13,143 nucleotides of DNA from a virus (lineage: Duplodnaviria > Heunggongvirae > Uroviricota > Caudoviricetes). The notes under the pieces were generated by a model. That model did no database searches. It saw nothing but the letters and a program-made list of their open reading frames with translations, and had not been told where the DNA came from. A program made the position numbers and the translations under genes. How positions within the stretch are numbered: position 1 is the first letter of the stretch; the number at the start of each line of letters is the position of its first letter. The stretch covers positions 1 through 13,143 of IMG/VR virus record IMGVR_UViG_2917413769_000007; one strand, written 5' to 3'. This document shows, piece after piece, positions 1 through 13,143 of the stretch.

Positions 1-126
1 CGCCATAAATACCGGGAAAGGGATACCTGCATCGGTAATGGTTTCCAGCATCATGTCCTGGTTTTCTGGCACAAATACTTTGTTAAAGCCCGAGGCGAAG
101 AAGAACACTCCGAGAGCCAATCGCAT
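1..126 (-). CDS. Membrane protein, DoxX-like (first 42 codons only; gene runs off the window start); probable host flank
   Basis: Manual minus-strand translation from ATG at 126..124 gives MRLALGVFFFASGFNKVFVPENQDMMLETITDAGIPFPVFMA, a hydrophobic N-terminus typical of small inner-membrane proteins. No convincing SD upstream; in-frame stop at 187..189 bounds the ORF. Confidence 0.3.
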   Translation of the reverse strand, partial: MRLALGVFFFASGFNKVFVPENQDMMLETITDAGIPFPVFMA

Positions 127-429
127 TATGGCTAGTGGGATAAAGCTGCGGGTGCCCGGCGTCTGAAAAAAAAGCCTGCAAACAGGTCATAAATATTCTC
201 CCTGATTATGGGGTTGATTGTCACTTACAGGGAGGTATTTTCCTCCCCGGACGCAGGTAAAGATCATATAGCTTCAGATTCGCTGCGTTATTGAACCATA
301 CTGAACGCAGCATACCAGTGCAAGCAAGGTATAGAAAATTTGCTGTGAGCATCTCGAAGTGAAGTTAAGGAGTTGTTTATAGGATAGGCACCTCCGGCAG
401 CCATTATCGAAACATAGACTACCGGAGAG

Positions 430-560
430 AGGAAAATGATAATGTGTATATATTTGCGTATTAAAAATCAAATAAACTCAATATATAGCGATATAACATA
501 TTGATTTAAAGTACTTTGTTGTATTTTGGATAATCTTTATCGTACCGGATATCATATGGC
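430..560. other. AT-rich segment, candidate prophage/host junction
   Basis: About 130 bp of strongly AT-biased sequence (tatatat, ttaaaaatcaaataaa) between the Tfa remnant and the membrane-protein gene; no ORF of coding character. Confidence 0.3.
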
Positions 561-830
561 CTACGCCTCCGACAAATCAGGCCAGCTAACATGTTCAGGG
601 TCGGTTGTAACATCAACCGACTTAACCTTATTCTTATAATTCAGCCAGGCCGACAGTTTTGCTCTGCCGGTGTCGCTGATTTCCCCCAGCATTAACTCTG
701 TGCGCCAGTCGAGCATAGCTGCATCTGCATGGACCAGCAGTTGCTGGCGAACCCGGTTGGCGGCAGCAATCGATGCGGCATTTTTCGCTTCAGTATTCGT
801 GACCCATTTCTCAACCAGTTGTTTATCCAC
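561..830 (-). pseudogene. Tail fiber assembly protein (Tfa) C-terminal domain, probable remnant
   Basis: 89-aa ORF with GTG start; ending LSAWLNYKNKVKSVDVTTDPEHVSWPDLSEA matches from memory the lambda/P2 Tfa C-terminus ([28 protein letters not shown]). Sits right after replication genes with no tail genes in between. Confidence 0.45.
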
Positions 831-1071
831 CAGATCCCCCTTCGTGCTGCTGCCGCCAATAATTCAAACGTTGTCTGAAAAACTCCCGATAACTCTCCGG
901 CGTCGCGTCAATGTGCTGAATAACAGTCTGGCGAGTAACTTTACGCTCATAGAGCTGACGAACGAGCGCAGCGGCGCGCATGTCGTAATGCTCTTTGAGT
1001 TGGCACTCTTGTGGCCATTTTGCACGATTGAGCGGGAGACCGGGCGGGAGGTAATCCGATTGCCCGGCCAT
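823..1071 (-). CDS. Hypothetical protein (82 aa); possibly the upstream part of a frameshifted tfa-like gene
   Basis: ORF with ATG at 1071..1069; contains YLPPGLPLN resembling the YIPPHTGLPAN motif of Tfa N-regions; ends in GGSGG at a C5/G5 homopolymer (836..840) where the next ORF begins in another frame. Confidence 0.35.
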   Translation of the reverse strand: MAGQSDYLPPGLPLNRAKWPQECQLKEHYDMRAAALVRQLYERKVTRQTVIQHIDATPESYREFFRQRLNYWRQQHEGGSGG

Positions 1072-1074
1072 GCC

Positions 1075-1755
1075 TTAAGTCCTCATGTTTTTCTCTGAGT
1101 GAACGTAGAAACGGGGATCAACGCTTTTCAGCGTGAAGTGTGTAACGGGCATGTCGTCATGCCGCTCGATGCCAACAAAGTTAGACATGCAAAGCGCAAA
1201 GACGCGTTTCTGAAGTTGATCCAGGCTTATTTTGATGTCCGGGTAATATTTTTTGATCGCAGACATGATCCCCTGATATGAGAGCGTTTTACCCTTCATA
1301 ATCGCCACAAGGTGTTCCGCCGGCAGTTCGCTGGATTTTTGGGTTAATTGGGATTCAGTGGGATTCTCAATGGGTTTTATGGTATCCAACAGCAGACAAC
1401 AGCGGCTGGTAATACCTACCCTATAGCCCGTTTTTTTGTCGTAATTCTCTTTGCTTCCGGAAGTCCATACAGTTGCTGTTTCGCGAAGTTTTACTGTCTT
1501 CTCTCCACCTGAATAAATAACGGTTCCCGTATGCGTCTTACTGAAACACCGTGGGTTGGTTTCAACAGGTTTTGATTTTTTAGTTTTTTTGGCCGCGCGA
1601 GCAGTTAATCCCGGAACAGGTACTGGGCGCGGGCAAGGCACATAAACTGAACGGCTGCGAGCCCTAGCACCTGCGTTCATCCGCCAGATGATTACGTTTG
1701 TCCAGTCACAGGCATCGTCATCTGTCGCTACTTTAGGATAAATTAAATCGGTCAT
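1075..1755 (-). CDS. Hypothetical protein (226 aa from ATG 1755)
   Basis: Long ORF after the helicase; ATG at 1755..1753 is preceded on the coding strand by GAGGAAAGACCA (complement of 1757..1767). The ORF-track start at 1779 is a GTG without that RBS. No family recognised. Confidence 0.5.
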   Translation of the reverse strand: MTDLIYPKVATDDDACDWTNVIIWRMNAGARARSRSVYVPCPRPVPVPGLTARAAKKTKKSKPVETNPRCFSKTHTGTVIYSGGEKTVKLRETATVWTSGSKENYDKKTGYRVGITSRCCLLLDTIKPIENPTESQLTQKSSELPAEHLVAIMKGKTLSYQGIMSAIKKYYPDIKISLDQLQKRVFALCMSNFVGIERHDDMPVTHFTLKSVDPRFYVHSEKNMRT

Positions 1756-1793
1756 TGGTCTTTCCTCATTGTATTTCACGCTGGTCAGGCGTT

Positions 1794-3182
1794 TTAGAAT
1801 GCGTCGGTGTTGTACTTCTCTGCATACTTCCGTTGCTGTTTTCTGGGTTTTGCTGCCTCCAGTTGAATACGGGTCTTCTCTTTGCCGACGAGCTGATCGA
1901 TTGGCAGAAAGTGACCGTTTTTAAATTCCTGATAAACCACAGTACCAGCAGCCGCAAACCGGCATTTGCCGAGAATGACCTCAGCCACACCAGCCGCCGG
2001 GCTTTCAGGGTTATAAACTTCATCGCGGTACAGAAACAGGATGCTGTCAGCGTCCTGCTCGATGGAACCAGAATCACGCAGGTCTGACATTACCGGGCGA
2101 CGCTGCGCCGCCGGACGCGTATCAACCGCGCGGGAAAGCTGGCTGAGCGCAAAGGTCGGTGTATGTAGCCGCATAGCCATCGTTTTGAGATTGCGGGAAA
2201 TGTGCGCTACGGCAAGGTCGTTACGCTCTGCTTTCGGTTTCTTAATCAGGCCGAGATAGTCGACCATGATCATTGCCAGATGCGGATGGCGTCGCTTGTG
2301 TGTCTCCGCGATAGCGCGGATCTGTTCGACTGTGAGATCGGTCGCATCGACAATCCAGATGTCCCTGTCTGTAAGTTCTCCAATGGCTGCGGTCAATCTC
2401 GCCCAGTCCTCGTCGTACATGTCCTGAGGATTACGCAGGCGAGAAACGGACAAGTTTCCGGCACCAGCTAGCGAACGTTCAACAATCTGAGCCGCCGCCA
2501 TTTCCATGCTGAAAATCAACGCGCCGCCGCCCTTTGCCGTCACACCTTCAACGACGGTAAGCGCAAACTCTGTTTTACCCATGCCTGGGCGACCAGCCAC
2601 GACAATAAGATCCTGCGGGTTAATACTGCCTGTTGCGTTATCAAGATCCGCAATACCAGTCAGCAAATTGCGCGTGGATTCGTCACCGTCCATACGTTTC
2701 TGTACTGTGTCCATGTAAGCGGGCAAAAGCTCGTTGATGTGTACCGGCTGAACGTCGCCACTATCAGCAGTCATGTCCAGCAGCTGCGCCACTGCATTTT
2801 CGACCACTTGATCTCGTTGCTCCTGGTTGGCAGCTTTGCGGATGCCGTCAGCGCCATCCTGCAGAAGTTTCGCCAGCGCGCGGCTGCGCCAGGCCTTAAC
2901 CATCTTCCCGGCATACCCTTTCAGGTTCGGCACCGTTGCGGGGATACGGGATATTTCAGACAGGTCAGCCAGACTTGAACCGCCCAGCGCTTCGCTGATG
3001 AATAACATGTCGATCATGCCGTTAGTCAGCGCCTGTTTTTTTATCTCGCTGAATGTACGGCGATGAAAACCAATGCTGAATGATTCTTCTGGCGTGGAGG
3101 CGATCACGTCAAATGCGTCAGGAGAAGCACCGCCATTCAACAGGCCAGCCAGCACACACGCTTCCAGTTCCTGAGGATTCAT
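1794..3182 (-). CDS. Replicative DNA helicase, DnaB family (phage-encoded)
   Basis: 462-aa ORF; Walker A GRPGMGKT followed by other DnaB-like C-terminal-domain sequence (IVVAGRPGMGKTEFAL, SMEM, MIMVDYLGLI, SQLSR); start ATG overlaps the upstream gene stop as ATGA (3182..3179). Confidence 0.9.
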   Translation of the reverse strand: MNPQELEACVLAGLLNGGASPDAFDVIASTPEESFSIGFHRRTFSEIKKQALTNGMIDMLFISEALGGSSLADLSEISRIPATVPNLKGYAGKMVKAWRSRALAKLLQDGADGIRKAANQEQRDQVVENAVAQLLDMTADSGDVQPVHINELLPAYMDTVQKRMDGDESTRNLLTGIADLDNATGSINPQDLIVVAGRPGMGKTEFALTVVEGVTAKGGGALIFSMEMAAAQIVERSLAGAGNLSVSRLRNPQDMYDEDWARLTAAIGELTDRDIWIVDATDLTVEQIRAIAETHKRRHPHLAMIMVDYLGLIKKPKAERNDLAVAHISRNLKTMAMRLHTPTFALSQLSRAVDTRPAAQRRPVMSDLRDSGSIEQDADSILFLYRDEVYNPESPAAGVAEVILGKCRFAAAGTVVYQEFKNGHFLPIDQLVGKEKTRIQLEAAKPRKQQRKYAEKYNTDAF

Positions 3183-4432
3183 AATGCCTCTTCCCTGGTT
3201 TTACGCAGTGTTTCGGGTTTCATGAGATAATCAAAACTGGCACGCCAGCCGTCGTGATGCTCGCCACCGAAATAAAATTCAGGAGCGGTGTTGCGAAATT
3301 TCTCAAGGTATCCCAGAAACGCGCCTGTAGTTTTATTGATCATGTGGGCTGCGAGGCGTGTAATCATCTGGCGGCGATCGGCGTCCAGGGTTGCAGCAGG
3401 TAGCACATCAGCAAAAATTTCGTTGTAAGCATCGACTACCGCAACCGGATCAATACTGGCTTCGGTGGTGGCCCATGCCTCAGCGTCAGCCAGATAACCA
3501 TCGAAGCGGCATACTCGACAGATATTTGCCGGTTTAGGGAGGCTGTCACCCCGGCGGCGCCAGGTAGCCAGTACCCAACGAATAACTAACTGAACATCAT
3601 CCAGCGTATAGCCGTCTCGGGTAGTCGTAGGGGTCATAAGCGCCAGGAACGGCTTCATGTCACGGCAGCGAGTACCGGTTTGCACATTGTAAAAATCTAG
3701 TGCTTTTTTAGCATCTGCAAGGATTTGTTCGCGGGAAATATTAGCAACCGAGGATGTTTCTGGATGCGCACCAATCACAGTGATCCCGTCAAATTCGTAG
3801 CGTTCTGTAATTACGCCATCTCTGACCAGAATAAAGCCATCACTAAGCTGTTTTAATTTTGTTATGGATTTATCCCGCACGTTGATTCGATCAATTTCAA
3901 TACCGCATTGTTCACCATCGCTTCCAGTTACTAGTAAATCAACGCGGCCTCTGCGACCGTTACCACGATCAGCTACCGGGTATTCGCGCTGGCAGTCAAA
4001 GCCTGCACCAACAATCGCAGACTCAACAGCATCGTGAAGCTCACCTGCTTTTTCAAAATCAAATTTACCTTCGAGAAGGGAAATCAGTTGCTCACGCAAT
4101 ACATGTCCGCCAACTCTCCCAACGGGAGATTTAGAGGGATATATATTCTCTGTAGTAATCTCTGTATGAATATTTGCTGGTTTTCCACTTACTTGTCTGG
4201 TGGTTTTCCGCACTCCAGTATGTGTTTTTTCCGCATTCTTGTTTGCGGCTATAAGTACCTGATATAAAAACGTCATTATCAACCTTGTAGAAAAGTCGAG
4301 CAGGAACACCTTTTCGTTTTTCCAGCAGTACACCAATTGAGCGAAGTTTTTTACGCGCCCCTTCCTGCTCATAGCGAGAAAGGCCTGTTTCTTCTTCCCA
4401 TTCTTCTTGGGTTTTATATACCCACCCGTCAT
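3179..4432 (-). CDS. Replication initiator (O-like), downstream frame: central nuclease-fold-like segment plus conserved phage replication C-terminal domain
   Basis: C-terminal 170 aa (GYTLDDVQLVIRWVLATWRRRGD...EFYFGGEHHDGWRASFDYL) resemble the conserved C-terminal domain of phage replication initiators, by recollection. The first ~50 codons of the tracked ORF are out-of-frame translation of the N-terminal domain; likely continuation of 4131..4556 across a frameshift. Confidence 0.65.
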   Translation of the reverse strand: MTGGYIKPKKNGKKKQAFLAMSRKGRVKNFAQLVYCWKNEKVFLLDFSTRLIMTFLYQVLIAANKNAEKTHTGVRKTTRQVSGKPANIHTEITTENIYPSKSPVGRVGGHVLREQLISLLEGKFDFEKAGELHDAVESAIVGAGFDCQREYPVADRGNGRRGRVDLLVTGSDGEQCGIEIDRINVRDKSITKLKQLSDGFILVRDGVITERYEFDGITVIGAHPETSSVANISREQILADAKKALDFYNVQTGTRCRDMKPFLALMTPTTTRDGYTLDDVQLVIRWVLATWRRRGDSLPKPANICRVCRFDGYLADAEAWATTEASIDPVAVVDAYNEIFADVLPAATLDADRRQMITRLAAHMINKTTGAFLGYLEKFRNTAPEFYFGGEHHDGWRASFDYLMKPETLRKTREEAL

Positions 4433-4556
4433 CGTCGGATCGGTTAGTCCAGTAGGTCATTTGTGAAAGAAAAAGCGAGGCAGTAACACCAATATTCAGG
4501 CGAATAAAACTACGCTGGAAGGCGATCGGCCTGTCGAGTAGTGGGAGTATATTCAT
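4131..4556 (-). CDS. Replication initiator (O-like), N-terminal replisome-organizer/DNA-binding domain (upstream frame)
   Basis: Motif MTYWTNRSDDDGWVYKTQEEWEEETGLSRYEQEGARKKLRSIGVLLEKRKGVPARLFYKVD, typical of phage replisome-organizer N-domains by recollection; ATG at 4556..4554 sits 2 nt after the upstream gene's stop; sequence degrades after FYKVD. Confidence 0.65.
   Translation of the reverse strand: MNILPLLDRPIAFQRSFIRLNIGVTASLFLSQMTYWTNRSDDDGWVYKTQEEWEEETGLSRYEQEGARKKLRSIGVLLEKRKGVPARLFYKVDNDVFISGTYSRKQECGKNTYWSAENHQTSKWKTSKYSYRDYYREYISL
4147..4235. repeat. Candidate replication-origin iterons inside the O-like gene
   Basis: Direct repeats GGTTTTCCACT (4179..4189), GGTTTTCCGCAC (4202..4213), TTTTTCCGCAT (4226..4236) at about 23-bp spacing, plus TCTCTGTA twice (4147..4154, 4159..4166), next to an AT-rich stretch (4255..4280). 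Confidence 0.4.
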
Positions 4557-4558
4557 GA

Positions 4559-4783
4559 TCAAATCCCCAGAGTTTCGGCGATTTGACGACATGCCGCCTG
4601 ATATTCCTCAGATGACAATTCCATTTCACGGAGTTCTTCTTTCAGTTTTTCATACTGCGCCCAGATAGATAGCGCAGCTGCGCGACGGCCTTCGAAAATA
4701 TCTTCGATATCATCCAGGGTGGCTGGCACCCCGTTTAGTCGAAATCCGTTCCGCCATGTAATGCGGTCGATTGAAGTCAGCAT
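4559..4783 (-). CDS. Hypothetical small protein (74 aa) between the YdaT-like and O-like genes
   Basis: ATG at 4783..4781 preceded by GAGGAAAGACCAAT (complement of 4787..4797); product MLTSIDRITWRNGFRLNGVPATLDDIEDIF...; no family recognised. Confidence 0.6.
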   Translation of the reverse strand: MLTSIDRITWRNGFRLNGVPATLDDIEDIFEGRRAAALSIWAQYEKLKEELREMELSSEEYQAACRQIAETLGI

Positions 4784-4805
4784 ATTGGTCTTTCCTCGAT
4801 ACAAG

Positions 4806-5252
4806 TTAAACGCTGGTCAGGCGCTGTGTTTCCTGTATGGCTTGTAATGCCTGCGCTATACGCTGGGGTCGATCCCTTGCTTCAAGCAACAGAGCAATAA
4901 TCGCCGCGGCAAAATCACGAATCGCAATGCAAATTAACTGCTGAGTGGTCATTCCCAGCTGTGCATATCGTTCCGCAGGCAACGCAGCTTCCATCGCCAT
5001 GGCCAGCGCTTTCGTTTTGATTCTTGCCGCTTTCGTCTCACCACGTAGCCAGCGAAAAATCTGCTGCCGGTTGTTGTTGATAGCCCGCCAGTCAGCATTA
5101 CCTTTCGAATCCTCCATCGGGTGAAGTTTTACGTAGCTGGTATTGCCACCCATTCGAAACCACATGCGAGTGATCTCAATAGCAACATGTTCCTGGCCAC
5201 GCTCAGCAGCCCAGTTGAAGATTTCTCTTTTCAGTTCGTCGAGGTTTTCCAC
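4806..5252 (-). CDS. ydaT: YdaT-like protein (Rac-prophage YdaT family)
   Basis: 148-aa ORF with GTG start and AGGAG 10 nt upstream; segment WRAINNNRQQIFRWLRGETKAARIKTKAL matches my recollection of YdaT; located directly downstream of the Cro-like gene as in Rac. Confidence 0.7.
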   Translation of the reverse strand: MENLDELKREIFNWAAERGQEHVAIEITRMWFRMGGNTSYVKLHPMEDSKGNADWRAINNNRQQIFRWLRGETKAARIKTKALAMAMEAALPAERYAQLGMTTQQLICIAIRDFAAAIIALLLEARDRPQRIAQALQAIQETQRLTSV

Positions 5253-5275
5253 TTCGTCGCGTCTCCTGTCGCTGA

Positions 5276-5298
5276 AAACCTGATTAAGCGTAATCAGA
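5276..5298. repeat. 23-bp element AAACCTGATTAAGCGTAATCAGA with internal palindrome, copy 1
   Basis: Identical to 10629..10651. Contains CTGATTA-AGCG-TAATCAG. Lies between the Cro-like and YdaT-like genes; on the transcribed (minus) strand the hairpin is followed by GUUUUC. Confidence 0.5.
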
Positions 5299-5316
5299 TT
5301 TCAAATACGCTCTTTG

Positions 5317-5517
5317 TTAAGCTGCAGTTGTGTTGTTCGGTTCCAGATAAAATTCGGGGTCATATTTCAAAGCCCCATCAGTAACACGATCCAACCTTGC
5401 AGCTCGGCGCTCAGGTATCACATTTCCCCAGCGAGATACTGCTGGAAGTGAAACTCCTGCGGCTCGAGCCAGCTTTGTGGCGCTCCCAAAGAACGCTAAA
5501 GCATCGTTTTTAAACAT
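5317..5517 (-). CDS. dicC: Cro-like HTH regulator, DicC/YdaS family
   Basis: 66 aa, MFKNDALAFFGSATKLARAAGVSLPAVSRWGNVIPERRAARLDRVTDGALKYDP, matches DicC/YdaS pattern from memory; divergent from the repressor gene; SD GGAG 7 nt upstream of ATG. Confidence 0.8.
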   Translation of the reverse strand: MFKNDALAFFGSATKLARAAGVSLPAVSRWGNVIPERRAARLDRVTDGALKYDPEFYLEPNNTTAA

Positions 5518-5598
5518 TGCCGATCTCCATTTTGTTAACTTTAAGAAACAAAATTACGAGTTAAAGAAAATTAAGTCAAGTAAATTTATATTAACTAC
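5518..5598. promoter_or_regulatory. Divergent promoter/operator region of the immunity switch
   Basis: 81-bp AT-rich intergenic region between divergent repressor and cro-like genes; minus-strand -35 TTGACT (complement of 5574..5579); operator-like 18-mer GTTAACTTTAAGAAACAA at 5534..5551 with flanking inverted repeat TTTGTT/AACAAA. Confidence 0.5.
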
Positions 5599-6009
5599 AT
5601 GAACAAAATCAGCCCTGGCGAGCGCATTAAAAAGCGACGTAAAGAACTCAACCTAACTCAGCGTGAAGTCGCAAAACTCGCGCAGGTATCGCACGTCACA
5701 ATCTCTAAATGGGAAAACGATGACAACGAGCCTCAGGGCAGGAACTTGTTCCAGTTGAGTCAGGCCCTGCAATGTTCACCCACCTGGATTTTATACGGGG
5801 ACGAAGACAAACAGCCCGAGCCTCCAGCAGTATCTGAAGAAGATAAGATCACATTAGATGAGCTTGAAGAGCAGCTACTCGAGCTTTTCAGGGCACTACC
5901 CAGTTCAGAAAAAGAACGCCATTTAACTGAGCTTCGCGGAAAAGTGGACGATTTTAATCGTCTGTTTTACGAATTGCTCCAAGCAAGAAAAACCTCCAAG
6001 AAAAAATAA
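5599..6009 (+). CDS. dicA: HTH (XRE-family) repressor, DicA-like
   Basis: 136 aa; HTH segment LTQREVAKLAQVSHVTISKWEN; LQCSPTWILYGDEDKQP and LLELFRALPSSEKE match my recollection of E. coli DicA; no peptidase S24 domain. Confidence 0.9.
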   Translation: MNKISPGERIKKRRKELNLTQREVAKLAQVSHVTISKWENDDNEPQGRNLFQLSQALQCSPTWILYGDEDKQPEPPAVSEEDKITLDELEEQLLELFRALPSSEKERHLTELRGKVDDFNRLFYELLQARKTSKKK

Positions 6010-6045
6010 ATCCATTAAAATCAAATAAATGGATGAGTGTCGCCC

Positions 6046-6110
6046 TTTTATTTAACTTTTATAAACAAATTTATGTTGACTGATAATTTAACCTTTATTA
6101 AATTAACTTC
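6046..6110 (+). promoter_or_regulatory. Candidate early-left promoter with second operator copy
   Basis: TTTAACTTTTATAAACAA (6051..6068) matches the 5534..5551 operator-like 18-mer at 15/18 positions; followed by TTGACT (6076..6081), a 17-nt spacer and TAAATT (6099..6104). Confidence 0.4.
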
Positions 6111-6217
6111 CATCAACGACGCACTAACCACGCGGCAGTTGTTCAGAAAAACGTTCCGCCGCCGGGCGTAAAGCGGATGAGGGAATCGGCGCTAACAACA
6201 AAGCAATGGGGTGAGTG

Positions 6218-6535
6218 ATGGAATTCAGCAAGCTGCCACACGAAGTGCAGGTAATTGCCGCCAAATGCCTGGCAGACGAAATCAATACAGTTTCAGGTTT
6301 TGCAGGCAATGAGGTTAACCGCGGTCCCGCTAAAGAGCAGGCCAAACAGGTTCGTGACGCATTCATTGCTCTTTTTTCAGAGCGCGAGATGGAAGGTGAG
6401 AAAAAAGCGGCAGCAGAGAGAATTGCTGCCACCATCGCAGGCATGCAGCAACTGATTGGTAGCGATGAGGTGCTAAAAACCCAAGTTAAACATCTGATTT
6501 CAGCGACTGAAGATTTGCTTGATAAGTGCCTGTAA
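6218..6535 (+). CDS. Hypothetical protein (105 aa), first gene after the repressor
   Basis: Coding-like composition (MEFSKLPHEVQVIAAKCLADEIN...); GGGGTGAG upstream of ATG; the opposite-strand ORF 6124..6576 is low complexity and judged non-coding. Confidence 0.55.
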   Translation: MEFSKLPHEVQVIAAKCLADEINTVSGFAGNEVNRGPAKEQAKQVRDAFIALFSEREMEGEKKAAAERIAATIAGMQQLIGSDEVLKTQVKHLISATEDLLDKCL

Positions 6536-6736
6536 TTGGTAAGTGACCGATACACCATCTCCGTTAGATGGTCCATCTACATCAGGAAATCGAAGGGTGA
6601 CATTGTTTTTAAGGGCTTTTAGTTGTTCTGAAGTTAACAGTTTAAGGGCTTCATCAAGCATTACGTTTGTTGCTTCCAGAGTGGCTTCTGAGACTTTTGG
6701 CTTAATTTCCTCAAGCATTTTAGAAAGTTGACTCAT
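6500..6736 (-). CDS. Hypothetical protein (78 aa), convergent with 6218..6535
   Basis: Internal ATG at 6736..6734 of the tracked ORF is preceded by AAGG 7 nt upstream; product MSQLSKMLEEIKPKVSEATLEATNVMLDEALKLL...; candidate -10 TATACT (complement of 6769..6774). Confidence 0.4.
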   Translation of the reverse strand: MSQLSKMLEEIKPKVSEATLEATNVMLDEALKLLTSEQLKALKNNVTLRFPDVDGPSNGDGVSVTYQLQALIKQIFSR

Positions 6737-6885
6737 GTTTTTACCTTGCTGGTTATGTGAGAACGCCCAGTATACCACCGAGCCTGAAGTGGCTAAAAGA
6801 CAGGCAACGAATTCGCGGGTCGCCGCCAGTACGATGACATGCGGGAAAGACCGCAATGAATCCAAAATTGCTGTGTGTAGTCTTT

Positions 6886-6912
6886 GCCCAGCCACCACGG
6901 TGGGCACTTTTT
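6886..6912 (+). terminator. Candidate intrinsic terminator (plus strand)
   Basis: GC-rich hairpin GCCCA-N10-TGGGC (or CCAC-CACG-GTGG) followed by ACTTTTTTTC. Confidence 0.45.
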
Positions 6913-7111
6913 TTCACACAGTTACGATTTTACCGTTGTGACTGAGTCTCCAGACGGAGAGGCCAAACCCACAATGTGACACCAGGGAAAGACCGAAGGA
7001 AGTACAACGCCTGACCAGCGTAAACCGAGCATGACCAGCTCTGGCACCGGGGAAGACCGGAAGAGGAAAGACCTGATGGCCTCACCAGCCTGACTGCCGG
7101 GAAAGACCGGC

Positions 7112-7148
7112 ACCCTTTAGATGGCAAAAGGCCCGCACAAGGCGGGCC
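7112..7148 (+). promoter_or_regulatory. nut-like element: boxA-like CCCTTTAG plus boxB-like hairpin
   Basis: CCCTTTA (7113..7119) resembles boxA CGCTCTTTA; 11 nt later a perfect 7-bp GC stem GGCCCGC/GCGGGCC with 5-nt loop ACAAG (7130..7148), not followed by a U tract. Confidence 0.25.
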
Positions 7149-7276
7149 AGTTACCCCGGGCGGCGACCAAACCACCCGGATTGTTCCGCAGGGGACCAAC
7201 CCTGCGGAGAGGAAAGACCAATGCAGGACAGAGCCAACACTGATCGGCTCTGAGTATATATCACTAAGGAGCCGCT

Positions 7277-7600
7277 ATGGAAGCGCTAACCATCCCCGTA
7301 AAGCTGTACATCCATTACAACGCCAACACTTTCTCTCAGGAAAAAATCATTGTCGCCACCTGTGACATGTCACGTAGTTTTCCAGATCAATATGTCTTGC
7401 TGGAAACGCGCAATATATCCATCGATGTAAACCAACCAGAGCCATTCGACATTATTGCTCTGCAGGTCGACCAGTTGCGTGACCAGAAAGAGAAAATCGC
7501 AACTTTGGCGCAAAGTCAGATAGCCCAGGTTGACGACAAAATACAGCAACTGCTCTGTATTGATCACTCACCTGTTCAGGAAAGCGACATCCCATTTTGA
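7277..7600 (+). CDS. Hypothetical protein (107 aa) immediately upstream of the annealing-protein gene
   Basis: Strong SD TAAGGAG 6 nt upstream of ATG; coding-like acidic protein; no family recognised. Confidence 0.65.
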   Translation: MEALTIPVKLYIHYNANTFSQEKIIVATCDMSRSFPDQYVLLETRNISIDVNQPEPFDIIALQVDQLRDQKEKIATLAQSQIAQVDDKIQQLLCIDHSPVQESDIPF

Positions 7601-7695
7601 TCAACCGGCGCCAGACCAGCGCCAGTAACCAAAGAGGAAAGACCAAGTGACAATTTATAACTGTCTGTTCGAGCCGAAGAAATCTGCTATCAAGG

Positions 7696-9918
7696 ATGGT
7701 GCTGTTGCATTGGCAATCAGCATCGAAGCGCCAAATAAAAAAAGTCGCTGAAAGTATCATCATCGGCAAACTCTGGGAGCATTATCCTGCAAATGGCGAC
7801 AACTATTTTAAACCTAAAATCTGGGAAGATTCAGAGGGCCAGCCTCGTCCGGAAGTCGGAAAATTTGATGAGCAATTTGCTCAGGCGAACACATTAGACG
7901 GGGAAAAGTGGATCGCCAACGATTCAGACACCAGTACTTTAAATTTGCCAGCCAACGACGAGATAATCGATCTGACGAAGCTGCCAGCTCGTGAACGCTT
8001 CATTGCCATTCTTATGTTCAGTGATTCCCCCATTGACGGTGTACTGTACTCTCAGGTGCTGGATTATCTTGATAATCTGGAAAATAGCCACGAGCCGTTT
8101 GATGATGACGATCGGCTGAATTCTAATATTCTTCATGCCCTGGAAAATAACGAACCCGTTCGTCACATGCATGTTGAGGGGGTAAACAATCTGATTCAGG
8201 CCATCTTCGCTAAATTTGAAGGCCAGGCACCGGGTAAGGCAGCAATTTCACAGTTCATTAAACGCTGGATGGAAAATCCTCGTAAGCGTGAAGAAATGCG
8301 GCCGGAAAATACCGCATTGAATAATGATGGTGTCAACAATGACAGTAACAAAGTAGCACCACAGCGCGGATATAAGCATTCTTATGCCACACTGGATCAG
8401 GAAATTGCCCTCGCCCTTCTCCCGATTAATTTCACAGAAACAGTATCAGTTCGTGCGCTACGATCTGCTGAACACATCATTGAAGAAGACCGAGAAGATT
8501 TCAAACGCTGGTCAGCGGCACTACGTACGACAGAGCAGATCCTGAAGTATGACCGCCCCAGTGTTTTTGGCGTTATTCAGAATGCACCTGCTAAAGATAC
8601 ATACCATTTCCCTGAGTCACTGCGGCACCATATTGATTCCTGGCTGGCTGAAAATGGTCAGTTCGAGTGTGCTGGTACTGATGCGGAGAGAACCAGCAAA
8701 CTGCTTGCGGCAGAGCGCGGCGAGTACGTCGAAGGTATCAGCGACCCTAACGATCCTAAATGGGTTAAAACAGATTCCCAACCTCAGGTATCAAACCTCG
8801 GCAATGGAATGTTCTCTGTTGATAATCTTCTGCCTGAAACCGCCTCAAAGGAAGGTGAAAAACAGGAAGTGACCGAACAAGGAACTGTTACAGAAGACCA
8901 GGCAACACAGGCCCGAGAAAAGTTGAACAGCATGGGTTACGGCGTTTATGCAACGAACCATGACGAAACTGACCAGCAGGAAGAAAAGCTGAGCGATAAA
9001 GTAAAAACTCTCGTTCAGGATGCGGATCAACTTGTCGAGCGCGTTAAACGTGAAGAGCAGCTCCCGCAGGCATCTGAACTGGTTCAGAGCATCAACGAAA
9101 TGCAGTCTACTGAACGCGATAACCTGGAATTGTGGAAAGAGGTGTTCAAAACAGATGAGCGTTTTACTACTGCGTTCTCTGTGAATGGCGGCGGAACCTC
9201 AATCAATGGCACCTACATGACCATGATCGCTACCCGCGAATTTGGTCCGAAAGGTATCGGCTGGGGTGTGGATATTCTTGAAGAACGCTTTGACGATGGC
9301 GCGCCAATTACTCGCGCAGTCAAAGGGACTGACGGTAACAATACATGGGAGTTTATTCCCGACGGTGTAGGCGGCATCCTGACAGAGAAACACCACGTTA
9401 TCAAAATCAGACTTTGGTACATCCGGAATGGTGCGCGCGGTGAAGAGATTTCATTCGGGTGTACCCCGTATATTTACGGCAGCAAATACGGCCCTATTTG
9501 CGATGGTGAAGCGACAAAAAAATCACTGACTGACGCAACCAAAAAAGCGCTGTCTGCACTTGGTTTCTGCGCTGATATTTTCATGGGCCTGTACGATAAC
9601 CCGGAGTATCGCCAGAAAAATAAAGCAGAATTCGCGCTCAAAAACGCCAGCGAAAACGCCGAGGATGCCGCCCGCGTACGTCAGGAACTGGACGACAAAC
9701 TGACCCGAGTCGCTAACACCATTGCATCTGCTGTATCAGAGCACGAGATCAACAAGGTCTATTCTTCGATTGCTCGCGAAGCGGAGGTGCATCGCAAGGA
9801 TGCAGAGGCGAAAGGTGACACACAGCATGCCCGTTACTTAGGTGGGCGTCTGCGTCGCCTGACAACTATCAAAGATGGACGTATCGCCGAACTGAAAAAA
9901 GTACAGGAGAAAGCATAA
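7696..9918 (+). CDS. Large protein with C-terminal Erf/Rad52-like single-strand annealing domain and ~470-aa unknown N-terminal region
   Basis: 740-codon ORF; residues ~480-640 (EATKKSLTDATKKALSALGFCADIFMGLYD) match the Erf (GATSSYARKYCLNGLFGIDD) and Rad52 helix motifs from memory; tracked ATG 7696 has no usable SD; see frameshift finding. Confidence 0.8.
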   Translation: MVLLHWQSASKRQIKKVAESIIIGKLWEHYPANGDNYFKPKIWEDSEGQPRPEVGKFDEQFAQANTLDGEKWIANDSDTSTLNLPANDEIIDLTKLPARERFIAILMFSDSPIDGVLYSQVLDYLDNLENSHEPFDDDDRLNSNILHALENNEPVRHMHVEGVNNLIQAIFAKFEGQAPGKAAISQFIKRWMENPRKREEMRPENTALNNDGVNNDSNKVAPQRGYKHSYATLDQEIALALLPINFTETVSVRALRSAEHIIEEDREDFKRWSAALRTTEQILKYDRPSVFGVIQNAPAKDTYHFPESLRHHIDSWLAENGQFECAGTDAERTSKLLAAERGEYVEGISDPNDPKWVKTDSQPQVSNLGNGMFSVDNLLPETASKEGEKQEVTEQGTVTEDQATQAREKLNSMGYGVYATNHDETDQQEEKLSDKVKTLVQDADQLVERVKREEQLPQASELVQSINEMQSTERDNLELWKEVFKTDERFTTAFSVNGGGTSINGTYMTMIATREFGPKGIGWGVDILEERFDDGAPITRAVKGTDGNNTWEFIPDGVGGILTEKHHVIKIRLWYIRNGARGEEISFGCTPYIYGSKYGPICDGEATKKSLTDATKKALSALGFCADIFMGLYDNPEYRQKNKAEFALKNASENAEDAARVRQELDDKLTRVANTIASAVSEHEINKVYSSIAREAEVHRKDAEAKGDTQHARYLGGRLRRLTTIKDGRIAELKKVQEKA

Positions 9919-10472
9919 TGACTACTGCAATCGCGTTAGCTGCCGACTATACCAACCTGCTGCAATTGCTGGAAAGCTCAGATGAACTGACTCCGGAAAT
10001 GATCGCCGATACTCTGGAAGGCATTGAAGGAGAACTGGCGGATAAGCTGGATGCCATCATGGTATTAGCCCGCAATAATCTCGGACATGCCAAAACCTGT
10101 GATGAGGAAATGAAGCGCCTGGCGGAGCGCAAAAAGTCTTTCGAAAATAAAGATAAAACGCTCAGGAAATATATTCTGTCGTGCCTTATGGCCGCGAATC
10201 TGGATAAGCTCAAGACACCTAAAAACACTTTCACTGCCCGTAAAGGCAGCATCAGCGTTGTGATCGATAACGAAAAGCTATTGCCTGATGATCTGGTAAC
10301 TGTTCAGACGATTATCGCCCCGGACAAAAAAGCCATCAAAGAGGCAATCGAGGCTGCGGAAGCTGCCGCAGCGCAAATCACCGCTGATGGCGGTGAAGTA
10401 CCTGCCGAACTGTTAAACCCGGTACCGGGCGCCCATCTTGAGATCGGCGAACGTTCATTGCAGGTGCGCTGA
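9918..10472 (+). CDS. Siphovirus Gp157-like protein (companion of Erf/Sak-type recombinases)
   Basis: 184 aa; start ATG overlaps the upstream stop (TAATG); KTPKNTFTARKGSISVVIDNEKLLPDDL matches my recollection of Gp157 proteins; a Mu-Gam-like assignment is not excluded. Confidence 0.6.
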   Translation: MTTAIALAADYTNLLQLLESSDELTPEMIADTLEGIEGELADKLDAIMVLARNNLGHAKTCDEEMKRLAERKKSFENKDKTLRKYILSCLMAANLDKLKTPKNTFTARKGSISVVIDNEKLLPDDLVTVQTIIAPDKKAIKEAIEAAEAAAAQITADGGEVPAELLNPVPGAHLEIGERSLQVR

Positions 10473-10473
10473 T

Positions 10474-10656
10474 ATGCTGAAACTATCTCTCAAACGTGGC
10501 GATGCGGTACATGTTGTTCTCCCTGACGGTAGTAACGGAATTATTGAAGCCCGCAGCCGTTGTGAACTGGGTATGCGTCTGCCGAAAAACGTGAAGGTTA
10601 CGCGTGAGAAAGGCGCATTCCTCCCTGCAAACCTGATTAAGCGTAATCAGAAATAA
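10474..10656 (+). CDS. Hypothetical small protein (60 aa)
   Basis: ATG at 10474, 2 nt after the upstream stop; product MLKLSLKRGDAVHVVLPDGSNGIIEARSRCELGMRLPKNVKVTREKGAFLPANLIKRNQK; 3' end is encoded by repeat copy 2. Confidence 0.45.
   Translation: MLKLSLKRGDAVHVVLPDGSNGIIEARSRCELGMRLPKNVKVTREKGAFLPANLIKRNQK
10629..10651. repeat. 23-bp element AAACCTGATTAAGCGTAATCAGA, copy 2
   Basis: Identical to 5276..5298, same orientation on the plus strand; overlaps the stop region of 10474..10656. Confidence 0.5.
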
Positions 10657-10705
10657 AACCCCGCTACCGCTAGCATTGCGGCCTCACTATTCACAGGAGG
10701 TCGCA

Positions 10706-10903
10706 ATGCTGCGATGGCAACCCGGAGCTACTCTGCTCACAGATTTCGATATAAAGATTGGCCGGTTATCGGCAAGCGTACGAAAGAAGACACTGACCCA
10801 GTCCGACATCGAACGCGCCTGCAGTGATGCTGACGACGCTGTGTACCGGATGATGAGGAAAGACCAACATGACCAGAGAAAACGATCTGCTAACAGACGC
10901 TGA
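10706..10903 (+). CDS. Hypothetical small protein (65 aa)
   Basis: Internal ATG at 10706 preceded by AGGAGG with 5-nt spacing; product MLRWQPGATLLTDFDIKIGRLSASVRKKTLTQSDIERACSD...; 3' end overlaps the xis-like start by 35 nt. Confidence 0.5.
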   Translation: MLRWQPGATLLTDFDIKIGRLSASVRKKTLTQSDIERACSDADDAVYRMMRKDQHDQRKRSANRR

Positions 10904-11093
10904 ACTGATTGAGTTTACCGGCTATCAGAAACCATCCAAACAACGGGAAATACTGGACCGTGGCGGCGTGTCGTACATTCCCGACCGGGAAGGACGCCCG
11001 ATGGTTACCTGGACACATATCAACGCTGTACTGAACGGACAGATCACCGTGCAGACCAGTACAGAAGAGAAACCCGATTTTGGAGCTATTTAA
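10869..11093 (+). CDS. Excisionase-like protein (DUF4224-type)
   Basis: 74 aa directly upstream of and abutting the integrase gene; LLTDAELIEFTGYQKPSKQREILDRGGVSYIPDREGRPMV fits the int-adjacent small-protein pattern from memory; preceded by GAGGAAAGACCAAC. Confidence 0.65.
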   Translation: MTRENDLLTDAELIEFTGYQKPSKQREILDRGGVSYIPDREGRPMVTWTHINAVLNGQITVQTSTEEKPDFGAI

Positions 11094-12113
11094 ATGGGGC
11101 GCAGAAGAAAGGATCCGGGTGATAACAGGTTACCCCCGCGCGTATCAAAAACCAGAACTCGTTACTACTACAAACCCACCTCGCGGGAGACCGTGACGCT
11201 TGGACCAATCACCTTCACTATGTCGGCGTTATGGAAACGGTACGAAGAAGAGCGACGCAATTATTCAGATGTGATGACGTTCGAAAAGCTCTGGAAGATG
11301 TTTCTTAAAAGCGCCTACTACACCGAGCTTGCAATACGAACCCAGCGGGATTACCTGCAACATCAGAAAAAACTACTTGTCGTATTCGGTAAAGTTAAAG
11401 CTGATTTAATCAAACCGGAAGACGTTCGTCAGTTTATGGATCGTCGTGGCCTACAAAGTAAAAATCAGGCTAACCAGGAAATGAGCAGTATGTCGCGTGT
11501 TTACCGCTGGGGATACGAACGCGGTTACGTTAAGGGAAACCCGTGCGCCGGCGTCAGTAAATTCTCTCTCAAGGCCCGCGAGCAATACATCACTGACGAA
11601 GACTACCTGGCGATTTATAAACATGCAGATCACGTCGTCAGGGCAGCAATGGAAATATCGTACCTGTGCGCAGCCCGGCAAGCTGATGTACTCGCTCTGC
11701 GCTGGATGCAGATATCTGACAAGGGGATTTTTATCCAGCAGGGTAAGACAGGGAAAAAGCAAATTAAGGTGTGGACGCCCCGCCTTCGGCAGGCGCTGGA
11801 AACGGCACAGACAGAATGCCCGAGGCTCTCACCTGATTCACTGGTTATCTATAACAACGATCGTGCTCAGTTCATCCGCAAGACGTTCAATAATCGCTGG
11901 CTAAAGGCCGTACGTGCCGCACAAAGCGAACTGGGCCGGCAACTGGATTACACGTTTCACGATATAAAGGCAAAAGCCATTTCAGATTTTGAGGGGAGTA
12001 GCAGGGATAAGCAGATATTTAGCGGTCACAAAACAGAAAGTCAGGTGCTTATCTACGACAGAAAGGTGCAAATCAGTCCGACGCTGGATCGTCCTTTGAT
12101 AAATGGCCAGTAG
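11094..12113 (+). CDS. int: Tyrosine recombinase / phage integrase
   Basis: 339 aa; alignable by eye to lambda Int catalytic region: AARQADVLALRW (Arg-I), QQGKTGKK (Lys), TFHDIKAKAISDF (His box), FSGHKTESQVLIYDRK (His-II and Tyr). Confidence 0.9.
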   Translation: MGRRRKDPGDNRLPPRVSKTRTRYYYKPTSRETVTLGPITFTMSALWKRYEEERRNYSDVMTFEKLWKMFLKSAYYTELAIRTQRDYLQHQKKLLVVFGKVKADLIKPEDVRQFMDRRGLQSKNQANQEMSSMSRVYRWGYERGYVKGNPCAGVSKFSLKAREQYITDEDYLAIYKHADHVVRAAMEISYLCAARQADVLALRWMQISDKGIFIQQGKTGKKQIKVWTPRLRQALETAQTECPRLSPDSLVIYNNDRAQFIRKTFNNRWLKAVRAAQSELGRQLDYTFHDIKAKAISDFEGSSRDKQIFSGHKTESQVLIYDRKVQISPTLDRPLINGQ

Positions 12114-12114
12114 T

Positions 12115-12144
12115 TTGACAAATCCGCATCAACGGGGCTATATT
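12115..12144 (+). promoter_or_regulatory. Candidate sigma70 promoter immediately after int, reading toward antA
   Basis: TTGACA (12115..12120), 18-nt spacer, TATATT (12139..12144). Confidence 0.5.
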
Positions 12145-12174
12145 CCGCTTCATGGTGCTGAACACACCTTGCAA

Positions 12175-12212
12175 AGCGGAAACCGCACCTGTCAGTCATG
12201 CGGATTTTTTAT
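12175..12212 (+). terminator. Candidate attenuator/terminator in the antA leader
   Basis: GCGG-AAA-CCGC hairpin (12175..12185) shares its CCGC with an alternative CCGCA-N11-TGCGG stem (12182..12202) followed by ATTTTTTAT; stems are short. Confidence 0.3.
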
Positions 12213-12357
12213 GTCCATTTTTCAGATATGGTCGGGTAGCGCGTATACCGAAAAACAGCCGAAAGGTTAAGGATACGGGCCGACTTTGCACGGTGTTCAA
12301 GTACCTGACCGCCCTGCTGAACACAGGGCTATCTGAACAAATGCAAAGGACATAAAA

Positions 12358-13143
12358 ATGACCAATCAACTCATCCCCGTTTTCAACGGCACGATATCCA
12401 ACGACCCCCACCTGCTCTGCAATGCCCGCGATCTGCACGCCTTCCTCGAAGTAGGCAAGCGCTTCGCTACTTGGATTACTGACCGACTAAACGAGTATCA
12501 ATTCGTTGAAAATCAGGACTACATAGCTATTTCCCAAAAACGGGAAATAGGTCATGGGCGTGGCCGCAAGGACTTCTACATCACCCTGGACACCGCCAAG
12601 GAACTGGCGATGGTTGAGCGCAACGAAAAAGGCCGCCAGATCCGCCGATACTTCATTGAGTGCGAGAAGCAACTCAGTCAGAACAAAGAATCAATTGTCC
12701 TGACCACTCCGATGCATCGAACGCCACTACGTGACGCCGTTCACCTTCTTGTCGGTATGCGCTGCATGGCATTTCAGGAAGCCTATCAGCTTATCCACCA
12801 GCGCTTTGGCGTCGGTAGTATTGAACAACTCACCCGCGCACAAGTGATGGATGCCATAGAGTACATTCATTGTCTGTTAGCAGACGGGGCAACAGGGAAA
12901 CTCCCCTCCGGCGAAAGCAGAATATTAATCACCCTTCGAAATGGAGAAATAATCAAGACAAGGGCCATTGGAGCTGATGAGCATGTCGCAACGCTGGAGG
13001 CTTTTATCGAACTGGCGAGAAGTGCGCATTACATTGTCATCCACAAGGATGGTGCAGCGCCATTGATGAAGGCATTAACAGGAGGGAGATCTGAGGAAGG
13101 CAAAAGACACAAACTGAATAATTATTCAGTTTGCGATTTCTGA
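12358..13143 (+). CDS. antA: Phage antirepressor, AntA-type N-terminal domain with C-terminal extension
   Basis: 261 aa; ARDLHAFLEVGKRFATWITDRLNEYQFVENQDYIAI and DFYITLDTAKELAMVERNEKGRQIRRYFIECEKQL match the AntA domain from memory; SD AAGGA 9 nt upstream; stop at the last three bases of the window. Confidence 0.8.
   Translation: MTNQLIPVFNGTISNDPHLLCNARDLHAFLEVGKRFATWITDRLNEYQFVENQDYIAISQKREIGHGRGRKDFYITLDTAKELAMVERNEKGRQIRRYFIECEKQLSQNKESIVLTTPMHRTPLRDAVHLLVGMRCMAFQEAYQLIHQRFGVGSIEQLTRAQVMDAIEYIHCLLADGATGKLPSGESRILITLRNGEIIKTRAIGADEHVATLEAFIELARSAHYIVIHKDGAAPLMKALTGGRSEEGKRHKLNNYSVCDF

What the first reader, a model, noticed from the sequence alone, without database searches (positions are those of the whole stretch)
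561..1779. Late region missing: replication genes run directly into a tail-fiber-assembly remnant and an AT-rich junction
In lambdoid genomes the helicase is followed by the nin region, Q, lysis, head and tail genes, with tfa near the far end. Here one unknown ORF follows the helicase, then a Tfa-like C-terminal domain, then the AT-rich junction and a host-like membrane gene. The 82-aa and 89-aa ORFs meet at a C5 homopolymer (836..840) in different frames, so one tfa-like gene may be frameshifted. ORF 1075..1755 and the 82-aa ORF are in the same frame, separated by one TAA.
Basis: partly seen in the sequence, partly recalled or inferred. Interest (0 to 1): 0.45.

Follow-up and report, generated by a model that had tools for sequence, protein, structure and literature searches.

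The report
Prophage late genes flipped, not lost
The window shows one edge of a 29-kb block holding all the lysis, head and tail genes of a prophage; the block has been flipped in place, so the replication genes now abut the stump of a tail-fibre chaperone gene, which is ordinary prophage decay rather than a new system.

Summary
The sequence observations are real. ORF 561..830 is the C-terminal part of a tail-fibre assembly protein (Tfa; Pfam Caudo_TAP, E 1e-16). Region 400..545 is 27% GC. The helicase is followed only by a 226-aa gene and an 82-aa gene before this stump.

- The 226-aa and 82-aa genes are intact and conserved. Every intact relative has the same TAA-GGC-ATG spacing and the same G5/C5 run, so there is no frameshift.
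- The 89-aa ORF is an in-frame chimera. It joins the first five codons of the gene that normally follows the 82-aa gene to the last 84 codons of a tfa' gene. The junction is at 814/815.
- The late region is not deleted. In the same strain (Escherichia sp. E1130) a 300-kb contig reads: yccA, attR, hyp, IS3, truncated invertase, methylase stump, Q, lysis, terminase, head, tail, fibre, tfa, acetyltransferase, DoxX, tfa' stump, 82 aa, replication genes, int, tRNA-Ser, hyaA. About 29 kb is inverted. About 3.5 kb (methylases) and, by estimate from a relative, about 0.8 kb (invertase N-terminus, tfa' N-terminus) are lost.
- The "host-like" DoxX gene is prophage cargo that lies between convergent tfa genes.

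This is ordinary prophage decay and of low interest.

The parts
1..190 (-). 5' end (63 codons) of a DoxX-family membrane gene. It is prophage cargo, not host. The gene runs off the window and is 162 aa in the other assembly. In the window an A8 run at 166-173 (T7 in the other assembly) breaks the reading frame.
   Evidence: (Pfam DoxX)
191..560 (.). AT-rich intergenic region upstream of DoxX (27-33% GC), with sigma-70-like hexamers on both strands. It is internal to the prophage. Positions 541/545..560 retain a vestige of the 3' end of a once-convergent partner tfa gene.
561..815 (-). Last 84 codons plus stop of a tfa' (tail-fibre assembly) gene of an invertible-segment type. The N-terminal ~58 codons are missing.
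814..815 (.). Junction R. This is the right-hand breakpoint of the ~29-kb inverted late block. To the right, the sequence is collinear with the intact relatives.
816..830 (-). First five codons (GTG GAT AAA CAA CTG) of the 94-aa gene (phrog_1344) that follows the 82-aa gene in intact phages. They now supply the start of the chimeric 89-aa ORF.
561..830 (-). Chimeric in-frame ORF of 89 aa: MDKQL plus the Tfa' C-terminal domain. Its GTG start overlaps the stop codon of the 82-aa gene (GTGGATAA).
823..1071 (-). Intact 82-aa gene, a homologue of DNA polymerase III theta (HOT-like). The identical protein occurs in hundreds of assemblies.
1075..1755 (-). Intact 226-aa gene of unknown function (phrog_4183, full length). 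It lies directly after the helicase in all relatives.
1794..3182 (-). DnaB-type replicative helicase.
11094..12113 (+). Tyrosine integrase. The prophage end (tRNA-Ser/attL) lies about 80 nt beyond the right edge of the window.
12358..13143 (+). AntA-like gene, cargo between int and the tRNA-Ser att site.

Best explanation
The window is the right-hand ~13 kb of a ~43.6-kb lambdoid prophage with a Mu-type contractile-tail module. The prophage is integrated in tRNA-Ser(UGA) between yccA and hyaA in Escherichia sp. E1130. A ~29-kb block carrying the whole late region has been inverted in place. The block runs from the 3' end of the Dcm-like methylase gene through Q, holins, endolysin, terminase, portal, head, tail, baseplate, fibre and tfa, then the convergent acetyltransferase-DoxX cargo cassette and the 3' part of tfa'.

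Window 1..814 is the distal end of that flipped block. Position 815 onwards is the unflipped early region.

Four breakpoints are needed:
- B1: invertase, about codon 70.
- B2: tfa', about codon 58.
- B3: about 200 nt before the dcm stop codon.
- B4: codon 5 of the 94-aa gene downstream of the 82-aa gene.

The piece B1-B2 (invertase N-terminus, probably Sv', and the tfa' N-terminus; about 0.8 kb) is absent. So is the piece B3-B4 (the rest of the 94-aa gene, the N6/N4 methylase, a 90-aa gene and most of dcm; about 3.5 kb).

Shown: the gene order, the orientations, both junctions, both att sites, the in-frame fusion at junction R, and 5-8 nt of possible microhomology ((AGC)ATGCG) at junction L.

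Inferred:
- The event was illegitimate recombination. Either two breaks were resected and the middle piece was rejoined backwards by microhomology-mediated end joining, or replication switched template. It was not site-specific or homologous recombination.
- The prophage is now locked. Q and the late operon no longer lie downstream of the early-right promoter, so lytic growth should stall before late gene expression, although int, xis, attL and attR look intact.
- Early-right transcription now runs through the chimeric Tfa stump into DoxX and the acetyltransferase.
For: - Homology to eleven intact relatives in E. coli and in assemblies whose proteins the sources name as Citrobacter/Salmonella ends at window 815 (ten of them; L002 at 836). 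In those relatives the 82-aa gene is followed by a 94/83-aa gene, methylases, DUF1367, YbcO, Q, lysis genes and terminase on the same strand.
- Alignment A1 shows the switch after GTG GAT AAA CAA CTG. Protein alignment A2 places the Tfa homology from residue 6 onwards.
- A second assembly of the same strain (VATL01000016.1) is 99.97% identical to the window. It continues leftwards through DoxX, the acetyltransferase, then tfa (170 aa), fibre (567 aa), Baseplate_J and onwards, all on the opposite strand.
- An IMG/VR contig overlaps that contig at 100% identity over 5.6 kb. It carries hyp, IS3, an invertase C-terminal 119 aa, the dcm 3' stump, Q, lysis genes, terminase, portal and tail.
- The same 300-kb contig holds yccA, the attR half-tRNA, hyp, IS3 and inv' at exactly the predicted coordinates. 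It also holds int, antA, tRNA-Ser and hyaA.
- GenBank protein accession numbers TLI70090 to TLI70143 run in the order given above.
- Junction L also appears in a separate re-assembly of reads (L196). Junction R appears in four assemblies.
- The intact E. coli relative has yccA, hyp, invertase, tfa, fibre and the late genes all on the minus strand. This gives the ancestral orientation.
- The late ORFs have the lengths expected from relatives.
Against: - All the evidence comes from one strain: two read sets and two to three assemblies.
- A ~4.3-kb near-identical copy of the end of the 207-aa gene, fibre, tfa, acetyltransferase, DoxX, the AT-rich region and the last 77 nt of tfa' sits at the attR end of a second prophage at argU. 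The window's own assembly breaks in this repeat. The link from the baseplate to DoxX at the tRNA-Ser locus therefore rests on the VATL contig alone.
- The two lost pieces mean that a single clean inversion is not enough. The order and number of events are unknown.
- The functional consequences (no late transcription, cargo read-through) are untested inferences.
Confidence: 0.82

Rival explanations
1. Simple internal deletion. Everything from the nin region to the middle of tfa was deleted. On this view the Tfa stump marks the old far end of the prophage, and the AT-rich DNA plus DoxX are the host flank.
For: Within the window alone, the replication genes abut a Tfa C-terminal fragment, followed by AT-rich DNA and a non-phage-looking membrane gene.
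Against: - The host flank of this prophage family is yccA with a half tRNA-Ser. In the same strain that flank lies ~30 kb further left, with Q, lysis, terminase, head and tail genes in between.
- DoxX is followed by an acetyltransferase and a convergent full-length tfa and fibre gene, with only 10 nt between the stop codons.
- The DoxX DNA was not found in 5,426 E. coli genomes at blastn sensitivity.
Confidence: 0.04
2. Assembly chimera. The tRNA-Ser prophage really lacks late genes, and the tail genes placed left of DoxX in the VATL contig belong to the argU prophage. They would have been joined wrongly through the ~4.3-kb shared repeat.
For: - A near-identical repeat exists, and the window's own assembly (PDIL) breaks inside it. 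Fibre fragments lie on three contig ends.
Against: - Junction L places Q, lysis genes and terminase, in inverted orientation, directly next to the yccA/attR end of the tRNA-Ser prophage. This is independent of the repeat.
- The argU prophage has its own distinct tail module, about 75-80% identical outside the repeat.
- The two assemblies link the SNP patches to the right-hand flanks consistently.
- If the chromosome is collinear with K-12, the two copies lie in direct orientation. The swapped linkage would then not give a viable linear order (inference).
Confidence: 0.08
3. Invertase-mediated inversion. The phage's own Gin/Pin-type serine invertase flipped the block using pseudo-crossover sites, as reported for Cin quasi-sites in phage P1 (own knowledge).
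For: - The family encodes an invertase next to attR.
- Both left-hand breakpoints fall inside the invertase/tfa' module.
Against: - No match to a gix/hix/cix-type 26-bp consensus with up to 3 mismatches in L015 or L029. That consensus was written from memory.
- No inverted repeats at the junctions.
- The breakpoints lie inside coding sequences, including inside the invertase gene itself.
- DNA is lost at both junctions, whereas conservative site-specific recombination loses none.
Confidence: 0.05
4. Frameshifted single gene. On this view the 82-aa and 89-aa ORFs are two halves of one tfa-like gene split at the C5 run.
For: The two ORFs overlap next to a C5 run and are in different frames.
Against: - The 82-aa protein is a complete member of phrog_1105 (theta/HOT-like, E 3e-30) with no Tfa similarity.
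- The identical 82-aa protein, with the same G5 run and stop codon, occurs in intact prophages listed in 808 blocks of the collection's index.
- The window differs from the second assembly at three other homopolymers, but not at this one.
Confidence: 0.01

Closest known systems
Intact tRNA-Ser (serT) lambdoid prophages of E. coli and of assemblies whose proteins the sources name as Citrobacter/Salmonella, e.g. NZ_CM174221.1 4,765,400-4,807,700 (L029/L001)
   Same: - Same att site (yccA | tRNA-Ser-hyaA).
- Same early gene order: int, DUF4224 xis, Gp157, YdfE_N, cI, cro, YdaT, initiator, DnaB, 226 aa, 82 aa.
- Same Q/lysis/terminase genes: the Q region is 92-96% identical in DNA.
- Same tail gene order, and hyp plus invertase next to attR.
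   Different: - In E1130 the late block is inverted.
- The methylase module and the invertase N-terminus are lost.
- An IS3-family element sits between hyp and the invertase.
- The fibre end carries a DoxX-acetyltransferase cassette and a tfa' stump.
Cryptic lambdoid prophages of E. coli K-12 (DLP12, Rac, Qin) and prophage decay in general (own knowledge; e.g. Bobay et al. 2014 on domestication of defective prophages)
   Same: A prophage that has lost the ability to complete the lytic cycle through rearrangement, and that carries tfa fragments and an IS insertion.
   Different: The K-12 remnants have lost most structural genes by deletion. Here almost every gene is retained, and the defect is an orientation change plus about 4 kb of loss.
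Invertible tail-fibre segments: Mu G/Gin, P1 C/Cin, e14 P/Pin, and P2-like prophages such as L031 in E. coli QEC11-421
   Same: - Convergent tfa / tfa' genes next to a serine invertase.
- Both the tfa' stump (77% aa identity) and the invertase stump (75%) have their best match in the L031 module.
   Different: - The invertase lacks its catalytic N-terminus (Pfam Resolvase positions 1-78).
- Sv' and the tfa' N-terminus are gone.
- A 1.6-kb cargo cassette separates the two tfa genes.
- The flipped DNA is 29 kb of late genes, not a 3-4-kb host-range segment.
Lysogenic-conversion acyl/acetyltransferases placed convergently after tfa (Salmonella phage SEN34; P2-like Escherichia phages ESSI2_ev015/ev129; Hafnia phage yong2)
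   Same: An acetyltransferase gene lies directly after, and convergent with, the tail-fibre assembly gene. The E1130 enzyme belongs to phage family phrog_2154 (E 5e-57).
   Different: - It is a hexapeptide-repeat (CysE/WcaB-like) enzyme paired with a DoxX membrane protein. SEN34 instead has an Acyl_transf_3 membrane acyltransferase.
- No substrate is known.

Membership tests
Tail-fibre assembly protein (Pfam PF02413 Caudo_TAP / lambda Tfa, Mu U) | Significant match to the family profile | tested here: met
   61.7 bits against a gathering score of 22.1, E 1e-16; phrog_3792/105/188/136
Tail-fibre assembly protein (Pfam PF02413 Caudo_TAP / lambda Tfa, Mu U) | Full-length protein with its N-terminal part | tested here: not met
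   Only profile positions 46-128 of 131 are matched. Residues 1-5 come from another gene. About 58 N-terminal residues are missing relative to the 142-aa homologue in L031.
Tail-fibre assembly protein (Pfam PF02413 Caudo_TAP / lambda Tfa, Mu U) | Gene lies directly downstream of a tail-fibre gene | tested here: not met
   It is preceded by the 82-aa theta-like gene. The Sv' partner is absent.
Late-region-deleted cryptic prophage | No Q, lysis, head or tail genes between the two att sites | tested here: not met
   All are present between the attR half-tRNA and the window.
Gin/Hin/Cin/Pin invertible segment | Serine invertase with its catalytic N-terminal domain | tested here: not met
   The remnant covers Resolvase profile positions 79-144 plus HTH_7 only.
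Gin/Hin/Cin/Pin invertible segment | Pair of inverted ~26-bp crossover sites flanking the flipped DNA | tested here: inconclusive
   No match to a consensus written from memory, allowing up to 3 mismatches. No inverted repeats of 14 nt or more at the junctions. The family's true site sequence was not established.
DNA polymerase III theta / phage HOT family (82-aa gene) | Profile match above the curated threshold | tested here: inconclusive
   phrog_1105 E 3.3e-30 over the full length. However, Pfam PF06440 gives 22.4 bits against a cut-off of 34.6, and NCBIfam NF008207 gives 19.4 against 97. No PDB sequence hit.
tRNA-Ser-integrating lambdoid prophage | Integrase next to a complete tRNA-Ser, with a duplicated tRNA 3' half at the other end | tested here: met
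   tRNA-Ser(tga) lies ~80 nt right of the window. A 96-nt repeat (92% identical), including the tRNA 3' half, lies next to yccA.

The most novel reading that the evidence does not exclude
The inversion is more than decay: it rewired the prophage. Q and the late operon are cut off from the early-right promoter. The DoxX-acetyltransferase cargo and a Tfa C-terminal domain are now placed directly downstream of the replication genes, and the Tfa domain is translationally coupled to the theta-like gene. SOS induction would then switch on a surface- or redox-modifying cassette and a free Tfa chaperone domain instead of killing the cell. That would be a one-step domestication that keeps a complete but silent set of particle genes.
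Probability: 0.08. Interest if true: 0.4.

Novelty: new member of a known kind. Interest (0 to 1): 0.2.

Why it matters
Mainly as a caution. A 13-kb window that starts at a contig end made an inverted late region look like a deleted one, and made phage cargo look like host DNA.

Biologically it is a tidy, fully mapped example of a prophage that was probably disabled by one illegitimate inversion. Almost every gene is kept, and both att sites, int and xis look intact. Such elements would be scored as "intact" by gene-content tools, yet they should be unable to run the late programme.

It also documents recent exchange of a 4.3-kb fibre/cargo module between two co-resident prophages. None of this opens a new question.

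Tried and rejected
1. Exact look-up of the 89-aa ORF in the contig index found nothing, because gene callers used a different start.
3. I predicted a reciprocal chimera (Tfa' N-terminus fused to residues 6-94 of the 94-aa protein) and searched for homologues of the 94-aa protein. No long chimera was found, because that DNA is in fact deleted.
4. An attempt to walk along the contig using homologues of the tape-measure protein returned no exact hit.
5. A search for DoxX in IMG/VR found nothing. A megablast search of the tail block against sequenced phages also found nothing.
6. Searches for a gix/hix-type crossover consensus and for inverted repeats were negative or uninformative.
7. A two-prophage deletion model (the tRNA-Ser prophage fused to an oppositely oriented neighbour) was considered. 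It was dropped once the block left of the window was seen to end in family-typical Q/nin genes joined to the invertase/hyp/yccA end.
8. Two literature searches gave nothing needed for the argument.
9. Structure prediction and deep homology searches on the 226-aa protein were not run. Their answer would not change the verdict.
Full report
**What the window contains**

ORF listing and Pfam give the following layout.
- 1..190(-): the 5' end of a DoxX gene.
- 191..560: AT-rich DNA.
- 561..830(-): an 89-aa Tfa fragment.
- 823..1071(-): an 82-aa ORF.
- 1075..1755(-): a 226-aa ORF.
- 1794..3182(-): a DnaB helicase.
- Then an initiator, YdaT, cro(-), cI(+), a YdfE_N protein, Gp157, a DUF4224 excisionase and the integrase at 11094..12113(+).
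- 12358..13143(+): an AntA-like gene.

So the window is the early half of a lambdoid prophage.

- The Tfa match is E 1e-16 and covers profile positions 46-128 of 131.
- The C5 run is at 836..840, and the two ORFs are in different frames.
- A TAA plus one codon separates the 226-aa and 82-aa ORFs.
- Region 400..545 is 27% GC against 49% for the window.

**What normally follows the helicase**

Four E. coli genomes, ten loci found through the identical 82-aa protein and one further locus carry intact relatives. The sources name the proteins of the non-E. coli loci as Citrobacter or Salmonella.

Where the DNA held reaches that far, these loci read: helicase, 226 aa, a 3-nt gap, 82 aa, a 94/83-aa gene, N6/N4 methylase, a 90-aa gene, Dcm-like methylase, a 112-aa gene, DUF1367, YbcO, Q (DUF1133), holin, endolysin, terminase and onwards, all on one strand. 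The methylase module varies between loci (L002, L028 and L036 differ).

The 226-aa gene is a full-length member of phrog_4183 (E 1e-93). The 82-aa gene is a full-length member of phrog_1105, annotated as DNA polymerase III theta (E 3e-30; Pfam and NCBIfam scores fall below their thresholds). A 56%-identical full-length homologue of the 226-aa protein occurs in sequenced Stenotrophomonas phages BUCT708 and BUCT709.

Both genes are therefore ordinary, intact nin-region genes, and the in-frame TAA between them is the normal arrangement.

**The junction**

Blast of the window against nine of these relatives stops at window 815 in eight of them and at 836 in L002. The megablast matches H2 and H4 behave the same way.

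Alignment A1 shows that in the relatives the stop codon of the 82-aa gene overlaps the GTG start of the next gene...GGGGGATCAGGTGGATAAACAACTGGAAGAG... The window has the same G5 run, the same stop and the same GTG GAT AAA CAA CTG, and then switches to Tfa sequence (GTT GAG AAA TGG...).

Protein alignment A2 puts the Tfa homology from residue 6 of the 89-aa ORF. The ORF is thus an in-frame chimera: five codons of the 94-aa gene plus the last 84 codons of a tfa gene. There is no frameshift at the C5 run. The window differs from a second assembly of the same strain at three other homopolymers, but not at this one.

**What lies to the left of the window**

The exact 226-aa protein occurs on only four contigs. 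The window is the first 13,143 nt of PDIL01000007.1 (100% identity).

A second assembly, VATL01000016.1, is 99.97% identical and runs on. After the Tfa stump come the AT-rich region, a full-length DoxX (162 aa) and a hexapeptide acetyltransferase (181 aa). Ten nucleotides later, on the other strand, come a full-length tfa (170 aa), a fibre gene (567 aa), a 207-aa gene, Baseplate_J and further tail genes. Both assemblies are of Escherichia sp. E1130.

The sizes and order of the tail genes match the tail module of the intact relatives. Their orientation, however, is opposite to the replication genes and to hyaA, which a deletion alone cannot produce.

**Following the block to its other end**

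An IMG/VR contig overlaps the VATL contig at 100% identity over 5,626 nt. Three further scans recovered all 26.9 kb of it.

In window orientation it reads:
- a 90-aa gene, hyp(+);
- an IS3-family element;
- the C-terminal 119 aa of a serine invertase(-), covering Resolvase profile positions 79-144 plus HTH_7;
- on the + strand, the last ~200 nt of the Dcm-like methylase, then Rem, DUF1367, YbcO, Q, two holins, endolysin, an Rz-like gene, small and large terminase, portal, head genes, sheath and tube, a 606-aa tape measure and the baseplate.

The Q region is 92-96% identical to the intact relatives. In the intact E. coli relative, hyp(+) and invertase(-) are the last two genes before yccA, in this same orientation, and all late genes are on the minus strand.

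An exact look-up of hyp returns VATL01000016.1 at the coordinates I had predicted. To its left lie yccS, yccF, helD, mgsA, hspQ, rlmI, tusE and yccA. A 96-nt copy of the tRNA-Ser 3' half (attR) sits between yccA and hyp.

To the right of the window, the same contig has tRNA-Ser(tga), hyaABCDEF and appCB. GenBank accession numbers TLI70090 (hyp) through TLI70143 (int) run in exactly this order. Junction L is also present in a re-assembly of the reads of SRR8835199 (L196).

**Reconstruction**

The ancestor read: yccA, attR, hyp, invertase(-), Sv'(+), tfa'(+), AT-rich region, DoxX(+), AcT(+), then tfa(-), fibre(-), the tail, head and terminase genes, Q, dcm, a 90-aa gene, the N6/N4 methylase and the 94-aa gene (all -), then 82 aa(-), 226 aa(-), DnaB(-) and onwards to int(+), attL/tRNA-Ser and hyaA.

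The invertase-Sv'-tfa' order is taken from the P2-like E. coli module L031. That module holds the best match to both the tfa' stump (77% aa identity) and the invertase stump (75%).

The present state needs four breakpoints:
- invertase, about codon 70;
- tfa', about codon 58;
- about 200 nt before the dcm stop codon;
- codon 5 of the 94-aa gene.

The ~29 kb between the second and third breakpoints is inverted, from window coordinate about -28,219 to 814. About 0.8 kb and about 3.5 kb at the two ends are gone.

At junction L, the invertase reading frame ...AGC ATG CGA CAT... and the dcm sequence ...GCAGCATGCG|C... share 5-8 nt. Junction R cannot be assessed, because no close copy of the ancestral tfa' is available.

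No crossover-site-like sequence and no inverted repeat is associated with either junction. I therefore infer an illegitimate event, either microhomology-assisted rejoining of a doubly broken and resected segment or a replication template switch. The recollection that E. coli has such a RecBCD/LigA-dependent end-joining activity is my own knowledge and was not checked here.

**Consequences (inferred)**

- The late ORFs have the lengths seen in relatives, and int, xis and both att sites look intact.
- Q and the late operon now point away from the early-right operon and lie downstream of an invertase stump and an IS element. The late programme should therefore not be reached.
- Early-right transcription would now continue through the chimeric ORF and the AT-rich region into DoxX and the acetyltransferase, which are on the same strand.

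**The AT-rich region and DoxX**

These are internal to the prophage. Homology of the tfa' stump to E. coli tfa loci continues 16-20 nt past its stop codon, to 541/545. In L031 those positions are the overlapping 3' end of the convergent tfa. The cassette therefore sits where two tfa genes once met.

The acetyltransferase belongs to a phage family (phrog_2154, E 5e-57). It resembles CysE/WcaB/EpsC-type O-acetyltransferases below their equivalog cut-offs. Related enzymes sit in the same position in other phage contigs and in P2-like phages, and SEN34 has a convergent acyltransferase after tfa.

The window's DoxX region found no E. coli match at blastn sensitivity.

**Caveat: a second copy**

PDIL contig 3 starts inside the fibre gene. 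It runs through tfa, AcT, DoxX, the AT-rich region and the last 77 nt of tfa'. It then joins the last 37 codons of an invertase, a partial argU tRNA, emrE, ybcH, nfrA and nfrB. This is the attR end of a second prophage at argU.

That prophage's own tail module ends PDIL contig 10. It is about 75-80% identical to the tRNA-Ser prophage's module until the last 832 nt, which are identical.

The two prophages thus share a ~4.3-kb near-identical module: window ..637, equivalent to L015 11119..~15427. Within the 3.1 kb that the two assemblies allow to be compared, the copies differ only in two SNP patches. This explains why the window's contig ends inside DoxX and why the fibre gene is split over contig ends in PDIL. 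It also means that the baseplate-to-DoxX link at the tRNA-Ser locus rests on the VATL assembly alone.

Three points argue against a chimeric contig.
- Junction L independently places inverted late genes at the yccA end.
- The two assemblies pair the SNP patches with the flanks consistently.
- The swapped linkage would not give a collinear chromosome (inference).

I give the chimera reading about 8%.

**Verdict**

There is an abnormal fusion of the early operon to a Tfa remnant. It marks the edge of an inverted late region, not a deleted one. There is no frameshifted tfa gene, and the "host" gene is phage cargo. This is a new instance of a well-known kind of thing, prophage decay by rearrangement, and of low general interest.

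Noticed in passing
window 166-173, 4266-4270, 7737-7743: The window (PDIL assembly) differs from the VATL assembly of the same strain only by three +1 insertions in A/T runs. They frameshift DoxX, split the 458-aa replication initiator into ORFs 3179..4432 and 4131..4592, and shorten the YdfE_N protein from 756 to 740 aa. Homopolymer sequencing errors are the likely cause.
   Followed up: partly
window 1-637; L194 (PDIL01000003.1 1-10917); L197 (PDIL01000010.1 end): A second prophage, at argU next to a DLP12-like emrE-ybcH-nfrAB region, carries a ~4.3-kb near-identical copy of the fibre-tfa-AcT-DoxX-tfa' module. In the 3.1 kb that can be compared it differs only in two small SNP patches, and its tfa' is cut to 77 nt and fused to the last 37 codons of an invertase. 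This points to recent exchange between co-resident prophages.
   Followed up: partly
window 12114-13143: Homology to the relatives ends at 12094-12101, just before the int stop codon. From 12114 the DNA matches the antirepressor region of Stx-converting phages at 85-90%. An AntA-like 261-aa gene sits as cargo between int and tRNA-Ser.
   Followed up: partly
window 823-1071: The 82-aa gene after the helicase belongs to a phage family annotated as DNA polymerase III theta (HOT-like). The profile match is strong in PHROGs but falls below the Pfam and NCBIfam thresholds. The identical protein is listed in 808 blocks of the collection's index.
   Followed up: partly
window 1075-1755: Residues 161-230 of the 226-aa protein weakly resemble the late-promoter-activating protein family PF25716 (23.5 bits against a cut-off of 35). 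The function remains unknown.
   Followed up: no
window 3724-4746 and 6157-6795: These stretches have no DNA homology to any of the intact relatives examined. The first covers the N-terminal part of the replication initiator (458 aa here, against a 327-aa HTH_36 protein in relatives). The second is a segment downstream of cI with ORFs 6215..6535(+) and 6500..6907(-). Both look like typical mosaic module swaps.
   Followed up: no
L115 335-1569 (= L195 10362-11569): An IS3-family element (orfA/orfB) is inserted between hyp and the invertase stump at the attR end of the prophage. It is not at either inversion junction.
   Followed up: partly
L017, L018 (Logan contigs), ending at window ~608-618: Both k=31 re-assemblies break inside the tfa' stump, about 20-30 nt inside the point (637/638) where the tRNA-Ser and argU copies diverge. 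This fits the two-copy repeat.
   Followed up: partly

What the first reader, a model, noticed from the sequence alone, without database searches (positions are those of the whole stretch)
3179..4556. O-like replication initiator split by a frameshift at a T5/A5 run, with a possible nuclease-fold insert between its two conserved domains
The N-terminal replisome-organizer domain reads in one frame (4131..4556) and loses sense right after LFYKVD. The adjacent frame (3179..4432) becomes protein-like at the same point (TFLYQVLIAANKNAEKTH...). The switch falls at the A5 run 4266..4270 inside the AT-rich part of the candidate origin. Between the two domains lie about 130 residues (GFDCQREYPVADRGNGRRGRVDLLVTGSDGEQCGIEIDRINVRDKSITKLKQLSDGFILVR) that resemble a PD-(D/E)xK / DUF559-Vsr-like endonuclease fold, which is not a standard part of O-like proteins.
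Basis: partly seen in the sequence, partly recalled or inferred. Interest (0 to 1): 0.6.

Follow-up and report, generated by a model that had tools for sequence, protein, structure and literature searches.

The report
Phage initiator gene, false frameshift, nuclease-fold insert
The apparent split of this prophage replication-initiator gene is almost certainly an Ion Torrent homopolymer error, but the gene does carry a real, uncharacterised nuclease-fold domain between its origin-binding and helicase-recruiting halves.

Summary
The sequence is as described. A minus-strand initiator gene (4556..3179) changes frame at a T5 run (4266..4270), and about 128 residues lie between its two conserved domains.

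The frameshift is not biological. The window comes from Escherichia sp. E1130, assembly PDIL01, which was sequenced on Ion Torrent. A second assembly of the same strain has no substitutions over 10.2 kb and differs only by three one-base deletions, all in T/A runs. An independent SRA-read assembly also has T4 at this run. With T4 the gene is one 458-aa ORF, and it is 100% identical to my one-base repair.

The insert is real:
- The AlphaFold2 model has pLDDT 90.7.
- It is not detectably DUF559/Vsr, and not HNH, which is NCBI's name for the protein.
- The family has at least 320 clusters with near-invariant E, D, ExD and R-KS-K residues.

The domain occurs in the linker of several different phage initiator families. 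It also occurs free-standing as the first gene of helicase-primase modules in Fels-1 and Stx2a phages. Most RepO alleles lack it. Its function is untested. My best inference is an origin-tethered DNA endonuclease, and a selfish homing domain is the main rival.

The parts
3179..4556 (-). RepO-type (lambda-O-like) replication initiator gene. It is one 458-aa ORF once a single T of the 4266..4270 run is removed.
   Evidence: The repaired product is 100% identical to WP_138211499.1 from a second assembly of the same strain. phrog_1347 matches it end to end (E 1.5e-208).
4266..4270 (-). T5 homopolymer (A5 on the + strand) carrying one spurious extra base. This is the apparent frameshift site.
   Evidence: T4 in E. 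coli RepO, in P0001/P0007-type loci, in the second E1130 assembly L015 and in the Logan assembly L017. The window's assembly is Ion Torrent.
4226..4556 (-). N-terminal winged-helix origin-binding domain (residues 1-110). The false frameshift falls at residue 96/97, just after the wing.
   Evidence: phrog_9773 'replication initiation O-like', residues 3-134. The AF2 model of the 91%-identical P0001 has helices plus a two-strand wing at residues 17-111 with pLDDT 82-94.
4106..4225 (-). Disordered inter-domain linker (residues 111-150), whose DNA carries the candidate origin repeats.
   Evidence: pLDDT 26-33 for residues 111-151 of the P0001 model. GC is 0.35-0.43 here.
4179..4234 (-). Three iteron-like direct repeats G(C/T)GGAAAA(A)(A/C)C at 23-nt spacing (4234, 4211, 4188), followed by a tandem TACAGAGA pair. 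This is the candidate origin inside the gene.
   Evidence: two exact copies here, 0.12 matches per window expected by chance; the third copy is read from the sequence. Tandem pair: family D2. The repeats are conserved with the matching N-terminal domain and replaced in the P0006 allele, which has a different N-terminal domain. Origin function is inferred.
3752..4105 (-). Inserted PD-(D/E)xK-fold domain (residues 151-268). Conserved residues are E191, D206, E220-x-D222, R227, K229, S230, K233 and R245. Position 199 is N where the family has D.
3182..3730 (-). C-terminal helical domain (residues 276-458), presumed to recruit the helicase.
   Evidence: phrog_428 'replication initiation protein' at residues 275-455 (E 7.8e-58) and phrog_345. 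All-helical in the model. The recruiting role is inferred by analogy with lambda O.
1794..3182 (-). DnaB-type replicative helicase gene. Its ATG overlaps the initiator's TGA (ATGA).
   Evidence: Pfam DnaB_C at 1.1e-70 and DnaB at 3.8e-08. Overlap read from the sequence.

Best explanation
The window encodes one intact 458-aa RepO-type replication initiator of a lambdoid prophage of Escherichia sp. E1130. The apparent split is a +1 homopolymer over-call (T5 for T4) in an Ion Torrent draft assembly. It is not a pseudogene and not recoding.

The protein has three folded parts on a flexible string:
- an N-terminal winged-helix domain that presumably binds the iteron-like repeats lying inside its own gene;
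- a disordered linker encoded by that origin DNA;
- a C-terminal helical domain coupled to a DnaB-type helicase gene.

A compact PD-(D/E)xK (restriction-endonuclease-like) domain of about 115 residues is inserted in frame directly after the linker. It belongs to a widespread, unnamed family. The family is found in the same inter-domain position of several different phage initiator families. It is also found free-standing as the first gene of helicase-primase replication modules.

Steps shown here: the artefact, the domain boundaries, the fold, the residue conservation and the distribution.

Steps inferred:
- The domain is an active metal-dependent DNA endonuclease, with D206, E220 and D222 as a BamHI-like acidic site, plus E191 and K229/K233.
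- The N-terminal domain holds it at the origin, where it nicks or cuts DNA structures in the service of replication. It could create or process an entry or restart site, or convert theta to rolling-circle replication.
- It is an optional accessory, because most RepO alleles lack it and one natural allele has deleted it cleanly.
For: Artefact:
- The exact 141-aa N-terminal fragment is on record on a single contig.
- Strain and assembly were identified as Escherichia sp. E1130, PDIL01.
- A second assembly of the same strain encodes a 458-aa protein 100% identical to the one-base repair.
- Window versus that assembly: 10,184 nt, no mismatches, three 1-nt gaps. All three are an extra T in T7, T5 and T8 runs of the window, and each breaks a gene.
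- A Logan read assembly also has T4.
- PDIL00000000 was sequenced on Ion Torrent (PMC6639607).
- All intact homologues have T4.

Initiator identity: PHROG matches, gene order cro-ydaT-x-repO-dnaB, ATGA overlap with dnaB, and the domain layout of the model.

Fold.

Family and conservation:
- 320 representatives at 50% identity with E <= 1e-3.
- E42, D57, E71, D73, R78, K80, S81, K84 and R96 (domain numbering) are each kept in 163-180 of 182 sequences, in both embedded and free-standing forms.

Link to replication modules:
- Host proteins carry HTH_36, Phage_rep_O, DnaD/DnaB_2-like, DUF1376, Lin1244_N or DUF6291 N-terminal domains.
- Free-standing copies sit between cro and the helicase-primase genes in Fels-1 and in about 95 Stx-converting phages. 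In phage ArgO145 the copy overlaps the helicase start.
- The isolated Providencia phage PSTCR7lys has the domain inside its O protein.

Optional nature:
- More than 100 of the 120 best hits are 330-aa alleles without the insert.
- The P0007 allele equals P0001 minus a 339-nt deletion between TGGCG(G/C)GCAT repeats.
Against: - No reads were examined directly. A genuine mutation in the culture used for the PDIL assembly cannot be formally excluded.
- The canonical lysine of the (D/E)xK motif is an aspartate (ExD), so catalysis is not guaranteed.
- This allele has N199 where 165 of 182 family members have D.
- No biochemical or genetic data exist for any family member, in the literature I could search.
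- Patchy presence among near-identical RepO alleles fits a selfish mobile domain as well as a replication accessory. So does an unrelated HNH insert in the same linker of other alleles. So does the insert being better conserved than its host domains.
Confidence: 0.8

Rival explanations
1. The insert is a selfish, in-frame homing-endonuclease-type domain without an intein. It is tolerated because it sits in a disordered linker. It uses the initiator's own origin-binding domain to reach insert-less alleles, cuts them next to the origin, and is copied in by repair.
For: - Presence or absence varies among RepO alleles with 80-98% identical flanks.
- A second, unrelated nuclease domain (HNH, PF01844) is inserted elsewhere in the same linker in P0006 and P0098.
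- The insert is better conserved than its hosts. It lies in proteins with no detectable similarity to RepO in 86 of 100 cases.
- The insertion point is directly beside the iteron-like repeats.
- In-frame HNH fusions to lambdoid phage genes have a precedent: epsilon34 gene 31 (PMC2629481).
- PD-(D/E)xK homing endonucleases are known (from my own knowledge: I-Ssp6803I).
Against: - Free-standing homologues keep one syntenic place (cro - X - helicase - primase) in Fels-1, Klebsiella phages and about 95 Stx phages, with translational overlap to the helicase. That looks like a stably retained module member.
- In every host the domain is in the same inter-domain position, whatever the flanking sequence. 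A sequence-specific homing site would not predict this.
- No target site, co-conversion tract or empty-site cleavage was shown.
Confidence: 0.25
2. The frameshift is a genuine mutation. The initiator is a pseudogene in a decaying prophage of the sequenced culture.
For: - The deposited sequence has T5.
- NCBI annotated two separate proteins of 141 and 306 aa.
- The late region next to the replication module is rearranged, with a truncated tail-fibre assembly gene at 561..830.
Against: - Two other assemblies have T4.
- The only differences from the sister assembly are three +1 errors in T/A runs, including one in the host gene doxX. There is no substitution in 10.2 kb.
- The platform is Ion Torrent.
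- The rest of the gene shows no decay; it is 100% identical to the intact allele.
Confidence: 0.07
3. The T5 run is a programmed recoding site (+1 ribosomal frameshift or transcriptional slippage). It would yield a short N-terminal protein and a full-length initiator.
For: The shift lies at a homopolymer at a domain boundary, and both frames are protein-like on the appropriate side.
Against: - Every intact homologue, and the same strain's other assembly, have T4 in a single frame.
- Restoring the frame needs +1, not the common -1.
- Five T is far shorter than the runs known to give efficient polymerase slippage (established knowledge).
- No conserved stimulatory element was found.
Confidence: 0.01
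4. The domain keeps the nuclease fold but is non-catalytic. It would serve as a dimerisation or DNA-structure-binding module that helps assemble the initiator complex at the origin.
For: - The motif lysine is replaced (ExD), and this allele has N199 for the family's D.
Against: - Four acidic residues and two lysines are near-invariant across 182 diverged sequences. This is the pattern of an active site.
Confidence: 0.15

Closest known systems
Lambda O / enterobacterial 'RepO' prophage initiators (330-aa alleles, e.g. WP_268100297.1 of E. coli 23GD11002)
   Same: - Same N-terminal and C-terminal domains; the N-terminal part is 88.9% identical at DNA level.
- Same gene order: cro, ydaT, small ORF, repO, dnaB.
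- Candidate origin repeats lie inside the gene, in the linker-coding part.
- The stop codon overlaps the helicase start.
   Different: - About 128 extra residues forming a nuclease-fold domain sit between the linker and the C-terminal domain.
- The N-terminal domain does not match Pfam Phage_rep_O (PF04492), so it is O-like in role and layout, not a lambda O orthologue.
- The partner is a DnaB-type helicase, not a lambda-P-type loader.
PD-(D/E)xK nucleases NucS (2vld), AF1548 (1y88, Mrr-like), BamHI (1bam), Bax1 and Hjc
   Same: - Core alpha-beta-beta-beta-alpha-beta fold.
- An acidic residue at the start of strand 2 and an ExX motif on strand 3.
   Different: - Sequence identity is only 13-21%.
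- The third motif position is Asp, as in BamHI's Glu113, not Lys.
- The family has its own signature, DRGDGRxGRxD ... ExD ... PRxKSxxKL.
- No substrate is known.
Free-standing homologues: Salmonella phage Fels-1 STM0899, Klebsiella phage KPP5665-2 GP40, Stx2a-phage gp36 (e.g. ArgO145 H3H23_gp36), Escherichia phage phi191 A0A096XEN5
   Same: - Same domain family, 38-42% identical over 90% of the domain.
- Foldseek E 1.3e-09, TM 0.74 to the phi191 protein.
- Same D / ExD / R-(K/R)S-KL residues.
- Located in the early-right replication module.
   Different: - They are separate proteins of about 120 aa placed upstream of an SF2 helicase and a P4-type primase, not fused to an origin-binding protein.
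- The DRGDG loop and E191 equivalent are degenerate in this subgroup.
RepO alleles with an HNH insert (Salmonella P0006, 562 aa; Klebsiella pasteurii P0098, 436 aa) and other in-frame HNH fusions in lambdoid phages (epsilon34 gene 31)
   Same: A nuclease domain is inserted in frame in the inter-domain region of the same initiator family. P0006 carries both inserts.
   Different: - Different fold (HNH, PF01844).
- Different insertion point: before the repeats rather than after them.
- The window's protein has no HNH domain, although NCBI calls it 'HNH endonuclease'.

Membership tests
Lambda-O-like / RepO prophage replication initiators | Sequence membership in an annotated initiator family | tested here: met
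   phrog_9773 'replication initiation O-like' (residues 3-134, E 2.6e-47). phrog_428 (275-455, E 7.8e-58). phrog_345. It is 72-81% identical, over the best local match (about 40% of the query), to proteins that NCBI names RepO.
Lambda-O-like / RepO prophage replication initiators | Pfam Phage_rep_O (PF04492) N-terminal domain, i.e. true lambda O orthology | tested here: not met
   No Pfam hit at E <= 10 on the repaired protein. Some other hosts of the insert (P0120, P0121) do carry PF04492.
Lambda-O-like / RepO prophage replication initiators | Position in a lambdoid early-right operon, directly upstream of and coupled to a helicase or loader gene | tested here: met
   The order cI, cro, ydaT, 74-aa ORF, repO, dnaB is seen in the window and in five related loci. 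ATGA overlap with dnaB.
Lambda-O-like / RepO prophage replication initiators | Origin (iterons plus an AT-rich stretch) inside the gene, bound by the N-terminal domain | tested here: inconclusive
   Three repeats at 23-nt spacing and a GC dip are present. The repeats co-vary with the N-terminal domain. Binding and origin activity cannot be tested here.
PD-(D/E)xK (restriction-endonuclease-like) superfamily | Alpha-beta-beta-beta-alpha-beta core fold | tested here: met
PD-(D/E)xK (restriction-endonuclease-like) superfamily | Catalytic D ... (D/E)xK motif on strands 2 and 3 | tested here: inconclusive
   D206 lies on strand 2 and E220-I-D222 on strand 3. The Lys position holds Asp, as Glu does in BamHI. 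K229 and K233 on the next helix are near-invariant. I could not inspect the active-site geometry in the model.
PD-(D/E)xK (restriction-endonuclease-like) superfamily | Metal-dependent phosphodiester cleavage | not testable with these tools
   This needs biochemistry.
HNH endonuclease (NCBI's name for the intact protein) | HNH / beta-beta-alpha-Me domain | tested here: not met
   No PF01844 or HNH_5 hit in the window's protein. The HNH segment of P0006/P0098 aligns to a gap in the window's protein.
Homing endonuclease / intein-type mobile insertion | Sporadic presence in otherwise near-identical host genes | tested here: met
   Alleles of 330, 342 and 456-458 aa have 80-98% identical flanks.
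Homing endonuclease / intein-type mobile insertion | Intein splicing domain (Hint), or cleavage of the empty allele followed by copying of the insert | tested here: not met
   No Hint or intein Pfam hit. The model shows a plain nuclease domain. Cleavage and homing themselves cannot be tested here.
Programmed frameshift | The shift site is conserved in relatives and reproducible in the same organism | tested here: not met
   T4 and a single frame in all homologues and in two other assemblies of the same sequence.

The most novel reading that the evidence does not exclude
The conserved PD-(D/E)xK domain is a previously unrecognised component of phage replication initiation. It would be an origin-tethered endonuclease that nicks or cuts origin DNA or early replication intermediates. 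That could load the helicase, restart forks, or switch theta to rolling-circle replication. It is fused into O-like initiators of several families, and it acts as a separate first gene in the helicase-primase modules of Fels-1 and many Stx2a-converting phages, for which this analysis found no annotated origin-binding protein.
Probability: 0.25. Interest if true: 0.7.

Novelty: new variant of a known kind. Interest (0 to 1): 0.4.

Why it matters
The frameshift does not matter biologically. It is a reminder that homopolymer indels in Ion Torrent drafts create false pseudogenes. Three occur in this 13-kb window.

The insert is of moderate interest. Theta-type, lambda-O-like initiators are not known to carry nuclease activity. 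Here a strongly conserved nuclease-fold domain recurs in the linker of several different initiator families. It also heads the helicase-primase replication modules of medically relevant Stx2a phages.

- If it is active at the origin, it would add a DNA-cutting step to lambdoid replication, or explain how those modules start.
- If it is a homing domain, it would be an unusual case of an intein-less nuclease borrowing its host protein's DNA-binding domain.

Either reading can be tested directly. The result also corrects a widespread database name: these proteins are labelled 'HNH endonuclease' but have no HNH domain.

Tried and rejected
- Direct family searches with the insert alone found nothing useful: Pfam, NCBIfam, PADLOC and PDB sequences. 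Only family-level scans and structure comparison revealed the fold.
- The search for homologous proteins with a minus-strand DNA reference for the insert returned nothing. This was probably a tool quirk, and one of the three searches was lost. The alignment query recovered only 33 proteins.
- Megablast of the gene against phage genomes found nothing. Against complete E. coli genomes only one N-terminal match appeared.
- P0305 could not be looked up directly. The sister assembly was reached through the neighbouring DnaB protein instead.
- The AFDB Foldseek library was unavailable.
- Literature searches for a nuclease domain in O-like initiators, and for the second assembly's accession, found nothing relevant. 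One search had an invalid term.
- Intein: rejected. There is no Hint domain and the model is a plain nuclease domain.
- Programmed +1 frameshift or transcriptional slippage: rejected, because homologues and the sister assemblies have T4.
- Decayed prophage remnant as an explanation of a pseudogene: dropped. The frameshift is an artefact. The sister assembly also shows tail genes 2 kb further on in inverted orientation, so the state of the prophage is unresolved.
- Contexts of free-standing copies in metagenomic phage-like contigs of about 39 kb were looked at but gave no functional clue.
Full report
**1. The observation**

On the minus strand an ATG at 4556 opens a frame that reads MNILPLLDRPIAFQ...GVPARLFYKVDNDV. 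It then runs into 45 residues of low-sense sequence and a stop at 4131. The +1 frame becomes protein-like at the same place and runs to the stop at 3179..3181. The two frames meet in the run TTTTT at 4270..4266.

**2. What the gene is**

- An 88.9%-identical stretch in one complete E. coli genome is annotated 'replication protein RepO', 330 aa.
- The DNA alignment shows that the window has one T more than that gene in exactly this run, T5 against T4.
- Removing one T gives a single 458-aa ORF.
- PHROG profiles match it end to end: phrog_1347, E 1.5e-208.
- The N-terminal 134 residues fall in 'replication initiation O-like' (phrog_9773). The C-terminal 180 fall in 'replication initiation protein / O-like' (phrog_428, phrog_345).
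- Pfam and NCBIfam find nothing, including Phage_rep_O.
- The surrounding genes are CI-type repressor (5599..6009, +), Cro (5517..5317), YdaT (5252..4806), a small ORF, this gene, then a DnaB-type helicase (3182..1794). The helicase ATG overlaps the initiator's TGA.

It is therefore a lambda-O-like initiator by position, layout and PHROG family. It is not a Pfam Phage_rep_O member.

**3. The frameshift is an artefact**

- The exact 141-aa fragment is on record on a single contig, PDIL01000007.1 of GCA_004745435.1. The window is the first 13,143 bases of that contig.
- The cluster look-up names the organism Escherichia sp. E1130. It also shows that the same strain has a 458-aa protein, WP_138211499.1, in another assembly.
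- That protein is 100% identical to my repair over all 458 residues.
- I reached the other assembly (GCA_005781065.1, VATL01000016.1, locus L015) and a Logan assembly of run SRR6148301 (L017) through the identical DnaB protein.
- Window versus L015 over 10,184 nt: no substitutions and three one-base gaps. Each is an extra T in a T-run of the window's minus strand, at + coordinates 7743 (T7 vs T6), 4270 (T5 vs T4) and 173 (T8 vs T7).
- Each extra base breaks a gene. One is a 756-aa YdfE_N-like gene whose true GTG start is at 7647. One is the initiator. One is the host gene doxX, whose ATG is at 190.
- L017 also has T4 in the initiator.
[quoted passage not shown] That chemistry is known for homopolymer-length errors.
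- Intact homologues at 83-91% identity read ...KVDNDVLYQ(A/V)L... in one frame, with T4 in the DNA.

I put about 0.9 on the artefact. I put about 0.07 on a genuine mutation in that culture, and about 0.01 on recoding. Recoding would need a +1 shift at a run far too short for efficient slippage, and no relative conserves it.

**4. The insert is real**

- Most relatives (more than 100 of the 120 best hits) are 330-aa RepO proteins without the central segment.
- A minority of 455-458 aa from Salmonella, Klebsiella, Kosakonia and this Escherichia carry it.
- The DNA alignment places it immediately after the linker-coding stretch...ACAGAGAATATA(G/T)ATCCCTCTAAATCTCCCGTTGGGAGAG....
- One Salmonella allele, P0007 (342 aa), is identical in DNA to the 457-aa P0001 allele except for a clean 339-nt in-frame deletion of the domain core. 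The deletion lies between TGGCGGGCAT and TGGCGCGCAT. The domain can therefore be lost by slippage without otherwise changing the gene.
- Another allele, P0006 (562 aa), has a different N-terminal domain. It carries an additional HNH (PF01844) insert before the repeats, and the same central insert. P0098 has only the HNH insert.

**5. Fold**

- An AlphaFold2 model of residues 150-272 (window 3740..4108) was built with a 39-sequence alignment. Mean pLDDT is 90.7 and pTM 0.85. The order of elements is helix, helix, three strands, helix, strand and a small hairpin.
- Foldseek against viral models gives a 128-aa protein of Escherichia phage phi191 (E 1.3e-09, TM 0.74), then assorted PD-(D/E)xK nucleases.
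- At sequence level the window's copy hits nothing. Among 34 diverse family members, 9 weakly match Pfam MTES_1575. Smaller numbers match Mrr_cat, PDDEXK_4, NucS_C and Hjc. A family profile weakly matches AF1548 (E 0.07).
- No DUF559 or Vsr signal appeared anywhere.
- A full-length model of the 91%-identical P0001 (mean pLDDT 75.5) shows four parts. They are a winged-helix domain (17-111), a disordered linker (111-151, pLDDT about 30), the nuclease-fold domain (154-264) and a helical C-terminal domain (277-451). The low pTM of 0.46 is as expected for beads on a string.

**6. The family**

- An exhaustive HMMER search with the domain found 320 cluster representatives at E <= 1e-3.
- There are two architectures. 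One is embedded at about residues 150-300 of 250-560-aa proteins. The other is free-standing at 100-140 aa.
- Embedded hosts carry various N-terminal domains: HTH_36 (14), DUF6291 (6), Lin1244_N (5), Phage_rep_O (4) and DUF1376 (4), plus DnaB_2, DnaD_N and DnaT singles. These are typical of phage and plasmid initiators and organisers.
- In 182 aligned sequences the residues E191, D206, E220, D222, R227, K229, S230, K233 and R245 (repaired-protein numbering) are each kept in 163-180 sequences, in both architectures. The window has N199 where 165 of 182 have D.
- D206 at the start of strand 2 and E220-x-D222 on strand 3 occupy the classical motif positions. An acidic residue stands in place of lysine, as in BamHI. 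This rests on established knowledge of BamHI's Asp94, Glu111 and Glu113.
- The insert is better conserved than its hosts. For P0121 it is 66% identical against 37% for the C-terminal domain. In 86 of 100 insert-bearing long proteins neither RepO flank is detectable by BLAST.

**7. Context of the free-standing form**

tblastn of the domain against phage genomes finds 103 records.

- In the isolated Providencia phage PSTCR7lys the domain lies inside the O protein.
- In Fels-1 (STM0899), phage phi467, and Klebsiella phages ST16-OXA48phi5.3 and KPP5665-2 it is free-standing. Nearly all the other records (66 of the 103 are Stx-converting phages; the remaining Escherichia, Shigella and Enterobacteria entries were not classified) show the same kind of short match.
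- In the three free-standing loci I inspected (Fels-1, KPP5665-2 and ArgO145) it lies between cro and an SF2 helicase plus a primase (P4-type in Fels-1). In ArgO145 it overlaps the helicase start by 7 nt.

In every genome inspected, fused or separate, the domain sits at or beside the head of the replication module.

**8. Candidate origin**

- Three copies of G(C/T)GGAAAA(A)(A/C)C start at 4234, 4211 and 4188 on the minus strand, 23 nt apart.
- They are followed by a tandem TACAGAGA pair and a short TCTCCC-GTT-GGGAGA palindrome, in a stretch of 35-43% GC.
- The repeats are conserved in alleles with the same N-terminal domain. They are replaced in P0006, which has a different one. That is the expected behaviour of iterons.
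- The false frameshift lies about 35 nt upstream of the first repeat. The insert begins about 70 nt downstream of the last.
- Origin function is inferred by analogy with lambda, where ori lies in the linker-coding part of O (established knowledge; see also PMC6022878, listed).

**9. Mechanism**

The parts, the fold, the conserved residues, the distribution and the optional nature are all shown here.

My preferred reading, at about 0.35-0.45, is inferred. The domain would be an active metal-dependent endonuclease held at the origin by the winged-helix domain. It would act on origin DNA or early intermediates by nicking, by structure-specific cutting as NucS and Hjc do, or by triggering the theta-to-sigma switch.

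The main rival, at about 0.25, is a selfish in-frame homing domain that exploits the tolerant linker. A non-catalytic structural role has about 0.15. The synteny of the free-standing genes and the constant inter-domain position favour a replication role. The patchy distribution, the co-occurring HNH insert and the insert's higher conservation favour mobility. I cannot decide between them with these tools.

**10. Novelty and score**

The architecture is already in databases: phrog_1347 'unknown function', and NCBI proteins misnamed 'HNH endonuclease'. I found no paper that describes it. I class it as a new variant of a known kind, an O-like initiator with an embedded PD-(D/E)xK domain. The frameshift itself is not a real feature. 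Interest is 0.4. The headline feature is an artefact, but the insert and its free-standing relatives in Stx2a phages and Fels-1 are a clean, testable lead.

Noticed in passing
window 7737..7743 (+ strand A7): This is a second +1 homopolymer error of the assembly: A7 here against A6 in the sister assembly. It cuts off the first ~31 codons of a 756-aa YdfE_N-like early-left gene whose true GTG start is at 7647. The ORF listing therefore shows only a 740-aa ORF from 7696.
   Followed up: yes
window 166..173 (+ strand A8): This is a third +1 homopolymer error: A8 against A7. It breaks the host doxX gene (ATG at 190, minus strand) at codon 8. The sister assembly has an intact 162-aa DoxX.
   Followed up: yes
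window 3179..4556; proteins WP_138211499.1, P0002, P0003, P0299-P0304: NCBI names the intact 455-458-aa proteins 'HNH endonuclease', but they contain no HNH domain. Only the 562-aa and 436-aa alleles (P0006, P0098) carry a real PF01844 insert, at another site. The name looks like transitive misannotation.
   Followed up: partly
L018:3989-4357 (Fels-1 STM0899); L019:4369-4746 (ArgO145 gp36); L004:2486-2983 (KPP5665-2 GP40): Free-standing homologues of the insert are the first gene of helicase-primase replication modules in Fels-1, in Klebsiella phages and in about 95 Stx-converting phages. In ArgO145 the gene overlaps the helicase start by 7 nt. No origin-binding protein is annotated in these modules.
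   Followed up: partly
window 561..830 (-); L015:9323-15389: An N-terminally truncated tail-fibre assembly gene (Caudo_TAP, profile positions 46-128) directly follows the replication module. Related prophages have methylase genes there. In the sister assembly, doxX and a hexapeptide-repeat gene lie between this fragment and an inverted block with a full TAP, a tail fibre and baseplate J. This may be a rearranged or invertible tail-fibre region, or two abutting prophages.
   Followed up: no
L006:3001-4029 (Salmonella, P0007) versus L005:6007-7374 (P0001): A natural allele has lost exactly the core of the nuclease-fold domain through a 339-nt in-frame deletion between the 10-nt repeats TGGCG(G/C)GCAT. 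It is otherwise identical in DNA to the 457-aa allele, and it is seen on 3 contigs.
   Followed up: partly
window 823..1071 (-) and 1075..1779 (-): Downstream of dnaB lie an 82-aa ORF with a weak DNA polymerase III theta (HolE-like) match (E 1e-4) and a 234-aa ORF with a weak late-promoter-activator match (E 7.8e-5). Both are below the Pfam cut-offs. Both genes are conserved in the related loci (there called as 226 and 82 aa).
   Followed up: no
window 12358..13143 (+): An AntA/AntB-type antirepressor gene lies beyond the integrase (11094..12113), outside the expected prophage end. It may belong to a neighbouring element.
   Followed up: no
P0130 (1312 aa): One representative protein matches the domain in 10 separate stretches. 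It looks like a tandem array of the motif region. I did not examine it.
   Followed up: no

What the first reader, a model, noticed from the sequence alone, without database searches (positions are those of the whole stretch)
4147..4280. Iteron-like direct repeats and AT-rich tract inside the initiator gene (candidate origin)
Three copies of GGTTTTCC(A/G)C / TTTTCCGCA at about 23-bp spacing (4179..4236), two copies of TCTCTGTA (4147..4166) and an adjacent AT-rich tract reproduce the lambda ori layout of initiator-binding iterons inside the O gene. This lies in the linker region of the O-like gene and overlaps the frameshift site.
Basis: partly seen in the sequence, partly recalled or inferred. 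Interest (0 to 1): 0.4.

Follow-up and report, generated by a model that had tools for sequence, protein, structure and literature searches.

The report
Prophage replication origin inside initiator gene
The repeats are real and are most likely the replication origin of a lambda-like prophage, sitting inside its own initiator gene as in phage lambda; this is a well-known arrangement seen here in a less-studied initiator family, and the initiator gene in this strain is broken by one extra base.

Summary
On the gene (minus) strand there are three copies of KGYGGAAAA(M)C at an exact 23-bp period (cores at 4232, 4209, 4186). They are followed by two TACAGAGAnTAy 12-mers (4143-4166) in a 25% GC tract, then an imperfect palindrome (4107-4137). 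This three-copy 23-bp periodicity is the strongest in the whole window and exceeds all 200 simulated sequences.

The element lies just after the winged-helix N-domain of a RepO-like initiator (4556..3179, minus), which is followed by a DnaB-type helicase gene.

Comparative evidence for a cis-acting DNA element is strong:
- In 22 distinct homologues, third-codon-position variation collapses only over gene nt 301-450.
- The three repeats fall in three different codon phases.
- In 92 distinct relatives the iteron sequence differs, but the 23-bp period, the position and the downstream CAGAGA 12-mers persist.

Most likely this is a lambda-type origin: iterons, an unwinding element and a palindrome. 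The protein is not a sequence member of the lambda O family. The initiator gene here carries an extra A in an A5 run (4266-4270), which 46 of the 47 fetched homologues with a readable gene lack, so the origin may be orphaned or the base may be a sequencing error. This is a new member of a known kind and of modest interest. Function was not tested experimentally.

The parts
3179..4556 (-). RepO-like replication initiator gene, interrupted by a +1 base. Removing one base gives a 458-aa product: N-terminal winged helix, origin-encoding linker, an inserted domain of about 125 aa, and a conserved C-terminal domain.
   Evidence: ORFs 4131-4592(-) and 3179-4432(-) overlap in different frames. The repaired translation matches PHROG 1347 over residues 1-458 (E 1.5e-208) and 'replication initiation O-like' families. 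46 of the 47 fetched homologues with a readable gene are open through this site; most are 330 or 455-458 aa, and the rest range from 158 to 429 aa.
4272..4556 (-). Coding region of the N-terminal domain (aa 1-95), the predicted winged-helix DNA-binding domain.
   Evidence: AlphaFold2 with a 24-sequence alignment gives pLDDT 83.3. The topology is H-H-H, short strand, H50-57, H61-73, beta-hairpin 77-92. The best solved matches are N-terminal domains of plasmid initiators (4pql, 4pt7; 5kbj is a Rep-DNA complex) and MarR-type winged helices, with E about 2.5e-3 and TM 0.57.
4266..4270 (.). A5 (T5 on the gene strand) homopolymer carrying the extra base that breaks the initiator reading frame.
   Evidence: Alignment with the intact E. 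coli homologue shows GACGTTTTTATATC here against AACG-TTTTATATC there. Deleting one base restores a full-length protein. All homologues that retain this stretch have four.
4250..4279 (.). AT-rich tract on the upstream side of the iterons (23% GC).
4222..4235 (-). Iteron 1, TGCGGAAAAAACAC. Most relatives have TGCGGAAAAACCAC.
   Evidence: It is read as A-E-K.
4199..4212 (-). Iteron 2, TGCGGAAAACCACC.
   Evidence: It lies 23 bp from iteron 1 and is read as (V)R-K-T, a different codon phase.
4176..4189 (-). Iteron 3, AGTGGAAAACCAGC.
   Evidence: It lies 23 bp from iteron 2 and is read as G-K-P, the third codon phase.
4143..4166 (-). Two tandem 12-mers, TACAGAGATTAC and TACAGAGAATAT. This is the family-wide conserved CAGAGAnTAC element and the candidate DNA-unwinding or loading element.
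   Evidence: The element is present in nearly every relative, 2-4 copies at mostly 12-bp spacing. At least 119 viral contigs carry the exact pair, 99 of 122 in ORFs with this N-domain. Codon-choice tests show the constraint is on the DNA. Third-position entropy is 0.00 over gene nt 391-420.
4139..4178 (.). AT-rich tract (25% GC) containing the 12-mers. It is among the least stable 40-bp duplexes in the window; the less stable ones listed lie at 447-533 and 5560-6090, and those at 5560 and 6050 fall between ORFs.
4107..4137 (.). Imperfect inverted repeat (14-nt arms, 79% complementary, 3-nt spacer) bounding the AT-rich tract.
   Evidence: I6. The DNA fold is -7.6 kcal/mol, z = -2.2. Relatives have different palindromes at the same place, e.g. 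CCCCCAGGAGGGGG. Perfect stems of 6 bp or more occur in 47/83 relatives against 57/415 control frames, p = 2e-11.
4106..4255 (-). Extent of the zone where homologues show suppressed synonymous-site variation (gene nt 301-450), mapped onto the window.
1794..3182 (-). DnaB-type replicative helicase gene. Its start overlaps the initiator stop. It is the presumed partner loaded at the origin.
   Evidence: Pfam DnaB_C 1.1e-70 and DnaB N-terminal domain 3.8e-08. Sources name it 'replicative DNA helicase'.

Best explanation
The segment from about 4106 to 4255 is most likely the cis-acting replication origin of a lambdoid-type prophage of Escherichia sp. E1130. It is embedded in the linker-coding part of the prophage's own initiator gene.

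Proposed mechanism, by analogy with lambda ori/O, SPP1 oriL/gp38 and RepA_N plasmids:
1. The winged-helix N-domain of the RepO-like initiator binds the three 23-bp-phased iterons (KGYGGAAAACCAVC) and forms an oligomeric nucleoprotein complex.
2. This destabilises the adjacent 25% GC tract with its tandem CAGAGAnTAC 12-mers, which is bounded by a palindrome.
3. The initiator's C-terminal domain recruits the phage-encoded DnaB-type helicase from the next gene.

Shown here:
- the repeats and their geometry;
- DNA-level purifying selection that is independent of the reading frame;
- conservation of this architecture, with varying iteron sequence, across the initiator family;
- the winged-helix fold.

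Inferred only:
- which repeat class the N-domain binds;
- that melting occurs at the 12-mers;
- helicase recruitment.

In this particular strain the initiator gene is frameshifted. The origin could therefore fire only if the extra base is a sequencing error or if an intact initiator is supplied in trans.
For: 1. Gene context. The order is cI-like repressor, Cro, YdaT-like, initiator, DnaB helicase. The initiator is identified by PHROG 1347/9773/428 and by the annotation 'replication protein RepO' of a homologue that is 88.9% identical at the DNA level over the matched part.

2. Periodicity. The three-copy 23-bp periodicity is the strongest in the window and beyond all 200 simulations.

3. Frame independence. 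23 is not a multiple of 3, so the three GGAAAA cores are read in three phases (AEK / RKT / GKP). The repeat exists in DNA, not in the peptide.

4. Synonymous-site constraint. In 22 distinct 330-aa homologues, third-position entropy is 0.32-0.97 bits in every 30-nt block except the first (nt 1-30, 0.13) and gene nt 301-420 (0.00-0.22). The ratio to positions 1 and 2 falls from 2.7-64 to between 0 and 2.2 over nt 271-480 (at or below about 1 over most of nt 301-450). The same holds for 31 sequences over the first 420 nt.

5. Position in distant relatives. In 11 of 15 distantly related loci (32-60% identity in the N-domain), the highest short-range direct-repeat density of the whole 5-6 kb locus falls at gene nt 271-513. 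In L044 both the repeat cluster and the CAGAGA cluster are displaced together to nt 660-780.

6. Family-wide period. In 92 distinct relatives, the best repeated 9-mer upstream of the CAGAGA pair recurs at 23 bp in 157 spacings, at 22-24 bp in 203, and at 46 bp in 32. Most have 3-5 copies (range 2-6), and there are dozens of different core sequences.

7. CAGAGA element. With the motif defined at the peptide level, Glu is GAG in 26/28 cases against 185/372 elsewhere (p = 5e-6). The preceding Thr is ACA in 15/16 against 80/353 (p = 8e-9). The preceding residue varies (T/A/S/Q/P) while the CAGAGA core is mostly retained.

8. Flanks. There are AT-rich flanks and an enriched downstream palindrome.

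9. Mosaic boundary. DNA homology to the E. coli relative stops right after the AT-rich element, so the N-domain and the origin are inherited as one module.

10. Fold. The N-domain model is a winged helix closest to iteron-binding plasmid initiator N-domains.

11. Precedent. Origins inside the initiator gene are experimentally established for lambda and Stx phages (PMC7466680; lambda annotation) and for SPP1 (PMC6316719).
Against: - There is no experimental evidence for this family. I found no paper that maps its origin.
- The window has only three iterons, and the first has drifted (AAAAAACAC instead of AAAAACCAC).
- The N-domain is not detectably homologous to lambda O.
- The N-domain's recognition helix is highly conserved across relatives whose iterons differ. 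This leaves open whether it reads the iterons or the conserved CAGAGA 12-mers.
- No DnaA box lies in the region.
- The initiator is frameshifted here, and the truncated product is recorded from a single contig. Activity in this strain is therefore doubtful.
- Synonymous-site constraint shows that a DNA or RNA-level function exists, but it does not identify that function.
Confidence: 0.8

Rival explanations
1. The repeats come from a low-complexity, Lys/Thr/Glu-rich protein linker. What is conserved is the peptide (for example TENTTE), and the DNA has no cis function.
For: The linker peptide AANKxAEKPHTGxRKTxxQVxGKPAN...TENTTENI is fairly conserved in close relatives. The CAGAGA pair is read in the same phase (T-E) in 116 of 122 occurrences.
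Against: - The three iterons are read in three phases and give unrelated tripeptides.
- Substitutions in this stretch lose codon periodicity: third positions are as constrained as first and second positions.
- The 23-bp period is kept in 92 relatives whose iteron sequences, and hence peptides, differ.
- Within the TExT motif the synonymous choices GAG and ACA are nearly fixed, while the amino acid before Glu changes.
- In L007 the CAGAGA copies are 13 nt apart and are read in different frames.
Confidence: 0.05
2. The element is a cis-acting site with another role: initiator autoregulation or operator, an incompatibility or exclusion site, a packaging or partition site, or an RNA-level signal in the mRNA. 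It is not where replication starts.
For: Synonymous-site constraint does not say what the function is. Iteron arrays in plasmids also serve autoregulation and copy control (own knowledge). An identical 10-mer, GTGGAAAACC, occurs at the start of the YdaT-like gene at 5243-5252.
Against: - The composite layout is that of characterised origins, at the same relative place in the initiator gene as in lambda: phased iterons, then an AT-rich element about 20-25 bp after the last iteron, then a palindrome.
- The element travels strictly with the initiator N-domain.
- No Rfam family matches this region at gathering score.
- The upstream 10-mer recurs in 17 of the 39 sequences scanned (window included), at the YdaT-like gene start in at least 16, where it encodes M-E-N-L, so coding conservation can explain it.
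Confidence: 0.1
3. It is a decayed remnant. The prophage is cryptic, the initiator is a pseudogene, and the repeats are a dead origin with no present function in this strain.
For: The frameshift lies in the A5 run 4266-4270, and 46 of the 47 fetched homologues with a readable gene are open through this site. Iteron 1 carries a substitution relative to the family consensus. Other database relatives show frameshifts at other positions of the same A-run-rich stretch.
Against: A single extra base in a homopolymer is also the commonest sequencing or assembly error. The allele is known from one contig only. The remaining genes of the module, including helicase, Cro, YdaT-like and repressor, are intact ORFs. 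This rival concerns present activity, not what the element is, so it is compatible with the best explanation.
Confidence: 0.4

Closest known systems
Phage lambda ori-lambda within gene O (and Stx phages P27 and 933W with six iterons)
   Same: - The origin lies in the middle of the initiator gene, just after the DNA-binding N-domain.
- Iterons are phased at about two helical turns: lambda 20/24/23 bp at O nt 349-433, here 23/23 bp at nt about 320-385.
- Iterons contain an A-tract between partly symmetric arms: lambda TCCCTCAAAACGAGGGA. The consensus in relatives of the window is TGCGGAAAACCnGCA.
- An adjacent AT-rich tract is followed by a palindrome.
- The gene order is lambdoid.

   Different: - The N-domain shows no detectable sequence homology to lambda O (hhalign probability 0.2%) and has no Pfam Phage_rep_O hit.
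- There are three iterons instead of four to six.
- The AT-rich part is a conserved tandem CAGAGAnTAC 12-mer element rather than a generic A/T run.
- The partner is a phage-encoded DnaB-type helicase, as in P22 (own knowledge), not a lambda P-type loader that hijacks host DnaB.
Bacillus phage SPP1 oriL within gene 38 (origin-binding protein gp38)
   Same: Direct repeats plus an AT-rich unwinding element lie inside the gene of the origin-binding protein that binds them. A phage-encoded DnaB-family helicase follows (PMC6316719).
   Different: The host is Gram-positive and a separate helicase loader (gp39) is present. I did not test sequence relatedness to gp38.
RepA_N-type initiators of staphylococcal multiresistance plasmids (PDB 4pql, 4pt7, 5kbj)
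   Same: These are the best solved structural matches to the modelled N-domain, and 5kbj is a Rep-DNA complex. From my own knowledge, these plasmids carry their iterons inside the rep coding region, and the N-domain binds them.
   Different: The match is only at fold level (E about 2.5e-3, TM 0.57, 16% identity), comparable to MarR-type regulators in the same list. There is no Pfam RepA_N hit. They are plasmid systems, not phage systems.
PHROG 1347 / 9773 / 6493 ('replication initiation O-like', 'DnaD-like helicase loader') phage initiators
   Same: The window protein is a sequence member of this group: 1.5e-208 over its full length for PHROG 1347, and 2.6e-47 for PHROG 9773 over the N-domain and linker. 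Relatives occur in Vibrio, Pseudomonas, Acinetobacter, Salmonella, Stx, Staphylococcus and Flavobacterium phages.
   Different: These are annotation-level families. I found no published origin mapping for them.

Membership tests
Initiator-gene-embedded iteron origin (lambda-type functional class) | Three or more direct repeats, phased at about two helical turns, inside the initiator gene downstream of its DNA-binding domain | tested here: met
   The cores are at 4232/4209/4186, exactly 23 bp apart, at gene nt about 320-385. This is the strongest three-copy periodicity in the window and beyond all 200 simulations.
Initiator-gene-embedded iteron origin (lambda-type functional class) | An AT-rich, easily melted tract next to the iterons | tested here: met
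   4139-4178 is 25% GC (1.4th percentile) and among the least stable 40-bp duplexes in the window.
Initiator-gene-embedded iteron origin (lambda-type functional class) | Selection on the DNA sequence itself, independent of the protein it encodes | tested here: met
   Third-position entropy collapses only over gene nt 301-450 (apart from the first 30-nt block). The repeats fall in three codon phases. The 23-bp period is kept with different iteron sequences in 92 relatives. Codon-choice tests agree.
Initiator-gene-embedded iteron origin (lambda-type functional class) | An inverted repeat beyond the AT-rich tract | tested here: inconclusive
   The window has an imperfect 14-nt-arm repeat at 4107-4137 with fold z = -2.2. 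Across relatives, stems are enriched over control frames (p = 2e-11). Its role is unknown.
Initiator-gene-embedded iteron origin (lambda-type functional class) | The initiator N-domain binds the iterons specifically | not testable with these tools
   This needs EMSA or footprinting. Only the winged-helix fold was shown.
Initiator-gene-embedded iteron origin (lambda-type functional class) | The segment supports replication when initiator and helicase are supplied | not testable with these tools
   This needs a plasmid replication assay. Weak indirect support: relatives occur on 30-60 kb extrachromosomal 'plasmid' records that look like phage-plasmids.
Lambda O protein family (Pfam PF04492 Phage_rep_O) | Sequence or profile similarity to lambda O or its Pfam model | tested here: not met
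   There is no Pfam hit at E <= 1 for the repaired protein or for 17 N-domains. hhalign of the N-domain profile against lambda O gives probability 0.2%.
RepA_N / DnaD-like winged-helix initiators | Homology of the N-terminal domain | tested here: inconclusive
   Fold-level matches to 4pql, 4pt7 and 5kbj have E about 2.5e-3 and TM 0.57. A profile search of PDB sequences found nothing. There is no Pfam hit. PHROG 6493 'DnaD-like helicase loader' matches at 6.9e-17.
PHROG 1347 / 9773 phage replication initiators | A significant full-length profile match | tested here: met
   1.5e-208 over residues 1-458 of the repaired protein; 2.6e-47 for PHROG 9773 over residues 3-134.

The most novel reading that the evidence does not exclude
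The tandem CAGAGAnTAC 12-mers are conserved across an initiator family that spans Enterobacteria, Vibrio, Pseudomonas and Acinetobacter phages. They always sit about 20-25 bp after a strictly 23-bp-phased array of otherwise variable iterons. They may be a sequence-specific origin element: an initiator-recognised single-strand unwinding or helicase-loading signal, comparable to the 13-mers of oriC and RK2 or to DnaA-trios, rather than a generic AT-rich tract. Together with the highly conserved recognition helix, they would define a previously undescribed, widespread origin class.
Probability: 0.3. Interest if true: 0.55.

Novelty: new member of a known kind. Interest (0 to 1): 0.3.

Why it matters
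- It locates the probable replication origin of a widespread but experimentally unstudied family of temperate-phage initiators. Relatives include some Stx-converting phages and phage-plasmids.
- It gives simple sequence rules for finding such origins: variable iterons at a 23-bp period, followed by CAGAGAnTAC 12-mers and a palindrome.
- Such maps are useful for annotating prophages, building phage-derived replicons, interpreting mosaic recombination boundaries, and judging whether a prophage is still replication-competent.
- For general biology it repeats the lambda paradigm and does not change it.

Tried and rejected
- Megablast of the gene against the phage collection found nothing. Only one E. 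coli genome of 5,426 matched, and only over the N-domain plus origin.
- NCBIfam and Pfam gave no family for the initiator.
- Tandem Repeats Finder at minimum score 30 found no array. The default repeat finder split the iterons into two-copy families.
- DnaA boxes: none with one mismatch or fewer within 3900-4600.
- Rfam at gathering score: nothing in the region.
- Single-sequence AlphaFold2 of the N-domain was unusable, pLDDT 54.6. It was replaced by an alignment-based model.
- The profile search of PDB sequences gave only a spurious kinase hit.
- The search for homologous proteins with the 95-aa N-domain returned only 36 short (58-164 aa) proteins. Several of those retrieved are partial or frameshifted fragments, so it served only as an alignment source.
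- Programmed frameshifting was considered and rejected. A +1 shift at GTT TTT A would be needed, there is no plausible slippery site, and 46 of the 47 fetched homologues with a readable gene lack the extra base.
- Literature searches for the CAGAGA element and for origin mapping in non-lambdoid Stx replication modules found nothing relevant.
- The first Glu-codon count inside elements defined by CAGAGA was circular. I redid it with a peptide-level motif definition.
Full report
**What is in the sequence**

The window carries a lambdoid-type immunity and replication module:
- a cI-like HTH repressor (5599-6009, +);
- a P22-Cro-like gene (5317-5517, -);
- a YdaT-family gene (4806-5252, -);
- a small ORF (4559-4804, -);
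- an initiator gene (4556..3179, -);
- a DnaB-type replicative helicase (3182..1794, -).

Exact-sequence look-up places the window in Escherichia sp. E1130.

The initiator is split between two overlapping frames (ORFs 4131-4592 and 3179-4432). Alignment with an intact E. coli homologue annotated 'replication protein RepO' pins the break to one extra T in a T-run on the gene strand. On the plus strand this is the A5 run at 4266-4270. Deleting one base gives a 458-aa protein. That protein matches PHROG 1347 end to end (1.5e-208) and several 'replication initiation O-like' and 'DnaD-like' PHROGs. Of the 47 fetched homologues with a readable gene, 46 are open through this site. Most are 330 aa, or 455-458 aa with the same inserted domain as the window; the rest range from 158 to 429 aa.

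**Checking the observation**

On the gene strand the order is:
- TGCGGAAAAAACAC (4235..4222);
- TGCGGAAAACCACC (4212..4199);
- AGTGGAAAACCAGC (4189..4176);
- TACAGAGATTAC and TACAGAGAATAT (4166..4143), then ATAT;
- an imperfect palindrome, CCCTCTAAATCTCCC-GTT-GGGAGAGTTGGCGG (4137..4107).

The GGAAAA cores are exactly 23 bp apart. I scanned the whole window over periods 15-35 for three-way identity in 14-nt frames. The global maximum is at this site: 9/14 at 4173, period 23. None of 200 Markov simulations reached 9.

The flanks are AT-rich: 25% GC at 4139-4178 and 23% GC at 4250-4279, against a window mean of 48.8%.

The frameshift site is inside the reported interval but about 30 nt upstream of iteron 1.

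**Is it a DNA element or a by-product of the protein?**

Four independent lines point to DNA.

1. Because 23 is not a multiple of 3, the three cores are read in three phases (A-E-K, R-K-T, G-K-P). There is no peptide repeat.

2. In 22 distinct full-length 330-aa homologues, third-codon-position entropy is 0.32-0.97 bits in every 30-nt block except two places: the first block (nt 1-30, 0.13) and gene nt 301-420, where it falls to 0.00-0.22. The ratio of third-position entropy to that of positions 1 and 2 falls from 2.7-64 to between 0 and 2.2 over nt 271-480, and is at or below about 1 over most of nt 301-450 (also with 31 sequences). Mapped to the window, the constrained zone is 4106-4255.

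3. In 11 of 15 distant relatives (N-domain identity 32-60%), the highest density of short-range direct repeats in the whole 5-6 kb locus lies at gene nt 271-513. The repeated sequences differ between clades:
   - TGCGGAAAACCnGCA in the Vibrio phage R20L, Pseudomonas phage CF63a and Escherichia phage SaltyDalty loci;
   - CYAGTTTG in a Vibrio MAG;
   - GGGAAACC in the Stx-phage locus;
   - ATCCGCCAAAC in the Acinetobacter phage locus.

4. In 92 distinct relatives, the best repeated 9-mer upstream of the CAGAGA pair recurs at 23 bp in 157 spacings, at 22-24 bp in 203 and at 46 bp in 32. Most have 3-5 copies (range 2-6), and the last iteron lies mostly about 12-50 bp (commonly 20-25 bp) before the first CAGAGA.

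**The TCTCTGTA repeats**

These are part of a family hallmark, not an incidental repeat.
- CAGAGA clusters (2-4 copies, mostly 12 bp apart) follow the iterons in nearly every relative. In L044 the whole repeat cluster is displaced to gene nt 660-780, and the CAGAGA cluster moves with it.
Of 122 occurrences, 99 lie in ORFs with this N-domain.
- With the motif defined at the peptide level in 17 diverged representatives, Glu is GAG in 26/28 cases against 185/372 elsewhere (p = 5e-6). The preceding Thr is ACA in 15/16 against 80/353 (p = 8e-9). The residue before Glu varies (T/A/S/Q/P) while the CAGAGA core is mostly retained.
- In L007 the copies are 13 nt apart and are read in different frames.
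- A downstream inverted repeat is also enriched across the family.

**The protein**

The N-domain (aa 1-95), modelled with a 24-sequence alignment, has pLDDT 83.3 and a winged-helix topology. Its best solved matches are N-terminal domains of plasmid replication initiators, including a Rep-DNA complex, alongside MarR-type regulators, at fold-level significance only.

It is not a detectable relative of lambda O (hhalign probability 0.2%). No Pfam or NCBIfam model matches it. So it works like lambda O but is not a member of that family.

**Mechanism proposed**

By analogy with lambda and Stx phages (PMC7466680; lambda annotation) and SPP1 oriL/gp38 (PMC6316719):
1. The initiator N-domains occupy the phased iterons.
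2. The adjacent weak duplex carrying the 12-mers opens.
3. The C-terminal domain brings in the phage DnaB-type helicase.

The geometry, the DNA-level constraint and the fold are shown. Binding specificity, the melting site and helicase recruitment are inferred.

One open point remains. The recognition helix is strongly conserved across relatives whose iterons differ: Q64, A67, R68 and L71 are invariant. It is therefore not settled whether the winged helix reads the iterons, the conserved 12-mers, or both.

**State in this strain**

With the extra A, translation would yield the 95-aa N-domain plus a 46-aa out-of-frame tail. This 141-aa product is recorded from one contig only. Either the prophage's initiator is dead and the origin is orphaned, or the base is a homopolymer error. 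These data cannot decide. Other database relatives carry frameshifts at other positions in the same A-run-rich stretch, which suggests that it is indel-prone.

**Comparison and novelty**

Origins embedded in the initiator gene are textbook knowledge. The window adds a member from an initiator family whose origin I could not find described.

The extras are the strict 23-bp phasing with variable iterons and the conserved CAGAGAnTAC 12-mers. They are modestly new and testable.

It is a new member of a known kind, interest about 0.3.

Noticed in passing
window 6930-7230: This stretch lies between the immunity region and the plus-strand operon that starts at 7277. Only short ORFs of odd composition overlap it. 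It holds 5-6 copies of GGRAAGACC(G), for example near 6985, 7050, 7066, 7100 and 7211. It has the highest short-range direct-repeat density in the whole window. There is no Rfam match at gathering score. Its function is unknown; candidates are an antitermination-type RNA or a protein-binding array.
   Followed up: partly
window 12230-12318 (+): Rfam sRNA-Xcc1 (RF02221) matches at 68.3 bits against a gathering score of 53, over the full-length model.
   Followed up: no
window about 3745-4135 (-), aa about 140-270 of the repaired initiator: The window's initiator is the 'long form'. It has an insert of about 125 aa between the origin-encoding linker and the conserved C-terminal domain. The insert is absent from the 330-aa homologues but present in L008, L009, L011 and L041. 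By eye, the motif GRVDLLV...GIEIDRINVRDKSITKLKQLSDGFILVR resembles a PD-(D/E)xK / DUF559-like nuclease fold. Pfam gives no hit.
   Followed up: partly
window 5243-5252 (-): GTGGAAAACC, identical to the core of iteron 3, forms the start of the YdaT-like gene. GGAAAACC recurs upstream of the initiator in 17 of the 39 sequences scanned (window included), at the YdaT-like gene start in at least 16. There it encodes M-E-N-L, so coding conservation may explain it. An extra initiator site, compare lambda's 'ice' signal in cII, is not excluded.
   Followed up: partly
window 4131-4140 versus L001 (alignment, columns about 470 onward): DNA-level homology to the E. coli relative (88.9% over the matched part) ends abruptly just after the AT-rich / 12-mer element. 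The N-domain and origin therefore behave as one exchangeable module, and the origin is a mosaic recombination boundary.
   Followed up: partly
L077, downstream of its CAGAGA element (output): Some relatives continue with CATTCGTCGCAGAATTCTGACGAATCCAGCGACCAGCC. This closely resembles the lambda ori palindrome region TTCGTCAGAGAATTCTGGCGAATCCTCTGACCAGCC. It suggests hybrids that join this N-domain and its iterons to a lambda-O-like distal half, with the junction at the origin.
   Followed up: no
P0003, P0004, P0006, P0024, P0025: Several database relatives of the initiator are truncated by frameshifts at different positions within or next to the origin-encoding stretch, which is rich in A-runs. 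This suggests an indel hotspot, either real decay or homopolymer sequencing error.
   Followed up: no
L044 gene nt 660-780: In this relative the repeat cluster and three CAGAGA 12-mers lie about 350 nt further into the gene than usual. The two have been displaced together, apparently by an insertion after the N-domain.
   Followed up: partly
plasmid records H63-H100: The initiator family also occurs on 30-85 kb records deposited as plasmids (Enterobacter, Acinetobacter, Arsenophonus, Bacillus, Burkholderia). By size these are probably phage-plasmids or extrachromosomal prophages. No small plasmid carrying only this rep gene was seen.
   Followed up: no

Follow-up and report, generated by a model that had tools for sequence, protein, structure and literature searches.

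The window, a stretch of 13,143 nt analyzed over its full length, represents the early region of a lambdoid prophage, arranged as the mirror image of the usual lambda map. The minus strand carries a cro-like gene and a YdaT-family gene, followed by replication genes. The plus strand carries a cI-like repressor gene and then a long pL-type operon, at whose end lie a Gp157-like gene, orf60, orf65, an excisionase candidate, and an integrase (Table 1). The start of the excisionase candidate overlaps orf65 by 35 nt.

Two exact copies of the 23-mer AAACCTGATTAAGCGTAATCAGA are found in the window, both on the plus strand, in agreement with the preliminary description of this DNA, which had reported a repeat in the same orientation at both loci. 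No third copy with up to three mismatches was detected in a scan of the window, and matches between 23-mers were absent from all 200 dinucleotide shuffles (0/200), with none expected by chance. The flanks had been described as diverging at once. This holds only in part: on the left a single mismatch occurs, but three further identical bases (CTG), absent from relatives, lie beyond it. The core 18-mer, CTGATTAAGCGTAATCAG, spans positions 5280-5297 in copy 1 and 10633-10650 in copy 2. It is palindromic, as had been noted, with CTGATTA-AGCG-TAATCAG forming a perfect 7+7 inverted repeat that can equally be read as CTGATT-N6-AATCAG.

The placement of both copies relative to the surrounding genes likewise stands as first described. 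Copy 1 occupies the spacer that separates the cro-like gene from ydaT; its distance is 19 nt to the stop codon of the former and 27 nt to the start of the latter, which it precedes. Copy 2 forms the 3′ end of the small, 60-aa orf60, where it provides, in frame, the last six sense codons before the terminal Lys and stop codons; orf65 is the next open reading frame. A plus-strand open reading frame (5121-5384) also runs through copy 1 in the frame used by orf60 (NLIKRNQ), and was taken as spurious given its opposite-strand overlap with ydaT and cro.

Table 1. Genes, repeat copies, and candidate regulatory features at the two loci of the window.
Feature	Position	Strand	Assignment or evidence
ydaT / cII-like activator gene, 148 aa	4806..5252	-	Pfam YdaT_toxin, E=1.6e-18
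Copy 1 of the 23-mer (box 1)	5276..5298	+	predicted YdaT box of a pRE-like promoter; exact match, position, half-sites invariant in 55 distinct relatives
cro-like gene	5317..5517	-	Pfam P22_Cro, E=8e-19
-10-like hexamer TAAGCT	5318..5323	+	follows box 1 by exactly 20 nt, with a preceding TGT (extended -10)
cI-like repressor gene	5599..6009	+	Pfam HTH_3 and Phage_CI_repr
orf60 (phrog_2482)	10474..10656	+	function unknown; hypothetical protein in RefSeq relatives
Copy 2 of the 23-mer (box 2)	10629..10651	+	predicted YdaT box of a pI-like promoter; exact match, kept in relatives reaching the int end
Stable RNA hairpin	10668..10712	+	pairs the TAGCAT region with the orf65 Shine-Dalgarno sequence and AUG
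-10-like hexamer TAGCAT	10671..10676	+	exactly 20 nt after box 2
orf65 (phrog_27062)	10706..10903	+	function unknown; first gene 3′ of box 2
Excisionase candidate, xis (DUF4224)	10869..11093	+	Pfam DUF4224, E=9e-13; PHROG 1266 'excisionase', E=1e-23
Tyrosine integrase, int	11094..12113	+	Pfam Phage_integrase

Among 185,579 species-representative genomes, the exact 23-mer is present in only three, and two of these matches lie in prophages of the same family. This rules out a genome-wide host repeat of the REP/ERIC type; the sequence is not the frequent host element unrelated to phages that the preliminary description had considered. One exact match was observed in Xenorhabdus, in a non-phage context.

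The neighborhood of copy 1 is that of a known protein-binding site. YdaT of the prophage CP-933P has been crystallized, and its DNase footprint falls on TTGATT-N6-AATCAA at the junction of ydaS (cro) and ydaT; the protein forms a tetramer able to engage two operator duplexes simultaneously (Prolic-Kalinsek et al. 2023, PMC9986795). In Rac, the YdaT box ATGATT-N6-AATCAA is located between ydaS and ydaT, the protected sequence ATGATTCATGAAAATCAA overlaps the ydaT start codon, and mutation of the box abolishes a 29-fold activation of the reverse promoter toward the repressor gene (Wons et al. 2025, PMC11879457). The Rac and CP-933P proteins share 30% identity, yet each binds the box of the other, and binding is abolished when R57 of Rac YdaT is mutated together with H56 (PMC11879457). 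YdaT also activates a pRE-like promoter of CP-933P (Jurenas et al. 2021, PMC8630535), and activation proceeds from the ydaT-proximal box without an effect on the pR-equivalent promoter (PMC8630535; PMC11879457). With regard to the promoter itself, the Rac study places the YdaT-activated promoter about 190 bp from the box rather than next to it (PMC11879457), while in the CP-933P study the box lies downstream of the promoter predicted there (PMC9986795).

The core of the window's repeat carries all ten defined bases of TGATT-N6-AATCA, the published consensus being (T/A)TGATT-N6-AATCAA. The product of the window's ydaT gene matches PHROG 163, a 'CII-like transcriptional activator' (E=3e-35), and CP-933P YdaT in the PDB (3c4r and 8bt1, E about 1e-5), in addition to its Pfam match PF06254 (Table 1). 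Its recognition helix reads NNNRQQIFRW, and R67 aligns to R57 of Rac YdaT. The location of copy 1, between the cro-like gene and ydaT and near the ydaT start, corresponds to that described for the CP-933P and Rac boxes. This copy thereby combines the inverted repeat NTGATT-N6-AATCAN, the cro-ydaT position, and a cognate YdaT-family gene in the same element, whereas copy 2 lies outside the cro-ydaT position and is a second, separate target. The TGATT-N6-AATCA core, the cro-ydaT location, and a YdaT-family neighbor with the same recognition-helix arginine are shared with the CP-933P and Rac boxes. The window's site differs from these in its outer base, which is C/G (CTGATT...AATCAG), in its 7-bp arms with a conserved central GC, and in the presence of a second, equally conserved copy upstream of xis-int. 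It also stands 27 nt ahead of the ydaT start codon, which the box overlaps in Rac.

Conservation was followed in a comparison set of 80 IMG/VR contigs whose YdaT is 79-99% identical to that of the window, along with 3 genomic loci, for a total of 1.30 Mb. NTGATT-N6-AATCAN has 157 matches in this set, against a chance expectation of 0.02 per 13 kb, and without exception they fall into two positions, one 38-52 nt ahead of ydaT and the other at the end of orf60, 4.5-5.6 kb from the first. Where a locus stops short of int, it contains the first box only, and every related locus extending to the int end contains box 2. The complete genome of a phage of the family, BUCT708 (43,947 bp), has exactly two boxes; no third, paQ-like box is present in this genome, the one complete family genome scanned. 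The preliminary description had suggested a search for further copies, and in the window and related phages this search returns a pair of boxes per genome, always located as in the window. Both copies are exact even in Citrobacter murliniae, despite a pL arm of only 84% identity and another allele of the cro/cI module.

The unit conserved across the family is [C/T]TGATTA-nGCn-TAATCAG. The half-sites [C/T]TGATTA and TAATCAG are constant, with variation confined to positions 8 and 11 of the 18-mer and to the outermost base, which is C or T. The center occurs in both orientations (AGCG/CGCT and AGCC/GGCT), which together with the invariant half-sites is expected for a site bound by a symmetric dimer. 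Per-position conservation reaches 0.94-0.98 in the box and 0.55-0.62 in the flanks. A search within the family for co-variation between box and YdaT met invariant half-sites, in which no position but the outermost alternates (C or T). Within the box at locus 2, all six of the synonymous third positions are frozen, while second-position changes alter the orf60 product (R to H or P, and K to T or R). The constraint therefore acts on the DNA and not on the orf60 protein, and protein-coding constraint was rejected as the cause of box 2 conservation.

These patterns also bear on whether the repeat has any function. It could have been left behind as a relic when a segment was recently duplicated or converted, or represent a recombination linker where mosaic modules meet; locus 1 lies directly at a mosaic junction with different cro alleles, and perfect identity of the two copies over 23 bp, center and flanks included, is confined to one sublineage (16 of the 75 relatives carrying both boxes). 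A relic would be expected to decay at the rate of its flanks, which are 55-62% conserved per position, so the invariance of the half-sites counts against this origin, as do the frozen synonymous sites and the recurrence of the two-site layout in the phage ZF40. The probability that the repeat is functionless is accordingly negligible in our assessment. A shared protein-binding site, one of the options named in the preliminary description, is instead strongly supported at the sequence level, given that the core matches a footprinted YdaT box and is conserved in the pattern of a symmetric-dimer operator.

A protein other than YdaT that travels with the same module might be the binder, such as the product of orf60 or orf65, a host factor, or Int or Xis acting at an accessory site. 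The orf60 and orf65 genes do co-occur with box 2 in all relatives. However, the match to the YdaT box extends to all 10 defined positions of TGATT-N6-AATCA, and Rac has a perfect box upstream of xisR with no orf60- or orf65-like genes in its annotation. The integrases encoded beside box 2 are of differing types and 43-98% identical, and across integrase and excisionase alleles identity ranges from 33% to 98% beside an unchanged box. Similarly, at least eight different cro alleles adjoin locus 1, and the cI alleles vary too, which argues against an immunity operator. A CI/Cro operator and an Int/Xis site were both rejected, since these alleles vary while the box is constant. A binder other than YdaT is therefore highly unlikely.

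Beyond the family, the two-site layout recurs in part. ZF40 has a second perfect box upstream of its xis-int cassette, and keeps this layout though its YdaT match is only 56% identical and restricted to the N-terminal half. Rac likewise has a second perfect box there, in the intergenic region of rcbA and xisR. In mEp237 and HK639, imperfect boxes occur near cII only and none was found near int, and the second box of Kp4882-1 is located elsewhere, not proximal to int. An int-proximal box is thus not universal in the wider YdaT family.

The preliminary description also allowed for a role of the palindrome in RNA, as a processing site or a weak terminator, and pointed to the position where lambda carries tR1 and nutR. 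The likeness is real in that copy 1 lies between cro and the next gene transcribed from pR, a 7-bp hairpin can form there, and on the minus strand this hairpin is followed by GUUUUC, giving a small hairpin and then a few U on the pR-transcribed strand. As a terminator, however, the element is poor. Its stem is AU-rich with 2 G-C pairs (-6.1 kcal/mol), and a scan for intrinsic terminators, defined by a GC-rich stem and a following U-tract with at least 5 U in 8, calls nothing at either locus. The U-run at locus 1 is reduced to 3 in relatives (GUUUGC, or AAUUUGCG in ZF40), and the transcribed strand at locus 2 has AAAUAAAA after the stem, without a U-tract. Both the scan and the folding led to rejection of an intrinsic terminator at the two loci. 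A hairpin recognized as RNA, whether for RNase processing or as a boxB-like element, is likewise disfavored, as compensatory changes in the arms are absent from about 100 distinct sequences and neither locus matches an Rfam family.

A nut site was rejected on further grounds. The copies are direct repeats within divergent pR and pL transcripts, and would therefore yield complementary RNAs with the loops CGCU and AGCG, whereas nut function needs the same RNA from both. Judged against lambda, copy 2 has neither the right orientation nor the right location: it lies 4.6 kb from the repressor gene, at the distal rather than the promoter-proximal end of the pL operon. The stem of 7 bp and loop of 4 nt also differ from the 5-bp stem and 5-nt loop of lambda boxB. 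A single boxA-like string, CGCTCTTT (5308-5315), occurs; it is not conserved and belongs to the strand not transcribed from pR, leaving the transcribed strand without a boxA, unlike that of lambda. Taken together, an action of the palindrome as RNA, be it as terminator, pause, nut, or processing site, is extremely unlikely, and the lambda landmark that fits the position of copy 1 is pRE rather than tR1 or nutR.

Each box is accompanied by a -10-like hexamer on the plus strand, at the same distance in both cases (Table 1). At locus 1, all 55 distinct relatives have TAnnnT, which is TAAGCT in 52 of them, with a major-allele frequency of 0.99 in the hexamer and 0.55-0.76 around it. At locus 2, 49 of 50 distinct relatives share TAGCAT, and the remaining one has TACATT. 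The spacer between box and hexamer is a constant 20 nt at both loci among the relatives, although its sequence varies, and in all relatives reaching int the two hexamers lie on the plus strand, that is, in the same genomic direction. The locus 1 hexamer also overlaps the last codon and the stop codon of cro on the opposite strand.

The same spacing is observed in lineages without alignable DNA. The ydaT boxes of Rac and Kp4882-1 are followed toward ydaS by TATGAT at 20 nt and TATCAT at 21 nt, respectively. In ZF40, the cro/cII box has TACGCT at 20 nt toward cro, and the gp05 box has TACCGT at 20 nt toward xis-int. The imperfect boxes of mEp237 and HK639 are each followed at 20 nt, toward cro, by TATTTT and TACCTT. 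The rcbA-xisR box of Rac has TAACAT at 21 nt, which itself precedes the ATG of xisR by 23 nt. For CP-933P, whose geometry was taken from published operator oligonucleotides only, TACAAT stands at 21 nt from OM in the authors' OMR oligonucleotide. The base rate of TAnnnT at an offset of 20 or 21 is about 2%. Two perfect boxes, in Rac ydaW and at 27255 in Kp4882-1, have no such hexamer at 20 or 21 nt, which indicates that not every box is a promoter element.

If the hexamer is a -10 element, the center of the box would fall near -41.5, and its proximal half-site (CAGATT or CAGAAA) would replace the -35 element. A simple scan found no sigma-70 promoter at either locus; this is expected for an activator-dependent promoter, but lends it no positive support. 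The arrangement resembles class II promoters dependent on CRP or FNR, in which a palindromic dimer site 41.5 bp upstream of the start replaces the -35 element and the -10 remains recognizable. YdaT is unrelated to these activators, being a tetramer with a POU-like HTH, and the geometry proposed here derives from sequence comparison. It also departs from the published placement of the promoter, about 190 bp away in Rac and upstream of the box in CP-933P, in that the sequences suggest a start adjacent to the box.

YdaT could, on the other hand, bind both boxes while copy 2, or both copies, serve an architectural or negative role rather than that of a class II promoter element. In the architectural case, a tetramer would bridge the boxes and close a loop of ~5.3 kb around the immunity region and the pL arm. 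The CP-933P tetramer holds two operator duplexes at once (PMC9986795), exactly two boxes per genome correspond to that valence, and the boxes without a hexamer in Rac ydaW and Kp4882-1 would suit such a role. In the negative case, the bound boxes would act as roadblocks to read-through from pL into xis-int and from pR into ydaT, and box 1 does lie within the 5′ leader of ydaT. Neither looping nor a roadblock explains why TAnnnT occurs at exactly 20-21 nt in independent lineages, and the published data show activation from the ydaT-proximal box with no effect on the pR-equivalent promoter (PMC11879457; PMC8630535). An architectural or negative function in place of activation is thus unlikely.

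We consider it probable that the YdaT encoded by the prophage, the functional equivalent of lambda CII, uses both copies as operators, and that these drive a pRE-like and a pI-like promoter. Each [C/T]TGATTA-nGCn-TAATCAG inverted repeat would be occupied by a YdaT dimer, one of the two in the tetramer, and we infer that YdaT activates rather than represses there. The half-site nearer the promoter would cover the -35 region in the manner of a class II activator, where no usable -35 element is present. From box 1 and TAAGCT, a plus-strand transcript is predicted to start near 5330 and to run antisense through cro into the cI-like gene, as the pRE analogue. The cI-like repressor gene, on the same strand and downstream of the predicted promoter, is the predicted target. 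From box 2 and TAGCAT, a plus-strand transcript would start near 10683 and enter orf65, xis (DUF4224), and int, as the pI analogue. YdaT made from the pR operon after infection may in this way turn on repressor synthesis and the integration cassette together. The predicted pI-like transcript includes xis, which makes a simple logic of 'Int without Xis' uncertain.

In lambda, CII is made from the pR operon, and pRE lies between cro and cII and is transcribed antisense through cro into cI. Lambda pI is located in the pL arm and directed toward int, in the same genomic direction as pRE, and the weak -35 regions of these promoters are overlapped by the CII site. The window parallels this regulon in having one site at the cro/activator gene and another upstream of int, with both predicted promoters pointing in the same direction. 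It differs in the site itself, as lambda CII recognizes TTGC-N6-TTGC direct repeats straddling the -35 region and the window has an 18-bp palindrome centered near -41.5. Lambda pI also starts inside xis and yields Int without Xis, while the start predicted here precedes both orf65 and xis. With a palindrome rather than TTGC direct repeats, and a predicted pI-like start upstream of xis, the circuit appears to work like lambda pRE and pI but outside the lambda CII site family.

Locus 2 has an additional feature, in that the TAGCAT hexamer lies at the base of a stable RNA hairpin (-31.4 kcal/mol, z=-6.3; Table 1). The upper stem of this hairpin shows compensatory changes in 40 distinct relatives (CG and UA in 18 and 19 sequences, respectively; GC/GU/AU; CG/UG/UA). 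TAGCAT itself pairs with AUGCU, which comprises the orf65 start codon and part of codon 2. This pairing, at the base of a hairpin that is itself conserved, explains part of the conservation of the hexamer. In three relatives with CAA or CAG as codon 2, the hexamer nevertheless keeps T1 and A2, though A2 is unpairable. The equal distance between box and hexamer at locus 1 and in other lineages does not depend on the locus 2 hairpin.

Folding predictions differ with the origin of the transcript. In read-through RNA, the orf65 Shine-Dalgarno sequence and AUG are predicted to be paired (probability unpaired 0.04 and 0.00, respectively). In RNA beginning 5-9 nt after the hexamer, the outer 5′ arm is gone, the AUG would be free (0.96-1.00), and the Shine-Dalgarno sequence partly paired (unpaired 0.06-0.67). 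With the -10 hexamer inside the 5′ arm of a hairpin that buries the ribosome-binding site and AUG of orf65, it is conceivable, as a tentative proposal from these models, that the integration cassette is controlled by promoter of origin. On this view, orf65 would go untranslated in read-through RNA from pL, perhaps with an altered balance of xis and int, and RNA from the YdaT-dependent promoter would start inside the stem and provide a translatable orf65. Such gating would take the place of the lambda arrangement of pI inside xis plus sib retroregulation, and would follow the same logic as fold-back inhibition in IS10 and IS50.

YdaT was long annotated as a toxin, and its equivalence to CII has been shown only recently. 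Published work assigns to it as targets the repressor-directed promoter, one host gene, and operators within the immunity region, and an int-proximal YdaT site finds no mention in the YdaT literature searched. Use of a YdaT box toward the repressor is already known, and the int-proximal copy, the spacing rule, and the hairpin arrangement appear to be new. If the int-proximal box is real, it would complete the analogy to CII, with one activator for repressor and integration functions. A box followed by TAnnnT at 20-21 nt would furthermore make YdaT-dependent promoters predictable in many enterobacterial prophages that carry YdaT. For Rac and CP-933P, the spacing rule predicts YdaT-dependent starts adjacent to the box, and in Rac it would extend YdaT control to xisR-intR, the RalA antitoxin sRNA, or both.

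Surrounding box 1, the copy of the 23-mer in the cro-ydaT spacer, is an 87-aa ORF (see table) that reads this copy in the same frame in which orf60 reads copy 2 at its own 3′ end, with NLIKRNQ encoded at both. Both ydaT and cro, encoded on the other strand, overlap with this ORF, which is probably not a gene. A boxA-like string, CGCTCTTT, also occurs in the spacer, but it was rejected as a real element and taken as chance because it lies on the strand that pR does not transcribe and is unconserved among relatives. On the cro side, GCT-TAA (Ala-stop) ends at least eight different cro alleles (window positions 5317-5323 and relatives), and its distance to box 1 is the same across at least eight cro alleles. 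This shared ending and spacing indicates, from sequence comparison, that the mosaic junction between the immunity and ydaT modules falls within the last codons of cro.

Past box 2, a highly stable RNA hairpin at the start of orf65 pairs the Shine-Dalgarno sequence and AUG of this gene with the region of TAGCAT, the −10-like hexamer 20 nt past the box, and compensatory base-pair changes are found in it among 40 distinct relatives. In folding, both initiation signals are buried in read-through RNA, and the AUG is freed in RNA beginning just past TAGCAT. Further downstream, a match to sRNA-Xcc1 falls between the integrase gene and a gene for an Ant-like anti-repressor, which extends from 12358 to the end of the window. 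Related prophages carry a tRNA immediately after int, whereas the window has no tRNA gene. In the replication region, two minus-strand ORFs share about 300 nt in different frames where relatives have one HTH/RepO-like replication gene of about 330 aa; a frameshift or an insertion may account for the two-ORF state.

Features of the window and of related loci
Feature	Sequence	Position	Strand	Details
ORF	window	3179-4432	-	417 aa
ORF	window	4131-4592	-	153 aa
ORF	window	5121-5384	+	87 aa; reads through copy 1
boxA-like CGCTCTTT	window	5308-5315	+	spacer, box 1 to TAAGCT
RNA hairpin	window	10668-10712	+	-31.4 kcal/mol, z=-6.3 (folding)
sRNA-Xcc1 (RF02221) match	window	12230-12318	+	Rfam, 68 bits vs gathering threshold 53
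Perfect YdaT-type box TTGATTATTAATAATCAG	E. coli K-12 Rac (L086)	3004-3021 (NC_000913.3 1413503-1413520)		rcbA-xisR interval
Rac ydaT box region	L086	10152-10195		ydaS 3′ end/ydaT start
Perfect TGATT-N6-AATCA box	L086	12619-12636		in Rac ydaW; downstream in pR operon
Perfect TGATT-N6-AATCA box	Klebsiella phage Kp4882-1 (L092)	27255-27272		downstream in pR operon

The exact 23-mer also occurs in a non-phage setting in Xenorhabdus sp. PB62.4 (L001 6368-6390; chance expectation ~0.02), directly preceded by an IS630-like transposase N-terminal fragment. No homologues of YdaT, orf60 or int were found in 8 kb of sequence around it, and no hexamer follows at 20/21 nt. Likewise, the boxes in Rac ydaW and Kp4882-1 have no −10-like hexamer at 20/21 nt; possible roles for them are looping partner or paQ-like site.

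The Rac box between rcbA and xisR, of which the searched papers on Rac YdaT make no mention, is accompanied by two hexamers: TACAAT at 20 nt on the strand carrying the RalA antitoxin sRNA, whose annotated start is 10 nt past this hexamer, and TAACAT at 21 nt toward xisR-intR. Good −10 hexamers follow the published ydaT boxes in the direction of ydaS: in Rac, TATGAT at a distance of 20 nt; in CP-933P (within the OMR oligonucleotide), TACAAT at 21 nt. The YdaT-dependent promoter named for Rac is PracR4, ~190 bp from the box, and the Rac reporters carried both the box-adjacent region and PracR4 (PMC11879457). Given the spacing of these hexamers, the YdaT-dependent start may adjoin the box instead of lying at PracR4.

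What the first reader, a model, noticed from the sequence alone, without database searches (positions are those of the whole stretch)
5534..6068. Operator-like 18-mer shared by the divergent immunity promoter and the promoter region downstream of the repressor gene
GTTAACTTTAAGAAACAA (5534..5551) and TTTAACTTTTATAAACAA (6051..6068) match at 15 of 18 positions. The first overlaps the inferred -10/start region of the cro-like promoter; the second lies just upstream of a TTGACT-N17-TAAATT promoter candidate reading into the early-left genes. This matches established DicA behaviour in Qin, where one repressor controls both dicC and the dicB operon. The repressor ATG also has no SD and a -10-like TATATT sits 6 nt upstream, so its mRNA may be leaderless like lambda cI from PRM.
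Basis: partly seen in the sequence, partly recalled or inferred. Interest (0 to 1): 0.4.

Follow-up and report, generated by a model that had tools for sequence, protein, structure and literature searches.

The report
DicA/P22-type prophage operators, already-known design
The two similar 18-mers are real and are almost certainly binding sites for the prophage's DicA-like repressor at its two early promoters, the same well-known switch layout as in E. coli prophage Qin and Salmonella phage P22, so the finding is correct but ordinary.

Summary
That match alone is only marginal for two AT-rich regions (P about 0.04). Shifting the frame by one base gives 16/18, and the similarity extends to 24/30, which no shuffle out of 1000 reached.

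The gene between the two sites encodes a 136-aa DicA-subfamily repressor with a P22 C2-like N-terminal domain. It is divergent from a P22-Cro/DicC-like gene.

Site 1 (20-bp form 5532-5551) is the positional equivalent of Qin Oc, which was shown in vivo to bind DicA, and of P22 OR1. It spans about -8 to +12 of the cro-like promoter. Site 2 (6049-6068) is the equivalent of P22 OL2 and the distal site at Qin dicBp, and lies at -63 to -44.

In relatives whose repressors are 68-98% identical, both sites survive as conserved islands. Change is confined to the central positions, which in P22 the repressor does not contact. In 73 of 80 unique DicA-family loci, the locus's own Oc-like sequence recurs downstream of the repressor gene.

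The leaderless idea fits: no SD in 15 loci, and Qin dicA mRNA is leaderless by dRNA-seq.

Verdict: interpretation supported; a new member of a known kind; low interest.

The parts
5317..5517 (-). cro-like gene (66 aa, P22_Cro / DicC-like); GGAG Shine-Dalgarno at 5525-5528
   Evidence: Pfam P22_Cro 67.6 bits against a cut-off of 30.2. PDB 1rzs P22 Cro, E 3e-11. NCBIfam DicC 70.8 bits, below its cut-off of 130.
5532..5551 (.). Oc / OR1-equivalent operator TTGTTAACTTTAAGAAACAA (18-bp core 5533-5550).
   Evidence: Same position as Qin Oc and P22 OR1. Invariant in relatives except 5542-5544.
5551..5579 (-). cro-like promoter: -35 TTGACT (5579-5574), 17-nt spacer, -10 TAATTT (5556-5551). Predicted start about 5542-5545.
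   Evidence: Read from the sequence. Position-homologous to the Qin dicC promoter, whose start was mapped by 5'RACE. Not listed by the consensus scan because the -10 matches only 3/6.
5558..5577 (.). OR2-like site GAGTTAAAGAAAATTAAGTC (core AGTTAAA-GAAA-ATTAAGT) overlapping the -35 and spacer of the cro-like promoter
   Evidence: One of only two TTAA-N6-TTAA matches in the window. Same position as P22 OR2, 12/18 identical by my own comparison of the two sequences. Changes in L027 fall near its centre.
5578..5598 (+). Repressor promoter core and degenerate OR3-like region: -10-like TATATT 5587-5592, right half-site TTAACTA 5591-5597, then 6 nt to the ATG. The -35 is poor (AAGAAA 5564-5569).
   Evidence: Invariant 5574-5595 in relatives, with only the 3 nt before the ATG varying. 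P22 OR3 abuts the c2 ATG in the same way. No SD.
5599..6009 (+). Repressor gene (136 aa): P22 C2-like HTH N-terminal domain plus a DicA-type C-terminal region, with no S24 peptidase domain
6010..6034 (+). Weak A/U-rich hairpin (ATCCATT-N11-AATGGAT) directly after the stop codon; possibly a weak terminator or 3'-end element
   Evidence: -5.4 kcal/mol, z -1.8. Hairpins with different stem sequences at the same place in L018, L021, L025 and Qin. Not a canonical terminator.
6049..6068 (.). Od / OL2-equivalent distal operator TATTTAACTTTTATAAACAA (core 6050-6067).
   Evidence: Conserved island between diverged flanks. Same position as the distal sites at Qin dicBp and P22 PL.
6076..6104 (+). PL/dicBp-like promoter TTGACT-N17-TAAATT; predicted start about 6111-6112 in the conserved CCATCAAC
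   Evidence: Ungapped alignment with Qin dicBp and 12 other loci. P22 PL is TTGACC-N17-TAAATT.
6085..6104 (.).
   Evidence: The second of the two TTAA-N6-TTAA matches in the window. Exactly the position of P22 OL1, AATTAAGAAGTCTTAAAT, and of Qin ATGTTAGTCATGGCTAATCT. Only central bases vary in relatives.
6110..6150 (+). Conserved 5' leader of the early-left transcript (CCATCAACGACGCACTAACCACGCGGCAGTTGTTCAGAAAA)
   Evidence: Conserved in relatives down to 66% repressor identity. About 84% match to unannotated DNA in E. coli chromosomes. No Rfam family.

Best explanation
The two 18-mers are the cores of two operators of a DicA/P22-immC-type lysis-lysogeny switch. The 136-aa repressor, presumably a dimer, uses its P22 C2-like helix-turn-helix to recognise 18-20-bp imperfect dyads whose outer bases carry a TTAA / TTGTT-type half-site.

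At the divergent promoters:
- Oc (5532-5551) covers -8 to +12 of the cro-like promoter and blocks it.
- The -35 of the cro-like promoter lies inside the spacer of the weak repressor promoter. Shutting off the cro-like promoter, and/or contact from bound repressor, therefore favours the repressor's own transcript.
- That transcript starts at or within a few nt of the ATG and is leaderless.

Downstream of the repressor gene:
- Op (6085-6104) covers the spacer and -10 of the PL/dicBp-like promoter and occludes RNA polymerase.
- The Cro-like protein probably uses the same sites in the opposite sense.

Shown here: the sequences, their positional homology, their conservation, and their family-wide recurrence. 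Shown in the literature for homologues: DicA binding to Oc, DicA repression of dicC and dicBp, leaderless dicA mRNA, and the P22 repressor-operator contact rules. Inferred: all binding and all transcript starts in this particular prophage.
For: 1. Protein identity. DicA subfamily at 191 bits (cut-off 101) and 55% identity to Qin DicA. The N-terminal domain matches P22 C2, E 6.5e-17 to 2.3e-16 for the three P22 C2 chains, with Val33 conserved. The Cro-like protein matches P22 Cro.

2. Positional homology.
- Oc lies at the same distance from the -35 and ATG as Qin Oc, TTGTTAGTCATAACTAACAA. DicA binds Qin Oc in vivo, and a single A-to-C change abolishes binding.
- Qin Oc overlaps the dicC -10, and the dicC start was mapped by 5'RACE.
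- P22 OR1/OR2/OR3 and the OL1- and OL2-like 18-mers occupy the same five positions.
- Thirteen loci align without gaps across Od, the -35, Op, the -10 and the leader.

3. Footprint in relatives (repressors 68-98% identical).
- Od is a conserved island. DNA between the stop codon and Od is 50-55% identical, against 81-88% from Od onward.
- The intergenic region is 84-89% identical, against 66-76% for the coding sequences.
- Substitutions fall at positions 10-12 of the 18-bp frame in Oc and Od and at positions 10-11 in Op. This matches the P22 rule that the central bases 8-11 are not contacted.

4. Family-wide recurrence. In 73 of 80 unique DicA-family loci, the locus's own Oc-like 20-mer recurs after the repressor gene at the distal or proximal position (P <= 0.05 against shuffles). 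The half-site type changes together at all sites: TTAAC, GTTAG or TTGAG types.

5. Statistics.

6. Regulation in Qin. Deleting dicA induces dicBp 22-fold.

7. Leaderless mRNA.
Against: - There are no binding or transcript data for this prophage.
- Dyad symmetry of Oc and Od is weak. Only the outer TTGTT/AACAA pair is symmetric, and the right halves lack TTAA.
- Od lies outside the core promoter.
- In Qin, two of the three sequence-inferred operators (Om, Oa) did not bind DicA when tested alone in vivo. O2 and the O3-like region here may therefore be non-functional for the repressor.
- The whole 81-bp intergenic region is conserved, so the footprint there is not site-specific apart from the variable centre of Oc.
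- The 15/18 match on its own is only P about 0.04 locally.
- The -10 of the cro-like promoter matches the consensus at only 3/6 (one search did not list it).
Confidence: 0.85

Rival explanations
1. The second site (6049-6068) is mainly an A/T-rich UP element or other promoter-architecture element of the PL-like promoter. Its resemblance to site 1 would then be a by-product of AT-rich promoter DNA, not a repressor site.
For: It lies at -63 to -44, the usual UP-element zone (established knowledge of sigma-70 promoters). It is very A/T-rich and does not touch the core promoter. The 15/18 match alone is marginal.
Against: In other DicA-family loci the site at this position is not UP-like and copies that locus's own Oc. 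Examples are Qin ATGTTAGCTATAGCATACAA, and L010/L011 with an exact TGAGTTTTCTCAAT core. Variation in relatives is confined to the operator centre, as in Oc. The 24/30 match was never reached by shuffles.
Confidence: 0.06
2. The shared sites are used mainly by the Cro-like protein rather than by the repressor. Alternatively, the two proteins divide the sites: Oc and Od for the repressor, and the TTAA-N6-TTAA sites O2 and Op for the Cro-like protein.
For: The Cro-like protein is a clear P22 Cro homologue. O2 and Op have the P22-type TTAA-N6-TTAA core, whereas Oc and Od have only one TTAA half. Qin DicA did not bind Om or Oa alone.
Against: Qin DicA does bind Oc and represses both promoters. The repressor keeps the TTAA-reading Val33. 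In P22 and lambda, repressor and Cro share all operators (established knowledge). There is no direct evidence for a division of sites.
Confidence: 0.07
3. The similarity is chance between two AT-rich non-coding stretches.
For: Both regions are 75-77% A+T. A best 18-mer match of at least 15 arises in about 4-5% of shuffles.
Against: 16/18 has P about 0.006, and 24/30 was reached in 0 of 1000 shuffles. There is a conserved island in diverged flanks. Positional homology to Qin and P22 operators holds. The pattern recurs in 73 of 80 loci.
Confidence: 0.02

Closest known systems
Qin prophage immunity region of E. coli K-12 (dicA, dicC, operator Oc, dicBp)
   Same: - A repressor of about 135 aa in the same NCBIfam subfamily, 55% identical over the full length.
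- A divergent P22-Cro-like gene.
- A 20-bp operator directly after the -10 of the cro-like promoter.
- Distal and proximal operator copies around TTGAC-N17-TAAnnT downstream of the repressor gene, in ungapped register.
- No SD before the repressor ATG, and dicA mRNA is leaderless.
   Different: - The half-site is TTGTTAA/TTTAAC here, not TTGTTAG.
- Oc here is only weakly symmetric (TTGTT...AACAA), whereas Qin Oc is a perfect 7+7 inverted repeat.
- There are 3 nt fewer between the -10-like hexamer and the ATG.
- The downstream operon lacks dicF and dicB. It carries an unknown 105-aa ORF, an RprA-like element, a 740-aa YdfE_N/exonuclease-like protein, a Gam-like protein and an integrase.
Salmonella phage P22 immC (c2, cro, OR1-3, OL1-3)
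   Same: - Homologous repressor N-terminal domain (about 50% identity, Val33 kept) and homologous Cro.
- The same order of sites: OR1 after the PR -10, OR2 over the -35 (AGTCAA on the c2 strand), and OR3 abutting the repressor ATG.
- PL is TTGACC-N17-TAAATT, with an 18-bp operator in the spacer and -10 and another just upstream of the -35.
- TTAA half-site core, with an uncontacted and variable centre.
   Different: - P22 C2 is 216 aa with a RecA-sensitive C-terminal domain. The protein here is 136 aa with a DicA-type C-terminus and no S24 peptidase, so induction is probably by an antirepressor, as with Rem in Qin.
- Oc and Od here have a non-TTAA right half (AAACA).
- No OL3-like third site is seen.
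Phage lambda cI/Cro switch (OR/OL, PRM leaderless cI mRNA)
   Same: The same logic: one repressor controls the divergent PR/PRM pair and PL, the operators overlap the promoters, and the repressor mRNA is leaderless.
   Different: The DNA-binding domains are unrelated in sequence at this level, and the operators are 17 bp with a different consensus. Lambda cI is SOS-cleavable, and cooperativity and looping are documented for lambda only.

Membership tests
DicA-type prophage repressor / Qin-like immunity region | A repressor of about 135 aa: N-terminal HTH_3 (P22 C2-like) plus a short DicA-type C-terminal region, scoring above the DicA family cut-off | tested here: met
   NCBIfam NF007257 at 191.3 bits (cut-off 101), aligned 2-136 to 2-135/135. 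55% identity to Qin DicA across both domains. No peptidase domain.
DicA-type prophage repressor / Qin-like immunity region | A divergently transcribed P22-Cro/DicC-like gene across a short intergenic region | tested here: met
   Pfam P22_Cro at 67.6 bits (cut-off 30.2), with an 81-bp intergenic region. The NCBIfam DicC model scores only 70.8 against a cut-off of 130, so this is a relative rather than an equivalog.
DicA-type prophage repressor / Qin-like immunity region | A 20-bp operator (Oc) overlapping the -10 and start of the cro-like promoter | tested here: met
   5532-5551 lies at the same offset from the -35 (-42, against -41 in most family loci) and shares TTGTT-N10-AACAA with Qin Oc. 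Symmetry is weaker than in Qin.
DicA-type prophage repressor / Qin-like immunity region | Oc-like operator copies at the promoter downstream of the repressor gene (dicBp equivalent) | tested here: met
   Od at 6049-6068 and Op at 6085-6104 are in ungapped register with Qin dicBp. The same arrangement is found in 73 of 80 unique family loci.
DicA-type prophage repressor / Qin-like immunity region | The repressor physically binds these operators and represses both promoters | not testable with these tools
   Known only for Qin. This prophage needs EMSA, footprinting or reporter assays.
DicA-type prophage repressor / Qin-like immunity region | Leaderless repressor mRNA | not testable with these tools
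   The sequence is consistent: no SD in 15 loci, and TATATT lies 6 nt before the ATG. dRNA-seq evidence exists for dicA, racR and ymfK only.
DicA-type prophage repressor / Qin-like immunity region | The controlled operon encodes DicF and DicB division inhibitors | tested here: not met
   There is no DicF hit in the window, whereas Qin locus L005 gives DicF at 76.7 bits. The downstream genes differ. This concerns the cargo, not the switch.
P22 immC-type operators | 18-bp dyad with TTAA in both half-sites, 10 bp apart (consensus ATTTAAGATATCTTAAAT) | tested here: inconclusive
   O2 and Op have TTAA-N6-TTAA, the only two such matches in the window. Oc and Od have TTAA only in the left half.
P22 immC-type operators | Uncontacted, variable central base pairs | tested here: met
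   Substitutions among relatives fall at positions 10-12 in Oc and Od and at positions 10-11 in Op, set against the P22 rule.
P22 immC-type operators | A repressor with a RecA-cleavable S24 C-terminal domain | tested here: not met
   The protein is 136 aa. Only HTH-type Pfam families hit it, and PDB homology stops at residue 69.

The most novel reading that the evidence does not exclude
In this clade the operators may have split into two classes. Oc and Od have one TTAA half plus a conserved AAACAA half, while O2 and Op are P22-like TTAA-N6-TTAA sites. The DicA-like repressor and the P22-Cro-like protein would then each prefer a different class, instead of sharing all operators as in lambda and P22. 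That would fit the report that Qin DicA does not bind Om or Oa alone. It would also make the distal site Od, rather than the promoter-proximal Op, the repressor's primary anchor at the early-left promoter.
Probability: 0.1. Interest if true: 0.4.

Novelty: new member of a known kind. Interest (0 to 1): 0.15.

Why it matters
This finding gives a confident, base-level annotation of the immunity switch of an uncharacterised enterobacterial prophage: two or three operators at the divergent promoters, two at the early-left promoter, and a leaderless repressor mRNA. Exact copies of the repressor occur in two NCBI assemblies, and a 96% relative is named Salmonella enterica.

It also shows that the Qin/P22 operator layout is conserved in register across at least 80 distinct DicA-family loci, with the half-site specificity changing together at all sites. 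That is useful for predicting immunity groups. It opens no new question, because the design has been known since the work on P22 and on dicA/dicB.

Tried and rejected
- Megablast of 5250-6300 against E. coli genomes and phage records found no close relative, only short conserved pieces.
- An own-versus-other matrix scoring only the outer 7+7 bases barely discriminated between loci (11.0 vs 9.7), because the family's half-sites are similar. Full 20-mers scored against shuffles worked better.
- Oc-to-Od looping with helical phasing: the distances are 495-534 bp with no common phase, so there is no support.
- A canonical intrinsic terminator between the repressor gene and the PL-like promoter: none was found. 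The region as a whole is not unusually structured, and only a small weak hairpin is present.
- A structured or Rfam-known RNA in the conserved leader: no Rfam hit, and the fold is no better than shuffles.
- A third operator overlapping the PL start (6100-6119) was considered. I rejected it because it overlaps Op and its TTAAC is not conserved in L027.
- The primary papers of Bejar 1986 and Cam 1988 are not held in the library, so the original operator assignments at dicBp are cited only second-hand.

Full report
**Observation.** The two 18-mers are at the stated coordinates and match at 15 of 18 positions. TTGACT-N17-TAAATT lies at 6076-6104. TATATT lies at 5587-5592, 6 nt before the repressor ATG at 5599, with no Shine-Dalgarno sequence.

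On its own the 15/18 match is only marginal for two stretches that are about 75% A+T. In 1000 dinucleotide shuffles of the two regions, a best 18-mer match of at least 15 appeared in 3.6-4.8%. Shifting the frame by one base gives 16/18 (P about 0.006). The ungapped match extends to 24/30 (5527-5556 vs 6044-6073), which no shuffle reached. A degenerate core pattern, allowing up to 3 mismatches, occurs only at these two places in the window (expected 0.10).

**Context.**
- 5599-6009 (+) encodes a 136-aa protein. It scores 191 bits on the NCBIfam DicA subfamily model (cut-off 101) and is 55% identical to Qin DicA over its whole length.
- Residues 2-69 of that protein are homologous to the P22 C2 N-terminal domain, whose operator complexes have been solved. 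Val33 is conserved. There is no S24 peptidase domain.
- 5317-5517 (-) encodes a P22-Cro/DicC-like protein. It is followed by YdaT-like, replication-initiator-like and DnaB-like genes.
- The + strand downstream of the repressor carries the early-left side: an unknown 105-aa ORF, a 740-aa exonuclease-like protein (YdfE_N in precomputed annotation), a Gam-like protein and an integrase.
- Exact copies of the repressor occur in two NCBI assemblies, and a 96% relative is named Salmonella enterica.

**Positional homology.** Qin's operator Oc is TTGTTAGTCATAACTAACAA, a 20-bp inverted repeat. DicA binds it in vivo, a single A-to-C change abolishes binding, and it overlaps the -10 of the dicC promoter, whose start was mapped by 5'RACE.

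In the window, TTGTTAACTTTAAGAAACAA (5532-5551) sits in the same place. It lies directly after the -10 (TAATTT) of a TTGACT-N17-TAATTT promoter on the minus strand, spanning about -8 to +12.

Phage P22 has the same layout. OR1 follows the PR -10, OR2 overlaps the -35 (AGTCAA on the c2 strand), and OR3 abuts the c2 ATG.

Downstream of the repressor gene, 13 family loci including Qin align without a single gap from the distal site through the -35, the proximal site and the -10 to a conserved CCATCAAC leader. P22 PL is TTGACC-N17-TAAATT. It has an 18-bp consensus operator in the spacer and -10, and another just upstream of the -35.

The equivalences are therefore:
- A fourth site, GAGTTAAAGAAAATTAAGTC (5558-5577), occupies the OR2 position.

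The P22 core geometry TTAA-N6-TTAA occurs exactly twice in the 13-kb window, at these last two sites.

**Footprint in relatives.** I fetched loci whose repressors are 100%, 98%, 96%, 74%, 72% and 68% identical.
- The DNA between the stop codon and Od is only 50-55% identical to the window. From Od onward identity is 81-88%.
- The 81-bp intergenic region is 84-89% identical, whereas the flanking coding sequences are 66-76%.
- In the alignments Od is a conserved island, TTAACTT-NNN-TAAACAAA, between diverged flanks.
- Substitutions fall at 5542-5544 in Oc, 6059-6061 in Od and 6095-6096 in Op. These are positions 10-12 (Oc, Od) or 10-11 (Op) of the 18-bp frame.
- For P22 repressor, bases 2-7 and 12-17 are contacted and the central 8-11 are not. 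TTAA is read with Val33. The pattern of change is what that model predicts.

**Family-wide test.** I examined 80 unique DicA-family loci drawn from viral and genome collections. In 73 of them the locus's own Oc-like 20-mer has a significantly similar copy (P <= 0.05 against shuffles of that locus) within 140 nt after the repressor stop. In nearly all loci the best copy is at either the distal or the proximal position. The half-site type changes together at all sites: TTAAC in the window clade, GTTAG in the Qin type, and TTGAG in a third type whose recognition helix is also different.

**Mechanism.** Repressor dimers bound at Oc block the cro-like promoter. The -35 of that promoter (5574-5579) lies inside the spacer of the weak repressor promoter (-10 TATATT, poor -35). 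The two promoters should therefore exclude each other, which fits the report that DicA at Oc both represses dicC and is needed for dicA expression.

At the early-left promoter, Op occludes RNA polymerase. Od, 36 bp away, probably helps by cooperative binding. In Qin, deleting dicA induces dicBp 22-fold. The Cro-like protein probably uses the same sites.

All binding and all transcript starts in this prophage are inferred.

**Leaderless mRNA.** None of 15 homologous loci, including P22, has an SD before the repressor ATG. The -10-like hexamer is invariant in the window clade, while the 3 nt before the ATG vary. Qin dicA, Rac racR and e14 ymfK mRNAs are leaderless by dRNA-seq. The window clade has 3 nt fewer between the -10-like hexamer and the ATG than Qin or P22, which predicts a start at the A of the ATG.

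**Caveats.**
- Oc and Od are only weakly symmetric.
- In Qin the two other inferred operators (Om, Oa) did not bind DicA alone, so O2 and the degenerate OR3-like region are uncertain.
- The -10 of the cro-like promoter is poor and was not picked up by the consensus scan.

**Rivals.** Chance, an UP-element reading of Od, and Cro-only sites are each contradicted by the footprint and the family-wide co-variation, although they are not formally excluded.

**Verdict.** This is a new member of a well-known kind of switch, and interest is low.

Noticed in passing
window 6787-6915 (+), strongest part 6866-6918: There is an RprA look-alike here. Rfam RprA scores 50.6 bits, below the gathering score of 70. 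Its 24-nt seed AAUUGCUGUGUGUAGUCUUUGCCC matches the Rfam RprA consensus exactly, and it has its own terminator hairpin and U-run. The 3' part is 86.8% identical to chromosomal rprA in nearly all of the 5423 E. coli genomes that gave a match. Similar sub-threshold hits occur in the related prophage loci L014, L021 and L024. It lies in a 540-bp gap of the early-left region, roughly where Qin carries DicF. One paper search for RprA together with prophage and DicF brought up no report of a prophage-borne RprA mimic.
   Followed up: partly
window 12230-12318 (+): sRNA-Xcc1 (RF02221) matches at 68.3 bits, above its gathering score of 53. It lies just downstream of the integrase gene (11094-12113).
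   Followed up: no
window 6110-6150 (+), extending to about 6177: The leader after the PL-like promoter (CCATCAACGACGCACTAACCACGCGGCAGTTGTTCAGAAA) is strongly conserved. It is shared with relatives down to 66% repressor identity, and is about 84% identical to unannotated DNA in several E. coli chromosomes. It has no Rfam family and its predicted fold is no better than shuffles. Its function is unknown; a nut-like site or Rho-related element is possible.
   Followed up: partly
window 6010-6034 (+): A small A/U-rich hairpin lies right after the repressor stop codon. Relatives (L018, L021, L025, Qin) have hairpins with different stem sequences at the same place, some followed by U-rich tracts, and L027 has none. 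It may be a weak terminator for the repressor transcript. No canonical terminator separates the repressor gene from the next promoter.
   Followed up: partly
window 6500-6736 (-) and 6406-6433 (-): A 78-aa minus-strand gene, called in the identical loci L014, L016 and L017, converges on and overlaps the 3' end of the 105-aa + strand ORF (6218-6535). A terminator-like hairpin for the minus strand lies inside that ORF. The early-left region is therefore not a simple one-strand operon. In the 96% relatives (L018-L020) a different 74-aa ORF follows the promoter, which points to mosaicism.
   Followed up: no
window 5587-5601: The window clade has 3 nt fewer between the -10-like hexamer and the repressor ATG than P22, Qin and the GTTAG-type loci (6 nt against 9). 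The deletion also disrupts the OR3-equivalent dyad.
   Followed up: partly
phage records OM816834.1 / OM816835.1 (hits H18-H21): Two records named Stenotrophomonas phage vB_SmeS_BUCT708 and BUCT709 carry a DicA-like repressor 64% identical to this one, plus a 57-nt stretch 91.5% identical to the window's PL-leader region. That is an unexpected host label for an enterobacterial-type immunity region.
   Followed up: no

What the first reader, a model, noticed from the sequence alone, without database searches (positions are those of the whole stretch)
6218..6736. Convergent small-gene pair with overlapping 3' ends directly downstream of the repressor
A 105-aa plus-strand ORF (6218..6535) and a 78-aa minus-strand ORF (6500..6736) both have coding-like composition and their own SD; they overlap by 36 bp at their 3' ends, and the minus-strand gene has a candidate promoter (TATACT). 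A counter-transcribed gene in the early-left operon next to the repressor is a common place for exclusion or accessory modules.
Basis: inference. Interest (0 to 1): 0.4.

Follow-up and report, generated by a model that had tools for sequence, protein, structure and literature searches.

The report
Convergent genes in prophage cargo slot
Two small overlapping genes next to a prophage repressor are both real, and the backward-facing one is one of many interchangeable cargo genes that sit behind the same conserved promoter in related prophages, a slot found in about one in six E. coli genomes whose function is still unknown.

Summary
Both are genuine genes. Homologues at 57-96% identity show third-codon-position substitution bias, and the pair, with the same 36-bp overlap, recurs in six different lambdoid prophage backgrounds.

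The context needs correcting. Operator repeats and a promoter (6040-6117) lie between the repressor and ORF+, so ORF+ is the first gene of the early-left (PL) operon. It is not a rex-like gene co-transcribed with cI.

ORF- sits behind a ~60-nt element (6744-6805) carrying an extended -10 (TGgTATACT) and a Shine-Dalgarno sequence. This element occurs in over 119 viral contigs and 848 of 5426 complete E. coli genomes. On the minus strand it precedes at least 16 unrelated small cargo genes. The ORF- terminator lies inside ORF+, and the ORF+ C-terminal tail travels with the cargo.

Positional equivalents are e14 ymfJ/ymfI and Rac ydaF/sieB, both reported as convergent excludons.

Most likely ORF- is a prophage-expressed moron that PL read-through silences. 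Its biochemical function is unknown: there are no family or fold matches.

The parts
6040..6117 (+). OL/PL: operator-like repeats and the early-left promoter (TTGACT 6076-6081, 17-nt spacer, TAAATT 6099-6104)
   Evidence: Repeats are shared with the cro/cI intergenic OR region: 5527-5556 versus 6044-6073 is 80% over 30 nt, with further copies at 6083-6102 and 6098-6117. L014 has the same layout: TTGACC, 17 nt, TAACTT, then the same leader and an ORF+ homologue.
6108..6217 (+). PL leader and ORF+ ribosome-binding region
   Evidence: 6108-6156 is 98% identical in the E. coli strain 44 prophage (L002), which has a different immunity region and lacks the cassette. It is also conserved in L014.
6218..6535 (+). 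ORF+ (105 aa, pI 5.2, three predicted helices). N-domain is residues 1-57 (6218-6388). The cassette-linked C-terminal tail is residues 62-105 (6401-6535).
   Evidence: Homologues. Coding signature in the N-domain (194/128/392) and in the tail outside the overlap (150/89/226). The N-domain is shared with PHROG families of unknown function and with Xenorhabdus/Photorhabdus phage proteins. AF2 gives pLDDT 72 and pTM 0.32.
6500..6736 (-). ORF- (78 aa, pI 5.3, three predicted helices, no membrane segment), the cargo gene
   Evidence: Homologues at 64-96% identity with a conserved MSQ[LI]SK start. Codon-position bias 18/12/40. Distant 77-80-aa relatives. AF2 gives pLDDT 80 and pTM 0.59.
6500..6535 (.). 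36-bp overlap of the two coding 3' ends
   Evidence: The overlap is exactly 36 bp in W, L003/L004, L005, L009/L010, L011 and L015. It is 39 bp in the distant ORF- relatives.
6398..6433 (-). Intrinsic-terminator-like hairpin plus T-run for the ORF- transcript, embedded in ORF+ codons (motif GEKKAAAERIAAT)
   Evidence: One search reports 10 pairs followed by TTTTTTCTC. It is conserved in all six pair-bearing loci, while the T-run is broken in L006, which lacks ORF-. Minus-strand terminators follow cargo genes in 59 of 95 distinct regions, against 24 of 95 when the same DNA is read on the + strand.
6744..6805 (-). Conserved promoter/5'UTR element of the cargo slot: -10 TATACT 6774-6769, extended TG 6777-6776, weak -35 near 6797-6791, inferred start near 6762-6764; the SD AAGGT (6747-6743) straddles its left edge
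   Evidence: 84-98% identical between copies whose ORFs are about 70% identical and whose right flanks are unrelated. Exact core found in over 119 IMG/VR contigs, 7 enterobacterial genomes and 848 of 5426 E. coli genomes. In 127 loci a minus-strand ATG lies 17-22 nt from it.
6157..6795 (.). The 639-bp segment (ORF+, ORF- and most of the promoter element) that is present or absent between related prophages
   Evidence: In L002, window 6108-6156 joins window 6796-6861 through 11 unrelated bases. L001 also lacks the segment.

Best explanation
The window is the immunity and early-left region of a Rac/e14/SfV-type lambdoid prophage, apparently from Escherichia sp. E1130.

ORF- is an autonomous 'moron' transcription unit. 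It has its own sigma-70 promoter of the extended -10 type, a fixed 5'UTR and Shine-Dalgarno sequence (all inside a ~60-nt element conserved across hundreds of prophages), a 78-aa acidic helical protein, and an intrinsic terminator about 100 nt past its stop. That terminator lies inside the coding sequence of ORF+.

ORF+ is the first gene transcribed from the repressor-controlled PL promoter. Its N-terminal domain is a widespread phage domain. Its last ~45 residues are encoded on the antisense strand of the ORF- 3'UTR and 3' end, and they are inherited together with ORF-.

Proposed working:
1. In the lysogen, cI shuts PL and the cargo promoter is free, so ORF- is made. It probably gives a lysogen-benefit function such as interference with other phages.
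2. After induction or infection, PL fires, ORF+ is made, and PL transcription runs head-on through the whole ORF- unit. This gives promoter occlusion, polymerase collision and a full-length antisense RNA, which together switch ORF- off. That is a convergent excludon, as with sieB and the sas antisense RNA in P22.

Shown here: gene reality, anatomy, present/absent status, slot generality, and tail-cargo co-inheritance.
Inferred: promoter and terminator activity, mutually exclusive expression, and the biological role of the proteins.
For: - Both genes are under purifying selection.
- The pair and its 36-bp overlap are conserved in six different prophage backgrounds, always after PL and before the kil/recombination genes.
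- OL/PL lies between cI and ORF+.
- The cassette is absent from otherwise collinear prophages.
- The conserved element has the geometry of a promoter plus 5'UTR.
- In 127 loci the element precedes at least 16 unrelated minus-strand cargo families.
- 3' overlaps of 20-65 bp with a convergent + gene are common across cargo families.
- Cargo terminators are enriched on the minus strand (59/95 versus 24/95). The ORF- terminator is conserved inside ORF+ and is degraded where ORF- is missing.
- Chimeric proteins (L048, L094) combine the ORF+ N-domain with the YmfJ tail when the cargo is YmfI-like.
- E. coli K-12 e14 has the same layout with a 100% identical element.
- RNA-seq in K-12 classifies ymfI-ymfJ and sieB-ydaF as convergent excludons (PMC12288877).
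- ymfJ is induced late in the SOS response like other CI-controlled e14 genes, whereas ymfI changes little (PMC11002266).
- There is a precedent for antisense control of a prophage exclusion gene: P22 sieB and sas (PMC12197685).
Against: - No transcript or protein data exist for this locus. The promoter was not picked up by the consensus scan because its -35 is weak.
- 36 of 95 cargo regions have no terminator by my criteria.
- The function of ORF- is unsupported by any homology: Pfam, NCBIfam, PADLOC, PHROGs, PDB sequence and Foldseek searches all found nothing. Unlike SieB it has no membrane segment.
- Tail-cargo co-inheritance could be mere physical linkage.
- The element is conserved well beyond what a promoter needs. 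A two-site association (G..C 85, A..T 34, G..T 4, A..C 0) hints at an extra role, either an operator or a structure in + strand RNA.
Confidence: 0.5

Rival explanations
1. The overlap is an incidental by-product of cassette insertion and genome compaction. Both genes are real and independently useful, but convergent transcription has no regulatory meaning, and the ORF+ tail is just whatever reading frame the inserted moron offers.
For: Cargo cassettes are swapped between conserved anchors. Overlap length varies from -30 to +72 bp between cargo families. The 82-aa ORF+ variants end in a low-complexity tail where ORF- is absent.
Against: The overlap is exactly 36 bp in copies only about 70% identical at the DNA level. 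The tail outside the overlap keeps a coding signature of 150/89/226. The tail is conserved with its cargo across different N-domains. Positional equivalents behave as excludons in RNA-seq.
Confidence: 0.25
2. The pair is a two-protein module. ORF- is an effector made in the lysogen (abortive infection, exclusion or a toxin). The ORF+ C-terminal tail, made early from PL, binds and neutralises it so that the phage escapes its own cargo. This would be cognate self-immunity, as with SieB/Esc or BstA/aba.
For: ORF- always occurs with the same tail family, even when the N-terminal part of the + protein differs. Distant relatives give hhalign E 2.5e-4 in register, with a 39-bp overlap. YmfI-type cargo likewise always comes with a YmfJ-type tail. 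Both proteins are small, acidic and helical, as many binding partners are.
Against: Physical overlap alone would explain the co-inheritance. L006 keeps the full ORF+ tail with a different cargo. No homology to any toxin, antitoxin or defence family. The tail homology is weak (probability 43%). No complex prediction could be run.
Confidence: 0.15
3. ORF- is not a lysogen-benefit gene. It is an immediate-early lytic or anti-defence/host-takeover factor expressed from an unrepressed promoter as soon as the DNA enters a cell.
For: The promoter has no recognisable cI operator (one search found operator repeats only at 5527-5596 and 6044-6117). Small acidic early proteins are typical anti-defence factors (established knowledge).
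Against: A head-on orientation against the strongest early promoter is a poor design for an early lytic gene. The positional equivalent sieB is a prophage-expressed exclusion gene (annotation; reviews). ymfI is barely induced when e14 is derepressed.
Confidence: 0.08
4. One of the two ORFs is an antisense artefact, or ORF+ is a rex-like gene co-transcribed with cI.
For: The window has many chance ORFs. The cI terminator is weak in this window.
Against: The two ORFs share only 36 bp, and each has its own codon-position signature and conserved length. Operators and a promoter lie between cI and ORF+. The e14 equivalent ymfJ behaves as a CI-repressed, late-SOS gene and its protein was detected.
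Confidence: 0.02

Closest known systems
E. coli K-12 e14 prophage ymfJ / ymfI
   Same: Same layout: cI-like repressor (ymfK), first downstream gene ymfJ, convergent ymfI with a 63-bp 3' overlap, then the same conserved element (100% identical to the consensus) directly upstream of ymfI, then the remaining leftward genes. RNA-seq reports it as a convergent excludon. ymfJ is induced late in the SOS response.
   Different: The proteins are unrelated to this pair: YmfJ versus ORF+ gives E 7, and YmfI is a different cargo family (phrog_8894). Both K-12 proteins are themselves uncharacterised.
Rac prophage ydaG-ydaF / sieB (and P22/lambda sieB with the sas antisense RNA)
   Same: A counter-transcribed, prophage-expressed gene convergent on small genes next to the repressor, with overlapping 3' ends. 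It is followed by the KilS sRNA and kilR, and the window has a KilS-like sRNA in the same place. sieB-ydaF is listed as an excludon. In P22, sieB is controlled by a cis-antisense RNA.
   Different: ORF- has no SieB similarity and no membrane segment. Rac carries only a diverged copy of the element. No exclusion phenotype is known for ORF-.
Morons of lambdoid phages (Juhala et al. 2000; Cumby et al. 2012, PMC3594210)
   Same: An extra gene with its own promoter and terminator, present or absent between related phages and lower in G+C (ORF- 40% against 49% for the window).
   Different: Here the promoter is not brought in by each moron. It is a fixed, conserved anchor shared by at least 16 unrelated cargos. 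The moron's terminator and 3' end also double as coding sequence for the neighbouring operon gene.
Prophage defence hotspots (P2/P4 hotspots, PMC9122126; cI-proximal rexAB, BstA, GiPD474, PMC12724215)
   Same: A hypervariable cargo position flanked by conserved sequence in a temperate phage, close to the immunity region.
   Different: This slot lies after PL, not in the cI transcript. Its cargos are single very small genes (59-163 aa) with no match to PADLOC models. No defence has been demonstrated.

Membership tests
Moron (independent transcription unit added to a phage genome) | Present or absent between otherwise collinear relatives | tested here: met
   Window 6157-6795 is replaced by 11 bp in L002 and is absent in L001.
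Moron (independent transcription unit added to a phage genome) | Own promoter and own terminator | tested here: inconclusive
   Sequence-level only. There is an extended -10 TGgTATACT with an SD at fixed distance, and a hairpin plus T-run at 6433-6398. Neither activity was measured.
Convergent excludon | Convergent genes whose transcripts overlap | tested here: inconclusive
   The coding overlap of 36 bp is shown. A transcript overlap of about 137 nt is inferred from the terminator position. RNA-seq evidence exists only for the positional equivalents ymfI-ymfJ and sieB-ydaF.
Convergent excludon | Mutually exclusive expression of the two genes | not testable with these tools
   Needs strand-specific RNA-seq of the lysogen with and without induction.
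SieB superinfection exclusion protein | Sequence membership (Pfam/PHROG SieB) and membrane-protein character | tested here: not met
   No Pfam or PHROG hit for ORF-. The maximum 19-residue hydropathy is 0.51, so there is no membrane segment. Only the genomic position matches.
Type II toxin-antitoxin pair | Co-directional bicistronic operon of two small proteins with recognisable toxin or antitoxin folds | tested here: not met
   The genes are convergent. There are no Pfam, NCBIfam, PADLOC, PDB or Foldseek matches.
rexAB-like genes co-transcribed with cI | Located between cI and OL/PL, in the PRM transcript | tested here: not met
   Operator repeats and the PL-like promoter (6040-6117) lie between cI and ORF+.
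N-type antiterminator (first PL gene of lambda) | Arginine-rich RNA-binding motif at the N-terminus; basic, disordered protein | tested here: not met
   ORF+ is acidic (pI 5.17) and helical, with N-terminus MEFSKLPHEVQ. The gene is dispensable, being absent in L001 and L002. Only the position matches.

The most novel reading that the evidence does not exclude
The pair is one instance of an undescribed, promoter-anchored hypervariable cargo slot in the early-left operon of e14/Rac/SfV-type prophages. Part of the element occurs in about 16% of complete E. coli genomes, and at least 80% of it in about 7%. Each swappable cassette carries two things. One is a small counter-transcribed gene expressed in the lysogen. 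The other, on the opposite strand, is the C-terminal tail of the first PL protein. Together they would form matched two-part modules: a lysogen effector, plus an early-lytic partner or antisense off-switch. The slot would hold at least 16 uncharacterised small-protein families that act in phage-phage or phage-host conflict.
Probability: 0.3. Interest if true: 0.7.

Novelty: new member of a known kind. Interest (0 to 1): 0.5.

Why it matters
A counter-transcribed accessory gene in the early-left region is a known kind of feature (sieB, ymfI), and this pair is a new, rare and uncharacterised member. The more useful result is the general pattern it exposes.

- A single ~60-nt conserved promoter/5'UTR marks a slot holding at least 16 unrelated small genes across hundreds of enterobacterial prophages. 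E. coli K-12 e14 is one of them, so the slot can be studied with standard genetics.
- The element gives a simple sequence handle for harvesting prophage-expressed small proteins that family-based defence finders miss.
- It gives a tractable model of how convergent transcription could couple a lysogen function to the lytic switch.
- It explains why the C-terminus of the first PL protein is mosaic.
- It shows that database annotations of ORF- (90-132 aa) are over-extended through the promoter.

Tried and rejected
- Family searches for both proteins in Pfam, NCBIfam and PADLOC found nothing. PHROGs gave only unknown-function hits to the ORF+ N-domain.
- PDB profile searches gave only E > 0.3.
- The AF2 models are helical. 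Foldseek against the PDB (ORF-) and BFVD (ORF+) gave no match with E < 1.
- The search for related loci with the protein alignments found nothing in the GTDB representatives. In IMG/VR it found only two distant ORF+ relatives, and nothing for ORF-. The DNA pattern of the conserved element was far more productive.
- The whole-library profile search for ORF- found only about 7 related clusters and no informative fusions.
- PADLOC and Pfam on ten representatives of the cargo families (with YmfJ included in the PADLOC set) gave no defence assignment.
- Rejected: the svsR/C0293 sRNAs as the identity of the element. They map to the cI 3' end, not here.
- Rejected: a canonical LexA box in the element. 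My reading of the sequence gives CTG-N11/15-CAG, not N10.
- Rejected: the 150-aa antisense ORF 6124-6576 as a gene.
- Unresolved: whether the inverted repeat [G/A]CTGG-N13-CCAG[C/T] in the element is a pairing in + strand RNA, an operator, or just two linked haplotypes.
- Direct BLASTP of ORF+ against the 101-aa partner of the distant ORF- relatives was not significant (E 26). Only the profile comparison hints at tail homology.

Full report
**1. Observation**

The window carries a cro-like gene (5517-5317, minus strand) and an HTH-only cI-like repressor (5599-6009, plus strand). To the right lie a RecE-like exonuclease, a Gp157/Gam-like gene and an integrase, all on the plus strand. The plus strand is therefore the 'leftward' early direction of a lambdoid prophage.

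ORF+ is 6218-6535 (105 aa), ORF- is 6736-6500 (78 aa), and they overlap by 36 bp. Both have Shine-Dalgarno sequences. Protein P0011 is 100% identical over ORF-, and its contig has the same gene layout. This points to Escherichia sp. E1130 as the source.

**2. Are both genes real?**

ORFs of this size are common by chance: the window has 95 of at least 40 aa. Conservation therefore decides the question.

- ORF+ has full-length homologues at 56-95% identity, and ORF- at 64-96%, in Salmonella, Citrobacter, Klebsiella and E. coli.
- Against diverged copies, substitutions by codon position 1/2/3 are 30/13/56 for ORF+ and 18/12/40 for ORF-. This bias also holds in the ORF+ tail outside the overlap (150/89/226).
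- The 150-aa ORF antisense to ORF+ is not kept open in homologues.
- The longer annotated forms of ORF- (132, 108 and 90 aa) differ upstream of a conserved MSQ[LI]SK start. They simply translate the conserved promoter element.
- The pair occurs in six independent prophage backgrounds with different repressors, replication modules and recombination modules. The overlap is 36 bp in every one.

**3. Where the pair sits**

The AT-rich stretch 6040-6117 contains repeats shared with the cro/cI intergenic operator region: 5527-5556 versus 6044-6073 is 80% over 30 nt, with two more copies. It also contains a promoter-like TTGACT-17-TAAATT at 6076-6104. L014, which has another immunity type, shows the same arrangement: cI terminator, TTGACC-17-TAACTT, the same leader, then an ORF+ homologue.

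ORF+ is therefore the first gene of the PL operon, not a rex-like passenger of the cI transcript. In prophages that do carry rex-like cargo after cI (L003, L011, L012), ORF+ still comes after that cargo.

The segment 6157-6795, which holds ORF+, ORF- and most of the element, is absent from the otherwise collinear E. coli strain 44 prophage. There 11 bp join 6156 to 6796.

**4. The conserved element and the slot**

Immediately upstream of ORF- lies a ~60-nt block (6744-6805). It is 84-98% identical between copies whose ORFs are about 70% identical and whose right flanks are unrelated. It is kept even in L006, where ORF- is replaced by another gene.

Its core, CCAGYATACCACYGAGCCT, gave the following:
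- 7 enterobacterial species-representative genomes, plus four evident chance hits in unrelated organisms;
- annotated phages SfII, SfV (partial) and Klebsiella ST405-OXA48phi1.2;
- 848 of 5426 complete E. coli genomes, 366 of them with at least 80% of the element.

In 127 oriented loci a minus-strand ATG lies 17-22 nt from the element's left edge, behind the same AAGG Shine-Dalgarno. It opens at least 16 mutually unrelated small ORFs of 59-163 aa. The largest groups are a zinc-ribbon family (29 loci), the YmfI family (27), a 64-aa family (15) and the ORF- family (12). Most match PHROG families of unknown function, and none matches a Pfam domain above threshold or a PADLOC model.

Read on the minus strand, the block runs from roughly -50 to the ribosome-binding site of a promoter with TGnTATRCT. 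It is best read as a fixed promoter/5'UTR serving an exchangeable cargo gene.

**5. Terminator and the ORF+ tail**

About 96 nt past the ORF- stop, on the minus strand, is a 10-pair hairpin followed by TTTTTTCTC (6433-6398). It lies within the ORF+ codons for GEKKAAAERIAAT.

- It is conserved in all six pair-bearing loci. In L006, which lacks ORF-, the lysines are AAG codons and the T-run is broken.
- Across cargo families, minus-strand terminator-like sites follow the cargo in 59 of 95 distinct regions. The same DNA read on the plus strand gives 24 of 95.
- The predicted ORF- mRNA (about 6763 to 6399) is therefore antisense to ORF+ codons 61-105.

That same part of ORF+ behaves as part of the cassette:
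- Proteins in L048 and L094 have the ORF+ N-domain (52-56% identity over residues 1-54) fused to the C-terminal 60 residues of YmfJ (52-63%). Their cargo is YmfI-like.
- Distant ORF- relatives (42% identity, E 6e-4) pair with a 101-aa plus-strand protein that has a different N-terminus. Its tail aligns in register with the ORF+ tail (hhalign E 2.5e-4, probability 43%). The overlap there is 39 bp and the terminator lies at +100.
- 3' overlaps of 20-65 bp are common across cargo families.

The N-domain itself is a wider phage domain, found in Salmonella, Klebsiella, Xenorhabdus and Photorhabdus, often followed by an acidic tail. In Xenorhabdus locus L007 it again faces a convergent gene that by eye resembles the L061 cargo, which is phrog_8894, the YmfI family.

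**6. Known equivalents**

E. coli K-12 e14 has the same layout: ymfK (repressor), ymfJ, convergent ymfI with a 63-bp overlap, the element at 100% identity, then ymfH-xisE-intE. Rac has racR, ydaG, ydaF, convergent sieB, a diverged element, the sRNA KilS, then kilR.

A transcriptome survey lists both ymfI-ymfJ and sieB-ydaF among convergent excludons of K-12 (PMC12288877). In an SOS time course, ymfJ rises late (log2 4-4.8) together with ymfM and intE, and YmfJ protein is detected. ymfI changes by only 1-2 log2 units (PMC11002266). That fits a repressor-controlled first gene facing an independently transcribed cargo. P22 sieB is controlled by a cis-antisense RNA, sas (PMC12197685, PMC7067206).

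**7. Mechanism**

The best-supported reading is as follows. ORF- is a moron-type unit expressed when PL is repressed. On derepression, ORF+ is made, and PL transcription crosses the whole ORF- unit head-on and shuts it off.

The anatomy, the present/absent status and the generality of the slot are shown here. Promoter and terminator activity, reciprocal expression and any phenotype are inferred.

Both proteins are small, acidic (pI 5.2-5.3), helical and soluble. They have no family or fold match. The ORF- family is tiny, with about 7 clusters among 1.84 billion representatives. A lysogen-benefit role such as interference with other phages is the most likely function by position. The tail-cargo coupling keeps open a protein-level partner or self-immunity relation. 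Neither has been demonstrated.

**8. Verdict**

The pair is a new, uncharacterised member of a known kind, namely a counter-transcribed prophage accessory gene forming a convergent excludon.

To my knowledge, and in the searches run here, two features have not been described: the promoter-anchored hypervariable slot, and the co-inherited tail of the neighbouring gene. They are testable in E. coli K-12.

Noticed in passing
window 6860-6915 (+); Rfam hit 6787-6915: There is an sRNA-like element with a strong terminator whose core, ATTGCTGTGTGTAGTC, is identical to the Rac sRNA KilS (b4833) and to the 3' half of RprA. The Rfam RprA score is 50.6 bits, below the gathering score of 70. It occupies the same position as kilS in Rac, between the counter-transcribed gene and the kil/recombination genes. 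The core is also present in L001, L002, L009, L010 and L012-L014. The paper that describes KilS does not mention RprA at all (0 occurrences).
   Followed up: partly
window 6844-7219 (+), also 7636 and 10857 (+), 4787 and 1757 (-): GGRAAGACC occurs 10 times against 0.2 expected. Every copy lies in the sense orientation of early transcription: six are clustered in the PL leader and two lie at PR-operon gene junctions. Several form GAAAGA loops on 4-6-bp GC stems, which resembles boxB. The leader 6920-7276 folds with z = -5.0, and the motif array is conserved in L002. No N-like protein was found. These may be RNA-level sites for antitermination or for an RNA-binding protein.
   Followed up: partly
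window 12230-12318 (+): Rfam sRNA-Xcc1 (RF02221) matches at 68.3 bits, above the gathering score of 53. The site is just downstream of the integrase gene (11094-12113).
   Followed up: no
window 6744-6805 and about 130 related loci: Within the conserved element, the inverted repeat [G/A]CTGG-N13-CCAG[C/T] shows a two-site association: G..C 85, A..T 34, G..T 4, A..C 0. The right arm overlaps the -10. This could be an operator, a hairpin in the + strand PL transcript, or two linked haplotypes.
   Followed up: partly
window 7123-7150 (-): A GC-rich hairpin followed by a T-run on the minus strand (GGCCCGCCTTGTGCGGGCC TTTT) lies inside the PL leader. It was picked up as weak Trp-leader and isrB hits. 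No minus-strand gene is upstream of it.
   Followed up: no
L006 5441-5653 (-) versus 5261-5650 (+): The gene caller chose a 129-aa + strand ORF. However, a 70-aa zinc-ribbon ORF on the minus strand starts at the canonical distance from the conserved element and belongs to the largest cargo family (29 loci). The + strand call is probably wrong.
   Followed up: partly
L003 4671-5537; L012 3048-4464; L011 3742-4572: Between cI and PL (the rex position), related prophages carry other cargo: DUF7946/DUF7947 (weak PADLOC PDC-S42 hit), a 353-aa protein plus an ASCH protein, and DUF6414. This is a second, separate variable position next to the repressor.
   Followed up: no

What the first reader, a model, noticed from the sequence alone, without database searches (positions are those of the whole stretch)
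6843..7222. Recurrent translation-initiation module GAGGAAAGACC(AA)+start, with five copies stranded in an ORF-poor 0.4 kb segment
The 9-mer GGAAAGACC occurs nine times in the window (seven on plus, two on minus), with one further variant GGGGAAGACC; a 9-mer is expected well under once by chance. Outside this segment it precedes the starts of 1075..1755 and 4559..4783 (minus), the annealing-protein GTG at 7647 and xis at 10869, each with good SD spacing. In 6843..7222 the copies are followed only by micro-ORFs of 29 (ATG 6856), 5 (ATG 7076) and 10 (ATG 7221) codons, or by no start. Either this is a graveyard of gene starts left by serial deletions in the early-left operon, or a set of micro-ORFs/leader peptides, or the motif is also a protein or RNA binding site.
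Basis: seen in the sequence. Interest (0 to 1): 0.65.

Follow-up and report, generated by a model that had tools for sequence, protein, structure and literature searches.

The report
Prophage small RNA matching start-site tags
The repeated 9-mer is best read as an address tag on the ribosome-binding sites of replication, recombination and excision genes of a prophage. The "empty" 0.4 kb segment encodes, on the opposite strand, a conserved and so far unannotated small RNA whose exposed sequence is the exact complement of that tag.

Summary
GGAAAGACC occurs 9 times exactly, plus 2 one-mismatch variants. No shuffle of 200 reached that count.

The segment is neither a gene graveyard nor a set of leader peptides. 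Its right half (7122-7247, minus strand) encodes a ~125-nt sRNA. The evidence is:
- an invariant -10 box;
- four covarying helices;
- an intrinsic terminator;
- G-U pairs that work only on the minus strand (219 cells against 7).

Its 5' part reads CAUUGGUCUUUCCUCU, the complement of AGAGGAAAGACCAAUG. Two hairpin loops read UUGGUC.

In about 180 related prophage loci the tag sits 0-8 nt before the start codons of four gene families: a RecE-like exonuclease, Xis, a 73-aa gene abutting the replication initiator, and a 216-aa gene after DnaB. In one clade the sRNA seed is GGUCUUGCC, and every distant gene-start tag there is GGCAAGACC (27 of 27). All 253 tags in the main clade are GGAAAGACC.

The most likely mechanism is antisense occlusion of the SD and start codon, as with P1/P7 c4 but across a regulon. 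No RNA or expression data were available, so expression and repression are inferred.

Three of the in-segment copies are hairpin loops that do not follow the seed change. They remain unexplained.

The parts
7122..7247 (-). Predicted ~125-nt antisense sRNA gene (anti-tag sRNA).
   Evidence: The covariance model R1 gives one hit in the window, 111 bits, E 9e-23. The MFE is -71.6 kcal/mol, z = -7.5. On 48 sequences 94.1% of cells pair against 83.4% in shuffles (0 of 500), and 20 of 33 pairs show double changes. Cells that pair only on this strand number 219; only 7 pair only on the other strand.
7253..7258 (-). Candidate sigma-70 -10 box TATACT of the sRNA promoter.
   Evidence: TATA[C/A]T is invariant in 67 of 67 unique relatives. 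It lies at a fixed distance, 5 nt before model position 1, in every clade, including those found through a protein search. The -35 is weak. One clade has TGnTATAAT.
7208..7223 (-). Seed CAUUGGUCUUUCCUCU, the complement of AGAGGAAAGACCAAUG.
   Evidence: Read. UUUCCUC is unpaired in the MFE structure. UUGGUC is held in the 5' hairpin P1 (7237-7245 with 7216-7224), which covaries (CG24/UA17/UG7).
7185..7208 (-). Hairpin H1 with loop UUGGUC.
   Evidence: 100% of cells pair and 7 of 9 pairs show double changes. The stem is entirely different in the ST131 prophage while the loop is kept.
7156..7179 (-). Hairpin H2 with loop UUGGUC.
   Evidence: The loop is invariant in 67 of 67 relatives and was not imposed by the search pattern. 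The inner stem pairs in 93.5% of cells on the minus strand against 67.0% on the plus strand.
7126..7148 (-). Intrinsic terminator of the sRNA: GGCCCGC-CUUGU-GCGGGCC followed by a U-run.
   Evidence: The stem covaries. The A-run on the + strand (the U-run on the minus strand) is invariant. The + strand has no U-run after the hairpin.
7062..7078 (+). Class I (single-stranded, SD-type) tag copy with no conserved ORF. It is a possible sRNA-binding decoy or leader site.
   Evidence: It is conserved in nearly all relatives about 15-25 nt after the + strand terminator. It becomes GGCAAGACC in all 6 variant-clade loci. Predicted seed duplex -25.7 kcal/mol.
7078..7090 (+). Small hairpin GGC-CUCACCA-GCC. 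In relatives it reads GGGC-CUGACCA-GCCC.
   Evidence: The stem varies in a compensatory way (GGGC/GCCC, GAGC/GCUC, GGA/UCC) while the loop is kept.
7096..7111 (+). Class II copy: hairpin GCCGG-GAAAGA-CCGGC, preceded by CUGACUG.
   Evidence: It is conserved, with GC/CG covariation at one pair. G-U counts do not resolve the strand (8 against 3). This class does not follow the seed change.
7047..7060 (+). Class II copy: hairpin CCGG-GGAAGA-CCGG. This is the variant copy 7050.
   Evidence: It lies in the ~145-nt stretch that the window shares with BUCT709. That stretch is partly present in E. coli strain 44 and absent in most other relatives.
6984..6998 (+). Degenerate class II-like copy (AGGGAAAGACCGAAG) in the same lineage-specific stretch. 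Hairpins with UGACCA loops follow at 7008-7020 and 7027-7041.
6787..6915 (+). RprA-like element ending in a + strand intrinsic terminator (6886-6915). Copy 6844 lies in its hairpin GCGG-GAAAGA-CCGC (6841-6854).
   Evidence: Rfam RF00034 scores 50.6 bits, below the gathering score of 70, E 6e-6. The 3' ~50 nt are nearly identical to the RprA consensus. The 3' block is present within 200-350 nt upstream of the seed in 71 of 108 unique loci.
7607..7649 (+). Trans target 1: hairpin GGCGC-CAGACCA-GCGCC, then GAGGAAAGACCAA and GTG of the RecE-like exonuclease gene.
   Evidence: Seed duplex -24.3 kcal/mol, against -13.2 or weaker for the 12 untagged starts. This family carries the tag in 95 loci.
10855..10871 (+). 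Trans target 2: GAGGAAAGACCAAC and ATG of xis (DUF4224). The tag begins right after the TGA of the upstream ORF.
   Evidence: Duplex -22.9 kcal/mol. Tagged in 55 loci, plus 8 loci where an unrelated excisionase carries the tag.
4781..4823 (-). Trans target 3: hairpin CGC-CUGACCA-GCG, then GAGGAAAGACCAAU and AUG of the 74-aa gene (phrog_2465). Its stop codon lies 2 nt before the start of the replication-initiator gene.
   Evidence: Duplex -25.4 kcal/mol. Tagged in 94 loci.
1753..1791 (-). Trans target 4: hairpin CGC-CUGACCA-GCG, then GAGGAAAGACCA and AUG of the 226-aa gene (phrog_4183), just after the DnaB stop codon.
   Evidence: Duplex -26.6 kcal/mol. Tagged in 70 loci.

Best explanation
GGAAAGACC is the core of a start-site tag, (GA)GGAAAGACC(AA), followed by the start codon. 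In three of the four gene families a small hairpin with a CUGACCA loop lies 13-15 nt upstream of the tag. The tag marks the first gene of several translationally coupled early-gene blocks of a Rac-like temperate phage.

Shown here:
- The right half of the ORF-poor segment encodes, on the minus strand, a conserved ~125-nt sRNA with its own -10 box and intrinsic terminator.
- Its 5' region is the exact complement of the tag through the start codon.
- Its two hairpin loops (UUGGUC) are complementary to GACCAA in the tag and to GACCAG at the 3' side of the upstream hairpin loop.

Inferred mechanism:
- The sRNA is made when the early-left promoter is repressed, that is, in the lysogen.
- It pairs with the tagged ribosome-binding sites. 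Pairing starts at the unpaired UUUCCUC toehold or through loop-loop contacts, and it occludes the SD and the start codon.
- This silences leaky expression of the exonuclease, Xis/Int, the replication block and the 216-aa gene. Translational coupling extends the effect to the genes behind each tagged gene.
- It is also fully complementary to the leader of the early-left operon, so it can act there in cis.

The in-segment copies fall into three groups:
- Copy 7211 is the template of the seed itself.
- Copy 7065 is a conserved sense-strand tag without an ORF that co-varies with the seed. It is most simply a binding or decoy site in the leader.
- Copies 6844, 7050 and 7100 (and the degenerate 6986) are GAAAGA hairpin loops of a different, unexplained class.
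For: Existence of the sRNA:
- The -10 TATA[C/A]T is invariant in 67 of 67 relatives and keeps a fixed distance in all clades.
- RNAalifold finds the four helices on its own, with 15 of 26 pairs compensatory.
- 94.1% of cells pair against 83.4% in shuffles (0 of 500); the covariation score is 0.398 against at most 0.111 when the partners are slid.
- 219 cells pair only on the minus strand and 7 only on the plus strand.
- The fold z-score is -7.5.
- There is one strong model hit per locus, 77-133 bits.

Link between the sRNA and the tags:
- 13-15 nt of perfect complementarity cover the SD through the start codon at the four tagged genes. Duplex energies are -22.9 to -26.6 kcal/mol, against -13.2 or weaker for the 12 other starts.
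- 379 of 736 copies in 107 loci lie 0-8 nt before the start of an ORF of at least 40 aa. The rest cluster next to the sRNA gene.
- The tag precedes the same four gene families, and also non-homologous excisionases.
- A clade found through a protein search has the seed GGUCUUGCC. All 27-29 of its gene-start tags are GGCAAGACC. All 253-366 tags in the main clade are GGAAAGACC. No locus mixes the two.
- GGUAAGACC, which would form a U-G wobble with the variant seed, occurs only in the variant clade.
- Nine of the ten context-plausible single-base tag variants in the main clade keep pairing through G-U.
- The 2-nt flank of the tag follows the flank of the seed weakly (6 of 1000 permutations reach the observed value).
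- The upstream target hairpin has covarying stems (GCGC/GCGC against ACGG/CCGU) and a conserved CUGACCA loop.
Against: - There are no expression data. Transcription, RNA ends, stability and any effect on translation are all inferred.
- The -35 element is poor and its spacing is not conserved.
- The seed's own complement is trivially present on the opposite strand.
- Half of the seed (UUGGUC) is sequestered in hairpin P1 in the predicted fold.
- The class II hairpin copies keep GGAAAGAC where the seed has changed, so pairing with the seed does not explain every copy.
- The class I decoy lies between two convergent terminators, and it is unclear on which transcript it is expressed.
- The covariation alignment was fitted to the model, and the related sequences are not independent.
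Confidence: 0.65

Rival explanations
1. The tag is read by a protein, a phage or host translational repressor or activator that binds (GA)GGAAAGACC(AA) on mRNA. The non-coding segment then serves as a multi-site platform or sponge for that protein, as CsrB does for CsrA. The minus-strand RNA would act only in cis or would modulate that protein.
For: Several motif copies sit in a short non-coding stretch, three of them displayed in hairpin loops. The class II loops do not follow the seed change, as expected if something other than the seed reads them. A uniform change of all tags in one clade needs only a common reader of some kind.
Against: The conserved structured RNA carries the complement of the tag, not the tag. 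The tolerated variants follow G-U wobble rules, including GGUAAGACC only where the seed has G. No RNA-binding candidate was found. The adjacent 107-aa protein has no Pfam domain and no match among solved structures.
Confidence: 0.15
2. The sRNA is only a cis-antisense regulator of the early-left leader. The tags at gene starts are an efficient SD-plus-spacer cassette, or a recombination boundary sequence, spread among early genes. Their uniformity within a genome would come from recombination between copies rather than from selection for pairing.
For: The sRNA is fully complementary to the leader that it overlaps. Intergenic modules of about 40 nt are nearly identical before different genes, for example twice in L007. 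Lambdoid phages are mosaic (own knowledge).
Against: The conserved island is only 9-15 nt long, within flanks that differ, and at xis it lies at the end of the upstream coding sequence. That is a poor substrate for gene conversion. The late genes of the same phage do not use the tag. Both sRNA loops and the target hairpin loops are conserved and mutually complementary, which a purely cis role does not require.
Confidence: 0.12
3. The segment is a decay remnant (gene starts left by deletions) or encodes micro-ORFs or leader peptides.
For: Start codons follow three of the copies in this window. The stretch around 6960-7060 is absent in most relatives. The window has two frameshifted genes, so some decay or sequencing error is present.
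Against: The core at 7062-7277 is conserved across genera, with compensatory changes that ignore reading frames. The ATGs and ORF lengths are not conserved. No relative has a long gene in this position.
Confidence: 0.03

Closest known systems
c4 antisense RNA of phages P1 and P7 (ImmI immunity)
   Same: It is a phage-encoded small RNA whose loop sequences pair with complementary sites around a ribosome-binding site and block translation. Matched changes in the RNA and its targets define the P1/P7 heteroimmunity (review PMC12197685). Here too the seed and the tags change together in one clade.
   Different: c4 acts on one operon (icd-ant) and is processed from the same transcript as its target (own knowledge). 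Here the RNA has its own promoter and terminator and is antisense to a leader. Its sites are the start regions of at least four gene blocks in two divergent operons. No Rfam family, c4 included, reached gathering score anywhere in the window or E <= 10 in 6700-7300.
Start-associated sequences (SAS/ESAS) of Cluster K mycobacteriophages
   Same: SAS is a 13-bp asymmetric motif that contains the SD core. It lies 3-7 bp before start codons, only in the non-structural half of the genome, in one orientation, before unrelated genes, and is almost absent from the host. About half of the sites carry a second element just upstream. All of these properties hold for the tag here.
   Different: The sequence (GGGATAGGAGCCC) and the host phylum differ. 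The authors saw no support for mRNA hairpins in ESAS, whereas the upstream element here is a covarying hairpin. [quoted passage not shown]
P4 CI RNA, and antisense-RNA attenuation in plasmids such as pT181
   Same: A small RNA pairs with repeated complementary sequences in the untranslated leader of the operon it controls (own knowledge). Here sense-strand tag copies lie in the early-left leader next to terminators.
   Different: Those systems act through premature transcription termination in one leader. Here the best-supported sites are translation start regions far from the RNA gene, and an attenuation role was not demonstrable.
Cis-antisense phage RNAs (P22 sar, lambda OOP)
   Same: These are short antisense transcripts with their own promoters inside early regions that influence the lysis-lysogeny balance (PMC12197685).
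   Different: They act on the single gene that they overlap. They have no dispersed tag and no trans regulon.
RprA (Rfam RF00034) and the terminated phage leader sRNA StxS
   Same: Window 6841-6915 (+) resembles the 3' half of RprA, terminator included. StxS is a short RNA produced by early termination of a phage transcript, and it activates RpoS (PMC7547250 and PMC12197685). In relative L005 the early-left promoter runs straight into this block.
   Different: The score is below the Rfam gathering score (50.6 against 70) and the 5' hairpin of RprA is not matched. Any effect on rpoS is untested.

Membership tests
Independently transcribed bacterial sRNA gene (generic) | A promoter -10 element at a fixed distance from a conserved 5' end. 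| tested here: met
   TATA[C/A]T is invariant in 67 of 67 relatives and lies 5 nt before model position 1 in all clades. The -35 is weak.
Independently transcribed bacterial sRNA gene (generic) | A Rho-independent terminator on the same strand. | tested here: met
   A covarying GC-rich hairpin is followed by a run of 4-7 U on the minus strand only.
Independently transcribed bacterial sRNA gene (generic) | A conserved secondary structure with compensatory changes that is specific to one strand. | tested here: met
   20 of 33 pairs show double changes and 0 of 500 shuffles reach the observed values. 219 cells pair only on the minus strand and 7 only on the plus strand.
Independently transcribed bacterial sRNA gene (generic) | The RNA is detected in cells. 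| not testable with these tools
   No transcriptome data were available. Literature searches found no report.
Any curated Rfam 15 family, including C4 antisense RNA | A match at the family's gathering score. | tested here: not met
   No family reaches gathering score at 7122-7247 in the window or in the non-coding region of 12 relatives. Only chance-level hits appear on the minus strand at E 0.46-9.6.
c4-type antisense control (mechanism) | The RNA is complementary to the ribosome-binding site of its targets. | tested here: met
   13-15 nt perfect duplexes cover the SD through the start codon at four genes.
c4-type antisense control (mechanism) | Matched RNA and target changes define specificity groups. 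| tested here: met
   Seed UUUCC goes with 253 GGAAAGACC tags and seed UUGCC with 27 GGCAAGACC tags. No locus is mixed.
c4-type antisense control (mechanism) | The RNA is processed from the transcript of the operon that it regulates. | tested here: not met
   The RNA lies on the opposite strand and has its own -10 box and terminator.
Start-associated sequences (Cluster K mycobacteriophages) | An asymmetric conserved motif that includes the SD, lies a few nt before start codons, sits only before non-structural genes, has one orientation, and is rare in the host. | tested here: met
   compared with PMC3203893.
Start-associated sequences (Cluster K mycobacteriophages) | The consensus GGGATAGGAGCCC. 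| tested here: not met
   The tag is GGAAAGACC or GGCAAGACC.
RprA (RF00034), for 6787-6915 (+) | The Rfam gathering score of 70 bits. | tested here: not met
   The score is 50.6 bits, E 6e-6. The 3' half and the terminator align well but the 5' hairpin does not.
Lambda-type nut site (boxA + boxB + N protein), for the GAAAGA hairpins | A boxB hairpin with a 5-nt GNRA-like loop. | tested here: inconclusive
   The hairpins are N-CGG-GAAAGA-CCG-N with a 6-nt loop. The resemblance to GCCCU-GAAAA-AGGGC is recalled from memory.
Lambda-type nut site (boxA + boxB + N protein), for the GAAAGA hairpins | An N-like protein with an arginine-rich motif encoded downstream of the early promoter. | tested here: not met
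   The first early-left genes (106 aa, 107 aa) are not arginine-rich and have no Pfam match. The only basic ORF (7121-7243) overlaps the sRNA gene and is not conserved.

The most novel reading that the evidence does not exclude
A temperate-phage translational address system. One antisense sRNA reads a dedicated SD-spacer tag placed on the first gene of each coupled early-gene block (replication, recombination, excision), across both divergent early operons. Seed and tag variants (GGAAAGACC and GGCAAGACC) would form separate RNA-based specificity groups that work alongside repressor immunity. Sense-strand tag copies in the early-left leader would act as built-in decoys that titrate the sRNA on induction. 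The same logic could explain the unexplained start-associated sequences of Cluster K mycobacteriophages.
Probability: 0.35. Interest if true: 0.85.

Novelty: new variant of a known kind. Interest (0 to 1): 0.72.

Why it matters
If the sRNA works as inferred, it adds an RNA layer to lysogeny control that is separate from the repressor. A single transcript would hold down excision, recombination and replication functions by recognising a tag rather than individual genes. Simple seed and tag changes could then create new specificity groups.

The element is common:
- 453 of 5426 complete E. coli genomes carry it, ST131 strains included.
- It also occurs in prophages of Citrobacter, Salmonella, Klebsiella, Raoultella, Enterobacter and Serratia.
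- It is annotated nowhere and is absent from Rfam 15.

It also yields a concrete, testable hypothesis for the start-associated sequences of mycobacteriophages, whose reader has been unknown since 2011. Finally, it provides a compact natural tag-and-sRNA pair that could be reused for multi-gene translational control.

Tried and rejected
- Generic SD preference of the phage or host: rejected.
- Leader peptides or micro-ORFs: rejected, because the starts and lengths are not conserved.
- Known RNA family: none at gathering score. The low-scoring hits on the minus strand (Trp leader, isrB, PtaRNA1) are at chance level.
- 23S rRNA mimicry: the 9-mer equals E. coli 23S nt 2056-2064. The variant clade uses GGCAAGACC, so the identity is not conserved and is most likely coincidence.
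- MT-A70 methylase site (GACC fits DRACH): a speculation from memory, neither tested nor pursued.
- Nut/boxB-like antitermination through the GAAAGA hairpins: no N-like protein and the loop length differs, so left open.
- Antiterminator pairing of copy 6844 with GUCUUUGCCC next to the + strand terminator: not in the MFE fold, and the spacing is not conserved in relatives.
- A + strand promoter between 6916 and 7276: none found by scan or by eye.
- Whole-sRNA RNAduplex against 75-nt targets: uninformative, so it was replaced by a seed-only calculation.
- Strand assignment of the palindrome 7230-7252 and of the class II hairpin 7096-7111: inconclusive.
- Function of the adjacent 107-aa protein: the AlphaFold model is confident (pLDDT 88), but no solved structure matches at E below 0.08.
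- Weak opposite-strand hits of model R1 next to the main hit are anchored on the palindromic terminator and are not significant.
- Literature searches for the motif or seed strings, for RprA-like phage RNAs and for ST131 prophage sRNAs found nothing relevant.
Full report
**Observation.** GGAAAGACC occurs 9 times exactly and twice with one mismatch in the 13.1-kb window. Dinucleotide-preserving shuffles gave a mean of 2.46 matches, and none of 200 reached 11. Four copies lie just before start codons: 1755 (-), 4783 (-), 7647 (+) and 10869 (+). Six lie in 6843-7222, followed by no ORF or only very short ones. The gene at 7647 is a RecE-like exonuclease rather than an annealing protein.

**Context.** The window is the early region of a Rac-like temperate phage.
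- The repressor gene lies at 5599-6009 (+). The cro, YdaT, replication-initiator and DnaB genes are on the minus strand.
- The early-left operon is on the plus strand: a 107-aa gene, the RecE-like gene, a Gp157/Gam-like gene, xis and int.
- Operator-like repeats and a good promoter (TTGACT-17-TAAATT, 6076-6104) follow the repressor gene directly.
- The closest relatives are prophages of Citrobacter, Raoultella, Escherichia and Serratia, and the deposited phages BUCT708/709.

**The motif is not a general SD.** In the complete BUCT709 genome all copies lie in the early region and none in the 26-kb late region. Fifty kilobases of E. coli chromosome hold one copy. In 107 related loci (1.11 Mb) there are 736 copies, against about 8.5 expected. 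Of these, 379 lie 0-8 nt before the start of an ORF of at least 40 aa, and nearly all the others lie within 650 nt of one point in the non-coding region.

**What the segment encodes.** Alignment of seven relatives showed that 7060-7277 is conserved and that three hairpins carry compensatory changes. Where only one side of a pair had changed, the result was G-U on the minus strand and C-A on the plus strand. A scan of viral contigs with a conserved pattern returned 100 loci.
- In 67 unique sequences, a hexamer TATA[C/A]T on the minus strand and the second hairpin loop are invariant, although neither was part of the search pattern.
- RNAalifold on 47 unique sequences predicted a 5' hairpin, two hairpins with UUGGUC loops and a terminator.
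- A covariance model built from them gives one strong hit per locus. In the window the hit is 7122-7247 on the minus strand, 111 bits.
- On the model alignment, 94.1% of cells pair against 83.4% in shuffles (0 of 500). Twenty of 33 pairs show changes on both sides. The covariation score is 0.398, against at most 0.111 when the partners are slid.
- Cells that pair only on the minus strand number 219, against 7 that pair only on the plus strand.
- The window sequence folds at -71.6 kcal/mol, z = -7.5.
- The -10 box keeps the same distance from the conserved 5' end in every clade.
- No Rfam family matches at gathering score.

I conclude that the right half of the ORF-poor segment is an sRNA gene on the strand opposite to the motif.

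**Link to the motif.** The sRNA reads 5'-...GCAUUGGUCUUUCCUCU-3' just after its 5' hairpin. This is the exact complement of AGAGGAAAGACCAAUG. Copy 7211 is therefore simply the other strand of this seed.
- The four tagged genes offer 13-15 nt of perfect complement covering the SD through the start codon. The predicted energies are -22.9 to -26.6 kcal/mol, against -13.2 or weaker for the other 12 start regions.
- Across the loci the tag precedes the same families: the RecE-like exonuclease (95 loci), a 73-aa protein (94), a 216-aa protein after DnaB (70), and Xis of the DUF4224 type (55) or of another type (8).
- Three of these families also carry, 13-15 nt upstream, a small hairpin with a CUGACCA loop. 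Its stem covaries between clades (GCGC/GCGC against ACGG/CCGU).
- The sRNA loops (UUGGUC) can pair with GACCAA or GACCAG. The order of the elements fits antiparallel pairing.
- The tagged genes head coupled blocks. The 74-aa stop codon lies 2 nt before the initiator start, the exonuclease stop overlaps the next start, and the xis stop abuts int.

**Co-variation test.** A search with the 73-aa protein, which is independent of the RNA pattern, found further loci. In six of them the model hit has the seed GGUCUUGCC, and every gene-start tag more than 900 nt away is GGCAAGACC (27 of 27). In 111 loci with the seed GGUCUUUCC all 253 such tags are GGAAAGACC.
- GGUAAGACC, which would form a U-G wobble with the variant seed, occurs only in the variant clade.
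- Nine of the ten context-plausible single-base variants in the main clade keep pairing through G-U.
- The flank of the tag follows the flank of the seed weakly.

This shows a common sequence-specific reader, and the wobble pattern points to RNA.

**The other copies in the segment.** They fall into two classes.
- Class I is single-stranded and SD-like. Copy 7065 (AGAGGAAAGACCUGAUG) is conserved in almost all relatives shortly after a plus-strand terminator. It opens no conserved ORF, and it becomes GGCAAGACC in all six variant loci. It behaves like a genuine tag without a gene, which suggests a binding or decoy site in the early-left leader.
- Class II copies (6841-6854, 7047-7060, 7096-7111, and the degenerate 6984-6998) are hairpins N-CGG-GAAAGA-CCG-N, usually preceded by (C/G)UGAC(A/U)G. 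They also occur in the leader just after the early-left promoter in relatives. They keep GGAAAGAC where the seed has changed, and their strand of action is unresolved. I have no supported explanation for them.
- The stretch around 6960-7060 is shared with BUCT709, is only partly present in E. coli strain 44, and is missing in most other relatives. It looks like a duplicated unit of tag, UGACCA hairpin and GAAAGA hairpin.

**The left end of the segment.** Window 6787-6915 (+) matches RprA below threshold (50.6 bits, E 6e-6). The 3' 50 nt and the terminator are nearly identical to the consensus, and copy 6844 lies in the position of RprA's second hairpin.
- This block lies 200-350 nt upstream of the seed in 71 of 108 unique loci.
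- In relative L005 the early-left promoter leads straight into it. In the window, two convergent genes (6215-6535 + and 6500-6736 -) are inserted in between.
- How early-left transcription passes this terminator is open.

**Mechanism and status.**
- Shown: the motif enrichment; the placement of the tag; the sRNA gene signals; the strand-specific covariation; the complementarity; the co-variation of seed and tags.
- Inferred: that the sRNA is expressed mainly in the lysogen, because its promoter faces the early-left promoter; that it blocks initiation at the tagged genes and, through coupling, at the genes behind them; that copy 7065 is a decoy.

The closest known system is the c4 RNA of P1 and P7. 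The closest known sequence phenomenon is the start-associated sequence of Cluster K mycobacteriophages, whose reader is unknown.

**Distribution.** The region 7060-7290 is present in 453 of 5426 complete E. coli genomes, ST131 strains included. There it lies in a prophage next to a tRNA-Leu/Cys/Gly cluster, gives a model hit of 99 bits, and has tags at the same gene families. The neighbouring 107-aa protein is confined to Enterobacterales. The best match, at 99% identity, is from Citrobacter amalonaticus.

**Verdict.** I rate the feature a new variant of a known kind, a phage antisense RNA that occludes ribosome-binding sites. The new elements are a regulon-wide tag and matched seed and tag types. 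Confidence in the full mechanism is about 0.65. Confidence that a minus-strand structured RNA gene is present is higher.

Noticed in passing
window 6787-6915 (+): A sub-threshold RprA-like element (RF00034, 50.6 bits, E 6e-6) with its own intrinsic terminator. The same 3' block occurs in E. coli phages Eeyore, Flotzy and LLS and in 71 of 108 related loci.
   Followed up: partly
window 12230-12318 (+): A full-length match to Rfam sRNA-Xcc1 (RF02221, 68.3 bits, above gathering score), just downstream of the integrase gene (11094-12113).
   Followed up: no
window 7647-7751 and 7696-9918 (+); 4131-4592 and 3179-4432 (-): Two early genes are split. The RecE-like gene shifts frame in the A-run at 7737-7743. 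The replication-initiator gene starts at about 4556 but continues in another frame from 4432. This is either sequencing error at homopolymers or a decaying prophage.
   Followed up: partly
window, all copies of GGAAAGACC: The 9-mer is identical to E. coli 23S rRNA nt 2056-2064, the A2058 macrolide/Erm site. The variant clade uses GGCAAGACC, so this is probably coincidence.
   Followed up: partly
window 5527-5556 and 6044-6117: Operator-like repeats (TTTnTTAACTTT) flank the repressor gene on both sides. A strong promoter-like site lies at 6076-6104 (+), which fits an OR/OL arrangement.
   Followed up: partly
window 6215-6535 (+) and 6500-6736 (-): Two convergent small genes (106 aa and 78 aa) overlap at their 3' ends. 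Relative to L005 they are inserted into the early-left leader. A terminator-like site on the minus strand lies at 6406-6433.
   Followed up: no
window 7230-7252: A palindrome CAGAGCC-N10-GGCUCUG with a conserved GATC straddles the predicted sRNA start. Its arms covary between clades, but the strand could not be assigned.
   Followed up: partly
L184 about 6700-6790; L006 about 5680-5700: In some relatives the leader carries an insert ending in GGTTCGATTCCGGGCGC, which looks like the 3' end of a tRNA. ARAGORN finds no tRNA or tmRNA there.
   Followed up: partly
L001/L003 (OM816835.1): The deposited 'Stenotrophomonas' phages BUCT708/709 are 89% identical to this enterobacterial prophage region and share its whole early-gene layout. 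The stated host therefore deserves a check.
   Followed up: no
window 7277-7597 (+): The 107-aa protein always adjacent to the sRNA gene (phrog_2479) gives a confident model (pLDDT 88) of a beta-hairpin sheet plus a 39-residue helix, with no match among solved structures.
   Followed up: yes

What the first reader, a model, noticed from the sequence alone, without database searches (positions are those of the whole stretch)
7006..7021. 16-bp identical sequence AACGCCTGACCAGCGT at two gene boundaries on opposite strands
AACGCCTGACCAGCGT occurs at 7006..7021 (plus) and as its reverse complement at 1778..1793, between the helicase stop and the next ORF. In both places it lies a few tens of bases upstream of a GAGGAAAGACC module in the same orientation. 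A related GACCAGCG lies at 7614..7621 upstream of the annealing-protein start. A composite boundary sequence shared by unrelated gene junctions suggests a linker for module exchange or deletion by homologous recombination.
Basis: seen in the sequence. Interest (0 to 1): 0.45.

Follow-up and report, generated by a model that had tools for sequence, protein, structure and literature searches.

The report
Shared hairpin-plus-ribosome-site cassette, antisense RNA target
The repeated 16-base sequence is a small RNA hairpin that, with a fixed ribosome-binding motif, sits in front of several early genes in a widespread family of enterobacterial prophages, and it matches a previously undescribed antisense small RNA predicted in the same region, which probably switches those genes off together.

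Summary
AACGCCTGACCAGCGT occurs exactly at 7006-7021(+) and 1778-1793(-). A third copy lies at 4810-4825(-), and stem-variant copies lie at 7027-7041 and 7607-7623. Each is a 4-5 bp hairpin with the loop CUGACCA (called H1 here). At gene junctions it sits 10-16 nt upstream of GAGGAAAGACC(AA) (called SAS here), which holds the Shine-Dalgarno sequence 0-4 nt before the start codon. Both motifs are nearly invariant, always in the sense orientation and confined to early operons. They recur in 45 of 46 related prophage loci first collected (Citrobacter, Salmonella, Klebsiella, Escherichia, Serratia), and H1 stems show compensatory changes.

New finding: the minus strand of the leader (about 7124-7245) looks like a small RNA. 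It has a conserved -10-like hexamer, four covarying stem-loops whose G·U pairs exist only on that strand, and a terminator. It carries UUUCCUC/UUGGUC sequences complementary to SAS, and two UUGGUC loops complementary to the H1 loop.

Best reading, at about 0.5 confidence: the H1-SAS cassettes are trans targets of this antisense RNA, which masks their ribosome sites.

Mosaic breakpoints are about three times enriched at the cassettes.

The parts
7006..7021 (+). H1 hairpin, leader copy. Stem ACGC 7007-7010, loop CUGACCA 7011-7017, stem GCGU 7018-7021. This is the reported 16-mer.
1778..1793 (-). H1 hairpin immediately after the DnaB stop codon, 10 nt upstream of SAS. Exact copy of the 16-mer.
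   Evidence: 25.6 bits
4809..4825 (-). H1 hairpin AGCGC-CUGACCA-GCGUU, with a G·U pair on the mRNA strand. It lies inside the last codons of the cII/YdaT-like gene, 11 nt upstream of SAS.
   Evidence: I2; 26.9 bits
7607..7623 (+). H1 variant GGCGC-CAGACCA-GCGCC, between the 107-aa gene stop (7598-7600) and the RecE-like gene.
   Evidence: 17.9 bits
7027..7041 (+). H1 variant GAGC-AUGACCA-GCUC in the leader.
   Evidence: 22.6 bits
7078..7090 (+). Degenerate H1 in the leader, GGC-CUCACCA-GCC. Relatives have GGGC-(A/C)UGACCA-GCCC here.
1757..1767 (-). SAS GAGGAAAGACC. ATG at 1755-1753 starts the 226-aa gene.
   Evidence: (I22)
4787..4797 (-). SAS GAGGAAAGACC. ATG at 4783-4781 starts the 74-aa gene (phrog_2465).
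   Evidence: (I15)
7634..7644 (+). SAS GAGGAAAGACC. GTG at 7647-7649 starts the RecE-like exonuclease gene.
   Evidence: (D1)
10855..10865 (+). SAS GAGGAAAGACC without an H1. ATG at 10869 starts the DUF4224/Xis-like gene.
   Evidence: (D1)
7063..7073 (+). SAS copy in the leader, followed only by a 5-codon ORF. Belongs to a leader module of SAS, H1, UGAC and H2.
7209..7219 (+). Last leader SAS copy. Its complement is the anti-SAS segment of the predicted antisense RNA. It is followed by a non-conserved 10-codon ORF (7221-7253).
   Evidence: (I22)
7096..7111 (+). H2 hairpin GCCGG-GAAAGA-CCGGC. The second hairpin family has a GAAAGA loop. Other copies are at 6841-6854 (inside the RprA-like RNA) and 7047-7060 (loop GGAAGA). 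A GGGAAAGACCG at 6985-6995 lacks a clear stem.
   Evidence: (D3)
7124..7245 (-). Predicted antisense small RNA (anti-SAS RNA). It comprises SL1 (about 7245-7216), single-stranded UUUCCUC (complement of 7209-7215), SL2, SL3, and a terminator. The 5' end is not determined.
   Evidence: (-71.6 kcal/mol, z -7.5)
7185..7208 (-). SL2 of the antisense RNA, UCCGCAGGG-UUGGUC-CCCUGCGGA. Eight of nine pairs show compensatory changes, and the non-Watson-Crick cells in my hand alignment of its variants are G·U on this strand only.
7156..7179 (-). SL3 of the antisense RNA, CCGGGUGGU-UUGGUC-GCCGCCCGG. It has two G·U pairs here that would be C·A mismatches on the + strand.
7126..7148 (-). Rho-independent terminator of the antisense RNA, GGCCCGC-CUUG-UGCGGGCC followed by UUUU. 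The run of A that gives the U-tail precedes the hairpin on the + strand in all 31 distinct versions.
7253..7258 (-). Invariant TATACT on the minus strand (TATAAT in some relatives), a candidate -10 of the antisense RNA. No convincing -35 was found.
   Evidence: not found by the promoter scan
6076..6104 (+). PL-like promoter TTGACT-17-TAAATT that should drive the leader and the rightward early operon. An operator-like sequence shared with the cI-cro region lies just upstream.
6787..6915 (+). RprA-like small RNA with terminator, at the 5' end of the PL transcript. It contains an H2 hairpin.
   Evidence: (50.6 bits, below the gathering score of 70)

Best explanation
**What it is.** The 16-mer is the hairpin part (H1: 4-5 bp stem, loop CUGACCA) of a bipartite mRNA element. 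Its second part (SAS: GAGGAAAGACCAA) holds the Shine-Dalgarno sequence of the next gene.

**Shown.**
- This cassette precedes the 74-aa gene, the first gene after DnaB, the RecE-like gene and, without H1, the Xis-like gene.
- Extra copies are stacked in the untranslated PL leader.
- The element is conserved as RNA on the sense strand across a large family of Enterobacterales prophages.
- The opposite strand of the leader's 3' part (about 7124-7245) has the anatomy of a small RNA. It carries a conserved -10-like hexamer, four covarying stem-loops that pair fully only on that strand, and a Rho-independent terminator. It also carries 5'-CAUUGGUCUUUCCUC-3', which is complementary to SAS plus the start codon, and two hairpin loops UUGGUC, which are complementary to the GACCA of the H1 loop.

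**Inferred.**
- The RNA is transcribed.
- It pairs in trans with every H1-SAS cassette. The H1 loop, whose CUGA is a YUNR U-turn motif, serves as the fast loop-loop recognition site.
- The anti-SAS stretch then covers the Shine-Dalgarno sequence and start codon. This blocks translation of a small set of delayed-early genes (excision, recombination and others).
- The sense leader, which is fully complementary to the RNA and carries extra decoy cassettes, would bind or titrate the RNA when PL fires.
- Recombination between cassettes is a side effect.
For: **Cassette anatomy and conservation.**
- Counts far exceed chance.
- Among 428 distinct contexts, 157 have both a hairpin and an ORF of at least 50 aa. 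The loop is CUGACCA in 116 of those 157. The stem-to-motif spacing is mostly 10-16 nt and the motif-to-start spacing is 0-4 nt.
- H1 covariation score is 0.300, against 0.159±0.014 in shuffles (0 of 500 as high) and at most 0.173 in slid controls.
- G·U pairs occur on the mRNA strand: 17 against 6 A·C, and 5 of those 6 are at the outermost pair.
- The motifs are sense-only and early-operon-only.
- They are unchanged in Serratia and Klebsiella loci whose 107-aa protein is only 46-50% identical.

**Antisense RNA.**
- The minus strand folds at -71.6 kcal/mol, with z -7.5 and an MFE frequency of 0.47.
- In an 18-locus alignment, 97.3% of cells pair, against 87.5±0.7 in shuffles. Nineteen pairs carry changes on both sides, against 9.1±1.7. 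Covariation is 0.441 against 0.239. All are 0 of 500.
- G·U cells on the minus strand number 53, 12 and 48 in SL1, SL2 and SL3. Read on the plus strand, the same helices give 2, 3 and 2.
- The independent plus-strand consensus fold recovers SL2 with 11 A·C cells and no G·U, and does not recover SL3 as a helix.
- All 31 distinct versions have TATA[AC]T, the anti-SAS 32-55 nt downstream, then a terminator with a T-run.

**Pairing.**
- A 15-nt perfect complement exists between 1753-1767 and 7209-7223 (I22).
- Cofold ddG is -13.9 to -17.5 kcal/mol for the four SAS start regions, against -2.1 for cro.
- In the complete phage BUCT709, the four SAS genes rank 1, 3, 5 and 6 of 54 gene starts.
- YUNR loops are general enhancers of antisense-target pairing (PMC4485353).
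Against: - No expression data exist. The promoter rests on a -10-like hexamer alone, with no good -35 (one search did not list it), and the 5' end is unknown.
- The complementarity is partly automatic. The antisense strand of one leader cassette is necessarily complementary to its paralogues, so pairing potential does not prove trans action. The RNA could act only in cis on the leader.
- Part of the anti-SAS (UUGGUC) is paired in SL1 in the predicted fold. Only UUUCCUC is free.
- Loop-loop pairing with H1 is only 5-6 bp. H1 loop variants such as GUGACCU would keep only 4 bp.
- The Xis-like gene has SAS without H1.
- H2 hairpins (GAAAGA loop) are not explained by the model.
- The strand-asymmetry count used helices predicted on the minus strand, which favours that strand.
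- Two non-SAS genes also score well.
Confidence: 0.5

Rival explanations
1. The H1-SAS cassette is an operator for a sequence-specific RNA-binding protein. Because the motifs are invariant across genera, this could be a host factor such as CsrA acting on the GGA of SAS and H2, or another protein. It would control translation of the cassette genes, and the leader array would act as a loading pad or sponge, in the manner of CsrB. The antisense RNA would then be a separate, cis-acting regulator of the leader.
For: - The loop is conserved while the stems vary, which is the classic signature of a protein-bound hairpin.
- The motifs are invariant where flanking proteins have diverged strongly, which fits an invariant host partner.
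- Several copies lie in an untranslated leader, some without ORFs.
- SAS and H2 contain AGGA or GGGA, the core of CsrA sites (own knowledge).
- H2 hairpins are left unexplained by the antisense model.
Against: - No candidate protein was found. There is no arginine-rich N-like ORF.
- The conserved 107-aa first gene of the operon models as three strands plus a long helix, with no match to RNA-binding folds.
- The 74-aa and 107-aa proteins have no Pfam, NCBIfam or PDB relatives.
- CsrA would not explain conservation of AAGACC, or of the H1 loop, which lacks GGA.
- The antisense model explains both halves and their spacing with one partner.
Confidence: 0.2
2. H1 and H2 are boxB-like nut hairpins that load a processive antitermination factor onto RNA polymerase, so that it reads through the terminators of the early operons.
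For: - H1 has a 5-bp stem, and its loop CUGACCA (variant CUAACCA) resembles the phage phi21 boxB hexaloop CUAACC (PMC12550061).
- The H2 loop GAAAGA resembles the lambda boxB loop GAAGA (own knowledge).
- The PL transcript must pass the terminator of the RprA-like RNA. In many relatives it must also pass a second hairpin followed by a U-tract.
- The copies sit where immediate-early segments meet delayed-early segments.
Against: - No boxA lies next to the hairpins, and the spacers are not conserved.
- No N-like arginine-rich protein was found.
- The hairpins lie after, not before, the first terminators.
- There are 4-5 sites per genome at gene starts, rather than one per operon.
- SAS is tied to start codons at 0-4 nt.
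- The second leader hairpin is a terminator on the minus strand in all members, but on the plus strand only in some.
- There is no similarity to the HK022 early region that holds the put sites.
Confidence: 0.08
3. The composite is primarily a DNA linker, kept because it provides homology for exchange or deletion of gene modules.
For: - Breakpoints are enriched at cassette junctions, at 5.06 against 1.62 per kb at other gene starts, and cluster within about 50 nt.
- A 94-aa gene is bracketed by two cassettes.
- The number of leader modules varies from 1 to 3.
Against: - A DNA linker does not predict strand-specific orientation, compensatory stem changes with G·U on the mRNA strand, an invariant loop, or fixed spacing to start codons.
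- The identity tracts (9-16 bp) are short for RecA-dependent exchange (own knowledge).
- The breakpoint counts suffer from related genomes being counted repeatedly and from crude gene calls.
- A conserved island between divergent genes also attracts alignment ends without any recombination.
Confidence: 0.07
4. The cassette is an intercistronic processing and stability signal. RNase E would cut in the A/U-rich spacer, leaving H1 as a protective 3' hairpin on the upstream message and a standardised, open ribosome site on the downstream one.
For: - H1 always abuts the upstream stop codon, which lies 16 nt before to 15 nt after the loop start.
- The spacers are A/U-rich.
- The junction start regions are otherwise unstructured, with z from -0.7 to +1.5.
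Against: - A 4-5 bp hairpin protects poorly.
- Nothing in this model requires the invariant loop sequence, or the AAGACC after the Shine-Dalgarno core.
- It does not explain the leader arrays or the antisense RNA.
Confidence: 0.07

Closest known systems
Start-associated sequences (SAS) and extended SAS of Cluster K mycobacteriophages (Pope et al. 2011, PMC3203893)
   Same: Both have an asymmetric conserved motif of about 13 nt that contains the Shine-Dalgarno core and lies a few nt before start codons. In both it occurs in one orientation only, is restricted to non-structural genes, sits in front of unrelated gene families, and in about half the cases has an upstream inverted repeat. Function is unknown in both.
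   Different: The sequence is unrelated (GGGATAGGAGCCC there) and the hosts and phages are unrelated. The authors found no compensatory support for an RNA hairpin in the extended SAS and favoured DNA binding. Here the hairpin covaries on the mRNA strand, and a complementary antisense RNA is predicted.
Phage antisense and repressor RNAs acting on ribosome sites: P1/P7 C4 RNA with its repeated a1/b1 and a2/b2 targets, P22 sar, lambda OOP
   Same: A short structured phage RNA pairs through loop sequences with a ribosome-binding region, and in C4 the target sequences are duplicated. The Rfam families C4 (RF01695) and c4-a1b1 (RF03163) were seen elsewhere in a related E. coli prophage. The mechanism is from my own knowledge.
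   Different: There is no sequence or Rfam match for the RNA predicted here. It is encoded antisense to the PL leader and would act on 4-5 dispersed paralogous cassettes in both early operons. C4 is made from the same strand as its target. sar and OOP have a single cis target each.
YUNR (U-turn) recognition loops of antisense-controlled systems such as hok/Sok and CopA/CopT (Franch et al. 1999, as summarised in PMC4485353)
   Same: The H1 loop begins with CUGA, which is Y-U-N-R, and would present GACCA for pairing with the UUGGUC loops. A bipartite interaction of loop plus linear stretch is as described for such systems.
   Different: No kinetic or structural data exist here. The loop-loop helix would be only 5-6 bp.
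Lambdoid nut sites (boxA plus boxB, with N protein), especially phi21 boxB
   Same: Both are short hairpins with 5-bp stems and conserved loops on early transcripts of a lambdoid prophage. The loop resembles the phi21 CUAACC hexaloop.
   Different: There is no boxA and no N-like protein. There are many sites, they lie at gene starts, and they are coupled to a ribosome-binding motif.
PeSL mobile regulatory cassettes of T4-like phages (Arbiol et al. 2010, PMC2839356; PMC4122927)
   Same: These are repeated composite regulatory motifs with a stem-loop that flank small genes and coincide with insertion, deletion and shuffling breakpoints (titles and abstracts).
   Different: PeSLs combine an early promoter with a terminator-like stem-loop. 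The cassette here has no promoter and instead carries a ribosome-binding site.

Membership tests
SAS/ESAS of Cluster K mycobacteriophages | Asymmetric conserved motif containing the Shine-Dalgarno core, a few nt upstream of start codons, in one orientation, in the non-structural half of the genome | tested here: met
   The motif-to-start distance is 0-4 nt in the 157 distinct contexts that have both a hairpin and an ORF of at least 50 aa. The motif is sense-only. There are no copies in the 19-44 kb late region of the complete phage BUCT709.
SAS/ESAS of Cluster K mycobacteriophages | Consensus GGGATAGGAGCCC; the extended SAS is a 17-bp imperfect inverted repeat without compensatory support for an RNA hairpin | tested here: not met
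   The motif here is GAGGAAAGACC. The upstream element is a 4-5 bp hairpin with clear covariation. It is an analogue, not a member.
Lambdoid nut site / N antitermination | boxB hairpin with a conserved GNRA-like or UMAC-type loop | tested here: inconclusive
   The H1 loop CUGACCA (variant CUAACCA, 5 contexts) resembles the phi21 CUAACC loop. No structural test is possible with these tools.
Lambdoid nut site / N antitermination | boxA (CGCUCUUA-like) adjacent to boxB | tested here: not met
   The sequences flanking H1 and the H1-SAS spacers are variable and unlike boxA.
Lambdoid nut site / N antitermination | An N-like arginine-rich protein encoded early in the PL operon | tested here: not met
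   No such ORF was found. The basic 40-codon ORF in the leader is not conserved. The 107-aa first gene is a beta-sheet plus coiled-coil protein.
Cis-encoded antisense small RNA | Rho-independent terminator on the antisense strand | tested here: met
   A GC-rich hairpin followed by a T-run is present on the minus strand in all 31 distinct versions. Weak minus-strand Rfam hits are driven by it.
Cis-encoded antisense small RNA | Stem-loops supported by covariation on the antisense strand specifically | tested here: met
   97.3% of cells pair and 19 pairs carry changes on both sides, with 0 of 500 shuffles as high. There are 113 G·U cells on the minus strand, against 7 when the same helices are read on the plus strand. 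This is supported.
Cis-encoded antisense small RNA | Own promoter | tested here: inconclusive
   TATA[AC]T is invariant at a fixed position, but there is no acceptable -35 and the consensus scan did not list it.
Cis-encoded antisense small RNA | The transcript is detected and regulates its targets | not testable with these tools
PeSL regulatory cassettes (T4-like phages) | Early promoter plus stem-loop composite | tested here: not met
   There is no sigma-70-like promoter in the cassette. It carries a ribosome site instead.
PeSL regulatory cassettes (T4-like phages) | Coincidence with indel and shuffling breakpoints | tested here: met
   Alignment ends occur at 5.06 per kb at cassette junctions, against 1.62 at other gene starts. 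A gene is bracketed by two cassettes.
RprA (Rfam RF00034), for the neighbouring small RNA at 6787-6915 | Score at or above the family's gathering threshold (70 bits) | tested here: not met
   The score is 50.6 bits. Only the 3' half, with the seed and terminator, aligns well.

The most novel reading that the evidence does not exclude
A previously undescribed RNA-only control circuit in N-less lambdoid prophages of Enterobacterales. One antisense small RNA, made opposite the PL leader, holds translation of excision, recombination and other delayed-early genes off. It does so through a shared seed match embedded in the Shine-Dalgarno region, plus a U-turn hairpin. The PL leader is perfectly complementary to this RNA and is studded with decoy cassettes. 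It would act as a sponge, so that these genes are licensed only after PL has fired strongly. The result would be an RNA timer or threshold for commitment to excision.
Probability: 0.22. Interest if true: 0.8.

Novelty: new variant of a known kind. Interest (0 to 1): 0.6.

Why it matters
These prophages are common. 551 of 5426 complete E. coli genomes match the leader region, and relatives occur in Citrobacter, Salmonella, Klebsiella, Enterobacter and Serratia. They lack a recognisable N protein.

If the model holds, it would add a new phage small RNA with a defined multi-gene regulon that includes the Xis-like and RecE-like genes. That would give a direct handle on how excision and recombination functions are kept silent or timed. 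It would also offer a concrete, testable mechanism for start-associated sequences, whose function has stayed open since 2011 in mycobacteriophages.

Finally, it shows how a regulatory RNA motif shared by several gene starts can double as a recombination hot spot that shapes phage mosaicism.

Tried and rejected
- **Rfam.** No family covers the leader or the antisense RNA. Only weak minus-strand hits appear, driven by the terminator.
- **HK022 put RNA.** There is no similarity to the HK022 early region.
- **N-like protein.** No arginine-rich ORF was found. The basic 40-codon leader ORF (7121-7243) and the leader mini-ORFs change frame or vanish in relatives.
- **The 107-aa protein as RNA binder.** The AlphaFold model is confident (pLDDT 89.7), but it is three strands plus a long helix with no significant PDB fold match. 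The 74-aa and 107-aa proteins have no PDB, Pfam or NCBIfam relatives.
- **Promoter reading** (TGACCA as a -35). Rejected, because the stems covary and no -10 follows.
- **Replication-strand signal.** Rejected. The orientation switches at the immunity region, not at the O-like gene.
- **H1 as a terminator on either strand.** The stems are too weak and the U-tracts inconsistent.
- **RprA-like RNA pairing with SAS.** Only 6 contiguous bp are available, so I dropped it.
- **Chi-like reading of GCTGGTCA.** Two mismatches at the critical end, so I dropped it.
- **Pattern scan of genome contigs.** It returned mostly chance hits in unrelated phyla. Only the Serratia and Escherichia hits looked genuine.
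- **Literature search for the motif strings.** Nothing relevant was found.
- **Co-occurrence of window proteins with the motif.** Uninformative, because all core genes are present in nearly all loci.
Full report
**1. Observation**

AACGCCTGACCAGCGT is exact at 7006-7021(+) and 1778-1793(-). A third copy with one mismatch lies at 4810-4825(-). Together that is 3 matches at up to 2 mismatches against 0.01 expected, and no shuffle reached 3.

GGAAAGACC occurs nine times exactly, and 11 times with up to one mismatch against 2.46 expected. It is always on the coding strand of the local operon: minus strand left of about 5500, plus strand to the right.

Two details of the finding need correction. 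The 7006 copy lies in a long untranslated leader, not at a gene boundary. The gene downstream of 7614-7621 is a RecE-like exonuclease, not an annealing protein.

**2. Genomic context**

The window is the early region of a lambdoid, Rac-like prophage.

- **Leftward operon:** Cro-like 5317-5517, cII/YdaT-like 4806-5252, a 74-aa gene 4559-4783, O-like 3179-4432, DnaB 1794-3182, and a 226-aa gene 1075-1755.
- **Rightward:** CI-like 5599-6009, then a PL-like promoter at 6076-6104.
- **Insertion:** about 640 bp carrying two convergent ORFs.
- **RprA-like small RNA:** 6787-6915.
- **Leader:** about 360 nt.
- **Rightward early operon:** a 107-aa gene 7277-7600, RecE-like 7647-9918, Gp157 9918-10472, Xis-like 10869-11093, and integrase 11094-12113.

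The closest protein relative (99% identity) is from Citrobacter. The family also occurs in Salmonella, Klebsiella, Raoultella, Enterobacter, Escherichia and Serratia. In E. coli, 551 of 5426 complete genomes match the leader region.

**3. Anatomy of the element**

The 16-mer is a hairpin, called H1 here. Its stem is ACGC/GCGU and its loop is CUGACCA. Other copies keep the loop and change the stem:

- AGCGC/GCGUU at 4809-4825
- GAGC/GCUC at 7027-7041
- GGCGC/GCGCC at 7607-7623

At gene junctions, H1 sits 10-16 nt upstream of GAGGAAAGACC(AA), called SAS here. The GAGG of SAS is the Shine-Dalgarno core, and SAS ends 0-4 nt before the start codon.

This gave 428 distinct GGAAAGACC contexts.

- 157 have both a hairpin and an ORF of at least 50 aa.
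- 33 have the ORF only; these include the Xis-like gene.
- 73 have the hairpin only; the remaining 165 have neither. Many of these lie in leaders.
- The loop is CUGACCA in 116 of the 157.

H1 abuts the upstream stop codon, which lies 16 nt before to 15 nt after the first loop base. The cassette therefore fills the whole intercistronic gap.

The cassette precedes a few conserved positions that hold variable genes: the 74-aa family, the first gene after DnaB (several variants that share a DDGCD motif), an optional 94-aa gene, RecE, and Xis.

A second hairpin family, called H2 here, has the loop GAAAGA and variable stems. It occurs in the leader and inside the RprA-like RNA.

The leader is built of modules of SAS, H1, UGAC and H2, repeated one to three times. 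It folds far better than shuffled sequence, with z -5.0.

**4. Selection acts on RNA, on the sense strand**

I chose hairpins only by the anchor TGACC lying 15-32 nt before GGAAAGACC, which gave 123 distinct sequences.

- The covariation score is 0.300, against 0.159±0.014 in shuffles (0 of 500 as high) and at most 0.173 with slid partners.
- The fourth pair is G-C 26, A-U 20 and C-G 15.
- Where exactly one of five pairs is not Watson-Crick, it is G·U on the mRNA strand in 17 cases and A·C in 6. Five of those 6 are at the dispensable outermost pair.

In the complete phage BUCT709, GGAAAGACC occurs 10 times. Eight copies are in the leader or just before start codons of early genes, and none is in the 19-44 kb late region. 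CGC-NUGACCN-GCG occurs four times, always before an SAS. A covariance model of H1 gives strong hits only in the early operons and only on the sense strand.

Serratia and Klebsiella prophages whose 107-aa protein is only 46-50% identical keep GGAAAGACC and CGCCTGACCAGCG unchanged at the same junctions.

**5. A predicted antisense small RNA**

The hairpin at 7130-7148 is preceded on the plus strand by a run of A in every family member. It is therefore a Rho-independent terminator for leftward transcription. It is a plus-strand terminator only in some members.

All 31 distinct versions carry the same sequence of features on the minus strand:

- TATA[AC]T at a fixed position (7258-7253 here)
- GGTCTTTCC 32-55 nt downstream of it
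- two hairpins with UUGGUC loops
- the terminator with its T-run

The minus-strand RNA 7247-7118 folds at -71.6 kcal/mol, with z -7.5. The minimum-energy structure takes 47% of the ensemble.

On 18 diverse loci the consensus has 33 pairs. Of the cells, 97.3% pair, against 87.5±0.7 in shuffles. Nineteen pairs carry changes on both sides, against 9.1±1.7. Covariation is 0.441 against 0.239. All are 0 of 500 shuffles.

The strand can be told from wobble pairs. The three helices hold 53, 12 and 48 G·U cells on the minus strand, but only 2, 3 and 2 if read on the plus strand.

This count is biased towards the strand on which the helices were predicted. Two other results agree with it, however. The independent plus-strand consensus recovers only the last hairpin, with 11 A·C cells and no G·U, and it does not recover SL3 as a helix. 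A hand alignment of 16 variants of that last hairpin shows 9 A·C cells and no G·U on the plus strand.

I conclude that the 3' part of the leader is under selection as a minus-strand RNA. The promoter is not established, because there is no good -35 and one search did not list it.

**6. The link to the finding**

The predicted RNA reads 5'-...CAUUGGUCUUUCCUC-SL2(loop UUGGUC)-SL3(loop UUGGUC)-terminator.

- The first stretch is complementary to SAS plus the start codon. It is a perfect 15-nt match to 1753-1767 (I22).
- UUGGUC is complementary to GACCA(A/G), which is the 3' part of the H1 loop.
- The order and spacing of the two parts on the target (H1 loop, about 15-20 nt, then SAS) fit antiparallel pairing with the RNA (SL2 loop, about 10 nt, then anti-SAS).
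- The H1 loop starts with CUGA, a YUNR U-turn motif. Such motifs are described as general enhancers of antisense-target pairing (PMC4485353).

Cofolding gives a net -13.9 to -17.5 kcal/mol for the four SAS start regions, against -2.1 for cro. The predicted duplex covers the Shine-Dalgarno sequence and the start codon. In BUCT709 the four SAS genes rank 1, 3, 5 and 6 of 54 gene starts.

**7. Most likely mechanism (confidence about 0.5)**

- **Shown:** the cassette, its conservation as sense RNA, the structured antisense RNA with its terminator, and the complementarity.
- **Inferred:** the RNA is made. It recognises H1 by loop-loop contact. It then masks SAS and so represses translation of the 74-aa gene, the gene after DnaB, RecE and Xis. 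The sense leader is fully complementary and carries extra cassettes, and it binds or titrates the RNA when PL fires.
- **Weak points:** there is no expression evidence. Complementarity between paralogous cassettes and the antisense of one of them is automatic. UUGGUC of the anti-SAS is paired in SL1. The loop-loop helix is short. H2 is unexplained.

**8. Rival explanations**

- **A protein operator, about 0.2.** This could be a host factor, with the leader acting as a sponge. It fits the invariant loops and the unexplained H2. No candidate emerged.
- **A nut-like antitermination signal, about 0.08.** The loop resembles the phi21 boxB loop CUAACC. Against it, there is no boxA, there is no N protein, and the placement is wrong.
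- **A DNA recombination linker as the primary role, about 0.07.** See point 9.
- **A processing and stability signal, about 0.07.**
- **Chance.** Excluded.

**9.

Ends of segments at least 95% identical between 45 loci fall inside cassette intervals 75 times, against 18 expected under a uniform distribution.

| Location | Segment ends per kb |
|---|---|
| Cassette junctions | 5.06 |
| Other gene starts | 1.62 |
| Gene interiors | 0.70 |

 The ends cluster within about 50 nt of the motif.

In L024 and L043 a 94-aa gene is bracketed by two cassettes exactly where relatives have one.

There are caveats. Related genomes are counted repeatedly, my gene calls are crude, and a conserved island attracts alignment ends without any recombination.

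The idea is partly supported, but as a consequence of a conserved RNA element and not as its reason for existing.

**10. Comparison with what is known**

No Rfam family and no paper in the library matches the motifs.

The closest analogue in form is the SAS/ESAS system of Cluster K mycobacteriophages, whose function is still unknown. The closest in proposed mechanism are phage antisense or repressor RNAs acting on ribosome sites (P1/P7 C4, P22 sar, lambda OOP) and YUNR-loop antisense systems. For the recombination aspect, the closest are the PeSL cassettes of T4-like phages.

I rate it a new variant of a known kind, with interest 0.6.

Noticed in passing
window 6787-6915 (+): A prophage-borne RprA-like small RNA. 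The Rfam RprA score is 50.6 bits, below the gathering score of 70. Its 3' 50 nt (AAUUGCUGUGUGUAGUCUUUGCCC plus terminator) nearly match the RprA consensus. In relatives without the 640-bp insertion it lies directly downstream of the PL-like promoter. The seed is present in 35 of 45 loci. It could mimic host RprA.
   Followed up: partly
window 7647-7751 and 7696-9918 (+), A-run 7737-7743: The RecE-like gene is split by a frameshift. The window has seven A where close relatives (L002, L003, L012) have six. This is either a pseudogene or a homopolymer sequencing error.
   Followed up: partly
window 12230-12318 (+): An Rfam sRNA-Xcc1 match above threshold (68.3 bits against a gathering score of 53). 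It lies just beyond the integrase gene, next to a Stx-phage-like antirepressor gene.
   Followed up: no
window 5269-5305 and 10622-10658: A 37-nt direct repeat, 86% identical, containing the hairpin CTGATTA...TAATCAG. On the leftward transcript, between cro and the cII-like gene, it reads hairpin plus GUUUUC, which looks like a tR1-type terminator. The second copy has the opposite orientation relative to its operon (D2).
   Followed up: no
window ~6157-6790: An insertion of about 640 bp relative to relatives such as L002, between the conserved PL leader start (6111-6156) and the RprA-like RNA. It carries two convergent ORFs (6218-6535 +, 6500-6736 -) with no family matches, and it disrupts an H2-type hairpin present in relatives.
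   Followed up: partly
window 7231-7274 (+): CGGCUC (7245-7250) can pair either with GAGCC (7231-7235) or with the Shine-Dalgarno region GGAGCCG (7268-7274) of the 107-aa gene. The second pairing is kept through G-C/G·U changes in 18 loci. This is a possible translational switch. It is coupled to the 10-codon ORF 7221-7253, which is absent in many relatives.
   Followed up: partly
window 6111-6156 (+): The transcript start after the PL-like promoter (CATCAACGACGCACTAACCACGCGGCAGTTGTTCAGAAAAACGTTC) is conserved across the family, Serratia included. It contains the hairpin CAGAA-AAACG-UUCUG. Its function is unknown.
   Followed up: no
L286 ~6960-7030 (E. coli CFSAN061769 prophage): Upstream of the RprA-like 3' part, this relative carries a tRNA-like fragment (GGTTCGATTCCGGG, a T-arm motif) inside the leader. 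Several IMG/VR loci (for example L029 and L034) share it.
   Followed up: no
L001/L165 (OM816835.1): The deposited 'Stenotrophomonas phage vB_SmeS_BUCT709' has its early region 81-83% identical to this enterobacterial prophage family, with the same gene order. All other relatives of the 107-aa gene come from Enterobacterales. The stated host looks doubtful.
   Followed up: no

What the first reader, a model, noticed from the sequence alone, without database searches (positions are those of the whole stretch)
7112..7207. GC-rich hairpin-rich leader (boxA/boxB-like) downstream of a terminator and upstream of the recombination genes
A candidate intrinsic terminator at 6886..6912 would stop early-left transcription, yet recombination genes lie downstream. 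Just beyond it are a boxA-like CCCTTTAG, a perfect 7-bp GC hairpin with pentaloop ACAAG (7130..7148), a CCGGG/CCCGG stem (7156..7179) and a perfect 8-bp hairpin CCGCAGGG-GACCAA-CCCTGCGG (7186..7207), none followed by a U tract. No N-like Arg-rich protein gene is visible, so this could be a nut-type or protein-independent (put-like) antitermination RNA, a processing site, or a small RNA.
Basis: partly seen in the sequence, partly recalled or inferred. Interest (0 to 1): 0.5.

Follow-up and report, generated by a model that had tools for sequence, protein, structure and literature searches.

The report
Prophage antisense small RNA gene
The three hairpins are real and conserved, but they belong to a roughly 123-base small RNA gene on the opposite strand, and its exposed bases match a ribosome-binding sequence shared by several early phage genes.

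Summary
The strand is wrong.

- **Strand.** In 49 distinct homologues from prophages of Enterobacterales the stems covary strongly. There are 42 G·U cells on the minus strand, which would be A·C mismatches on the plus strand, against 1 the other way. All 21 variants tested fold better as minus-strand RNA.
- **Gene structure.** On the minus strand, 7130-7148 is followed by a U-tract and acts as an intrinsic terminator. A conserved -10 box (TATACT/TATAAT, 7258->7253) lies about 125 nt upstream of it. This is an orphan promoter/terminator pair, a small RNA of about 123 nt (about 7245->7123).
- **Architecture.** A 5' hairpin, then the single-stranded UUUCCUC, then two hairpins with UUGGUC loops, then the terminator.
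- **Closest relative.** Salmonella Gifsy IsrB. Rfam scores this element 18.5 bits, below the threshold of 35.
- **Likely role (inferred).** UUGGUCUUUCCUC is complementary to GAGGAAAGACCAAUG, the ribosome-binding site and start of four early genes (exonuclease, excisionase and two of unknown function). The same motif recurs in the leader.
nut/put antitermination is not supported. The "terminator" is the 3' end of an RprA-like small RNA.

I infer antisense repression of early genes. It is untested.

The parts
7123..7245 (-).
   Evidence: Covariance model R1 scores it 119.4 bits. The fold is -71.6 kcal/mol with z -6.5. There are 49 distinct homologues, always at this position. The ends are inferred from the -10 box and the U-tract.
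7253..7258 (-). -10 box TATACT. An alternative register, TG-A-TATATA, would sit at 7255-7263
   Evidence: It is TATACT or TATAAT in every homologue. A 7-nt spacer of variable sequence but constant length follows, and then the conserved start of the RNA. Some subfamilies carry the extended form TGATATAAT. The arrangement matches the mapped IsrB promoter in Gifsy-2 (PMC2330248). The -35 is weak, and the strict promoter scan finds nothing.
7216..7245 (-). SL1, the 5' hairpin. Its 3' arm is CAUUGGUC
   Evidence: It is predicted in all 10 sequence variants and always ends at ...GGUC. The arms change together: GAUCAGUG/CAUUGGUC, GAUCAGCG/CGUUGGUC, and GCCGAUGUGC/GCAUGUUGGU in Serratia.
7209..7215 (-). 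Single-stranded linker UUUCCUC, complementary to the Shine-Dalgarno GAGGAAA
   Evidence: It is exactly 7 unpaired nt in all 10 variants. The block GGUCUUUCCUC is invariant in alignment A2. It reads UUUCCUU in Serratia and UUUCCUA in a diverged subfamily.
7185..7208 (-). It has 9 pairs and the loop UUGGUC
   Evidence: 100% of cells pair in 22 and in 39 distinct sequences. 8 of 9 pairs show changes on both sides. The 14 G·U cells occur only on the minus strand.
7156..7179 (-). It has 8 pairs and the loop UUUGGUCG
   Evidence: 91-94% of cells pair, and 5-6 pairs show changes on both sides. There are 28 G·U cells on the minus strand against 1 on the plus strand. The loop 8-mer is shared with IsrB.
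7123..7148 (-). SL4, an intrinsic terminator. The stem is 7130-7148, and the U-tract is the complement of 7126-7129
   Evidence: Every homologue has a GC-rich stem followed by U4-7 on the minus strand. The scan calls the homologous site in L002. The stem changes in a compensatory way, GGCCCGC/GCGGGCC against AGCCCAC/GUGGGCU.
7209..7223 (+). Cis copy of the motif GAGGAAAGACCAATG on the leader strand
   Evidence: The motif is kept in all homologues. The ATG after it is ACG in many, so the 10-codon ORF here is not conserved.
7634..7649 (+). Motif used as the ribosome-binding site and start (GTG) of the RecE-like exonuclease gene. Predicted trans target
   Evidence: In BUCT708 this site gives the best seed duplex outside the cis site, -31.0 kcal/mol. 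The protein matches phrog_2489, exonuclease.
10855..10871 (+). Motif used as the ribosome-binding site and start of the excisionase-like DUF4224 gene. Predicted trans target
   Evidence: The duplex is -25.8 kcal/mol.
4781..4797 (-). Motif used as the ribosome-binding site and start of the 74-aa gene after ydaT. Predicted trans target
   Evidence: The duplex is -26.8 kcal/mol.
1753..1767 (-). Motif used as the ribosome-binding site and start of the 226-aa gene after dnaB. Predicted trans target
   Evidence: The duplex is -25.9 kcal/mol.
7096..7111 (+). Leader hairpin of type A, GCCGG-GAAAGA-CCGGC. Further copies lie at 6841-6854 and 7047-7060
   Evidence: The same loop sits on at least 12 different stems across loci. 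Wobble pairs favour the plus strand.
7007..7041 (+). Two leader hairpins of type B with loops CUGACCA and AUGACCA (7007-7021 and 7027-7041). A third lies at 7076-7088
   Evidence: The loop YUGACCA sits on at least 6 different 4-bp stems, with G·U on the plus strand.
6787..6915 (+). RprA-like small RNA.
   Evidence: Rfam RF00034 scores 50.6 bits with E 2.2e-5, below the gathering score of 70. The 3' half AAUUGCUGUGUGUAGUCUUUGCCC is identical to the family consensus.
6044..6104 (+). Candidate OL/pL: operator-like repeats and the promoter-like TTGACT-17-TAAATT
   Evidence: 6044-6073 and 6067-6081 are paralogous to 5527-5556 and 5582-5596 in the cI-cro gap. The promoter scan calls the site.

Best explanation
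The flagged hairpins are the body of a small RNA gene on the minus strand.

**The gene.** The RNA is about 123 nt. It starts about 7 nt after a conserved -10 box that sits just upstream of the 107-aa ORF, and it is transcribed away from that ORF. It ends at the hairpin 7148->7130 followed by a U-tract. It is therefore antisense to the leader of the early-left (recombination) operon.

**The fold.** A 5' hairpin, then a 7-nt single strand UUUCCUC, then two hairpins with UUGGUC loops, then the terminator.

**Shown here.** The gene structure, the strand, the fold and its conservation.

**Inferred.** The RNA acts by base pairing.
1. In cis, it pairs with the pL transcript it overlaps.
2. Through UUGGUCUUUCCUC, it pairs with the motif GAGGAAAGACCAAUG. 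That motif is the ribosome-binding site and start of the exonuclease, excisionase, 74-aa and 226-aa early genes, so pairing would block translation initiation, most plausibly in the lysogen.
3. The upstream leader displays the two halves of the motif in hairpin loops. It may be a further target or a decoy for the RNA.
For: **Strand**
- All 21 distinct homologues fold better on the minus strand, mean -50.2 against -41.0 kcal/mol.
- SL2 and SL3 hold 42 G·U cells on the minus strand against 1 on the plus strand.

**Structure**
- SL2 is 100% paired, and 8 of its 9 pairs change on both sides.
- The covariation score is 0.442 against 0.228 for shuffles, with 0 of 500 shuffles reaching it. An independent set gave 0.450 against 0.211.
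- SL1 is predicted in all 10 variants and covaries.

**Gene ends**
- The -10 box is TATACT or TATAAT.
- The spacer to the first hairpin has constant length but unrelated sequence between subfamilies.
- A U-tract follows SL4 in every homologue.
- No minus-strand gene lies to the right that could supply a longer transcript.

**Precedent**
- IsrB of Gifsy-1/2 is an 88/94-nt RNA seen on northern blots and antisense to both flanking genes.
- Its promoter overlaps the recE start, and it is expressed in lysogens (PMC2330248; 10.1101/787010).
- It shares the loop UUUGGUCG.

**Targets**
- GGAAAGACC occurs 11 times in the window, allowing one mismatch, against 2.5 expected.
- In the whole BUCT708 genome, 8 of its 10 copies lie in the early region on the sense strand, and 4 of those are real gene starts.
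- The best trans sites for the seed anywhere in that genome are those 4 initiation regions and a further copy of the motif in the leader, at -26 to -31 kcal/mol. The median for initiation regions is -12.5.
- The motif is invariant at these genes across diverged loci although the flanks differ.
- The cis copy is kept where no ORF follows it.
Against: - There are no expression data for this element.
- The -35 is weak, and the strict sigma-70 scan finds no promoter.
- Pairing with the cis copy is automatic for any antisense RNA. The shared motif could instead be kept by a protein or a ribosome-related constraint, with the RNA overlapping it by accident.
- In the diverged subfamily both loops became GUGGUU while the GACCAA part of the gene starts did not change. 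There the linker change C->A is matched at the 74-aa gene only.
- Gifsy-2 has no such motif at its gene starts, so IsrB itself has no comparable targets in its own phage.
- Every relative of the 74-aa gene that was found also carries the small RNA. A presence/absence test was therefore impossible.
Confidence: 0.6

Rival explanations
1. The RNA is a purely cis-acting antisense RNA. It pairs only with the pL leader it overlaps, for example to trigger RNase III cleavage or to interfere with transcription. The match to other genes' ribosome-binding sites is a by-product of a motif kept for other reasons.
For: - IsrB has the same position and orientation but no motif-bearing targets in Gifsy-2.
- The loops changed in one subfamily without any change at the gene starts.
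- The RNA's promoter faces pL, which suits transcriptional interference.
Against: - The 13-nt block and its single-stranded display are invariant, even where the cis copy initiates no ORF.
- The genome-wide best trans sites are four initiation regions and one leader copy of the motif.
Confidence: 0.3
2. This is the reader's reading: the hairpins are plus-strand leader RNA that lets RNA polymerase read through terminators, either nut-like with an N-type protein or put-like without one.
For: - The pL candidate lies upstream of a strong terminator, and early genes lie beyond it.
- The plus strand also folds well, z -5.2.
Against: - The wobble asymmetry is 42 to 1 for the minus strand.
- 7130-7148 is a minus-strand terminator.
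- The boxA-like word is variable or deleted.
- There is only one copy in the window and none on the pR side.
- No Rfam antitermination family matched.
- The Arg-rich 40-aa ORF at 7121-7243 loses its ATG in relatives.
Confidence: 0.04
3. The hairpins act at the DNA level, as protein-binding palindromes or recombination sites, or they are only a terminator cluster that insulates the operon from convergent transcription. No functional RNA is made.
For: Palindromes pair on both strands. The region lies beside operator-like repeats and many direct repeats.
Against: - DNA palindromes give no G·U/A·C asymmetry.
- Stem sequences vary freely while pairing and loop sequence are kept.
- A conserved -10 box sits at a fixed distance from the first hairpin.
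Confidence: 0.05

Closest known systems
IsrB (Rfam RF01386), a small RNA of Salmonella prophages Gifsy-1/2, also present in phage HK225
   Same: - It is prophage-encoded and lies in the early-left operon beside the RecE-type exonuclease gene.
- It is antisense to its flanking genes.
- Its promoter overlaps the start of the downstream gene, with the 5' end 7 nt after the -10.
- It has a hairpin with the loop UUUGGUCG just before an intrinsic terminator.
   Different: - IsrB is 88/94 nt and has a single UGGU-loop hairpin. It lacks the UUGGUCUUUCCUC block.
- It abuts recE, not a homologue of the 107-aa gene.
- Gifsy-2 has no matching motif at its gene starts.
- Reciprocal model scores are only 18.5 and 18.3 bits.
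Immunity RNAs c4 of phage P1/P7 and CI of satellite phage P4 (from my own knowledge of the literature)
   Same: A small phage RNA presents short complementary patches to repeated sites in the leader of an operon that must stay silent in the lysogen.
   Different: Those RNAs are processed from the same strand as their targets. They act through translation-coupled or direct transcription termination. No sequence or structure relation to this element was found, and the Rfam scan gave no such match.
Lambda nut sites (boxA/boxB with N) and HK022 put RNAs
   Same: The position is downstream of pL, with terminators ahead. The GAAAGA loops of the upstream leader hairpins recall the boxB loops GAAAA and GAAGA (from my own knowledge).
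   Different: The flagged hairpins are selected on the opposite strand. boxA is not conserved. There is one copy rather than a left/right pair. No N-like gene was found. The GAAAGA hairpins come in 3 or more copies per leader.
RprA (Rfam RF00034), for the neighbouring element at 6787-6915
   Same: The 3' 50 nt, including the terminator hairpin, is nearly identical to the RprA consensus.
   Different: The score is below the gathering threshold, 50.6 against 70. The 5' part differs and carries a GGGAAAGACC hairpin. The element is prophage-borne.

Membership tests
IsrB (RF01386) | Scores at or above the Rfam gathering threshold of 35 bits | tested here: not met
   The window scores 18.5 bits, E 0.84, on the minus strand at 7126-7200. 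None of 11 related loci reached the threshold, while Gifsy-2 scored 99.3 and HK225 38.2.
IsrB (RF01386) | Orphan promoter/terminator pair antisense to early-left genes, next to the exonuclease module | tested here: met
IsrB (RF01386) | A hairpin with a UUUGGUCG-type loop directly upstream of the terminator | tested here: met
   See the alignment to the family consensus and the Gifsy-2 and HK225 sequences.
IsrB (RF01386) | A stable transcript in lysogens that associates with ProQ | not testable with these tools
   Reported for IsrB only (PMC2330248; PMC5391140; 10.1101/787010).
Lambda-type nut site | A conserved boxA (CGCTCTTTA-like) upstream of boxB | tested here: not met
   CCCTTTAG varies (AACTTTAG, ACCTTCAG, ACTTTTGG) and is deleted in L008-L013 and L027.
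Lambda-type nut site | A boxB hairpin that functions in the sense (pL) transcript | tested here: not met
   The wobble asymmetry and fold energies favour the antisense strand.
Lambda-type nut site | A paired site in the pR operon and an N-type protein gene | tested here: not met
   The covariance model finds no second copy. No antiterminator domain appeared in the ten ORFs scanned. Not every small ORF was scanned.
HK022 put RNA | Two-stem sense-strand RNA just downstream of both pL and pR | tested here: not met
   There is a single copy, on the antisense strand, about 1 kb from the pL candidate.
RprA (RF00034), neighbouring element | Scores at or above the Rfam gathering threshold of 70 bits | tested here: not met
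   50.6 bits, E 2.2e-5. No related locus reached the threshold.

The most novel reading that the evidence does not exclude
The RNA is the centre of an RNA-level switch layered on the CI/Cro switch.

In the lysogen it silences a small regulon of early genes (exonuclease, excisionase and two of unknown function). It does this through a shared 'address' built into their ribosome-binding sites.

On induction, the pL leader floods the cell with three to six decoy copies of that address. These are single-stranded copies plus GAAAGA and UGACCA hairpin loops. They soak up the RNA and release the regulon. At the same time, pL transcription occludes the RNA's own promoter.
Probability: 0.2. Interest if true: 0.8.

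Novelty: new variant of a known kind. Interest (0 to 1): 0.55.

Why it matters
**What is new.** This adds a widespread small RNA family that no Rfam model captures at its curated threshold. The pattern scan found at least 119 viral contigs. Hosts include Citrobacter, Salmonella, Klebsiella, Raoultella, Enterobacter, Pluralibacter, E. coli and Serratia.

**What it offers.** IsrB-type prophage RNAs have been known since 2008 without a function. This family gives a concrete hypothesis that can be tested by mutation: repression of excision, recombination and replication-associated genes through a shared ribosome-binding-site motif.

**For genome annotation.** A strongly covarying set of "leader hairpins" can be a gene on the other strand. 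The G·U against A·C asymmetry settles which strand.

Tried and rejected
1. **Coding readings rejected.**
   - The Arg-rich 40-aa ORF at 7121-7243 has ATG->ACG in relatives.
   - The 10-codon ORF after 7221 has ATG->ACG in many relatives.
   - A 30-codon minus-strand frame is broken by 2-nt indels in the spacer.
2. **GGAAAGACC repeats as CI operators or origin iterons.** The repeats are absent from the cI-cro gap, and they sit on the sense strand of both divergent operons.
3. **First viral pattern scan.** I used the wrong spacing, 10 instead of 9. It returned only 15 chance hits, and I repeated it correctly.
4. **RNAduplex with the full-length RNA.** It gave meaningless long-loop duplexes. I replaced it with a 20-nt seed.
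5. **Co-occurrence test (motif against RNA presence).** It was uninformative, because every relative found carries both.
6. **The IsrB loop in Gifsy-2.** Its complement is not at gene starts.
7. **Function of the 107-aa gene.**
   - Pfam gave no hit, and PHROGs gave only a family of unknown function.
   - The structure model is confident (pLDDT 88.7).
   - PDB and viral fold searches were uninformative.
8. **tblastn of the two overlapping ORFs at 6215-6739.** There was no match.
9. **Terminator helix in the model alignment.** It scores only 66-69% paired because the alignment mis-registers the 4-nt and 5-nt loop classes. Single-sequence folds show it intact in all homologues.

Full report
**Setting**

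The window is the immunity and early region of a lambdoid prophage.
- A P22_Cro-type gene lies at 5317-5517 (-) and an HTH_3 repressor at 5599-6009 (+). The rightward operon (minus strand) carries ydaT, replication and dnaB genes.
- On the plus strand, in order: a 106-aa gene with PHROG matches, a long non-coding stretch, a 107-aa ORF (7277-7600, phrog_2479, unknown function), a RecE-like exonuclease (phrog_2489), Gp157, a DUF4224 excisionase and an integrase.
- Relatives with the same order include phage BUCT708 and prophages in E. coli, Citrobacter, Raoultella and Serratia.
- The stretch 6044-6104, just after the repressor gene, repeats the operator region between cI and cro. It also holds a promoter-like TTGACT-17-TAAATT, so it is the best pL candidate.

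**The observation**

Every hairpin and the terminator are at the stated coordinates. The 126-nt stretch is far more structured than shuffles on either strand: z -6.5 on the minus strand and z -5.2 on the plus strand.

**Which strand**

I collected 51 related sequences through the 107-aa protein and 80 more through a DNA pattern.
- All 21 distinct core sequences fold more stably as minus-strand RNA, mean -50.2 against -41.0 kcal/mol.
- A covariance model (R1) realigned 22 distinct sequences, and then 39 distinct sequences from an independent set.
- The hairpin at 7185-7208 is 100% paired in both sets, and 8 of its 9 pairs change on both sides.
- The hairpin at 7156-7179 is 91-94% paired, with 5-6 such pairs.
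- The covariation score is 0.44-0.45 against 0.21-0.23 for shuffles (0 of 500 reach it). Slid registers score far lower.
- These two helices hold 42 G·U cells on the minus strand. Each would be an A·C mismatch on the plus strand. Only 1 cell goes the other way. Cells are not independent events, but they are spread over about ten pair positions.

**Gene ends**
- On the minus strand the hairpin 7148->7130 is followed by UUUU. Relatives have U5-7, and the scan calls the L002 site as a terminator.
- About 125 nt upstream lies a -10 box, TATACT in the window, perfect TATAAT in several subfamilies, and sometimes preceded by TGn.
- The 7 nt between the box and the first hairpin keep their length but not their sequence: CAGAGCC, TGTTGTA, TAACGTA. 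That pattern fits a promoter with a fixed start.
- The -35 is weak.
- No minus-strand gene lies to the right.
- This is an orphan promoter/terminator pair and so a small RNA gene, about 7245->7123. The ends are inferred, not measured.

**Architecture**

In all 10 distinct 5' variants the RNA starts with a hairpin whose 3' arm ends in ...UUGGUC. Exactly 7 unpaired nt, UUUCCUC, follow it. That hairpin covaries between subfamilies. Next come SL2 (loop UUGGUC), SL3 (loop UUUGGUCG) and the terminator.

**Closest relative**
- A permissive Rfam scan gave a weak minus-strand match to isrB: 18.5 bits against a threshold of 35.
- IsrB is an 88/94-nt RNA of prophages Gifsy-1/2. It lies between STM1010 and recE (sbcA) and is antisense to both. 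It is induced by starvation, expressed in lysogens and listed as ProQ-associated. Its function is unknown (PMC2330248; 10.1101/787010; PMC5391140).
- In Gifsy-2 its -10 box (TAGAAT) lies 7 nt before the mapped 5' end, and its promoter overlaps the recE start. The layout here is the same.
- The loop UUUGGUCG is shared.
- Rfam's model finds Gifsy-2 (99 bits) and HK225 (38 bits) but none of this family. My model scores IsrB at only 18.3 bits.
- I therefore call this IsrB-like, not a member.

**What it may do**
- GGAAAGACC occurs 11 times in the window, allowing one mismatch, against 2.5 expected.
- With its flanks, GAGGAAAGACC(A)ATG is the ribosome-binding site and start of four unrelated early genes on both divergent operons: exonuclease, excisionase, the 74-aa gene and the 226-aa gene.
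- In the complete BUCT708 genome, 8 of 10 copies lie in the early region on the sense strand. None serves a late gene.
- The motif is kept at these genes in every locus examined, including Serratia, although the flanks differ.
- The RNA carries the exact complement, UUGGUCUUUCCUC.
- A scan of BUCT708 on both strands with a 20-nt seed ranks the cis site first. The four initiation regions and a further leader copy of the motif come next, at -26 to -31 kcal/mol. The median for initiation regions is -12.5.
- The cis copy of the motif is conserved even where no ORF follows it.
- I therefore infer translational repression of these genes by pairing with the Shine-Dalgarno and start codon, in addition to cis pairing with the leader.

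**The upstream leader**

The leader on the plus strand holds two kinds of short hairpin.
- One has the loop GAAAGA, on at least 12 different stems. Window copies are at 6841-6854, 7047-7060 and 7096-7111.
- The other has the loop YUGACCA, on at least 6 different stems. Window copies are at 7007-7021, 7027-7041 and 7076-7088.
- Their wobble pairs favour the plus strand.

The two loops are the two halves of the motif. They are complementary to the RNA's linker and loops, so the leader could be a further target or a decoy. This is speculation.

**Cautions**
- In a diverged subfamily both loops became GUGGUU while the gene starts kept GACCAA. Only the 74-aa gene follows the linker change there.
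- Gifsy-2 has no comparable motif.
- All relatives found carry both the RNA and the motif, so no presence/absence test was possible.
- A protein or ribosomal constraint could maintain the motif.

- nut and put fail on strand, on boxA conservation and on copy number.
- The terminator at 6886-6912 is the 3' hairpin of an RprA-like small RNA: 50.6 bits, E 2.2e-5, with a 3' half identical to the consensus.
- Because pL probably lies upstream of it, the question of how early-left transcription passes it is real, and I have not solved it.

**Verdict**

I rate the finding as a new variant of a known kind, an IsrB-type prophage antisense RNA with a distinctive multi-site match to a shared ribosome-binding motif.

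Noticed in passing
window 6787-6915 (+): An RprA-like small RNA. Rfam RF00034 scores it 50.6 bits, E 2.2e-5, below the gathering score of 70. Its 3' half is identical to the RprA consensus, and its 5' part carries a GCGG-GAAAGA-CCGC hairpin. In E. coli relatives about 350 nt are inserted between the two parts.
   Followed up: partly
window 7647-7760 (+): The RecE-like exonuclease gene starts at GTG 7647, right after the motif. It is frameshifted near codon 32 relative to L008 and L002. The long ORF resumes at 7696 in another frame. This may be a pseudogene, a sequencing error or slippage.
   Followed up: partly
window 12230-12318 (+): A match to the Rfam family sRNA-Xcc1 (RF02221), 68.3 bits, above its gathering score of 53. 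It lies just downstream of the integrase gene.
   Followed up: no
window 6733-6807: A segment of about 65-75 nt is 83-90% identical to unannotated DNA in Rac-SA53, SfII, phiES15 and several Klebsiella phages. In Rac-SA53 it lies just upstream of a small minus-strand gene between the repressor and kilR.
   Followed up: partly
window 6215-6739: Two ORFs overlap on opposite strands. The 106-aa plus-strand ORF has PHROG matches (phrog_9419, E 1e-10). The 79-aa minus-strand ORF has none, although a minus-strand terminator-like site lies at 6433->6406.
   Followed up: partly
window 7242-7245: A GATC (Dam) site sits at the predicted start of the small RNA, inside the 5' arm of SL1. It is kept in nearly all variants (CCGATCAG, CCGATCGG, AGATCAG) but not in Serratia L007. 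Related phages encode DNA methyltransferases.
   Followed up: no
L025 2809-2983 (-): In one relative the terminator hairpin of the small RNA is partly duplicated in tandem.
   Followed up: no
L007 2834-2961 (-); also L079, L119, L136, L207: The Serratia-type variants carry an extra stem-loop between the second UUGGUC-loop hairpin (SL3) and the terminator. It has no UUGGUC loop (its loop reads GAUGUAAAA or GAUGUAAAC), and the RNA body is about 128 nt.
   Followed up: partly
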